A stretch of 63,704 nt of DNA, the filler included, from Collodictyon triciliatum (lineage: Eukaryota): assembly GCA_043381765.1 (NCBI GenBank). It is 7 parts of 7 records of this genome, joined end to end, with 100 filler letters (N's around TTAATTAATTAA, not from the genome) between each part and the next. Parts side by side here need not be neighbours in the genome. Positions count along the whole stretch, not along the records: positions 60,947 to 63,704 come from JBHJMP010002610.1; 6 more parts are not named here. One strand, written 5' to 3'. The translations under genes were made by a program, and so were the position numbers. A model generated the notes under the pieces. The model searched no databases. It worked only from the letters and a program-made list of their open reading frames with translations, and had not been told where the DNA came from. How positions within the stretch are numbered: position 1 is the first letter of the stretch; every line of letters begins with the position of its first letter. Positions 1-63,704 of the stretch are shown here, in pieces.

Positions 1-185
1 TAAAAAAGATAAAAAAGATAAAAAAGATAAAAAAGATAAAAAAGATAAAAAAGATAAAAAAGATAAAAAAGATAAAAAAGATAAAAAAGATAAAAAAGAA
101 AAAAAGATAAAAAAAGATAAAAAAAGATAAAAAGAGATAAAAAGAGATAAAATGAAAAGAAAAGAAAAGAAAAGAAAAAGAAAGG
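1..185. repeat. (GATAAAAAA)n / (GAAAA)n microsatellite at contig start
   Basis: Tandem units directly visible. Confidence 0.95.
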
Positions 186-229
186 AAAATGGAAATAGAT
201 GTAGTTTTCAATCTCGAAGGAAAGATCCA

Positions 230-428
230 AGAGCAGACACAGAAGCGGAGTTGTGCCTGCAGAAAATGTGAGCGGACATGTCGCTATTTCGCTGTAAGCA
301 CGCTGACCTGCCCAAGCAGGAGAGGACAAAGTGCAGACGATGCGATGAAGCCCTCTTGTCATGGCGCTGTACTGAGTCCCTCGAACGCTACTTACATCAA
401 TCAACTCGTTCCGGTTGCCTAGTTGCAT
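230..428 (-). CDS. Possible first exon(s) of a gene divergent from INTS1 (MQLGNRNELID|...), product unknown
   Basis: ATG at 428 in a GC-rich island, followed by a GTAAGT donor and a pyrimidine-rich CTGCAG acceptor near 257-261; no recognisable domain; contig ends downstream. Confidence 0.25.
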
Positions 429-640
429 GTCCAAGTTGTGGGCGGAGCTGGATGAGTCTCGCCCAACAATAAAGTCTTCCCCCTCAGCGCCACGTCCGGC
501 CCTTTCTCAGCAAACACTTTAAGACACCGGGCAAATCCCGATCGAACTGAATAGGAACCGTCGCCAATAACGCAACAGCCTCTAAACTTATCACACTCAC
601 AGGTTAAAGCAGCTCGCGCAGGGGTTTTCAGGCGCAAACA

Positions 641-3600
641 ATGACCGACACAGCCCAAAGGTCGAAAGCAGGGGGTAAGTCAAGAGCATTCTCACTCTCA
701 TTTTCGCAGCCCCTTCTTGGTGATCCTGTGTGTATGCGCGTGTTTGGTTTTCACCACCAAACTTCACGCTGATATCAACAAAGACACACAGGCCTTTTAC
801 GAGGCCGTCGCGAGAGAGGCCGGCGTTGGTAATGGGGCTCGGGTCACAGAGCTTCTCGTTCACGCGCTTAGCCATCTCGTAGATTCTGGGCCCTTCCCAG
901 ACAAAAGGCTCTTTGCCACGCTTTCTTTAATTGCCTTGGAATATCCTCGGTTGTTCCACACACCAGAGGTTGTTGAGGTTCGTAGCAGCCTCTGCCAATG
1001 TGTCATTTCCTTTCACAAAGCCACTTTTAAACTCTGACAGATGGGCTGTTGTGAATGCAATTTGTGTTTGATGATGCATTACACTCAGCTAACTTACATA
1101 CAGAAAATGACGTCCATTCTCAAGATCGAGGGTGCCGCACTCAAAAATCTGAGATGCGTGCAGCAATTTTCAGTAACAATGCTGGCTCGGTTGTATGAAG
1201 AAGATGATGATTGGCCTATCCAGTTTGTCCATGCATACCTTGAAGACTGTTCGAAAGACCGGTCCTGGGTTGATGAAGATTCATCTCAGACCTTTGTGCA
1301 AAACATCATGACTGCGTTCATGGTAAATTCCTTATGATGTTTTTTTTTTTATTAGTTTCAAGGTGTGTTTGTTTGTTTGTTTGTTTGTTTGTTTGTTTGT
1401 TTGTTTGTTTGTTTGTTTGTTTGTTTGTTTGTTTGTTTGTTTGTTTGTTTGTTTGTTTGTTTGCATGTGCACGCTAAAATAGATACCACATACGTCTGCT
1501 ATCAAGCCGCTAAAGAATAATCCTGAAGAAGAAGCCCCGGTTTCAAATGAGAATCCAAGCAAGTATGGATGCAATTCTTAAAATGAAAATGAATACATAG
1601 GCAATACGTTATGTACATCTTAAGAAAGATATACATATAGGGATGTGTCAGTCAATGAAGGTTTTTTATGCGAATCTGAATCACCAGAATCCAGTGATGT
1701 AGAAGAAATTGAAATCGACCCACCCGTATCTGTCGTAGGTAAGGGTAGCGACATATAGCAGATCTTTCTAGCCTCCCACTATATTGTACTTGTATTTTGT
1801 TCTATATGATATTATTTCGTATTTGATTTTTCACAATTTAGAAGAAATTAAGAGTAATTACCTCATTGTAAATTGATTATGAATCTGTAAATTACCAAAC
1901 AGTCCAGCTTGAGTCTTTCCAGGACAATACATTCATACCCGCGGCCCAGTACAGCAAGGAACCATCTCTAAGGAACCGATATAGCTTGTCTATGATAAAG
2001 ATAGCCAAGGATGCACTAACACAGAAAATTGTGGCAGCATTATCACTGCCAATTGATTCACAGAAATCTGTGATATTACTAATCAAAGATACCATATCCA
2101 TACCCGAATGCAAACAATATGCAGTAAAATCAATAGAAGGCATTGTTTTATGATATCAATTTTATATTACTATATTACTTTAATTTACCAAAGCACCTTT
2201 CATATTTTTTTAAAAGAAAGGTATCACTAATAAAACGAATTAAAATACCATTTAATAATGACTTAGTATTAAGTATTTTATAATATTCCTCTCAATTCTA
2301 TTGAATTTATAGGGTGGGCTTTTAATTACATGTGTTCAAAAAATGCCACGACGTTGTTCCCAGTTCTGTGTAAATCGCTCAAAGAATATACGGAAGAAGT
2401 ACTTCTCCTCGGATTGATAGCCTTGAAATATTTTCTGCCTCATTTTACTGATTTCTTGATTTATAATACTAATGAATAACCTTTTGGAAGAATATTCCAC
2501 TCTTTCTCGTTCTTCTGCAACTTAGAATGAAACCCAGACGCAAAGAATGGATCATAGAGCATTTAAATGAGCTCATGCAACAATCACCAGAGTATTTATC
2601 CCTCGGTACGTCTCTATTCCCTTTCATTAATTGTAAAATCGATTCGATTGCATCTTAACTCCCACCCTTATGAAGTATATCTGCATGAAATAAAGAACAC
2701 AAATAGACCAAACAAACCAAACCAAACCAAACCAAACCAAACCAAACCAAACCAAACCAAACCAAACCAAACCAAACCAAACCAAACCAAACCAAACCAA
2801 ACCAACAAAAAAGAAAAGAAGACATAAAGTCAATAAGGATGCACGATCTATTACTATACTTAACGCTCATCAAACCAATTGTATACATATTGCATATAAA
2901 AAAAACTCTAAATACAAGAGGATTGTAAATGTATAGCCTTCCGAAAGGTCTTCGAGATGGAACACGGTTTCATCTCAAGCCGCCAACTTCAATCGGCCGG
3001 AGTAATGGACAAGCATCTATCCAATTTATTCTCCACCCTAGACAGTAAATCACGAATATATTATAAAGATGAACGATCCTATTTGTATTGCAGCTTCCAC
3101 TTCTTTACATACTTTACCAATATTACTTGGCCAAAANNNNNNNNNNNNNNNNNNNNNNNNNNNNNNNNNNNNNNNNNNNNNNNNNNNNNNNNNNNNNNNN
3201 NNNNNNNNNNNNNNNNNNNNNNNNNNNNNNNNNNNNNNNNNNNNNNNNNNNNNNNNNNNNNNNNNNNNNNNNNNNNNNNNNNNNNNNNNNNNNNNNNNNN
3301 NNNNNNNNNNNNNNNNNNNNNNNNNNNNNNNNNNNNNNNNNNNNNNNNNNNNNNNNNNNNNNNNNNNNNNNNNNNNNNNNNNNNNNNNNNNNNNNNNNNN
3401 NNNNNNNNNNNNNNNNNNNNNNNNTACTGTAGTTTCTCGAGGGCAATTTTAAATTTGGCTCACTCTGCATAGAAATCCAAGATGACATTGTGCGTAAGAT
3501 ATGCCTTGGTTTGATGGAGACTCATCCAGGATTAATAGACTTTCTCCGATCAAAAATGCAACCAGAAGTAAAATATATATCCCAAATCAATCATGTGAAT

Positions 3601-6600
3601 TCGTAATCGATTAACTAAAAATCCAACATGGCCAAAATTATTCAAAGGCATATACCATATTCAAACCATGCAGGATGCTCTAAATTGGATACAGTTTATA
3701 TTCGAGCTAATCATCCAAACTATACTTGCCGGAGCTCCTCCAATAATCACAGAAAACAATCCAGGTTAGTAATATGATATTTAGTCGTCCTACATATATG
3801 TCCTTTTTTAACTGTTGAGTTATGATTTATAATATTTTTTTTATTTCTCATTAATTTCTATATCCTTACTTAAGCTGTACCAATCATGAGTTAAAAAATG
3901 CATCACGTTAGAAATATTTAAAACTGTTTTATTATAAGGAGTTCAGCAACTGACCAAGATTGATATGTTCTGGAAATACCAACAGCAAGTATCAGCTGTC
4001 ATCGTACGTTTCTTCCCTTATGACTTATATTTTCTTATGCCTACGTGCTCTTCTGGTCACCCTTTTAAATAAAAAGTAAATAGCCCATATCACTTCCATC
4101 GAGGTAGTCCCGAGGTATTACATGGGTCAACGAAATGTTCTCTATTTATTCGGGAGATTATGAAGTCGACCGACTCTACAACATGATCGGCAAGATGCTC
4201 TTCTTAGAAATGCCAACCCTTCAAAAAAATGCTGATGTAGTTACCCTCCATTTGTTATATCTTACATGATAAATAACTATGCTTTTTATTTTCATTTTCC
4301 CTCAGTCCAAAAACTCAACTCATAATCAATCACAAAACAATATTAGATATCATTGCAAGAAAAAGACCGAAAAGTCGCAAAGTTATTGGTTGATGAAGTC
4401 ATGATAGGAGGAGATATTATCTTGTCCTTGTTGTTTATAATTAATACGCAATCATCACTTCAGAAAGCATTTTTCTTGGAAACTGTTGAGAAAGTCCTAG
4501 AAAGAAACGGAAAAATTCAAACGAAAGTATTTTTTTTTTTTTTTTATGCTCTCCATGATGCTTGCTCACAAATTAATGTTCAAGAACAAAAAAAAATAAA
4601 ATAAAAAAAATAACGAAATATGCAAGCTGGAAATGTGTTATAGTCCATATACATATGTCCATTTCTTTCGTTTACCTTATCATATGCACAAGTATTCGAG
4701 GAGAGTTCATAACCTCAACACTCATGAACCACACACTAGGTTAACTTTCCGGACTCCATCATGAAAGTTGATAATGAATTGGTAGTTAATTGGGTGCTTG
4801 ATTTGTCGACCATACAAACACCTATGATTGATACTATTCTCGCTTCAAAAGATATGTTCTGGAGAAGTTGTATAATTTGTTTGGTTTTGATTTCTTACAA
4901 TCCTGAGGTCCTTGGAGGGGTACATTTCTAACGGATGATGATTTTTATATATAAAAAATGTTCATAGAGGAATATACTATCATCTCTATACATTTCTTTT
5001 GCATTTTATGCAAATTATCCAAAATACCAAGAAACTTATGTATGTGTATAATTGTATTCTGTTAGTCCAATCACGTCGATATTTTGGAAAATTACTCACA
5101 TTTAACTATTATAGTATGCTTGGAAAAATATACCTACACTTAAATTACTAATTGAAGAGGTCATCACGAAAGTCTATTCACCAGAAATGATAGATCCACA
5201 ATACAAGGTCAGTTGAAATATATTCCTGTCTTTCAGTTAGCTTTTTTTTCACTAAATTTTTAAAATTACGGAACCAAGGAAGTTGAAGCTCAAATAAGAA
5301 GACAAGAGGTTGATGCTATACTTGATACAGAAAGATGTCAACTTAAGGGTGAGGACAAGAATTTTTTTGATTTTTTTGAAAAAAATTACACGCTATTTTA
5401 AAAGCAATATGTTAAATCATTTTATAATAATTTTCTCTGAAAGCTAACGGAATGGAGTCCATGGTCGATTCCATTCAAGAGTCAAACAGTCAACTCTTAA
5501 GTCAAGTACAGTTTCGTCTATTCTTCTAAATCATTTTTATATTCATATTTGAATCGAATAAAGGAATTATATATGTAAAAAAAAATATTTTTTTTTAGAC
5601 TTGCATATGTATGTGATTTAAAGAACCTATTAAAACATGCAGTTGATGATCTACGATCCATCACAACATTGTCGATGCCCGCCTCCCAGTGTCGCAGAAA
5701 AACTAAAGCGAACATTTGATGACTCTCCATTAACTAGAAAGATAAGCTCTTGTCGATCCCCTCGTAATTTTTTTCTCCGTAATTCATACTTGAAAATAAA
5801 ATAAAATAAAATAAAATAAAATAAAATAAAATAAAATAAAATAAAATAAAATAAAATAAAATAAAATAAAATAAAATAAAATAAAATAAAATAAAAATCA
5901 AAGTGACCTGAAGAACATCATTAGGCAATTTATTTAGAAGGAGAGATAATTCTCAATTCGACGCCTGCATAACTAGAACCTTCGAATCTTCCTGAATAAG
6001 CATCTGAATTCTTTTACTATAGCATTTCTTGTGGAAACCCTTAAGAAACAGGACATGAAGATATCCCGTATCTGGCTTGTACCTTTGATTCAGTCCAATT
6101 CAGATTTGCTCTCTGCCTTGGACAATAGCTACATGTTCGGTCTCATGAGATCCTACTTTATGGAGAAGCGAGTGCGTCTTACGCTATTCTTCATTTTTTT
6201 TTTGTACGAATAAAATAGGGTTTCTACCATACACTCAAGATGGATTTGATAGTCTAAATACCATTTACATAATCTCTGTATAGCCCGACCCCACATTCCC
6301 AATAACAAACTTGGTCGCCATAATGAAGCAGAGGTTTCTGTTTAACGAAGGAGGGCGTCTTCCTAGAGATTTAGTCACAATACTATTAAAAAACTTGCAT
6401 TCAGGGTAAAGACAGTAGCATATTAATATAGCTTTTCATTTTGCGTAGACTTTTTGATGGTATTTGCAATAGTGGGATGTATATACAAAGAAAAATTCAA
6501 GGGATTTGTTTTTCACATAATTTATGACCCCGCATCAAGATATGACGCTGTCAGAGAATCGTCTATTAAGTGCTTTAGTCAGATATTCTCTGGGGATTCA

Positions 6601-9600
6601 TGGTAATCATCATTTTATAATGTTGAAATGCCCTATATATATTTATTATTGCCTGATCTTTATTTACCTTTTCTTTTAAAAATAATTATATGACTTCTTA
6701 CTTCAATACCATGCCAAGAAAACTCTGTTGTTTGAAATTTGTATTGTATTTTTATAACATCTATTTTAAATCATGTAAATTGCCGGAATATTTTATTCAG
6801 TGTATCTTTTGACGGCATTGTCCGCGAGGTTGAATGGGTATGGAATCTTAGGAGCAAGGTGTATGAACATTCAGAAGACATGATTGCTTACTTTAAAGCA
6901 GTCTCGAAGGCAACACAAGTCGAAAAAAATGCACTCTTGGTCGAGTCTTATATCCGCATAATCAGCGAATTAAGTCCATCAGACATTTTGTTTTTTCCAA
7001 TTTCCATAGAGATTGCAAAAATGGTCACCTCCAGATGTATAATGATACCTAAGCTACTCCAATTATCTCCAAGCTCGCTTCATAATCTCACAGTCATATT
7101 TTCAGTTTCATGCAAGACTATTTTGGTAAGCATGAACAAAAGTTATTAAGCATGTATTTTTGCACCTCATAATTATTTTTACCCTACCACAATTAGTTCA
7201 ATTTTAAATAAGTCTTCACAATAGGATACGTTGCGTTTGCAACAAAAGCTTACTCTCGAGGAGGAAGCTTACAAACTCCATGATGCGGTGCTAGAAATAT
7301 TATGCAGAATAGATGATTCGATAGGAAGTGTTGGTGAGAATCGGGTTACATTTTTTAGTTTTGAAAAATTAACATCGCATACACGGTTCAAAACTTGACT
7401 GATTTTTCTCTTTATTACTTGCTAGTACTTTTGATTTTTTTAATTTAATCATCATCTTCACTTATTCTTTTGAATCTCCTTACTGACCACTATTTTCATT
7501 ATACCTTTAGAAATCGATACTTTAATTACGTACGTGGAAGAGATAAATCTGTTGAGGAAAGCAGAGGCTCGTGAATTACATAACGAAGTGCTATCAAAAA
7601 TGCTCGGATGTCGCCACTGTCGAATTAAACAAGCAGCATTAAATATGATGGATAAGCAAGGCATACTTCAGAATTTTCTTGGCTATGGAATACACCAAAA
7701 TTCAATAGAGTCATTGATGAAACAAGTTATTGATATTCAAGATGTATCGGAATCGTTGGTGCGTACCCGAATTAAAAATCGAAGCAAATTAGTCACGGCA
7801 AGATGCGAAAAACCAATTGACATGATGCAGGACGACGAATTCGGTTACTCAGCTAATGAAGTTCGTGCAAAATTAGCAACCATTAAGGCACAACGAGAGG
7901 AGAGTGGAAAGCATAAAGTAAAAGTAGTTCAGGCCTCCAAAAACTATGCCATCATACACAGTAGGATAGCTGGGCATGTCGATGTAGAACCTGTTGACAT
8001 GCAAACGAACCAATCATTGATTTTCCCAGCATTAAGGCAACACAGGGAAATCAAACGTACCATAGAGCAGGTACCAGTCAGAGTTGAATCAATCTCGAAG
8101 TTGTTATCAAAAAGGTACTGTGTCAATCAACATGCCATCCTCGATGAAGGATACGATTCAATGACAGATTCAAATACCCTTCTGTCAGTAACCTCACTTT
8201 CGAGTGTCCATGCAGAAAGATTTCTGGGCAATTATTACGCCAGCTTGACTCACCGTTCTGATAAAAATCAGATATTTTTTGAGTATCTAATAAATGGGCT
8301 TAAGGAAGAAAATATTCGGTCATACACTGGACTGTTGTTAGATTGGATTTGTTATATTCTGCCCTCTTTTGATGATTCTGATTTGATCAGCAGATGCTTT
8401 CGGCCAAACGAATTGAAGAAAGGGGCTGCAACCACTACATCAGAATGTCTTTTTCATAACCTCAGCTGGAAAATGCTACATTCCCTATGTCACGTATTAT
8501 TAACGTCCAACCCAGAGGTGAGCGGTTTGATGTGGTTATCCTTATGATATTTTTTTTTATTTTTTTTAGTAAGTACTAACCATTCAAAATTTGCGTTTTT
8601 CTTGGTTTATTTTGATTTTATGTATCATATATTAAGCACGATTCAATATAACAGGCGGTGTCGGTGGAGTTTGTTGTTGAGTTTGTACGTTCTTTAATGA
8701 GACATCCAAAATCCTGGTTCTGTTTCATATCTTCTGCGGAGACTGGAGGAGAAGATATTCACCATGAAAATCCTTCAACAACATATGATGTCGACATCAA
8801 CCAACTCAGGCACCTTGCAAAATTGGTAAGCACAGAAGTTTCGAAAGGAAATTCACTACTGATTGGACCTTCATTGGCTTTAATACTCGACTCTCTAAGC
8901 GCAAAACCAGAAAATACAGTCGTTCTCTACGTAAGATGACATACTTACCCATTCTTATGTATCTCACAATTAAATTCAGAATATCTGATGGCCATATCCT
9001 TTATTAATTGTTTCTGTACCCTATGATTATATGCCAAAAAGACTTTTTCTTTTTAGAACATTAAATGTAATTTCAAGTTTTCATTTCCAACCAAGTCTCT
9101 GTCACTTTTTTTTTTTTTTTTTTAATGAAAACATACAAAACTGAATTACGATGAGCAGAGCTTTTTCTCGCATGACTTCTCCCATGATGGAATGAAATCA
9201 AAAAATGAGGAGCTTTTGAGGAATTTCTTTGCTCATTTACATTTTGCATATCCTCATCTTTTTCGTGACTCATTCTTTGAGAACCAAGTATATCACCAGA
9301 TGACTTTCAGCTCCCAGGTAAATTTTTTCTTCCCATATCCCCCTTTTTTCCCTTTTTACTACCACGGTATATAATTTTCCCTTCAGATGTCTTATTTACA
9401 GTGATGTAATATACTATACAGATGGATTGGATTGTTCACAAAGCGATGAAGGGGTTATCCCATTCGGATACGAGCCACAAATACTTTCTCATGTGCAAAA
9501 TAATGGCAACAGAATATCCCGTCATTTTTATAAGGTGTGTTTCGCAATAAAAAAAAATGGTATAGTAATTCTTGAAGCAATTTTCTCGACCTGATATAAT

Positions 9601-10724
9601 TTATTTGTTTTGACTAGACACTTTCACATGCTCGTCTCGATTCTTCGGAGCAAATCAACACTTAAATTCGATGAATTTCTGCAAAATTCTGCCGAAGTTG
9701 TATGTGAATGTATTGTTCAATTGCTGGATTGTTTGAGGCCACACGTCTACAAGGTATATGTCCTTCAAGAATCCCAAATTTGAAGGAAATACAATAGTGG
9801 GTACATTTATTTTTGGACAGAAGCCAATACGATGAAGTAACCAAAAACCAAAATCTAAGTACCGATGGAAGAATTAAGGCGATGAGCATAATTAAATTTT
9901 TCATAAAATATTTCTTATATCAAGTTTTTTTCCCTTTTATTCGGTTCAAAGATTTCTTCTATCAAGTTATCATACCCCCCTTGTATATCTGAATTGATTT
10001 AATTGATTTAATTTTATCTTTTAGCTGTCTCAGCTTGGAGATATGATTGAAGTTTTTATGAACGTCCTGGATAACATTGAGCTGTTTCATCCAAACTTGA
10101 ATCAATTCATTAGCCGATTTGCTGATTTTGCCTGCACCTTATTAGTGGAATCAAATACACGAATCGTAGACAACAAAGACACTCTAATGCAAGATATCAA
10201 ATTAAAAAAATACATAATATATAACACTTTTGTGAGTAACACGGAAGAAAATTTTATGTTTTTTTTTAATACAACTACAGAAAACTGCAGCGTTTGTACC
10301 CGGATATTAAGAAAATAGGGCTACTCATAAAGTTGATTTCAAATGAGCAAACTCAAATATTAAGAGTTCATCCACCAGGCTTGGAGCCTACGAAAGTTCG
10401 AACAATAAGGGATATACTTGTTCCATACGGCGGAAATATCGATAGCATCACCAGAATTTTACAAGATGTAAGTCTTAAAGTTTGTTAACTCACTTATATA
10501 TTTCTGCTGCTTTTGCCATTTATTTCGTCCTTTTCATGTTCACAAGAATCATTAATAATTTTGGCGTAATGTGAACTACAGATTGACCGCGAAACAGCTC
10601 GTGTACCAATCATCATGCAGCAGCTGGTTCCCTTCTTACTCACAGTTTTGCCGTCCTATCGCAGTGAAGAGATGATTAGAACAGGCACAAAATTGATCAT
10701 GAGGCACCTTCGCCTGAATGCACG
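641..10724 (+). CDS. INTS1: Integrator complex subunit 1, multi-exon, 3' end lost at contig break
   Basis: Spliced exons give WPIQFVHAYLEDCSKDRSWVDEDSSQTFVQNIMTAF, ECKQYAVKSIEGWAFN and CKIMATEYPVIFIRHFHMLVSILRSKSTLKFDEFL...LLDCLRPHVY, resembling metazoan INTS1 (WPEIFVKVYIEDSLGERIWVD; HPLLLLRHLPMIAALLHGR). ATG at 641, intron 675-783. Internal N gap at 3137-3424. Confidence 0.88.
1366..1462. repeat. (GTTT)n intronic microsatellite
   Basis: Directly visible. Confidence 0.95.
2715..2805. repeat. (AAACC)n intronic microsatellite
   Basis: Directly visible. Confidence 0.95.
5793..5897. repeat. (AAAAT)n intronic microsatellite
   Basis: Directly visible. Confidence 0.95.
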
Positions 10725-10762
10725 GTAGTGATGACTTCTCTTCAATGTTCGAGCGCAATACT

Positions 10763-10861
10763 GAAAAAAGAAAAAGAAAAAGAAAAAGAAAAAGAAAAAG
10801 AAAAAGAAAAAGAAAAAGAAAAAGAAAAAGAAAAAGAAAAAGAAAAAGAAAAAGAAAAAGA
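10763..10861. repeat. (AAAAAG)n microsatellite at contig end
   Basis: Directly visible. Confidence 0.95.
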
Positions 10862-10961
10862 NNNNNNNNNNNNNNNNNNNNNNNNNNNNNNNNNNNNNNN
10901 NNNNNTTAATTAATTAANNNNNNNNNNNNNNNNNNNNNNNNNNNNNNNNNNNNNNNNNNNN
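10862..10961. other. Artificial contig linker N44-TTAATTAATTAA-N44
   Basis: Identical 100-nt spacer occurs six times; core has stop codons in all six frames. Confidence 0.97.
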
Positions 10962-11059
<98 letters not shown>

Positions 11060-11160
11060 GGATGGATGGATGGATGGATGGATGGATGGATGGATGGATG
11101 GATGGATGGATGGATGGATGGATGGATGGATGGATGGATGGATGGATGGATGGATGAATG
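10962..11160. repeat. Compound (ATAG)n(ATGG)n microsatellite
   Basis: Directly visible. Confidence 0.95.
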
Positions 11161-11223
11161 AAAGGAAAAGGAAAAAAGGACATATAAAGTGCCAGGTGAA
11201 AACCTAGCGATTTTTATGGGTAC

Positions 11224-11724
11224 CTGCGAGTCCCAACTCCAGCCTTCACTATTCGCCCACAGACTCCTCAGCAACGGAGAAACAGAGTCCGTGAACGCTT
11301 TGCTTTCAAGATCATTGCCGCTACCCACAGAGACAGGAATACCACTAGCCTCCAGCAAAGACGTAGCCCAGGGCGCTGCAATACCGAATGTCCCCACCAC
11401 CACAAAGACTTCAGTGTTTGAAATGATCAGCTTAGCGCCTTTTTCTTGGCCTTCCTTGCCAATTCCAACCGAGTTGTTTCTTCCTGTCGAGAAGGCTTCT
11501 CCAGCTCCTTTGTGAACTGCTTCCCTCCGCGAGTCAGGCGCAGGGTTGCCTTTGATCGCGGTGCCCAACTTCTCAAGCGCAGAAACCGAAGGCAAGCTCC
11601 GTTCACTCGCTCGCCAATATGCCGTGGCCCAAAGTTGGAAGGCCACATACAGGCCGATCATAATCAAGAACTGATGTTTCAAAAGAAAGCGCCGCGGCTG
11701 GTTACCCCGACCGGTTGTCTGCAT
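11224..11724 (-). CDS. First exon of a type II membrane (Golgi-type) protein, weakly sulfotransferase/glycosyltransferase-like; remainder lost at contig break
   Basis: Short basic N-tail, single TM ([19 protein letters not shown]), low-complexity stem, then [35 protein letters not shown] donor at 11223. Confidence 0.6.
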
Positions 11725-12009
11725 CCTTGCAGAGCTTGAAGAATAATATTAGTCTTCTTTTACTTTACTTTTTAGCTTGGTTTTTGCTATCGTCAGGTAA
11801 GATCTTGACACTTTTGTCTTGAAAATGATTCAGTGTGTCAGAGGGATACAAAACAAAGAACGGTATTAAAGTGCGACACACACATATATACGAAATAGTT
11901 GGTGGTGTGAGTGCGTCTATGGGGAAATCATCCCAGGTGAAGATATGTTTAGGATGGGGAGCATTCTTTATTGTGCTTGTTTGCAGTAGGTCAGGATATC
12001 AGAATTCTT

Positions 12010-17254
<5,245 letters not shown>

Positions 17255-17642
17255 TTTTTTATTTTATTTTTTTGTAGAATTGAATTATCTACTGTTTCCT
17301 ACTTTAAAATTTTATAATAGGTTTATTAGACATATATATCAATAAACATCAATGTATCATCACATCCCAATTGAAATAAACTTTTTTTTAAAAAAAAAAA
17401 GTACAGCCTCGATTTCTTTCATTAGTTGTGTATATATGAGTAAAGATTAGAATTAAAAAAATGAGAATAAAATCCCCTGACTCATTGTAAGGTATTTGTA
17501 TCAGTGCCTAAAAGATAGAAAAAGAGAAAAAGAGAAAAAGAAAGAAAAAGTAAGGTCACAGTGGAAAATCTAGCTTTTTGGATTACCATTTGTGAAATCG
17601 ATATCATATTTCTATGAATTTTTTTTGTCATACTTCTGTCTC

Positions 17643-17944
17643 TCCAATCCTACCACGAACATTAAACCCTTAATCCAGAGTTCGTGAAGGTTGGACCCCT
17701 TTCCGCCTTAGTCCACAGCCAGAATGGAAGATTCCGATGGTAATCCTTTCTCGTTTTTTTTTTTATTCTTCCTTTCAACTTTTTGTGCAGGACCGAGAGG
17801 GGGTGTTGGCTTTGGTTCGCTAGCTATGGTAATCCTTTCTCATAGTGCGAACAATAAACATATTTGTCTTTTGAGACCCCAATATCCTCTCCTTACAGAT
17901 AATCACCACATCTCCACACGCAGCCAGCCAGGATGAAAGCTTCG

Positions 17945-18041
<97 letters not shown>

Positions 18042-18850
18042 ACAAACACAATCTCTCCGTTGTCTCCCTCCCCATTAGCAGGCTCTCTTTCTGGTTCCGG
18101 GTTTTCTTCCTTTTACTGTATGTAGGTGTTCGTGCGTAGTGTGGGTGGATTAATGAATCCAACAGCAATGTCCCAATCCTGCGCAAGTATTCCCACCCAG
18201 AATCGGCTGCTGCGGACTGTCAATCCGTCCGCCTTCATGCCCGGCTGATTTGCACCAGCAAGACTCAGGATCGCTGTGTGATTGGTCACTAAGCTGAAAG
18301 CTAATGAATGATATGCTAGCAGCTACTCTTGACCCTTCGAAAATACCAACGCAGAACGCATTGGTATCTATGCGTGCCAACTGAAGAATGCCGTAAGGAT
18401 TGGGATAATTTAAAAAAAAAAACAACTATTTCATCAAGGGGGTGTGATGGGTTTACTGTGAGGTTTTCGATCTATTTCTGGAAAATTATTCCAAATTCTT
18501 ATATCTTCCATATTAGCTTCTAATACATTCTAATACAATATTGCAAAATATGTGAAATCATTACATACTCTGTTGAACTGACACAGCTGCGAATTATCCA
18601 CCCAAGGAATCATCTTTTATAAGAACTGGCCACAGCCATAGCGAATCGTAGCGCCTCCAGCGTCCAGAAATAGACCAGGGCTTGCGGGAGACTTTCTGTT
18701 CGTTCTCCTTCACCGTTTGCACATACCAATTACATCGTAATACGAGATTCGCGATCGCGGTAAGGACAGAGAAGGATGCGGTCTTGCTCAAGATTCCACC
18801 CGGAGCAACAAACGCAGACGGCTTTTCCCTCTCAGCCCACTCCCTTCCAT
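17643..18850. ncRNA. Candidate structured non-coding RNA or spliced lncRNA locus, identity unknown
   Basis: GC-richer blocks without a convincing ORF, many helices (e.g. 18171-18180/18396-18405, perfect 10 bp) and plus-strand splice-like signals. Confidence 0.35.
17944..18041. repeat. (GTT)n microsatellite
   Basis: Directly visible. Confidence 0.95.
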
Positions 18851-18855
18851 TCTAA

Positions 18856-18996
18856 TACTTCTCCCATTTCTTTTTCTTTTTCTTTTACTTCTCCCATTTC
18901 TTTTTCTTTTTCTTTTTCTTTTTCTTTTTCTTTTTCTTTTTCTTTTTCTTTTTCTTTTTCTTTTCTTTTCTTTTCTTTTCTTTTCTTTTCTTTTCT
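18856..18996. repeat. 30-bp tandem duplication plus (TTTTTC)n/(TTTTC)n tract upstream of CLP1
   Basis: TACTTCTCCCATTTC occurs twice, followed by the SSR. Confidence 0.9.
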
Positions 18997-19021
18997 AGCT
19001 TAAAAGCAGACAACCCAGAGC

Positions 19022-21728
19022 ATGGATTTGGCCGGTCGATCGTCCAGCGGTGGGCTGGAAGCAAACAGCCAGGCATCAGTGGGCGCAGCTTCAGGCGCTC
19101 CGAAATCGCCCGAGATCAACAAGTTCGACCTGAAGGCAACGCAAGAGCTTCGCATTCAGATTGGGGAGGAGGAGTCTGTAAAGCTGAGGGTGAGTTCAGT
19201 GATTCTTTCAAGTTCCACAATCTTTTCCTTCCTCAAACCATGTTAGGTTGTGTGCCATTATCTTTCATTTTCATTTTCATTTTCATCCTATTTTGAATAA
19301 TTAATTATCTTTAGTTATAATGGTTGTGTATAAGGCTAAAGCAAGCTGTTTGTAAGGGGGAGAATAAATAAAGATAAAAAGAAATAAAAATGGAGAATAC
19401 AAGGAAGAGAAATTAGAGTAAAATATTCCGAGATGGGCCAAGATGCGAGGAGCTCATTCTGCTTTATTTTTCTCTATTATTTTTAGATGCTATCAGGTAC
19501 GGCAGAAATATTTGGAACAGAGATAGTAGCTGAAAGGTGGTATCAATTTTCAAAAACAAAAATTGCCGTCTTCACATGGAACGGGTGCATACTAGAGGTT
19601 TTTCTTTTCCCCAATTAATTCATAATATCATTTTCCGCATTTTTTTTTGTCATTGTTCCAGGTTAAAGTAATTCTAGGTCATTAATCTGTTGCTCTTGGT
19701 CTCCCAACTTCTGCAAGGATTGTATCATTCATGATGGCTACTATTTTCCCTAGATTTCAGGCAAATATACATCTGCGTACATAGGTCAAGAAACTCCGAT
19801 GGATTCTTATATGAATGTTCACTTTGCACTTCAAAAGCTACGAATTCAAGCATCTGAGGAAAAGAAACAAGGGCCTCGAGTAAATATTTCTTTTGAAGAA
19901 TTTAAATCAGGGTCGATTATGATGACAGTTTTTTTTTTGTTCTTCCTTTCAATTTGTGCAAGATGGCAGAGGTTTTGGCTCTGATTACTATGATGAATCA
20001 TTGAACTTTTAATTATACATTTCTCTCCCTCTCTTTTAATTCATTAAAAAAAAAATTCAATCAAAAATGTTCACCCGCTAAAAACCTACAAAGGTCATGT
20101 TAGTGGGACCGACAGACTCCGGCAAGTCTTCGTTGTCTCGAATTTTACTAAACTACGCTGTACGTTCGGATATGAGACCCAGTTATGTGGACTTGGATGT
20201 TGCTTTGGTTTATTTTAATTTTCATTTCATAGTCAACGCTCGACTTCGTTTTTTTATAACATTTAATCGTTTATTCGGTGCTATTTCTACCTTATGTTGA
20301 CTGTTACAATAAAGCTTTAAAATCCCCTCCCGCGGAATAGAAATATAATAATTTGATAAAAACGATTGACTACACAGGAATAAACATAATTTATATTTAT
20401 TGATATGTATACTTTACCATTCCTACACCTTTATATTTTGTTTCCTTTATTTGATCCAAGCATAAGTGGCTAAGTCTTATTTATATATCCATATCCATTC
20501 GCCTCAGTTCATTTGAAATCATATCTAATCATGTGAAGCTGACATTAGATGCTACCGCGTGATGTAAAGAAAATGCATTATTAATAAATAATTTACAGAA
20601 TGCCATCACACCACCAGGCTGCATTGCTGCTATACCTATTTTTAGACCGGTCGATGTTGAAGTTAGCAGCAGTCATTTAGAATTTACCTCTGATATGTAT
20701 ACACTTTTTAATATGTATTTTTTCTTCATTCGATTCAGATTGCTATCGTGTAATCTTATTTGACAAATTCAGGATGGATTGCCCTTGTCAGCACCTCTCT
20801 CCTATTTTTACGGACATGAAAATTATAATACTAACCCAGCCAGTTACAAGAGTTTGTGCCTTTTCCAGTTATATGGCCACCATATGCATTGAATCTTCTT
20901 TTTTTTTTTCCCTCCCCAAACCGCATCGACATTGATAGATTACCTCTAGCTCACTCGAGTACCCCACCCTCCTTGAGATAAAAATACGGTTTAGGATATT
21001 TCATTTAAAAATGTATGTATAGGCTTGGTCAATCATTTAGCTAAGGCCTTGAATATCCAAGCTGAAAAAGACCCGATTAGTATGCTTTGATCTATATACT
21101 ATCGATTATGAATTGCAAATTATCCTTAATTTTTAAAAATTGGACCGATTCATAATTCTCAGAAATGCTCAGCCCTAATCCATGAACGGAAATAATAGTA
21201 CATATCATTATTTTCATCTTGTTTAGTAAAAGCCTCCGGATTGATTATAAACACGCCCAGCTGGGTGGAAGGTCTTGGCTATCAGCTGATAGTTTATGTT
21301 GCTGAAGGCATATTTTGTCTAATTTTAGTTATAAATTGTAGCCTATACATTAGTTTATGTATCGCAATTCATGTATAGAATCAATGATTCGCTTATTATC
21401 GTATCTTTATGTATTTTCTATTCGAACAGAAGCCTTTTTTTTTTTATCTTATAATAAAAAAGATATGTAAATCTTTGAAGTGGAGCCAAAAAGTCCATGT
21501 ATCAATTATTTCAATTATGCATTTTCTAGACAATCATTTATTTTAATTATTCTAATCTTGATTTTTCTCTTGTTCTGTCCACCTTTAGTTTTGGGTGTCA
21601 CGCATATTCTCACACTTGACGATGAGAAACTCCGTAGCGACCTTCACGGAGACATAAACATCCAAAGGCGTAGAATTGTTGTTGTTCATCTACCCAAAAG
21701 CGGCGGAGTATGGCCTAGTTCCCACCTT

Positions 21729-21769
<41 letters not shown>

Positions 21770-21818
21770 ATACCAGGATAATAATCAATCATTTGTATTG
21801 ACCCCTAGGTGGTCAAGC
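19022..21818 (+). CDS. CLP1: CLP1 polynucleotide 5'-kinase / mRNA cleavage factor, 3' end lost at contig break
   Basis: [66 protein letters not shown] (P-loop), SGLIINT, LPKSGGVV. Confidence 0.95.
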
Positions 21819-21918
21819 NNNNNNNNNNNNNNNNNNNNNNNNNNNNNNNNNNNNNNNNNNNNTTAATTAATTAANNNNNNNNNNNNNNNNNNNNNNNNNN
21901 NNNNNNNNNNNNNNNNNN
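21819..21918. other. Artificial contig linker
   Basis: N44-TTAATTAATTAA-N44. Confidence 0.97.
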
Positions 21919-21958
<40 letters not shown>

Positions 21959-22012
21959 GTGCTTTGCCACAACTCTTTGCTTGTTCTCACTTAACCTTTC
22001 CCCTGGAATCAG

Positions 22013-23358
<1,346 letters not shown>

Positions 23359-24611
23359 GACGATTCTCAACCGGAAACTGGATGATTTGCATCAATCTAT
23401 TTAATGTTCATTGGGGAAGAACACCGATTCATAGAGGGGATGAGACAGTGAAAGACTGGAACACACAGCACATGCTACTGAAAGTACAAAGGACATTTTT
23501 TTTTATATTATTCCTTTCAGTTTAGAAAAAAAAAACTACACAGGACTTATGAATCTTATTTAGAGGATGTTGTGGACTCCTTCCGTTTATTCTATCTCTT
23601 CCATAAAACCCAAGCAATCGGATATGAAGTGTGCTTTGGTATTTATGTCATTTTGCAGTCTTTGCATTTCAATTTGTTCTTTATTGTAAAAAGACACGGA
23701 ATGCAAAGAAACACGGCCTTTGAATGAGGCAAAAACACGCGCGTATTCAATAAAGCATGCGTTGGGTCTATCGATTAAGCCAAATATATATTTTCTACCG
23801 TGTGGTTATGTTCTGCATGGTATAACTTTGCTCCGCTCCGTTCTCGACTCGTACGAGCCATGTTAATCAAGTGCAGGTTTTCTTTTTGTTTACTTTTAGA
23901 TTCATATTTTCACATCATGTGAACGCAGTAGAATAATTTGCCTGTTGTTTTTTCCCACACAAACCTATTATCTGCTTCATTAAATGAGAAAGCGGCACCC
24001 TTTGTTAGGCTTTTTGGGTGTGTTAAAATCTCCTATATATTTTATTGGTGTTCATTTTTTTTATGCCACAAGATTAAAGAAGAGAAAATAGGCATTGAAA
24101 TCAAACCAAAAGAAAAAAGTTCAGACAGACATTTAAGTACAAGAGCAGCGGATAGAGAAAACAAAGAGTAAAAGGAAAGAAGAAAAACGATACGAACAGT
24201 GATTAATTCATTAGAAGAGTCATAGAGCCACCAGAAATGCAGTGATTATGACACGACTCTTTCATAACCCACAAAATCAAACGATAAGAAAAAGAGAAGA
24301 AAAAGAGTCCAGTGTAAATGATAGCAAGAAATAAACAGAAAACCGGAACCTCCAAACGAACGAACAAAAATTGCCTGGGGTGTGATGCGTCTATTATAGA
24401 TTTTTGTTACTGCATTTTAGAAAAAAAAAATGAATACTCATCATCACCATTGGTAAATGTACTAATTATATATTAAGTGGAACAGGATGAATAAAAAAAA
24501 TAATAATAATAAAAAAAAAAAAGAGAGCATCTTGGTCACACAAAGAACAAAACAGAGCACTAAAAGAACTGCGCCTGCGATCATGTTAGCGTGGAATGCT
24601 AGTGAGAATAT

Positions 24612-25271
24612 TTACCAAAGCGTCATGCCAAGAAGCGGGGTGACGAGAGACACCAAAGCCGGGTCGTTGTGTGAACGGAGCTCCTGCAAAGATGAGATGA
24701 AAGCATACTCACGCAAAGCCTGGCGGACAAGCGCAGCCGAGCGTGGCGTAGCCGATGCGACTTTCAATAGCTTCGCCAAGACTCGCTTGTGAGCAAGCGA
24801 GATGTCTGGTGAGCGCAGAGCCATGGACAGAGCCGGGATGTTTGGAAGGGCCAGAAAGTTGTCAAAGAACTCTGTGTTGTAGATGCGAGACAGAACAGCG
24901 AGGATTTGAAGTGCACGCTCGGCTGATGCGTCGTTGCCGGTCAAGAGACTTGTGCAGAGTGGCACCATTCGCAGGAGGAGGCGATGGATGATGATGCAGT
25001 GGTCACTGGACTGCAGAAAACTCATGTCGAACAAGCCAGTGGCGTACGGCGTTCCCTGCGGTCCATTCGGGCCTGGGGGCCACTCGTGCACCGCAGTTGT
25101 GTTGAGACGCAAGTAATCGCTGGCCGTGTAAACCAGATGGAAGAGGATGTCCAGGCATGGTTCTACAGCCACGCTTGTTCTGTTCTCAAACGAGTACCGG
25201 AGAACCTCGGTGAGCTTCTCAACTATGCCTGCAGATTGTATGAGTTAATTGACGATTAGGAGTAGAATGTG

Positions 25272-25365
<94 letters not shown>

Positions 25366-28300
25366 GTAGTAGTAGTAGTAGTATGATGATGATGATGATG
25401 TTTGAAGTATTGCTCTACATATTACACAACACCGTGAGTATTTGTATTTTTCTCATTTTTCTCATTTTCTGTATTCAACCTCCATTTTAAGTTTAAATAA
25501 TTGTGACATATTTGTGCGATTTCTGTTGAGCTGTGTTCGTACTGATTTTTCTAAAGGAATTGATTGTTTGTACCTTGCTCGTAGAGGAAAGCACGTTGAA
25601 CCTCCGGGCACTCCACTATGTGCTTGATGAGTTGTAGATTGTGTGTAATGTTGTTCGCGTGCTCCAGCTGAAGAAAGACAAAGAACAAACCAGAAAGCTG
25701 AAGTTTGTGAATTAAGGGCACAAACGCAGCGTTACAGTTACACAGGATATTCAACATCTTGAGACCAAAGCTGTTTTATATTATTATTTTTGGTTAAGAT
25801 AAATAATTATAAAAATTGTAATAAAAAACTGGAAAAAATGTCTGTATAAATTACTCAACGGGTTCATGCGATTGTATGTGTGGAAACATGAATGTAATAT
25901 ATGTATTACATGGGTATTGGATCGTTGTCTTTCAGAATGTCTTTGCACGACGGAAGAAGATACTTTGTCACAAGCTCGTCTATCTTCCTAGTCTTTGATT
26001 CATCGGTGCTCTAAATTCGATTTGAAGCAAAATAGATAAAGCCGTATATTATTATAGGCGTTTGGTTGACTGGCTCAAAAGAATTGCACTCATAAATTAC
26101 TTAATTATATGATTGAGAAAAACTTGCACGAGGTTTTGTTTTTGTTTATTTTTATTTTATTTTATTTTATTTTATTTTATTTTATTTTATTTTATTTTAT
26201 TTTATTTTATTTTATTTTATCTTTTGCTGAATGATTAGCAAACAAACATGAAGGGAAAAAAATACCGCGTGATTATTGTAGAACCCAGAGCTGCGTAAAT
26301 AAAATAAGAGAATATCGCTGAATGTTTTCACGCAAAAAAATCGCATATCTCCTGTTTCACAGTTGAAATGGCTGGCCAGAGATGGCATCAGACTCTGGAT
26401 AATTGCCTCAAACTGTTCCAAGAGAGACGTAGGGTGCTGCACAAGAGTGTGATTTTCGTAAATGAGAAGAAGAAAAAAACAACGAATTCATAGAAAGAAT
26501 AGATAAATGGAACAAATGAATGGCTGTATTTCATTTTGTTTATTCAGCACATGAGAAGTGATATCTCTTGCATGAACAGCATGACGGGGGGGGGGGGGGG
26601 GGGGGGGGGGGGGTGGGGGGGGGGGGGGGGGGGGGGGGAAGTCATTTTAATTCAGAAAATACCTGCGAAACTGCCTCTGTAGCTGCCATGACTGATTTTT
26701 TAAAATCAGTTGGAACCGCAGGGTTGTTTAAATGCCGAGTATACCCTGAAATATCAAGCAAAAGCTGTCTGCCTATAATCCTGGGACGCGTGGTTGTATT
26801 TCCCATCAGATTAACCAATGCAGACATGAGAGTTAGGTGTCCCTAATAGAAGGCACACGTTATTCAGGTCACTCACCAAACAACTTTATTGATGTACACT
26901 CGGACCAGTACTATGCTTTCAGGAAGTTAAACTGAAAGATAATCGAAGATAAAGAAAAGCAAGTGAACCATGAGTTTGTTCTGCATAGATTGATCTATAA
27001 GAGAAAAAAAACCTTGCTCTGTGTCGAGGGTGTACCAGACACTTTCCGATTTGTTGTCTTAGTTAACTCTGTGTTAATGAGATTCACAATGGCGGGTGTC
27101 AGAGCGGCTAACTCGTCAATTAATGCCTATTCAGAAACAAAACAAAAAAAAATGCTCAGAGAGGCGGTTGAAGGCAAACCTGAACTTGGTATTATTATGT
27201 TAATACAAATTTAGATATGAGAAAGAATTTTGTTAAAATGTTGGGGTAAAATATTCATAGTATTTAGAAAATTAAATTGGTTTTTTTTTCACGAACCTCT
27301 AGACAGTCAAGGACATACTGGTCTTTTTCTCGCGAAAGCCTCTCCACTGATGGGAGTATATTTGATTGGCAAGTCAAAATCCAGACCCACCGAATATTCA
27401 TGTGGCATAATAATCGAACAAAAACGAGAGCTTTCCCACGAAGAATGAGCGAGGAGTGTTCAAATAGTTTGAACAGGCTGCTTGATTGTTTTTATATTAA
27501 GGTTAAAAGGATACATATGTGATAAATATAAGTATGCATGGATTCTATATAAATAATTGTTGCCTGGGGACAACACGCTTTTCTTCCAGCAAGGCTGTTT
27601 GAAGACGAGTGGATGGTGAAATCATGGCCAAGTTTAAGAGATTAACAAGGGACTGTTGAGTCTTTTGGTTGTTATTCTCCGACAGCCCTAAAATCACTGC
27701 TCGCAGGCCTGCTTTTTCTACTAGTTGCTGTATAAAAGATGTCCCCTGGGCAAATAAATGAATCAATAAACAATAAGTTAGCAGGGAACGAAAGTAAAAA
27801 GCAAATGTGCTTGTTTAAATGCATATTTAGAATGCATAAAACTACTTTTCATTGTGCATTCTAGTAAATTAATTCAGAGAACATAGTACACATATCGGTA
27901 TTCAATATATAACAGCGTTCGATATTACTTGGATATCATATGTCTGTCTGGCCAACTGTACAAGTGCAGATACACATGTCGACCTCAGATTGTCATTTCT
28001 AGACGTGTTAAATAAATGAAGCAACGAGAAAATGGTTTCCTGGCCAGAGAATTTTCTCGCATAATCCTGGCTATGGATTGCAACCTAGTGGGTGTTAATA
28101 AAAAAAAAATTGTTATAGGGAAGAATCATAGAGAAATAGATGTGGAAAACAATACGTTTTCGATTGTTTGCGCAGAGTATTGTTGAACGATATCATCCTC
28201 GTCACCACGCAAACATCTTGCCACAAGGTTGATAGTTGATGCAGGAAGCTGCCAAAGGTTTTGCTGTAGATATAATAAATAATCCAATTGCTTAAGTGAC

Positions 28301-31300
28301 AGGCAATCAAAAATATGTCGTGGAAGACGAAAAGAAGAGAAAAATAACGAAGCCTTGCAAGTTAATAAAAGGTAGCAGAACCTCAGATGGAGGCTGGGAT
28401 GCAAGATAAAATAGAAGTTCTCCCATAGCTGCGATGGCTTTTCTCTTAACTTTTCGGTCAGAATTTTCACGAAGCATATCCGTCAGAACAGGAAGGAGGC
28501 TTGAGTTTCTGTGGAAAGCATCAATGATAGTCAACTAAATAGCATGCACGCATGGATTTTTGGGGATAAATAGATAAAATATCAAGACTTTTTTCTTTCT
28601 TGGAAAAAAAAAAGGTGATTATATAAAGAATGAAAACAATATAGATGATGATCAAAGCAATGAGAAAGAGAACACAAATGTTTCATATTAAAATCAATCG
28701 ATGATGTGGTATAATTGATTTACTCAGTGGGTATATAGGTGGCATATCGTATCAGCATTCCAATAAGGACCAAAAGCTCTGAACGCAAGGCTGGTACTTT
28801 AAACTGCTTTGTTACCTGATTTCATAATGTGAATTATTCTTCGAATCGGGCATATTATAAGCCTCCTTTTCATGCTATACATCCAAATCGTAATTACCGG
28901 TGGTGCGTTATATTGAATGAGAGTATTTGAGGTGGAACATATCTGACAAAAACCTTGAGAGTGTTTGACAGCATACTCGATTTTACCAATAGGTTTGCTA
29001 TATTTGCTTCCTTGCATAATGAAGTAAAATAGCGTATAGTATTCAACTTTTCTGGTGCTGACAGCTGAGCATTAGACAAGTGTTTGTAGACACTTGCAAG
29101 AATCTTTTCCAACTCGCTCTAGACATCAGATATTGTAGATAATAATGAAATACCAAACATTAGTGATTTGAATACATAGCAATATGCAAAATAAATAGGA
29201 AATTTGACCATATTCTTTTCATAGAATTAGAGAGAATAGAATATGTGCATTAGGGGCTGATTAACTGCTTCTAATGACACAAGATCTGGCGCGCCGTGAT
29301 TGGGGAAAGGGAGCTGTCTGTTCAATCAAATTAATGTGAAATTTTTGTTTAAGTGATCCAATCATTAAATTGTTTAGTATTTCTGGTACTTAATAAAATT
29401 AAAGTGTAGCTGAATGTCATTACTTTGGGTCGTATTTGTACTCTGCTATTTTCTCAATCTTGGAATTTGTGATGATTGGCTTCACATGGGAGTCTGATTG
29501 ATGGAACAGATATCGGTCGATTGTTGTTGTGGATGGTCTATTAGAGGAGGAAGGCGTTGCTGCCTCGGAGTTAGACTCGTCAGCGTTGGATTCTGCATGA
29601 GCATTGCGGCCCTCTGTGTAGTTGATTTTTGGGCCCTGTAATAGGTTGAATTCGAAAATTATATCATTTAAAAGAAAATATAGGTAAGATTGGAGAATTG
29701 AAACATTCATGTAGATGACTTTATCTTTTTCTCATTGTATATTTTTCTTCCAGGTGAAAATTTTACATACATAAATGCAATTTAGTTTTCATAAAATAAA
29801 GTATAATAAAAAAAAAACATAAAAAATGTGTGCAAACCTCTTGCATCAACTGGTTCACAGCTGTATTTGGTGTTGTTGTAAATGCTCTTTTGGCTGGAAC
29901 TCGGTTGTCGATGGTCACTGGTGTTACTTGGCGAGAAGGGTCGGTCTCTGACATTAGTGTATTTATGATTTACTGATAACTTCTTAATATTGACGACAAA
30001 TACATGTAAAGAAATGTATAACGTTAAAGAATGTTTAGCATGAAAACGTGACGTCATGTCTCACTTTCTTGGTGAATGGAATTCACTTCATCCGACTCTG
30101 TTTCAAGCTCACTCATTGCCTGATTTATATACATATCGGATTTGGAAGCATAACCCGAGGAAAATGATATGTGAGAATATTTGAATGTAACAAGGGAGAA
30201 AAAATATGTTACTGTTTTCAAAAAAAATCTTAAAAATAATCAGAATAATGTCTTGCTTTTGCAGATTTCTGCTCCTCGGAATCTGCTGCCTCTGCGTTTC
30301 CGTCTTCCCAATCTTCTTCATATTCCTCCTCAAGAACCTCCTCTCTGAAAACAAGCTCATCATCATAGTTTTTAAGATACACATCTCCACCCTCGTGGAC
30401 ATCTTATGGAAAGGGTTTTGTATAAATAATTTGATGAATACTTAATTGAAAATGGTGTGCTAAGAAAGATCTGCTGGATACACAATTTTAAAAACAATAT
30501 ATGGTGCGGTAGAGTCCTGTGTTGGATAGAGCAAAATAAGGAAGTTCAAAATGAAAGAAAATTAGTTACCCCGGTTTGGCCCACGGTAATCACGAACAAC
30601 ATCTTCACTCTCCTGTAGATTCGATTTTATAATCCTGGAAAGTCGCAGCATATCGACGCCTTGCATGCGACATAATAAAGGGATATCATTTGAAAAAACT
30701 GGCGATCTAATTTGACAAATATAGGGAAGCTAATTGCTATATGCGAAATTGATAACCAACCACTGGCAGATTCTCGCATAGTTCGCTCCTTGGTGGTTGT
30801 ATTTGTCACTGTGATTGATTGTGTTTTTAGTTTGTTTGCTGCTGTGTATGCATCGAATTGTGGTTGTGGAGGCATGGGAAGTTTTTGTAAATGGTGTTTC
30901 CAGAATGGATGTTCAAGCAACTCCTATGGGAATTAAGAAAAAAGAGAGAAGGGCTTATTAAGGATGCGTTGTTCCAAAGTATTTGATATTGTGTATAAAA
31001 AGTTTAATATTTTGAATTAAAAAAAATGTGTTGGTCAAAATGAGACCAGTTTTTGTGTTACTGGATATACAGTTTTCTAGACATGCTCATTTTGAAATAG
31101 TCGAACGTATGGTGATCAAACTCTAGAAACATACATCCCACGACATTCTCTCAATCGGATCTTTCTGAAGTAGCCTATCAACCAGTGATGTGAATTCAGG
31201 GGATGCATCAAAGAGAGGTTGGTACTGCGAAAAGAGAATCATATCCATCAACTCGTGAAGACTTGTTGATATAAAAGGAGGCTTCCCAGTAAACATCTCG

Positions 31301-32494
31301 TATCTTTTTGTTTTCATGTTAAAACTCATAAATAACTGTGAACTTCTGGGATTTGGAATGAATTATTTTAAACACTAAAAAAAAAAAAAAATCGCAATGA
31401 AAATAAAGAAAAACTATGCCAAACATTCAATTAACTGGATGTTCTTTCAGAAAAAAATATAATTTGATGCGTCAATAGTTAAAGTTGTTATAGGATACAA
31501 TACACATCCGAGAGACCAAAAATCTGATGCAAAACTGTAAACTCCTCCTTGAGTTAATAATTCTGGGGCAATATAACAGAGAGTACCGCGTTTGGCAGAT
31601 GGCTTTTATATAGAAAAGATACACATTACCGCCAACAATTAATTACATCAGTAGTATAGATAATTATCATCATTGTCAAAGGAGGTATGCATGAATGAAC
31701 ATTAGAAAAAGAGTTGATACATATTCGGTTTTTTTATGAAAGTGTATCATTGTAATCTCACCATTTGGTCATTCGTTTCAAACTTGATTTCACTTATCTT
31801 TTGTGATAGGCCAAAGTCACTAAACTTGATTTGACCATAATTGTCTAGGAGGAGATTGGAAGGCTTCAAATCACCATATATGATAGACTTGGAGTGAAGA
31901 AATCTAAAGAAATACACTGTTAGTATGAAGAAACCCTCCTAGACAAATCGATCACAAGTCCTGCAAATAATTATTTTTTAAAAAAAAAAAGATAGAGATA
32001 GGGACTTCCCAGAGATTGTATAGATTGAAAAAAATTAATGTATTTCGAGCATTACTGTAATCCTGATATTATCCCCTCTCCTGTTTCTCTGATTGTGGAT
32101 TCGTTCAATCGACCGTCTAAGGCAATCATATTCAAAAGGTCCCCACCTGTGCAAAACTCCACAATAACCCAAATATGATTTGTGGTTTCGTACCACTGAT
32201 AAAACTTCAGTATATTTGGCTGATTCAGGCTCTGCAGAAAACGAACCTGGTGCGTTGGAGGGGACATAAAAAATGATGAATAATACAAATGCACTTGTTA
32301 CGATTGATTTGAAAGTTATACGAAAAGGAGGTAAGTGGTTTGATTCTTAAAATTACTTCATTTGTGACTTTTGCGCGTTGTACTTTGTCAACACTTTTAA
32401 TTGCAACAAATTCTACAGTCTTCTTCTTGCGGCCTTTGTAAACAGTGGTATGCTTCCCGCGGCCAACTTCTTGAAAAATGTGATACTGGTTCAT
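24612..32494 (-). CDS. ULK4: ULK4/RUNKEL-family kinase with C-terminal HEAT/ARM repeats; complete, multi-exon
   Basis: [124 protein letters not shown]. Confidence 0.95.
25272..25400. repeat. Compound (ATT)n(AGT)n(GAT)n intronic microsatellite
   Basis: Directly visible. Confidence 0.95.
26145..26220. repeat. (TTTTA)n intronic microsatellite
   Basis: Directly visible. Confidence 0.9.
26586..26638. repeat. Poly(G) tract in a ULK4 intron
   Basis: About 53 nt of G with one T. Confidence 0.9.
31304..31498 (-). other. Candidate U12-type (minor) intron in the ULK4 kinase domain
   Basis: Donor GTATCCTAT; TTTTAAC branch-like motif about 14 nt before the 3' end; no polypyrimidine tract; joins SLGCVL|YEMFTG. 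Confidence 0.6.
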
Positions 32495-32669
32495 TGTGCG
32501 TGGCGCATCCGACAGAATCAGCAGATGGAGCCCTGGGAAATAATAGGCAGTGAAGTGACACAGCATTGAAACACAAGAGCCACCCGAATCATATAGAACT
32601 AAGAAATTCGAGTGGTGGTGTCGGTTAGGGTAGGATAAAGTTATCGGGAAATATACCTAATAAAATGTG

Positions 32670-32771
32670 GTTTGTTTTTTGTTTTTTGTTTTTTGTTTTT
32701 TGTTTTTTGTTTTTTGTTTTTTGTTTTTTGTTTTTTGTTTTTTGTTTTTTGTTTTTTGTTTTTTGTTTTTT
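32670..32771. repeat. (TTTTTG)/(TTTTTTG)n at contig end
   Basis: Directly visible. Confidence 0.95.
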
Positions 32772-32871
32772 NNNNNNNNNNNNNNNNNNNNNNNNNNNNN
32801 NNNNNNNNNNNNNNNTTAATTAATTAANNNNNNNNNNNNNNNNNNNNNNNNNNNNNNNNNNNNNNNNNNNN
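32772..32871. other. Artificial contig linker
   Basis: N44-TTAATTAATTAA-N44. Confidence 0.97.
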
Positions 32872-32970
32872 ATAAAAATAAAAATAAAAATAAAAATAAA
32901 AATAAAAATAAAAATAAAAATAAAAATAAAAATAAAAATAAAAATAAAAATAAAAATAAAAATAAAAAAA
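32872..32970. repeat. (AAAAAT)n at contig start
   Basis: Directly visible. Confidence 0.95.
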
Positions 32971-33329
32971 CATCGCCATTATCATAATTGCTGCATTCCT
33001 ATTCACTTATGAGATTAAACTTTTTTTATAGGATTGAGCAGGTTGGCTTTACAATCCATATACACGCACTACTAAGGAGCATAACCAAGCTTGTGGATTT
33101 CATTAAGCCTCCCGGGTAGTTTGTTCAAAAATACAAACAACAATCTATTTTCGAAAACTTTTACAAATTGAATATAATTATGTAATACCAACTTCTACCA
33201 AAGAAAAAAATCAACCAATATTTCAACAAAGAGCACGCAATTTAAGCGCAATTTGAGACCATTTACATCCAGAAAAAAAAGAATAGCAAATGCATATTAT
33301 AATACATTTGAATTGATATATATTTAATA

Positions 33330-36300
33330 ATGGAAACCCTTGAAAGGGCAACTGATAATTATTTACTCAGAGTATACTTTGCTAGTTCACATATTTTATG
33401 TCTGTCCTTGGACAAAATTGCTTTAATAGTTCATTAATTATTTGACAAGCGGAGAGTAATATTGATATTTGCATCGACCAAAAATCATTTCGGGTAATAC
33501 GGGAAGCTCCAAAGCCAAAATGATGAGAAGGTACAAAAGTATAAAACAATATACACTCACGACCGAATTTGTATCAACCATATGAATATACTACAATATA
33601 TTATTATAGAGTCCCAATTTTTTTGATTATACTAAGATGAAAACGGGGGAAAAATTAAAAAGCGCACAACTTTCAATAAAAATAGATTTATTCACACAAT
33701 TCAACTTTACACTTCATAAAATTCTTCTTTACTTTTTTGGTTTATAAACTATACAAAGCTTCTTTGATCTGAATGTAAAAATCCATATCATAGTTCAATT
33801 TGGATTGGAAAAGAAAAACAAAAATCACTCATAAGCATAAGGAGTACGCTACCGCAATATGAATCCATCAGTGCGGTCTCCAAGAACGCCCCGTGTAAAT
33901 CAACCGACACCCTGCCCAGACATCACGAGAAGACCAAACTCAATGCATTCACAACCAAAGAATTACGTATTAGCAAAAGATAAATCTCCCTGCTACGCAG
34001 TTTATCGAAAAAAGGTTTTTTTTTTCTATTGAAGCTATCATTACAATCGAATATCCTCAACATATTAACAGACCATGAAAAAAAACCAAAAAAACCAAAA
34101 ACCAAAAACAACAACATATTAACAGACCAAATTTTGCCCCAAAGGATTCAGACGAGAGCATCTCGATTATGGATAAGGAGCCCCTTCTGGAAAAAGGTAT
34201 TGGACTAAACTCTTACCAACGAAGAGAAAATCCAGTACCACCCACACCAAGACAGCAAATTAATTCCAGGACTGTCCACTCAGATGTAGAAAACAATACG
34301 CAGGTGCATTCGTGTTAATTGGTATTTGTAATAAGCAATTTTTTTTATTCGAAAAAAAAAAAGACATTATTTGACTTTGAGTCTATTCGGTTACATAATA
34401 GGATGAAAGAATAGGAGCCAGTGATACTCACCAACGTAATGTATCACCACGAATTCACAAGAAGACTGTCAATAAATGCGATTTGCCCGGCGATCTTCAA
34501 CTCCAACCTCCTCCTAAATACAGCGTCGCTTTTCCAGACCTATACAAATTAAACAAACTCAATCCTATGACACCAAGATATAATATTAACACGCACCACC
34601 GAAAGAATACAAAAATACAGGACGAAATTCCAAAAAAGGTATGTAAAAGTAAAATAATACTCTGTTATCCCGGGTTCAAAGATTGCATTATAATGTATTT
34701 ACTTTTCTTTTATCCTCTTTCTTTTTACAGGAAATATCGTCCATATCTGACAGAAATGGCCACGGAATTCTTCCAAAAATAACTGAGTATTGCTTTTCAT
34801 TACCTGACACTGCAATTCCTGAAAATTACCATGTATACGAGGAAATATCCGATAGCATTACGGGGAGAGGTATTGCGGAAAATTTGAGGTGTATACTGAA
34901 GGTTTATTTGGTTCAACTATAACAAAAAAAATTATTCACATAATGAAATTTTATAGGGACAGGTCGCATGAGAAAAATATTCCCAACTGCTGAACCGAGC
35001 AACCGTTCTGAAGCTATAATGCTTCTAAAGTCATTTCAAAAAATGGTTACAGACAGCTCAGGTTTTATTCGCATATCCTTGGTATAATATTTATGGTGAA
35101 CAAAAATCATTTTGTAACCTATATAAAACCAACAGATTCCTTGGAAATGATACTAATATCATGTCAGTATTGTATGAATGAAGTTATGAGACAGGTTGAG
35201 CATGACTGATTTTTTTTACTGGGATTATTTTGGGGATCAATAATAAAATATAGGTATTTAAAGCAAAAACTGTAGGTTGGAGTTCATTGTATTGAAAGAA
35301 GTCAAGTGATTTCAAGTATATGGTCTAAATATTTAGAAATCACTAACACGGAGATACAAAATCTGAGAAAAAAATTGAATGAATCATCGGAACTCTTAGA
35401 AAAATTAAGGGAAGGTATGTTGCTTTCTTAAAATCTAATAGTAGCGCAAATAGTAACTAAAATATCATAATAGATAACTCAAACTTGGCAAATCAATTTG
35501 AAAAATACAAGAAAGAGCAGACAGATTCTATGGAAAAATTGAAGCACAAAATTTTAAGGTTATTAATAAATCAACATATATTAAATTAAGTTTACTAACC
35601 ATTTTCGACATCAAAGGGTTCAAAAAGAAAATGAATCTAATAAGGAAAAAGTTGAAAATTTCAACAAAGAAAGAGAAGAATTTTTAAAAATAAAGCGAAA
35701 GAACGAGGAGTACATGAATATAATAACCAGGGTTCAAGAAATTTTTAAAAAAATAGGTATTGAAATGCAATTTTGATTGAAAAGTACAGCCATTAATAGT
35801 AAACATACAGGTGGAAGCTACAGTATTATCAAAACAAGTGATTTCATTCAAATTAATGAAGATGTACCAAATTTCGACTCTTCTTTGGACAGAAAATTGA
35901 ATTCGATAAATCATAATTCGGTTGTTATTGATACCATAAACACAGTAATAATCAATCAAAATAAAGTGAAGTTCATTTTGACTTTAAAAGTAAATATTAT
36001 GAACCTAATATTCTGTGTCTATATAGGCTGACATAATTGGAAATCTGATGGAGAACAAAAAGGCTCATCATGAATGTGATTCAAAGTCCAGTACTGGACA
36101 CAGCCAGCTAGAAAGATCACAAGATGTACGAAATTAATGCTGGGTTATTTTTTTTTTAAAATTCTAATAAAATGGCACAGAATACGTGGGAAACATCCAC
36201 AGACTCTTTTCAATGGACCTGGAGTAAAGTTATATGCAGATATAGAAAACGTATCGATTAGCAATAAACAATATACAATCAGCAATAAAATACGACATTA

Positions 36301-38305
36301 ATTAGTAAAGAAAATTGTATTTAAGCATATAGTTTTTTTTTTACTTAGCTAAAAAAACAATATAGCTTCACATCAAGTTCCATCAGAGCCTACTCTCTAC
36401 AGATTTATCATAGAAACCTATCAGGATAATACTCAAGAAAATATTCATGGTGAGGGTGAAAATACTCAAAAACCTTTCCCCGAATATTTTTTTGAATACT
36501 TGATCAAAAAGTACGGCATAAGGAGCGTTGCCGAGCAGGTTTTTTGTTCAATAAAATTTCATCATAAAGTTATTTGAATTTAATATTTTATGGTTAATTA
36601 CGAAACAATCTATATAGAATCTGGTAGATATTGTTGAATCCTGCAAAATTCATGAAAAGGCTAATTCAAGAGTAAAGTATTTCTCATCTCTAATTCAGGC
36701 CAATTCTTGGATGACTGGATCTCAAAACAAATTTTTCTTGTAATGAAATTATGAATCCATACACATTTATTTATCCACTCATACTTTAAGGATTTCGTAA
36801 ATGAAAATAGAAGCTACTCAAGTTTCGATTAAATTTTAAAAAAAAATCAAGAGTTTGAAAATACTTTCGATTTTTTAGAGACTTAGTAAAGGCAGTTTTT
36901 ATCGAAGAACAAGGAGTTTCATTTCAAATTTTGACGGATGGAAGGTTTTTCTTTTGACCAGATCGAATATGAATTAAACTTTCGCACAATATATCTTGCG
37001 TAGAAATATTTTTCCCTTAATAATGTATATGAATCGAAAGAATGCTTATCGACGTGTCAAGAGCTTTTCACATCATCGAAAATCGATTTTACCACGCAAT
37101 ATTCGCCTCTACAGAAGAAATTAAAAAAAATGTTCAAGAGAAATCTTTCAAAGTATCTATAGCAGAGTAATGTCATTGATGATTATAGTTGAAACAAAAT
37201 CGATTTTAGTTTATCAAAAATTTATCAGTAGGATTAACTTTAAACAATTAAATAGTGCCCCAAAAGACGAAAGAGAATCTAAAATCAAAAGCAGACGCTC
37301 AATGGTCGGTACTTTATTCACTCTAATATGGTCATCAGAATAAGATATTTTCCTTGAAAAATAATTTTGATTTTCTTACAGCAATACTCTGGGGACCAGC
37401 CTGGTGTATTCGATGTCATAGATTTTGATGATTTTTTAGACATAGCGATGAAATATCTTAAACTAGAATCGGAATACTCCAGTGCTTACATAGAAGGGCT
37501 ATTTTTGTCCATATCCAAGAATTGTAACGACTTGGTCAGCTACGAAGAAACTCAATTGGTCATTAAATTCATCAACCAGAGCGTGCCAGAGCGATATGTA
37601 AGGACAGATAGCCTTTAAATGATTTCTCTTCTAGTACCTATTCGATTACAGCAGTATTCCTAACAACACCTACAGATAGGGACTCTTTTCACAATATCTT
37701 TGGTGGCCTCTGGGGATGAATGCTTGAGACTGGAGTCGCTCATGAAATACATATCCACGGAAAAACTAACTTTTTTCCAATTTCAGAATAAATCATCTTT
37801 CCTTGATGGTAATAAGGTTAGTCTTTTATTTTGGGTGAATCGCCTTTCATCATTTTCACGTCTTTTGAGCTTTGGGTCGAACTTGTAATGATTTCATTAA
37901 ATTGAACAGTTTTTTTTTAAAGTAAATGAACAAAAAAATATGTAGAAACTGAAGCAACTAGAAAAAATGTGGAAGGTTGCGTTACCCCTTCTCGATTCTC
38001 AAAGCAATATGGTTCAAAATGACACAACAAATACTCTTCATTTTGCTTTGGCATCGCAAAGGGCTGTAGCTCAATTGAAAAAGGTTATTCCTATTACTGA
38101 TGCCGCACTTATATTGAATATCACGCATGAATTTGATTCAATTTTCAGAATACATGTATTTTGGAATGTGTGATTTAACTCGATTTACAAAAAACAGATA
38201 TTTAAGGAAGCACATGGTCAAGTATCAATTGAAACGGCTGAGCCTTACTTTAGGCAGGCCATCACGATGTTTATTCTTCATCAGAGAAAATTAGCGACAT
38301 CATAG
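33330..38305 (+). CDS. Axonemal dynein light chain (p28/AXDND1-like) domain protein with coiled coil and TSNAXIP1-like/EF-hand-like C-terminus; start uncertain
   Basis: KIFPTAEPSNRSEAIMLLKSFQKM and NEVMRQVGVHCIERSQVISSIWSKY resemble the Ax_dynein_light motif (ELIRQVxxxCxERG); FPEYFFEYLIKKYGIRSVAEQNLVDIVESC; VIDFDDFLDI; stop at 38303-38305. Confidence 0.7.
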
Positions 38306-38807
38306 AAGGGATTAAAGAAGGAAACTTGGAAAAGGAAGCCAGTGTTTTGAGTGTATAAAATCTATATATTTATTTTCTTATTATTTCAGAGTTTTTTTTT
38401 TTTTACTCATAGCAGTATTGCGTTTAATCTTTTTCCTTCGAATTAGAATACTTTTTTTTGAAGAAGACTAACGCCATGAGTAAAGTGTTTTGAAGAAAAA
38501 AAGCTGGTAACAACATTTTTTTTTGACTTTAGATTGTTGCGAGCATTCATCAAATTTTCCGACCATGCTTTTTTTTTTCCCTCTTCAACTCATACATCCG
38601 ATCTAGGCCTTTCGTGTATATAATGCTTTCAAAAATATGTTCCAATTCCTTTCCTGATGATAAAGCGTTTCAATCCCCCATGAAATCCTAATAGGAAGAC
38701 AAGCCATCATTGCGATTATCACTTTTTTCTTTATGTGTCCCGACACTCAAGCAGGACCAATCGTTACATATATATTTCTTTTTAAGTGATATCAAGAGAT
38801 AATTGAC

Positions 38808-38969
38808 AAAAGATAATAGATAATAGATAAAAGATAAAGGATAAAAGATAAAGGATAAAAGATAAAGGATAAAAGATAAAAGATAAAAGATAAAAGATAA
38901 AAGATAAAAGATAAAAGATAAAAGATAAAAGATAAAAGATAAAAGATAAAAGATAAAAGATAAAAGATA
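38808..38969. repeat. (AAAAGAT)n microsatellite
   Basis: Directly visible. Confidence 0.95.
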
Positions 38970-39543
38970 ATTCTATTTGTAAATAAAATGACTTGGCGCT
39001 CCCAGGTCAGTGCATTAATTTCTTACAATTCTAATCCTAACAATATTATATTCTCATTCATCAACATTACACAAATTTTGTACATATTGGTGCACCTCTT
39101 TTTTTTTTTTTTTTTAATTGCGCCGATGGAAAATGCGAATCCAAAACGATTACCGTTTTCTATCGATCGAGCAAGAAATAGATATATTCGCACACCGAAG
39201 GTCGGAGGAGAAATGTATAAGGTCATAAGGCTTTTGGTAGGAGTGTAATGCTTGGTATTTCAAAATATCACATAATCCCATCTAAGTGGCGCACGCTCAA
39301 AATTTTTTTCTTATTGTAAATAGGGGTATGCGAAGTATAAAGGGGACAATATTATATATGGCTTTTTTTTCTACTTTTGAAATGCATAATTTAGGACTTT
39401 TTCCTTTATCTTTATATCATAAAAGACACTATTCATATATGCCTTTTTTTTTTGAAAAATTACATTTGAAATTGTGTACCAAGAAACCAGAAACCAGTTA
39501 TGAAGACATGCATAATATATTCATATTGCAAGACTATTGGGGT

Positions 39544-42500
39544 TTATTGAACGTTTTCTTCGTCTTTCATCTCAGATGTTGGGTCCTCATTTAATGCATT
39601 CAGAAACGAGTTTGGAAAATGCGCCGATAGGAGTTCAAATAATTCCCTGTATCCGCCACTACGACATGTAAATATGAGACAACTGAAATACCGAATGCAA
39701 ATTACAAGGGGTCCTTGATATTCATTCGATTATTTTTGTTTCTAATCTGACAACAATATTATGAAAAAGGAAATCTTTTAAAATTAATCCTATAGAAAAA
39801 AGCAGTGATTTTGTACTTATAATTAATTTAATTAGTATAATAAGAACAAATTAAGGGTGCTAATTATTGTTCGAAGCACTTTACTATTACGTACCATGAT
39901 TGTTTTTCCAAAAATTGCATGTATGTAGGGACTAAAGATGGGCTTGATGATAGTAATCTAAATATCACATCAGAACGAAGCAGTAGCGTGGCGATCTATA
40001 ATGTTACAATGTAATCTAATATTATTTTCATTTTGAATAACTTTTATTAATATTGTTACAAATCAAAAAAAAAATTGAAGCCATCGAAGAAGATTGTCAG
40101 CTATCAGTGGGAAGAATGCAAGCAATATTTGAGCAATATTTATTCAAATGAGCGAATAAACAATCCATCAATTTATTAATTTATTTTAAAAAATAGATGA
40201 TTACCTTGAGACTGTAATCACTCCATCCATTTGCTAAAAACTCTTGCAGGAAAAACCTAATGGAATAAAAAGAAGGTAAATCAATATCTAATGATGAATA
40301 TTCCGAATATAGGTGCGATTATATTACTCAAGAATTTGGTAAATGTCTGCGGGGTCCTCGTTATCGGATGAAAAGCTGGAATGTAAGTCGCTCTCATAAT
40401 CTTCGGATACTGAAAGGCGGTCAAGGTGTTCCCTAGATGACCTTTCAACGAGTGACATGTTCATGTAAGTTACTAATGGCAGTAGATATTACAAGATTTG
40501 AAAAACATACATAATTTTTTCTATAGACGACCGATATTTTAGGCGTAAAAAAGGAATTTTTTTTAAATTGGTTCCTTCGTTGTCAATAACACTAGTTTAG
40601 ACCCATACACTCGAGCTGATGAAAAATTGGCAGATAACTGTGAAAGAGTTGGCGATGCTGTCGGTATAGGATTCTCTGCTTCAGGGTGATATGGATTAAA
40701 AGTGTTCAATGAATTTCATCAAAAAAAAACAAAAAACGGAAAAAACAATAAATTAATAAACGATCAAGATAATATCACTAAAACACACAAAGACATACAA
40801 AAAACACTAAAGAAAAGAATCAGAAAAGAATCAGAAAAGAATCAGAAAAGAATCAGAAAAGAATCAGAAAAGAATCAGAAAAGAATAAGAAAAGAATCAG
40901 AAAAGAATAAGACAAGAAAATGAAAAAGAAAAGGAAAAAGAAGACAGACGTGGGATGTCGTGTATTTTAAAGAACAAACCATCAGATATCAACAAAGCAG
41001 CCCAATGGTCCCCATTAAGTGACTCTGGGTATTGTATCATAGTTTGTTCATGCAGAGTGTGAAGAGTTTCCTCAAAATCATCAGATATGATTGGTATTCT
41101 GCGAAATTTACAAGTATATTTATCACATCATCGATGAAAAGAATAAGAGATATATTCATGGACAATACTAAGGTATTGTAATTCAGGATTCACTAATAGT
41201 ATTTCCTGTAAGAAATCCTTATCAAATCAAATTCATATTATTAATTGATGCGCCATTTTCTTCCAAACTGAAAGGATTTAAAAAATTACTGCTCCTTTTG
41301 TAAGATTGTTCTAATGTTCATGTTCACTTTTCTGGAAAATTCACTCAAAGAAACCAATCTGTACGACCGAAGCAGACTTTTTGCGTGGTTTCGCAGAACA
41401 GATTCAACAGCAAAAAGTACATCTTCATGCTGAATCAAAGAGTGAAGTTTCTTTTATTGATATGAACATTTCAAAAGAGTTGGTACAAAATCACACGTAT
41501 AGAGTATGAGAAAGTTGTATCAAATACCGCAAGACCATCAATGTTTGATCCCTTCTGAATTGGAGGAAGAAGACTTTGGCTGTAGAAAAAACAGGTAAGA
41601 ACAAGCATTTAAAATGGGGGGGGGGGGTTATTAACTCAAGAATTTATGAGAGAAAATACAACGGTGCTCATTAGCCGCGGTGATTACCTTTGATTTCTCT
41701 TCGCAAGCTGATACGAATCAATTCAATCATTTAAGAGTTTGATTATTCTCAAAATAAATTTTTAGGTAGCTTAATGATGTTATTTAAAAATATACACGAA
41801 GGAAAATAAGTGTGCATTACAATTTCCTCGATTCTATTCGATGGTTTCTTTGGTCCTGTTGTTTTTTCATATTTTACAGCCCTTTCGTGTCCTATTTTGG
41901 TAGATGAGCAGTTAAAAATACTATCATAGATATTCAAATCTTATTCCGCCCCTCTTTTTTTTCTTTTTTTTTTCGAATGTCATCGTTTTTTTTTTGTTTA
42001 AGAGACAAATATTGATTTTTAACAACGGTATGATTTTATGAAGAATACAGGTGCAATCAGTGGAGTAACATAAATTTCTGAGAAGGATAAAAAAAAGACA
42101 AGAAATATTATCATCGGTGATAAAGTACCATCCAACGCATTCAAAAATCGAAGAATGTCCCTCGCAAGCTAGGCATCATATAATTTATATAGAATAATTA
42201 ATATATGCCTCTTATAAAGCTCATTTCTCGGCAACAAGCATATAAATGGTTGAAAATGAGAAAAAGAATGAAATTTGGAGAAAAAGGAGACTGTCTTCAA
42301 ATTTTAATACTGTTTGATCAATCTGTAATGCATGGATGTGTTACTTGATATTCATTCTGCTGAAGGGAGCTTTCAAGTAATCTTATGGCGCATCGATTGG
42401 TTACAAGTTGACCTTCAACATTTCGGAGTATGATCAAATAAGATGCAGCTGTTGCTAGGGGTCTAGAAAGCAAGCATCTCTAATGGATTTTTTTATATCA

Positions 42501-43578
42501 TCAATGTTAGATTAAGATTCTTAAAAAGAGTTCACATGTGTGCGACATTACACTAAACTGGCACATTAATACATGACAATTTAACTACCTCGTAGAGGGC
42601 TTTTGGACTTCCAACACATTTAAATATATGTCCCCAATGTGATATATCTGTCTTGCGTGTGCAATGCACAACGATATCTGGAAACTGTGGAAACTGCTTC
42701 AATAAACTTACTGCCCGATGGAGACTTGAATCCTCTGAAGTTTCATATTATTTTTGGTGTATAAAACTCTTCAATACAAGAAGAAAGAAAATTATCGAAA
42801 AGAATTTTATTCAATATAAAGAAGGTATACATTTTTTTTAAGGAAATCAAAGTGAAGAAAAGAAGGAGAAAGAAGGAGAAAGAAGGAGAAAGAAGGAGAA
42901 AGAAGGAGAAAGAAGGAGAAAGAAGGAGAAAGAAGGAGAAAGAAGGAGAAAGAAGAAAATCTGGAAAGAACAGATACTTAAAACTTTATTTTTTCAAATT
43001 CATCAATTAATCATATTATAAAAGCCTTCTAGGTATAAGTAGGCCATTTTTGAATTGTAATAAGGCTTCGAAGAAAAAAGGAAATGATTAAGGGGTGACC
43101 TGGAATACTTCGGGCGAGAGAAAGAGTTTGCTCTTCTAAAGCTTCATGGAGCAATAGCTCAAGTGAATGAGAGAATTGAAGACATCCCGACCATTTTTGA
43201 GCAATCTTTCAAAAAAATAATATAATTTTGGGTAAAGATTTCCACGTGATGGACAGAAAATCAAAACTGATCTTGTCCAATAACATTTCATATTCCACTT
43301 TTTTTTCATGAAATTAAATCTTGTTTATTAAAGGGAAATTCTAATACGATACCAGATGAGCCTTTTCTATTTGATTAGATATAAGGTATTTCTTGAGAAT
43401 GCTATTGAGAAACGGATGCATCTAAAAAAAAAAAATAAAGAATATCAAATCTCGTGAGCAAAGACATGAATAATAATACATACCCTTGGTTGTATCTCAT
43501 AAAAAGGAACTGAGGAACCACAGGGATAAGAAATTCCTTGTGTGAACCCTACGATCACACCGAGTTCCGGGAGGATTC
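39544..43578 (-). CDS. RIC1: RIC1 (Rab6/Ypt6 GEF subunit), C-terminal half; 5' part lost at contig break
   Basis: FSHSLELLLHEALEEQ, QFPQFPDIVVHCTRKTDISHWGHIFKCVGSPKALYERCL, LATAASYLIILRNVE match the RIC1 domain; stop at 39544-39546. Confidence 0.92.
40811..40915. repeat. (AGAAAAGAATC)n intronic minisatellite
   Basis: Directly visible. Confidence 0.9.
42861..42955. repeat. (AGAAGGAGAA)n intronic minisatellite
   Basis: Directly visible. Confidence 0.95.
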
Positions 43579-43643
43579 CTGCAGAAAAAAATAGTTGTAG
43601 ATAAACAGAAAAGTAAAGAATGAGATTCAGGGGGACCATATCT

Positions 43644-43718
43644 AAACAAAACAAAACAAAACAAAACAAAACAAAACAAAACAAAACAAAACAAAACAAA
43701 ACAAAACAAAACAAAACA
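43644..43718. repeat. (AAAAC)n at contig end
   Basis: Directly visible. Confidence 0.95.
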
Positions 43719-43818
43719 NNNNNNNNNNNNNNNNNNNNNNNNNNNNNNNNNNNNNNNNNNNNTTAATTAATTAANNNNNNNNNNNNNNNNNNNNNNNNNN
43801 NNNNNNNNNNNNNNNNNN
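43719..43818. other. Artificial contig linker
   Basis: N44-TTAATTAATTAA-N44. Confidence 0.97.
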
Positions 43819-43916
43819 AAAGAAAAGAAAAGAAAAGAAAAGAAAAGAAAAGAAAAGAAAAGAAAAGAAAAGAAAAGAAAAGAAAAGAAAAGAAAAGAAA
43901 AGAAAAGAAAAGAAAA
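43819..43916. repeat. (AAAAG)n at contig start
   Basis: Directly visible. Confidence 0.95.
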
Positions 43917-43960
43917 GTAGAACATATAATGTTAAATTTCGTTTCTGTAGGCCGACTAAC

Positions 43961-54206
<10,246 letters not shown>

Positions 54207-54367
54207 GAAAAGCCTTAACCCTGCGAGGATTGCGCACGTGCGTTGTTTCAGCATATTAGAGGAAATGTGAGACAAAGATAGGAGGACTTTAGCATGTCAT
54301 GATTCATTCCACACTGAAAACATCTCACTGCTAAGGTGGCCAGTAAAACACAGTGAGATCAGAAGGG

Positions 54368-54415
<48 letters not shown>

Positions 54416-54664
54416 AAAAGAAAAAAAAAAAGAAAAAGAAAAAGAAAAAGAAAAAGAAAAAGAAAAAGAAAAAGAAAAAGAAAAAGAAAAAGAATAGGAA
54501 AAAGAATAGGAAAAAGAATAGGAAAAAGAATAGGAAAAAGAATAGAAAAAGAATAGAAAAAGAATAGAAAAAGAAAAGAAAAAGAAAAAGAAAAAGAAAA
54601 AGAAAAGAAAAAGAAAAAGAAAAGAAAAAGAAAAAGAAAAGAAAAAGAATAAGAAAAAGAGAAG
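54368..54664. repeat. Poly(A) + (AAAAAG)n + (AAAAAGAATAGG)n upstream of RME-8
   Basis: Directly visible. Confidence 0.9.
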
Positions 54665-54764
54665 NNNNNNNNNNNNNNNNNNNNNNNNNNNNNNNNNNNN
54701 NNNNNNNNTTAATTAATTAANNNNNNNNNNNNNNNNNNNNNNNNNNNNNNNNNNNNNNNNNNNN
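54665..54764. other. Artificial contig linker
   Basis: N44-TTAATTAATTAA-N44. Confidence 0.97.
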
Positions 54765-54794
54765 TCTTTTTTTTTTTTTTCTTTTTTTTTTTTT

Positions 54795-54834
<40 letters not shown>

Positions 54835-54870
54835 CCTTTTTTTCCTTTTTTTCCTTTTTTTTTTCAGTTC

Positions 54871-57241
54871 TTAAATTGGGAGGGGAACTGCGCGCAAATC
54901 CTTCACAAGCAGCATCACAACAGCCACTAACACGAACGGGGCAACGAGAATCCACTACGGCCAACAAATTGATGAGGGGAATGAAGAGGAAAAAAGTAAT
55001 TAAACATAACATTGCGACAGGTTTCCTTCTGTCGGGCCCGAATAGATTTTTGCATATAGATAATCTTCTTTTTTTTTTTTTTCAACACTCCAGTGTGAGA
55101 TTTTGTGATGTTGTTGTTTTCTTACAATTCGGTTGTATCCAGAAACAAGATGCATACTTTGCAAAGTAAAAATGAAAAAGTACCTTGAACGTCTTGTAGA
55201 ACCGAACATTGAAGCTCAGGGATATGTAATCAGTAAAGACTTGAGCAAATTTGTTCTTCATGACAAGTTGGATGGTAGATATCGATCTTGTAGGGGGGAT
55301 GGAGAATTCTCGGGAATGGAATCCGGCCTAGGCAGAAATGACAGAAGGGAATGAAGATGACGCCTTTAATTATCATTTTCATATTTGTGGTAATGCAGCC
55401 TATGTACACAAAATGCGTGTGGTAATTATGTGATTTGATTTGATTTGATTTGATTTGATTTGATTTGATTTGATTTGATTTGATTTGATTTGATTTGATT
55501 TGATTTGATTTGATTTGTCCATAAGTTGACTCGTTTTTTTCTAATTTTGGCTTACTCTTGTCATGTTCTCTGAATAGAGCACTCGGTCACCAAGAAGAAT
55601 CTATAATACTTTTTACTGTAAGAGGTATGTAATGAATTTTTCCCGCATCTATAGAGCATTCGAATTGAGCTCATTCGTATACTTGAACATAATTCCAAGG
55701 TCACTGCAGTATTCAATCATGTGAAATTAAAATATTAGAGTTTTCCCAATCATGAAAAAAAACCTTGACTTCGTAGTGGCGTTTTGAACCTTTCACCCGC
55801 GGAGCTTTGTCGACTATTTCAAACTCTAAAAGCATTCGATCGCCCTATTCAAAATAGAGAAGAAAAAAGAATCATCTAAAAACTTCGCCAGTGCGTAGAC
55901 GTATATTCTCAATAGTGGTACATGAACCCTAATATTGCGCTATGCAGTTTCGAGATTGAAAAGTCATTATTTAAACCAGCGAGTTGGGCCTTCGGAATGA
56001 GATTTATGTGGAGAAACTATTAATGGAATAGATACCTTAATATCTCTATAATAGCGGTTATTCTGTGCGATGCAGATTCCTTGGTATGTCTCTTTATGGG
56101 CAAATACATTTCCATTATCAATCGACTCGATACTTTGGGAAATAGAGTTTTAGTCAATATTGAAAATATCGATAAAATAAGTATATGTATATGTTGATTT
56201 TTTCTTCCTTTATCAATTAAAAATAACTCTTATCAACATAATAATTGCACAAATATATAAATTATGAAAACAAAAACGAAGAAGCCTTCCATTTGTATTA
56301 TTTTTCTTCAACGTTGTATTGGAAATAGGAAGAAAAGGTGCAGTTTAGCATTATATCGTTATCACGCACATGGTATTTAATGGGTGATATGGCATTTGTG
56401 TAGAGAAGACGAATATGTTTCCATTCATCGTTGAAACAAGTAGATCCAATTTCCCGTCATCGTTGAAATCGTCGGCCAAGACTTGTGAAAAACTAAGATG
56501 AATTGAACTAAATTCAAGAGAACAGGAACATGAAGAAGATGAATAAGAAACATATGTTAAAACATCCACTATGATTAGACATATCAATTCATATCAAACT
56601 TAAATGCTAACCTTGTTTCGCCAATATCCACCCTATCGAAACAACCTGTATTTCCATCTACGATATATAAGTACCCATCAAATGAGGGGACGACGATGTA
56701 AGGCTCTTTCTATCATTTACGAATAAACTTTATTAATTGGTTTGAAAATGTATCTTCCACATTCAAAAAAAAAAAAAAAGGCCGAGCGCAATTTTATCTC
56801 ATCAGAAAGAGCAAGAATTTTGTGCAGCATTCTGATAAGTGATGCCCATATTTTAACTTTAAGCAGACCTTTTTTTCCTTAAGCCTCACAAGAGACGAAG
56901 GAGACATTATTTTTCCTCCAGTTTTTAGGGGGAAATTAGGTAAAATCTGCCCGTTGTCGGCACGCCTAGAGATATTTACAGACAAGGCCCCTTTATAAAA
57001 ATACATTCAATATTTTAAAATATAATATAGGAAAGAAGAACTTACAGCGCCCACAAAAATCCTGTATCTGATCCAAAGACCAGATCAACTTGTCCATCGC
57101 CATTTACATCGCCAACAACCGCAACCTTTTTGGTCAAATTGGATATGGTTTTAACTTTGGTTTTCTGTAGTCGATATCATTTCAAAGGGGTTGAGGATAG
57201 ATTCCAATGTTTCGTCACACATGCAGCAGCAGCAACAACAA

Positions 57242-57317
<76 letters not shown>

Positions 57318-58245
57318 AGTAGAATAAATTTGTACGTGGCTGCAAAATCCTTGGATAACAGAATCCCATATTTCCTCTCCGCGATAATTGTAAGCAACCA
57401 CATTCCCATTGCTGTCCGAGGCGATGATGTCTTTCCATGTAATAGGAAAGGAAAAAAGTGAAACGGTAATTGGATATAGAATTCATATACATATAGAAGC
57501 AGATTAATTTTGAATGAGGATAGCATGTTTTCTTTTATTATTGGTAAATACCCAGATGTCCATCCACATTAACATCAAGTAGAGTCAGAGTCGCTTGAAT
57601 CTCTGCCATTTCAAGGGGAAATCCTGGCTTAAGATTTCCTAATAATGCCAAACTACTTTGTAAATAAAAATAAACCATATATTCAATGGTCAAATGTTAA
57701 AAAAAATTATAATTGGGTTAAAAAAGTGGGCATTTCATATAAATATTATTTGCTAGTATGCTATTTTCTGCACACAATTAATTCGTCCAATAAATTATAC
57801 CGTTGTTGTCAAGACCATAAATGAATCCAAGTGAAGTTCCGATAAAAATGTCCAAATTACCATCCAAGTCAACATCAGCAATACTCGGAGAAGAGTAAAT
57901 GTATGAGCGGAATGAAGTAAGTGTTGTGGTAAGGTCCAAGTCTGAATATGAAGTCAAGAGGATAATACTTGGCTGTTTATATATTACTGGGTAATATATC
58001 TACATGATATAATTATGTTTTTGTAATAAATGATTTTCATTTGCAATTTTTTATAATGGACATTAACTTTATTGTTTAATATAGATTTAGTAGATGTGAT
58101 GTAGTATATGGTTCACAGGATACGAACACTAAATTTAAGGGTCATGTTATCCAAGTCGAAGGCTACAACCCCTCCAGCCAAATACTTGGTAATATCAATA
58201 TCAGAGGGCAGCTTGATAAGATTCAAGGGGTCACTATAAAATTCG

Positions 58246-58298
<53 letters not shown>

Positions 58299-60761
58299 AG
58301 AGAGAAGAAAAATACGCGATTAGTTATTTATCGCTTTTGTTCTTAAACAGACAGCATTTGCATGTTTGAAAAAATAATTGTGAATATTATTATATACCAG
58401 GTTTAGAATGAAAAGGAATAATAAAGATAAGAGAGAGATGATTGGAGGTAAGAGATACCTATCAAAGTAATAAGAAACACTGACAACCAAATCACGGCCT
58501 CCGTCATTATCCAAGTCACATAACACAGGGCTTGAAAGAACATGGGCATCAACGTACACAATCCTGAGAATAATTTGATAAAATAAAAATCAAACCGAAA
58601 GTTCTATTGGAAAATAAAGATTCCTAAGTCATGCGTTTGGAAGGAAAATATTTCTCAATTATATTTCTCAGATAAATGAGTGAAATGATAGTCGTTGAGG
58701 AATTTGATACTTACTCATCATCTTGCTTCTTTTTGAAGTACTTCGGATAGTGTTTGGAATATAGTGGATCACTCTTACTCGAAGACCACGTATTACTTGA
58801 ATCATCCTGATAAAATAAAGGTATTTACGAGTAGAGTTCCCCTTTAGAATGAAATTCTGATTAAAGGATACTTGAACAACTAAGTTACTTACGTCCCCCA
58901 GTAAAATGGTCAATTTATCTTCCATTTTCTTACGAGAGCTTTCAAATATGTCCTGGAGTTCGATTCATATATATTATTTTTAGAAAGAAAAATTAATGAA
59001 GCTATCACAATTATTCAAGGGAAATTGAAGAGGGAAAAAATGAGACAAGAAGTGAATATGGTGATGTAATCTGACAAAAAAAAAATCTGAAAAATATAGT
59101 GACAGAGTAATACTCACATAGTTTAAATAATTGGGCTTTTTCTTTTCATATTCCTTGGCAAAGTCTTTCGAACCGATGGCTTCATACGTATCCTTTGATT
59201 TTTCGGATGGTTCATCTTCAGATTCCATTTCTTCCTTAGTTTCATCTATTTTGTTAGCCTATTCGAGTATATGTATAGACTTAGAAGTTTCAACTCATTC
59301 GTTCAACAGCTAAGTTATTTTAAATTAATTTTTTCTTTTAAATGCAAACGTATTTCCGACAAAAAAAAGTCTAACCAAGTATCGAAATATATATATACAT
59401 GTTCTCTTTTCAATTGCTCTCTATGATTGAAGACATTCCTTCTCTTAAATTTGGAAAATGCTGTTTCGCCGCCTTTTTCTAACCCTACATACCTAAGAAA
59501 ATCATATTTAATTCTTTTTTTCTTTTTTCTTTTTTTTGTTTATTACATCGAAATTTTAGACGGAGAAAGGTACCCCACGAATGTCGAAGATGATATTAGC
59601 ATTGAAACTTGCTAATTATGAAGGCGCGATGAAAATCAACCATACCAATTTTTGACCACTTCCAATGGAGGCACCTTTAATACTTCTCCATAGAACGGTG
59701 TTCCATCTTCCCTATGTTATTGGTTGAATAATTAACACATTTATTCATCGATTATTTTCGATGTATTTTCCAAGAAATTAATTTGATAATTATTTACACA
59801 TAGGACATATCTACAAAAAAAAATTATGAAAGAAACTTCATAAGTGGGAGGAAGAAGGGGGAATATGGCATTTGTAGTATGTGACATCTGTATTGGAGAA
59901 TAACAGGTGTATGTGTGTATACTTTATGAATAAAATTTCCCCGTTTGCTGTGACGACCAGAAAATCCATCACGCCATCCTTATCAAAATCGATCTTCAGT
60001 GGACTTGAATGAAAGTAGCTTTCAGGGAAAACAGCTGGCCATCCTGTGGTTATTTAAATTGAAAATAAAGTACGATTGTATTATTTTCGTTCGAGGATAT
60101 TATTATATATATTGACACATCTCAAATAGCAATATTGGACACATAAAGCATATGAATTTACCAGGGAGCTCGTGACCATCCTGAGCTCGTAGCGCTTCAA
60201 GCGACCGAACAAATGTCGTGCTTAACAGATCTTTCTCTCCGTCGCTGTAAAATAAAGTAATTATTACAATGCTAAAAGATTCAGATATTCATCATTGAAG
60301 AGAGAACCTCTTGTATTGTATTATGGGTAAGGTTTATTCTATTTCAATGGATATACATGCAAACTTGTGGTGAATGTGGAGTTTGCTTTTAACTGAAGTG
60401 GGTTTTTTTATGTTTTATTTTATTTATTTATTTTGTAACACAATTCGATAAGGGACTGCATCATACAGACAAACATCTAAATGAATATACATAACTAAAT
60501 ATGAACATGTGCCGAGTAATTTACTAGGTACCTGAACAAGTCGTATATTAGGGGAGTGGTGTATATACTATAGCCAAGCTCATGGGACCATAACAAGTCT
60601 ACTTGGTGGGCGCACTCGCCTTGTGTCGACTTTTTTGTTGCATCGGTACCACTAATAAAGTTAAGGTGATAAGAAATAGTTATGCAATAGAATTAATGGA
60701 TAAAAGCATTTGTTAAGAAAAAAGAACGGGACAAACGGATAAAAGGGACTGCGGTGGGCTA
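54871..60761 (-). CDS. DEX1: DEX1-like (Defective in Exine formation 1) FG-GAP repeat membrane protein; first exon missing
   Basis: [31 protein letters not shown]...[25 protein letters not shown]...[13 protein letters not shown]...[31 protein letters not shown]-terminal [20 protein letters not shown]...PLPI*. Confidence 0.92.
55431..55517. repeat. (GATTT)n intronic microsatellite
   Basis: Directly visible. Confidence 0.95.
57942..58123 (-). other. Candidate U12-type (minor) intron in the DEX1-like gene
   Basis: Donor GTATCCTGT; branch-like CCTCTTGAC 11 nt before the 3' end; joins KFSV|HLDLTT. Confidence 0.6.
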
Positions 60762-60846
60762 CTGAAGTTAAGAGAGAGGTAAGAAGGGAAAACGGTAAAC
60801 TTAATAAAGGTCTCAATGGGTAATCTGCATATGCTTACAAGAGAAA

Positions 60847-60946
60847 NNNNNNNNNNNNNNNNNNNNNNNNNNNNNNNNNNNNNNNNNNNNTTAATTAATT
60901 AANNNNNNNNNNNNNNNNNNNNNNNNNNNNNNNNNNNNNNNNNNNN
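60847..60946. other. Artificial contig linker
   Basis: N44-TTAATTAATTAA-N44. Confidence 0.97.
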
Positions 60947-61012
60947 CCCTGGCTCGTTGTACCTTTTCTGTAACTTCTCATTGTATTGATCACTAGTGCT
61001 TGCGTTGCTCAT
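60947..61012 (-). CDS. 5' end of a gene running off the contig (MSNASTSDQYNEKLQKRYNEPG...)
   Basis: ATG at 61012, 22 open codons to the contig edge, preceded by an AT-rich divergent spacer. Confidence 0.45.
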
Positions 61013-61103
61013 TACATAAAGAATAATTTTTTTTTGTGTAAAAAAACGCAGCTTAAAAACAATTTTACCTTACGTTATAATTGATAAGTACTTTAAGCAA
61101 ACA
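61013..61103. promoter_or_regulatory. AT-rich divergent promoter region of the virus-like contig
   Basis: 91-nt spacer between head-to-head ATGs; contains GCTTAAAAAC, TTATAA and AAACA|ATG. Confidence 0.45.
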
Positions 61104-61604
61104 ATGGCCCGCACTGTCAGCAGAGAAGAACAGATGAGCGACATGACTACCCGCACCTTGACCGGAGAAGAGCTAGCAAGACTCAACTACCTGTGTTTTA
61201 TCGAATGGGGAGAAAACCTGGACGGCGTGCGACAAATGGTAGAAATCGCCAGGAGACTCCGCAGAAGCAATCACAAGTCCTACGTGAATAGAAAATCACG
61301 AAGGAAGCAAACCAATGGCTCGCATGAATTTCAAATCGTCGAAGCGCCCGCTATGCCCCTTGTCGATTACACAGGGACCTCTTCAAGTTCTCTAAACTCT
61401 TCACTCGAATCTGGCAGCCCTAATTCTCTGATTGCTGCTGCCGAACGCGTCCGTAAAGCCCTGACCCCTCCTGACTCTCCCCCTAAAATTTCTTACTCTC
61501 TCAAATCAACACCTACCCCCAGCCCTGTTACATACGGTTATGACACGATGGAAGTATTGCCAACAGGCATAGACTCCAGTGACTTCATAAGATGCAAAGA
61601 ATAA
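61104..61604 (+). CDS. Hypothetical 166-aa protein with basic NLS-like patch and Ser/Pro-rich C-terminal half
   Basis: Intronless ORF, good ATG context (AAACAATGG), RRLRRSNHKSYVNRKSRRK, AATAAA overlapping the stop. Confidence 0.75.
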   Translation: MARTVSREEQMSDMTTRTLTGEELARLNYLCFIEWGENLDGVRQMVEIARRLRRSNHKSYVNRKSRRKQTNGSHEFQIVEAPAMPLVDYTGTSSSSLNSSLESGSPNSLIAAAERVRKALTPPDSPPKISYSLKSTPTPSPVTYGYDTMEVLPTGIDSSDFIRCKE

Positions 61605-61626
61605 AATGTCTTTCACTTTATTCTTT
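61596..61626. terminator. Hairpin with AATAAA on both strands between convergent genes
   Basis: AAAGAATAAA (61596-61605) and TTTATTCTTT (61617-61626) form a perfect inverted repeat containing both stop codons. Confidence 0.55.
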
Positions 61627-63704
61627 TGTGCGTGCTCTCTTGGCGCTGCTGACGATCGTATCAGTAGAGAAATACCCGTGTAAATTGGCTCCGTCTGTCA
61701 TCAAAGTGCGGACCTTCGGGTAATCAATCACATACTTGCTGTGATCAATTTTAATATGGTCCTTGTATTGTGTTTTAAAACTTATCCATGGCGCGCTGTG
61801 AGTAAACGACTTATACTCAAGCACTTTTCGATTAGGCAATCTTTTGTTGCTAAACATCTTGTATATGTCGTATATTTGATCAATCGCAAGTTCAAACGGA
61901 GCGCCATTGTGCCACTTACACTTACCTATGAAGAAGAGGTCGAAGCTGTCCACCGCATAGTCGTTCCATTCGACAAACATGAATTTAATAAACTGTTCAA
62001 CAGGGTCGGTACATTTCTCTGCCAGTGTCTCGCATGTCTCGCTTTTTGGAAACACGTTAAAGTTAAATTTTGAATCATACTCGTTCAACAAAACCTTGAC
62101 AAAAACCTTGACAAAGTCGGGGTCGCCTGTTTCGCTTGTCAGTTGCTCTATTTCTTCTTCGCCAAGTCTGTGCTCTCGTACATCAAACACCGGGAATCGT
62201 CTCATGTTGTCTTTTTCAAACACAATTCCAATTTCTTTGTTTGTGTTGAGTATAAAGTTGCACGTATTCTTTACTGGACTTGGGTTGTGATAGAGCATGC
62301 GTATATGAGTCTCATCCCGGTCAACGGCCTCCTTAATTTGTCCCTGTAAACCCTTTGTCTGCGCTACTTCCGACTCTTCCAGAATCAACAACAACTTGTT
62401 TTGCATGTTCATGTTCTTCTCACCAAATACCTCATTTAGAGATGAGTGTGTACCGCCGTATTGCTTGCCCAGAACACCCTGTATATACAGCTTATGAAAA
62501 AAAGATGTCTTGCCAGTGCCTCCTTTGTTGTTTCGGAATATCATCATCTTGCCAATTCGATAATGCGGATGGAATATTATTTTGGCTAAATACTGCATCA
62601 CATATTTCAGTGACGCAGGATTGCCAGCACACAGATACTGGGACAACTGCTTATAGTTCATACTCTGTTTCCAGATAGCATAATCATCCGCTGTCACCGA
62701 GCTGCGAATTTGACTACAGTATCCCAACCAGTCAGTTTTTTGTATCTGATTTAACTCTGGAAAATACTCTTCGAACTTGAACCCTTTGAAATAATTGTAA
62801 GCTCGTGGACTGTAATAGTTGGTAAACATGTTGTATGGCATAAAGTCGAAATACTTGTAGCGCCGTTCAGGACATAAATTTTTCTGTACATGTTTCCAAT
62901 ATTTGTCTCCAAATTCCTCACAGTACGGACCTGGATTTTCTATGGGTTCGGCCTTGCGAGCGTTGTCTTCATGTTCATAAAACAACTTTCCAAGTATCAT
63001 AAAGTGTTCAAGAGCAAACTTTGTGATACACAGGCCATCGTATTCTTTTTTATCAGGCTTTGGCACAAAAGTCGACTGAATAGTTTTACTCTCAAATTCT
63101 AGGGTGTACCCGGTATGCTCACGTATGTATTCGGACAACTTGACATTTAGTTCTGTTCTGTATTGACTTTTGTTGACATACAGTCCATCAAACACATAGA
63201 CACTAACATGAACACTGTTTTGTCGCAAAAAATTGATAGCCAGTTGCATCACTTTTAATTCCTCTGTCTGCAAGTAGTAACTCAACGTGCTATAGATGCG
63301 ATTGCTGTGTTCGTATAGAGCGTTGGTGTCTTTTTTGAACTTTACGTTGTGCCACTCCTTACACTTTTCGTATACGTTACCGGCTAGGACTAGCATCTCT
63401 TCTCCCAGGGTTTTAGTAAACTCATCACCCTGAACCCATTTGTTGCCATATGCGATGCTCAAATACAGCTTCTTGGCTTCTTTGTGTGACATGTTGAAAT
63501 CCTTCATCGTTTTCTGGATAATCTGCTCACGGTCCTCAACATATGTCTTTATCGCAGTGTGGGGCAGATCCCACTTCCTGGCCAAATCCAAGCTTAAGCT
63601 ATAGTGGCAATTCTTGATGTCCAGGTTAATGTGTGTGTCACATAACAAGAATTGACGCACGGGTTTTGGGAGCTTTAACACGGAAACCGATTTATGATAC
63701 ACCC
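61618..63704 (-). CDS. Family-A-like DNA polymerase/primase (TVpol-type) fused to an SF3 helicase (D5/NrS-1/DUF5906-like); N-terminus truncated by window end
   Basis: Pol motifs VY...SVLKLPKPVRQFL, A: INLDIKNCH, B: KEAKKLYLSIAYG, SYYLQTEE, C: YVFDGLYV; linker FDFMPY...YNYFKGF, LCAGN...YLAKIIFHP; Walker A KGGTGKTS, Walker B LLILEE, motif C FILNTN, Arg finger MRRF. Confidence 0.9.
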   Translation of the reverse strand, partial: VYHKSVSVLKLPKPVRQFLLCDTHINLDIKNCHYSLSLDLARKWDLPHTAIKTYVEDREQIIQKTMKDFNMSHKEAKKLYLSIAYGNKWVQGDEFTKTLGEEMLVLAGNVYEKCKEWHNVKFKKDTNALYEHSNRIYSTLSYYLQTEELKVMQLAINFLRQNSVHVSVYVFDGLYVNKSQYRTELNVKLSEYIREHTGYTLEFESKTIQSTFVPKPDKKEYDGLCITKFALEHFMILGKLFYEHEDNARKAEPIENPGPYCEEFGDKYWKHVQKNLCPERRYKYFDFMPYNMFTNYYSPRAYNYFKGFKFEEYFPELNQIQKTDWLGYCSQIRSSVTADDYAIWKQSMNYKQLSQYLCAGNPASLKYVMQYLAKIIFHPHYRIGKMMIFRNNKGGTGKTSFFHKLYIQGVLGKQYGGTHSSLNEVFGEKNMNMQNKLLLILEESEVAQTKGLQGQIKEAVDRDETHIRMLYHNPSPVKNTCNFILNTNKEIGIVFEKDNMRRFPVFDVREHRLGEEEIEQLTSETGDPDFVKVFVKVLLNEYDSKFNFNVFPKSETCETLAEKCTDPVEQFIKFMFVEWNDYAVDSFDLFFIGKCKWHNGAPFELAIDQIYDIYKMFSNKRLPNRKVLEYKSFTHSAPWISFKTQYKDHIKIDHSKYVIDYPKVRTLMTDGANLHGYFSTDTIVSSAKRARTKE

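What the first reader, a model, noticed from the sequence alone, without database searches (positions are those of the whole stretch)
61618..63704. Intact TVpol (PolA-like)-SF3 helicase fusion: replicase of a Polinton-like virus/virophage-type element
Seen: a 2.1-kb uninterrupted ORF, whereas most exons in the other pieces are short. The N-terminal ~210 aa carry PolA-like motifs (DIKNCH near 63621, AKKLYLSIAYG, VFDG near 63184-63192). The C-terminal part has Walker A GGTGKT (~62508-62525), Walker B LILEE, motif C LNTN and RRF. It ends in a basic NLS-like tail (KRARTKE). Established: a TVpol fused to an SF3 helicase is the replication protein of the Sputnik virophage and of many Polinton-like viruses lacking a protein-primed PolB. 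Inference: this is a recent or active element, probably an undescribed lineage. The helicase looks like the NrS-1/DUF5906 subtype. The frame is open to the window end, so the GTG 'start' is probably an internal Val.
Basis: partly seen in the sequence, partly recalled or inferred. Interest (0 to 1): 0.85.

Follow-up and report, generated by a model that had tools for sequence, protein, structure and literature searches.

The report
Polinton-like virus replicase gene fragment
This is the replication gene of a small freshwater virus of the polinton-like/virophage type, a minimal DNA polymerase I-like enzyme fused to a ring helicase; it is a well-known gene type, and it sits on a short separate contig rather than visibly inside the host genome.

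Summary
The 694-codon ORF at 61618-63702 (minus strand) is real and runs open into the window end. Relatives are 755-782 aa, so about 66 N-terminal residues lie beyond the window.

The C-half is a DUF5906/NrS-1-type SF3 helicase. The N-half has a family-A polymerase fold. A model of the 94%-identical relative (pLDDT 93.7) matches Pol theta and Klenow at Z about 14, and virophage replication proteins at TM 0.84. The catalytic Asp, Lys and Asp are invariant in 109 of 109 homologues.

This fusion is already described as a typical replicase of polinton-like viruses (PLVs) and virophages (PMC4642659, PMC12220804).

Two caveats:
- The window is seven pieces joined by N/TTAATTAATTAA spacers. The gene lies on its own 2758-base piece, so integration into the eukaryote is not shown.
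- The window holds no capsid gene.

A lake-metagenome contig 93% identical in DNA puts a penton-like gene and an A32-like ATPase next to the replicase. dN/dS against it is 0.15.

Verdict: a new member of a known kind, of low to moderate interest.

The parts
60947..63704 (.). Separate 2758-base piece (a contig fragment) of a small virus-like genome. An N44-TTAATTAATTAA-N44 spacer bounds it on the left and the window end on the right.
   Evidence: Spacer map. GC 0.42 against 0.315-0.383 for the other pieces. A lake-metagenome contig of 8403 bases spans the whole piece at its positions 2558-5317 with 126 mismatches and 8 gaps, so relatives continue past both ends and no host junction is seen.
61618..63702 (-). 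TVpol-S3H replicase gene: 694 codons plus a stop, with the 5' end cut by the window end (about 66 codons missing).
   Evidence: It is 94% identical in protein to P0002 (762 aa) and 92.7% in DNA to L021. dN/dS is 0.146.
63058..63702 (-). TVpol (minimal family-A polymerase-like) domain, window residues 1-215. It holds the palm Asp28 (LDIKNCHY), fingers Lys77 (HKEAKK...YG), Glu148 and the palm Asp172-Gly173 (VFDGLY). The thumb helices and the beta-hairpin Arg lie beyond the window.
   Evidence: Model of the 94% relative, residues 1-300: pLDDT 93.7. PDB and BFVD fold matches. Invariant columns in 109 of 109 sequences. Coordinates.
62683..63057 (-). Linker and pre-helicase region (residues 216-340), with conserved motifs such as YFDFxPYN and AYNxFKGF. 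No family assigned.
   Evidence: Invariant columns in A1. No Pfam match. PHROG and NrS-1 matches begin at residues 341-369.
61945..62682 (-). SF3 helicase domain of the DUF5906/NrS-1 type (residues 341-586). Walker A is at 62506-62523, Walker B at 62371-62394, motif C at 62239-62253 and the Arg finger RR at 62194-62205.
   Evidence: Pfam PF19263 at E 8.6e-13, 49.4 bits against a cut-off of 27.6. PHROG DNA primase at E 4e-17. NrS-1 chain 6k9c at E 4.4e-4 with the single sequence and 1.9e-44 with the profile. The motifs are invariant in A1.
61621..61944 (-). C-terminal region (residues 587-694), ending in the conserved basic tail KRARTKE (61621-61641). Its function is not assigned. Reading the tail as an NLS is inference only.
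   Evidence: The tail is conserved in close relatives and R691 is invariant in A1. No family match.
61104..61604 (+). Convergent neighbour ORF of 166 aa: a lineage-specific protein of unknown function that belongs to the same element.
   Evidence: DNA similarity to L021 runs through the replicase stop codon to 61466, where L021 ends. Only 3 homologues were found (94, 77 and 64% identity); two lie on contigs of the same lengths (8403 and 5337 bases) as those carrying the close replicases, the third on a 1490-base contig. No Pfam match. Atlas scores of 0.80 or less. Relatives carry replaced or skipped segments inside it (table 5).

Best explanation
The ORF is the replication protein of a small double-stranded DNA virus of the polinton-like virus/virophage assemblage (Preplasmiviricota). 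Its N-terminal TVpol domain is a minimal family-A polymerase with a palm and an inserted fingers module. That domain is fused to a C-terminal superfamily-3 helicase of the DUF5906/NrS-1 type.

Proposed mechanism (inferred): the helicase assembles as a ring, most likely a hexamer, and unwinds the viral DNA using ATP. Walker A, Walker B, motif C and the Arg finger are all intact. The tethered TVpol domain lays down primers on the exposed strand and probably extends them, using two-metal catalysis by Asp28 and Asp172, with Lys77 on the fingers helix binding the incoming nucleotide.

The gene lies on a short contig of its own within a eukaryotic assembly. Close relatives in lake metagenomes place it beside a penton-like capsid gene and an A32-like packaging ATPase. 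It is therefore a fragment of a capsid-encoding virus genome, with a PLV favoured over a virophage. It could be endogenous in the sequenced eukaryote or co-sequenced with it.

Shown here: the ORF, its domains, folds and conserved residues, purifying selection, and the gene neighbourhood of relatives. Inferred: enzymatic activities, oligomeric state, nuclear targeting by the basic tail, and the host.
For: - ORF and truncation.
- Helicase: Pfam DUF5906 above its cut-off. NrS-1 helicase chain at profile E 1.9e-44, and 7ola 'DNA primase' at 3.2e-15. Walker A, Walker B, motif C and RR are invariant in the 11-sequence clade.
- TVpol fold: a model of residues 1-300 of the 94% relative has pLDDT 93.7 and pTM 0.89. 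All 48 listed Foldseek PDB rows are family-A polymerases. VIA-align gives Z 14.4 and 14.3 for Pol theta and Klenow, over 260 and 256 of 300 residues.
- Viral matches: BFVD gives Zamilon virophage replication protein at TMq 0.84 and Qinghai Lake virophage 'helicase/primase/polymerase'.
- Conserved residues: R66, D94, K143, E214, D238 and G239 (relative's numbering) are present in 109 of 109 homologues. The order of secondary-structure elements fits an RRM-like palm with the fingers inserted after strand 1.
- Family size: 2852 cluster representatives at E<=1e-3; of the 150 listed, many match both the N-domain and the helicase.
- Context: L021 (93% DNA identity) carries a penton-like gene, a 109-aa ORF, an A32-like ATPase (Pox_A32, E 9.8e-9) and the replicase. 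The penton-like model matches Tetraselmis viridis virus S1, NCLDV 'minor capsid', adomavirus LO5 and Mavirus minor capsid proteins. The distant IMG/VR relative L005 has replicase, penton-like gene, a 471-aa ORF and an A32 ATPase in a row.
- Purifying selection: dN/dS 0.146, with dS 0.189.
- Circulating relatives: freshwater and lake metagenome contigs at about 95% identity in 4 runs of 3 studies.
- Atlas neighbours: 'Viruses 83-100%', commonest phylum Preplasmiviricota in 4 of the 5 rows shown and Uroviricota in 1.
- Literature (passages read): TVpol-S3H is the replicase of PgVV, PLV-YSL1, PLV-RED1, Sputnik and OLV (PMC4642659, PMC3671162). It is widespread in cryptophyte PLVs (PMC12220804). 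The only biochemically characterised TV-Pol member as of 2020, CCPol-MP, is a primase-polymerase (PMC7581432).
Against: - No capsid, ATPase, integrase or terminal repeat lies in the window. tblastn with the ORFs of 100 aa or more from L004, L005, L020 and L021 hit only the replicase, and no repeats were found in the piece.
- The major capsid protein of the close lineage was never seen, so PLV against virophage is undecided.
- The piece is unlinked to host DNA, so integration, host and contamination cannot be told apart.
- The fold model is of a 94% relative, not of the window's truncated protein.
- A sequence profile alone finds no family-A polymerase in the PDB. The polymerase kinship rests on structure prediction, motifs and published profile work.
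- In the window copy and its three closest relatives (P0002, P0027, P0028), the Arg of the fingers RxxxK motif is His (R 82, K 18, H 1 of 109). The first Asp of DxD is Asn (D 99 of 109). Full activity is therefore not guaranteed.
- No TVpol-S3H fusion protein has been assayed, to my knowledge and according to PMC7581432.
Confidence: 0.87

Rival explanations
1. The piece is part of an endogenous (integrated) PLV copy in the sequenced eukaryote's chromosome. The integration would be recent, because the gene is still open.
For: - The piece is filed in a eukaryotic assembly. The other six pieces carry split eukaryotic genes: RME-8, ULK4-like HEAT, INTS1 and DnaJ.
- PLVs with TVpol-S3H are often endogenous in protists (PMC12220804, passages read).
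- The ORF is open over all 694 codons.
Against: - No host-virus junction is seen. The left end abuts a spacer, and relatives' contigs continue as virus-like sequence past both ends.
- GC is 0.42 against 0.315-0.383 for the other pieces.
- Relatives at about 95% identity occur in lake metagenomes, and dN/dS is 0.146. Both fit a replicating virus at least as well.
- This is a sub-question of the best explanation rather than a contradiction of it.
Confidence: 0.35
2. The element is a virophage (Sputnik/OLV-like class) rather than a PLV.
For: - The best named structural matches of the N-domain are virophage replication proteins (Zamilon, Qinghai Lake virophage).
- TVpol-S3H was first noted in Sputnik and OLV (PMC3671162, PMC2579912).
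Against: - Replicases are swapped freely between capsid lineages (bioRxiv 10.64898/2026.10.13.758929 and 10.64898/2026.06.19.733378, passages read). The replicase therefore cannot classify the virus.
- The penton-like protein of L021 matches the PLV Tetraselmis viridis virus S1 (ranks 3 and 5, E 4.8e-10) ahead of Mavirus (rank 28) and Qinghai Lake virophage (rank 40). That model has only pLDDT 69.
- No virophage-type capsid or cysteine protease was seen in L021.
Confidence: 0.15
3. The gene belongs to a giant virus (Nucleocytoviricota), or to a capsid-less replicon that moves on its own, and not to a small capsid-encoding virus.
For: - BFVD matches include proteins of Pyramimonas orientalis virus (E 2.6e-17) and Catovirus (E 6.9e-16).
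- A 2026 preprint proposes that PolA/AEP replicases may mobilise on their own (10.64898/2026.10.13.758929, passages read).
Against: - In L021 the replicase sits within 2.4 kb of a penton-like gene and an A32-like ATPase.
- The penton, replicase and ORF166 homologues all come from contigs of one and the same length, 8403 bases.
- The longest contigs recorded for close relatives are 15.9-17.2 kb, which is PLV size.
Confidence: 0.05
4. It is a bacteriophage or plasmid primase-helicase that contaminates the assembly.
For: - The helicase part resembles phage 'P4-specific primase' and 'primase/polymerase' proteins and the phage NrS-1 helicase.
- One Atlas neighbour cluster is labelled Uroviricota.
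- Three 'uncultured Caudovirales phage' entries appear among the BFVD matches.
Against: - 0 of 102 phage records cover the N-domain, and identities are 22-27%.
- No relative was found in prokaryote genome contigs by the pattern scan, whose sensitivity is limited.
- Neighbours of the 94% relative are eukaryotic-virus-type genes, a Pox_A32 ATPase and a penton.
Confidence: 0.03

Closest known systems
Sputnik V13 / Zamilon 'DNA replication protein' and OLV25 (virophage TVpol-S3H)
   Same: Same two-domain architecture and similar length (Zamilon 778 aa against about 760 aa). The N-domain model superposes on the Zamilon prediction at TMq 0.84, rmsd 2.5 A. The architecture is described in PMC2579912 and PMC3671162 (passages read).
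   Different: Only 24% identity over the aligned N-domain. The neighbouring penton-like gene of the close relative looks more PLV-like than virophage-like.
TVpol-S3H replicases of PgVV, PLV-YSL1, PLV-RED1 and cryptophyte PLVs
   Same: The same fusion, used as the replicase of 14-40-kb capsid-encoding elements with an A32-like ATPase and a penton (PMC4642659, PMC12220804, passages read). The window's close relative shows that gene neighbourhood.
   Different: Identity to these named proteins was not measured. The supplementary tables that list them were closed, and the sequences were not to hand. The window lineage was not found in IMG/VR by three pattern scans.
Helicase domain of the phage NrS-1 primase-polymerase (PDB 6k9c/6k9e; Pfam DUF5906)
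   Same: The P-loop core, Walker B, motif C and Arg finger align, and the Pfam family is the same.
   Different: To my recollection, NrS-1 carries an AEP-type prim-pol N-domain. Here the N-domain is family-A-like. Single-sequence similarity is low (E 4.4e-4).
CCPol-MP primase of SCCmec elements (the only assayed TV-Pol member as of 2020, PMC7581432)
   Same: It was placed in the TV-Pol group by Iyer et al. 2008 and is a family-A-like enzyme that primes DNA synthesis. This is the best experimental analogue for the proposed priming role.
   Different: It is bacterial and not fused to its helicase, and it needs a small partner protein, MP (PMC7581432, passage read). No MP-like partner was looked for here, and similarity to CCPol was not measured.
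Family-A DNA polymerases (Klenow, Taq, Pol theta, T7) and T7-like RNA polymerases
   Same: The palm, fingers and thumb core superposes at Z 10-14.4 over about 250-260 residues. Motif A Asp, motif B Lys and motif C Asp have counterparts (the correspondence to the Klenow motifs is from recall and spacing).
   Different: The core is about 280 residues against 520 or more in the polymerase chains listed. There is no exonuclease domain, identity is 9-14%, and it is not detectable by sequence profile against the PDB.

Membership tests
TV-Pol (Iyer, Abhiman & Aravind 2008, PMC2579912) | Core palm (RRM-like) with two highly conserved metal-binding aspartates | tested here: met
   Asp28 and Asp172 of the window protein (D94 and D238 of the relative) are present in 109 of 109 homologues. 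In the model they sit at the end of strand 90-95 and at the turn of hairpin 232-243.
TV-Pol (Iyer, Abhiman & Aravind 2008, PMC2579912) | Fingers module inserted after the first palm strand, carrying an RxxxK motif | tested here: inconclusive
   The insertion topology is met: helices 98-227 lie between strand 90-95 and hairpin 232-243. Lys77 (K143) is present in 109 of 109. The Arg position is His in the window copy and its three closest relatives (P0002, P0027, P0028); across the family it is R 82, K 18, other 9 of 109.
TV-Pol (Iyer, Abhiman & Aravind 2008, PMC2579912) | [quoted passage not shown] | tested here: inconclusive
   R66 is present in 109 of 109 homologues. In the window this codon is cut by the window end. 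Only its last two bases, GG, remain, which fit Arg (CGG/AGG) or Gly.
TV-Pol (Iyer, Abhiman & Aravind 2008, PMC2579912) | N-terminal thumb of two antiparallel helices | tested here: inconclusive
   The model of the 94% relative has helices 9-16 and 25-37, and the fold alignments start at residue 1. The geometry of the helices was not measured, and these residues lie outside the window.
TV-Pol (Iyer, Abhiman & Aravind 2008, PMC2579912) | [quoted passage not shown] | tested here: met
   Z 14.4, 14.3, 12.2 and 10.1; Zamilon, TMq 0.84.
SF3 helicase, DUF5906 (PF19263) / NrS-1 type | Pfam score above the gathering cut-off, plus Walker A, Walker B, motif C (Asn) and the Arg finger | tested here: met
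   49.4 bits against a cut-off of 27.6. GGTGKT, LLLILEES, ILNTN and MRRF are all invariant in A1. Profile E 1.9e-44 to 6k9c.
Polinton-like virus (element level; PMC4642659: PgVV-like MCP, minor capsid protein, packaging ATPase) | A32-like packaging ATPase and penton (minor capsid) gene | tested here: inconclusive
   Neither gene is in the window. In the 93%-identical contig L021 there is a Pox_A32 ATPase at E 9.8e-9, 35.5 bits against a cut-off of 22.8. There is also a penton-like ORF whose model (pLDDT 69) matches viral penton and minor capsid proteins.
Polinton-like virus (element level; PMC4642659: PgVV-like MCP, minor capsid protein, packaging ATPase) | PLV-type double-jelly-roll major capsid protein | not tested
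   No contig of the close lineage that holds an MCP could be fetched. The 471-aa ORF in the distant relative L005 is only a positional candidate.
Endogenous viral element of the sequenced eukaryote | A junction between viral and host DNA, target-site duplication or TIRs | tested here: not met
   The piece is bounded by a spacer and the window end and has no repeats. Relatives' contigs run on past both ends. The absence applies to this 2758-base piece only.
AEP primase-SF3 helicase (D5-like) | AEP fold of the N-domain | tested here: inconclusive
   No AEP primase chain stands among the 19 best rows or the 48 rows listed, all of which are family-A or T7-like polymerases. A family that is not listed is not thereby excluded.

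The most novel reading that the evidence does not exclude
The 2.8-kb contig may be a piece of a PLV that is integrated in, or persistently infects, the sequenced eukaryote. If so, it gives a host to a freshwater PLV lineage otherwise known only from lake metagenomes, where relatives are about 95% identical.

This sublineage has also fixed, under purifying selection, a His in place of the fingers Arg of RxxxK (1 of 109 homologues) and an Asn in place of the first Asp of the DxD motif. Its TVpol may therefore bind or select nucleotides differently from other TVpols.
Probability: 0.3. Interest if true: 0.45.

Novelty: new member of a known kind. Interest (0 to 1): 0.25.

Why it matters
TVpol-S3H is already recognised as a typical replicase of polinton-like viruses and virophages, so the gene adds no new kind of system.

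Its modest value lies in three points:
- It places a member of a small, metagenome-only freshwater lineage in a eukaryotic genome assembly. The lineage comprises 11 clusters at 90% identity among 5.8 billion proteins. This could supply a host link if integration or infection is confirmed.
- The high-confidence model and the 109-sequence alignment pin down a minimal family-A polymerase core of about 280 residues with six invariant residues. That makes it a convenient target for the first biochemical test of a fused TVpol-helicase. According to PMC7581432, none had been assayed by 2020.
- For anyone using this window, the 'pieces' are unlinked contigs. Neighbourhood arguments across the spacers are invalid.

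Tried and rejected
- Whole-genome search of the window's own assembly: no genome is held.
- Rfam scan of the window: 0 matches.
- Pfam on five long ORFs of other pieces: nothing useful. A wider scan of 70 of the 128 stop-to-stop ORFs (the 70 longest, 75 aa or more, low-complexity ones dropped) gave eukaryotic families.
- IMG/VR scans:
  - With the single protein: no match.
  - With alignment A1: 20 loci, all only 20-28% identical.
  - With the penton alignment: none.
- Metagenome scan: 1 locus, L021.
- Profile of A2 against PDB sequences: helicase matches only and no polymerase. Residue-by-residue mapping onto Klenow therefore could not be shown and rests on motif spacing and recall.
- Sequencing runs: no RNA holder is listed, and no run holds half or more of the words (best share 0.23).
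- ORF166: Atlas scores of 0.80 or less, which is chance level; no Pfam match.
- Earlier findings of this scan: nothing by place or by sequence.
- Other PLV genes in the window: tblastn with the ORFs of 100 aa or more from L004, L005, L020 and L021 hit only the replicase. Two further hits are antisense ORFs inside it.
- Repeats and TIRs in the piece: none.
- AEP-primase reading of the N-domain: not supported by the fold lists, but not formally excluded.
- Supplementary tables of PMC12220804 and PMC4642659, which list named TVpol-S3H proteins, were closed and may bear on whether this lineage is already described.
Full report
**1. The observation**

The minus-strand ORF 61618..63702 has 694 sense codons and a stop. 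From the base composition of its own piece, 694 open codons would arise by chance with a probability of about 6e-21. It is the longest ORF in the window. Only 9 ORFs reach 150 aa, and the next longest is 337 aa.

The frame runs into the window end. The nominal GTG start aligns with Val67 of full-length relatives of 755-782 aa. About 66 N-terminal residues are therefore missing, either because the window cuts the gene or because the contig ends there.

**2. The window is a concatenation**

Seven pieces are joined by N44-TTAATTAATTAA-N44 spacers. The ORF lies on the last piece, 60947-63704 (2758 bases). Its GC is 0.42, against 0.315-0.383 for the other six pieces.

The other pieces carry split eukaryotic genes (70 of 128 candidate ORFs were scanned):
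- RME-8 N-terminal domain in three ORF fragments, best E 6.8e-42.
- DnaJ and GYF.
- ULK4-like HEAT repeats and a protein kinase domain.
- Integrator subunit 1.

The assembly is therefore eukaryotic, but nothing links the viral piece physically to it. No whole genome is held for the window.

**3. The helicase half**

- Pfam gives only DUF5906 (residues 393-502, E 8.6e-13, 49.4 bits against a cut-off of 27.6).
- PHROGs gives 'DNA primase' families over residues 341-586.
- The nearest solved chain is the NrS-1 'Primase' helicase region, at E 4.4e-4 with the single sequence and 1.9e-44 with a 109-sequence profile.
- Walker A (GGTGKT), Walker B (LLLILEES), motif C (ILNTN) and the RR finger are invariant in the 11-sequence close clade.

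**4. The polymerase-like half**

No Pfam or PDB sequence match covers residues 1-340. I aligned residues 1-300 of the 94% relative (L021:2406-3305) with 108 homologues (A2) and folded it. The model has pLDDT 93.7 and pTM 0.89.

- Foldseek against the PDB: all 48 listed rows are family-A DNA polymerases. Klenow 1kfd scores E 6.9e-7 with TMq 0.53.
- Foldseek-independent search of 48,161 chains:
  - Pol theta, Z 14.4 (260 residues, rmsd 3.8).
  - Klenow, Z 14.3.
  - T7 DNA polymerase, Z 12.2.
  - Yeast mitochondrial RNA polymerase, Z 11.6.
  - T7 RNA polymerase, Z 10.1.
  - Family-B polymerases appear only from Z 7.6 downward.
- BFVD: the best named matches are the Zamilon virophage 'DNA replication protein' (TMq 0.84, rmsd 2.5, E 2.4e-19) and the Qinghai Lake virophage 'helicase/primase/polymerase'. 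Ordinary phage PolA proteins follow far behind.

Six columns are invariant in 109 of 109 sequences: R66, D94, K143, E214, D238 and G239. In window numbering, D94, K143, E214 and D238 are D28, K77, E148 and D172.

In the model, D94 ends strand 90-95 and K143 lies on helix 139-150. D238-G239 form the turn of hairpin 232-243, and helices 98-227 are inserted between them. This is the arrangement that Iyer et al. 2008 gave as defining TV-Pol: a palm with two Asp, fingers inserted after strand 1 with RxxxK, a beta-hairpin Arg and a two-helix thumb (PMC2579912, passages read).

Two lineage-specific departures are shared by the window, P0002, P0027 and P0028:
- The Arg of RxxxK is His (R 82, K 18, H 1 of 109).
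- The first Asp of DxD is Asn (D 99 of 109).

**5. Relatives and context**

*Close clade.* 11 clusters were found among 5.8 billion proteins, at 49-94% identity. All are 732-782 aa long and come from JGI, Logan, ENA and one NCBI source.

*Wider family.* 2852 cluster representatives score E<=1e-3, 434 score <=1e-10 and 10 score <=1e-30. Of the 150 listed, many match both domains.

*L021.* This 4807-base lake-metagenome contig is 92.7% identical in DNA to window 61466-63704. Upstream of its replicase it carries:
- A penton-like ORF.
- A 109-aa basic ORF.
- An A32-like ATPase (Pox_A32, E 9.8e-9).

The penton-like model (pLDDT 69) matches several viral penton and minor capsid proteins:
- Tetraselmis viridis virus S1 proteins.
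- NCLDV 'minor capsid' proteins.
- Adomavirus LO5.
- Mavirus minor capsid protein.
- An adenovirus penton.

*Synteny in a second relative.* Homologues of the penton (P0178), the replicase (P0027) and the window's ORF166 (P0188) are each recorded on a contig of 8403 bases. A contig of that same length spans the entire window piece with 126 mismatches and 8 gaps. The gene order is thus conserved, and the viral sequence continues beyond both ends of the piece.

*Distant IMG/VR relatives.* These are 20-28% identical and lie on contigs of 5-27 kb. L005 has, in a row, the replicase, a penton-like gene, a 471-aa ORF, an A32 ATPase and a collagen/YadA fibre gene.

**6. Selection and occurrence**

Against L021, dS is 0.189, dN is 0.028 and dN/dS is 0.146 over 695 codons. 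The best public holders are freshwater and lake metagenomes. Sixteen rows from 12 studies hold part of the stretch, with a best word share of 0.23. Four runs from 3 studies, when laid on the piece, show contigs about 95% identical. No exact holder is listed.

**7. Refutation tests**

- Phage records match only residues 278-601, at 22-27% identity. 0 of 102 cover 80% of the query.
- The prokaryote genome scan found no relative, with limited sensitivity.
- Atlas neighbours are 'Viruses', with Preplasmiviricota the commonest phylum in 4 of the 5 rows shown and Uroviricota in 1.

**8. Comparison with what is known**

- TVpol fused to S3H is the replicase of Sputnik, OLV and YSLV1 (PMC3671162).
- The fusion is widespread in cryptophyte PLVs (PMC12220804).
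- Two 2026 preprints call it a typical PLV replication gene. They also show that replicases swap between capsid lineages (10.64898/2026.06.19.733378 and 10.64898/2026.10.13.758929).

For all of these papers I read only the passages found by term search.

CCPol-MP of SCCmec is the only assayed TV-Pol member as of 2020, and it is a primase-polymerase (PMC7581432, passage). The priming role proposed here is therefore an inference by analogy.

**9. Verdict**

The gene is a new member of a known kind. Three points are not shown: integration in the eukaryote, the class of the virus (PLV is favoured), and whether the lineage is undescribed.

The neighbour ORF166 (61104-61604) belongs to the element, but its function is unknown.

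Noticed in passing
L021:2060-2387 (upstream of the replicase in the 94% relative; beyond the window end): A 330-base non-coding stretch packed with repeats. It holds 11-12-nt iterons CCCTGCTCAAC x3 plus a fourth copy, with an inverted copy about 200 nt away. It also has a 22-nt inverted repeat (95% complementary, arms 208 nt apart) and a 12-nt-stem hairpin. It is a candidate replication origin or promoter for the replicase.
   Followed up: partly
window 10862-10961, 21819-21918, 32772-32871, 43719-43818, 54665-54764, 60847-60946: N44-TTAATTAATTAA-N44 spacers show that the window is seven unlinked pieces placed end to end. Most pieces break at microsatellites. Neighbourhood arguments across the spacers are invalid.
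   Followed up: yes
window 61104-61604 (+): A 166-aa ORF convergent with the replicase, with a helical N-terminal part followed by a basic stretch and a Ser/Pro-rich tail. Only three homologues were found (94, 77 and 64% identity); two lie on contigs of the same lengths (8403 and 5337 bases) as those carrying the close replicases, the third on a 1490-base contig. Relatives show replaced or skipped segments inside it. It evolves much faster than the replicase, and its function is unknown.
   Followed up: partly
window 63472-63474 (His73) and 63625-63627 (Asn26) of the replicase: The sublineage (window, P0002, P0027, P0028) has His where 100 of 109 homologues have Arg or Lys in the fingers RxxxK motif. 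It has Asn where 99 of 109 have the first Asp of DxD. dN/dS is nonetheless low.
   Followed up: partly
window pieces 1-6 (e.g. 44000-49400): ORF fragments on the other pieces match eukaryotic families: RME-8_N (3 fragments, best E 6.8e-42), DnaJ, GYF_2, ULK4-like HEAT, Pkinase, INTS1 and a weak Chitin_synth_2 match. The scan gives counts only, so the fragments were not mapped to coordinates.
   Followed up: no
L005:15799-18048 and L005:4701-7539: The distant IMG/VR relative L005 encodes a 750-aa protein with collagen repeats and YadA-stalk repeats, a probable fibre. It also encodes a glycosyltransferase-61 and a methyltransferase.
   Followed up: no
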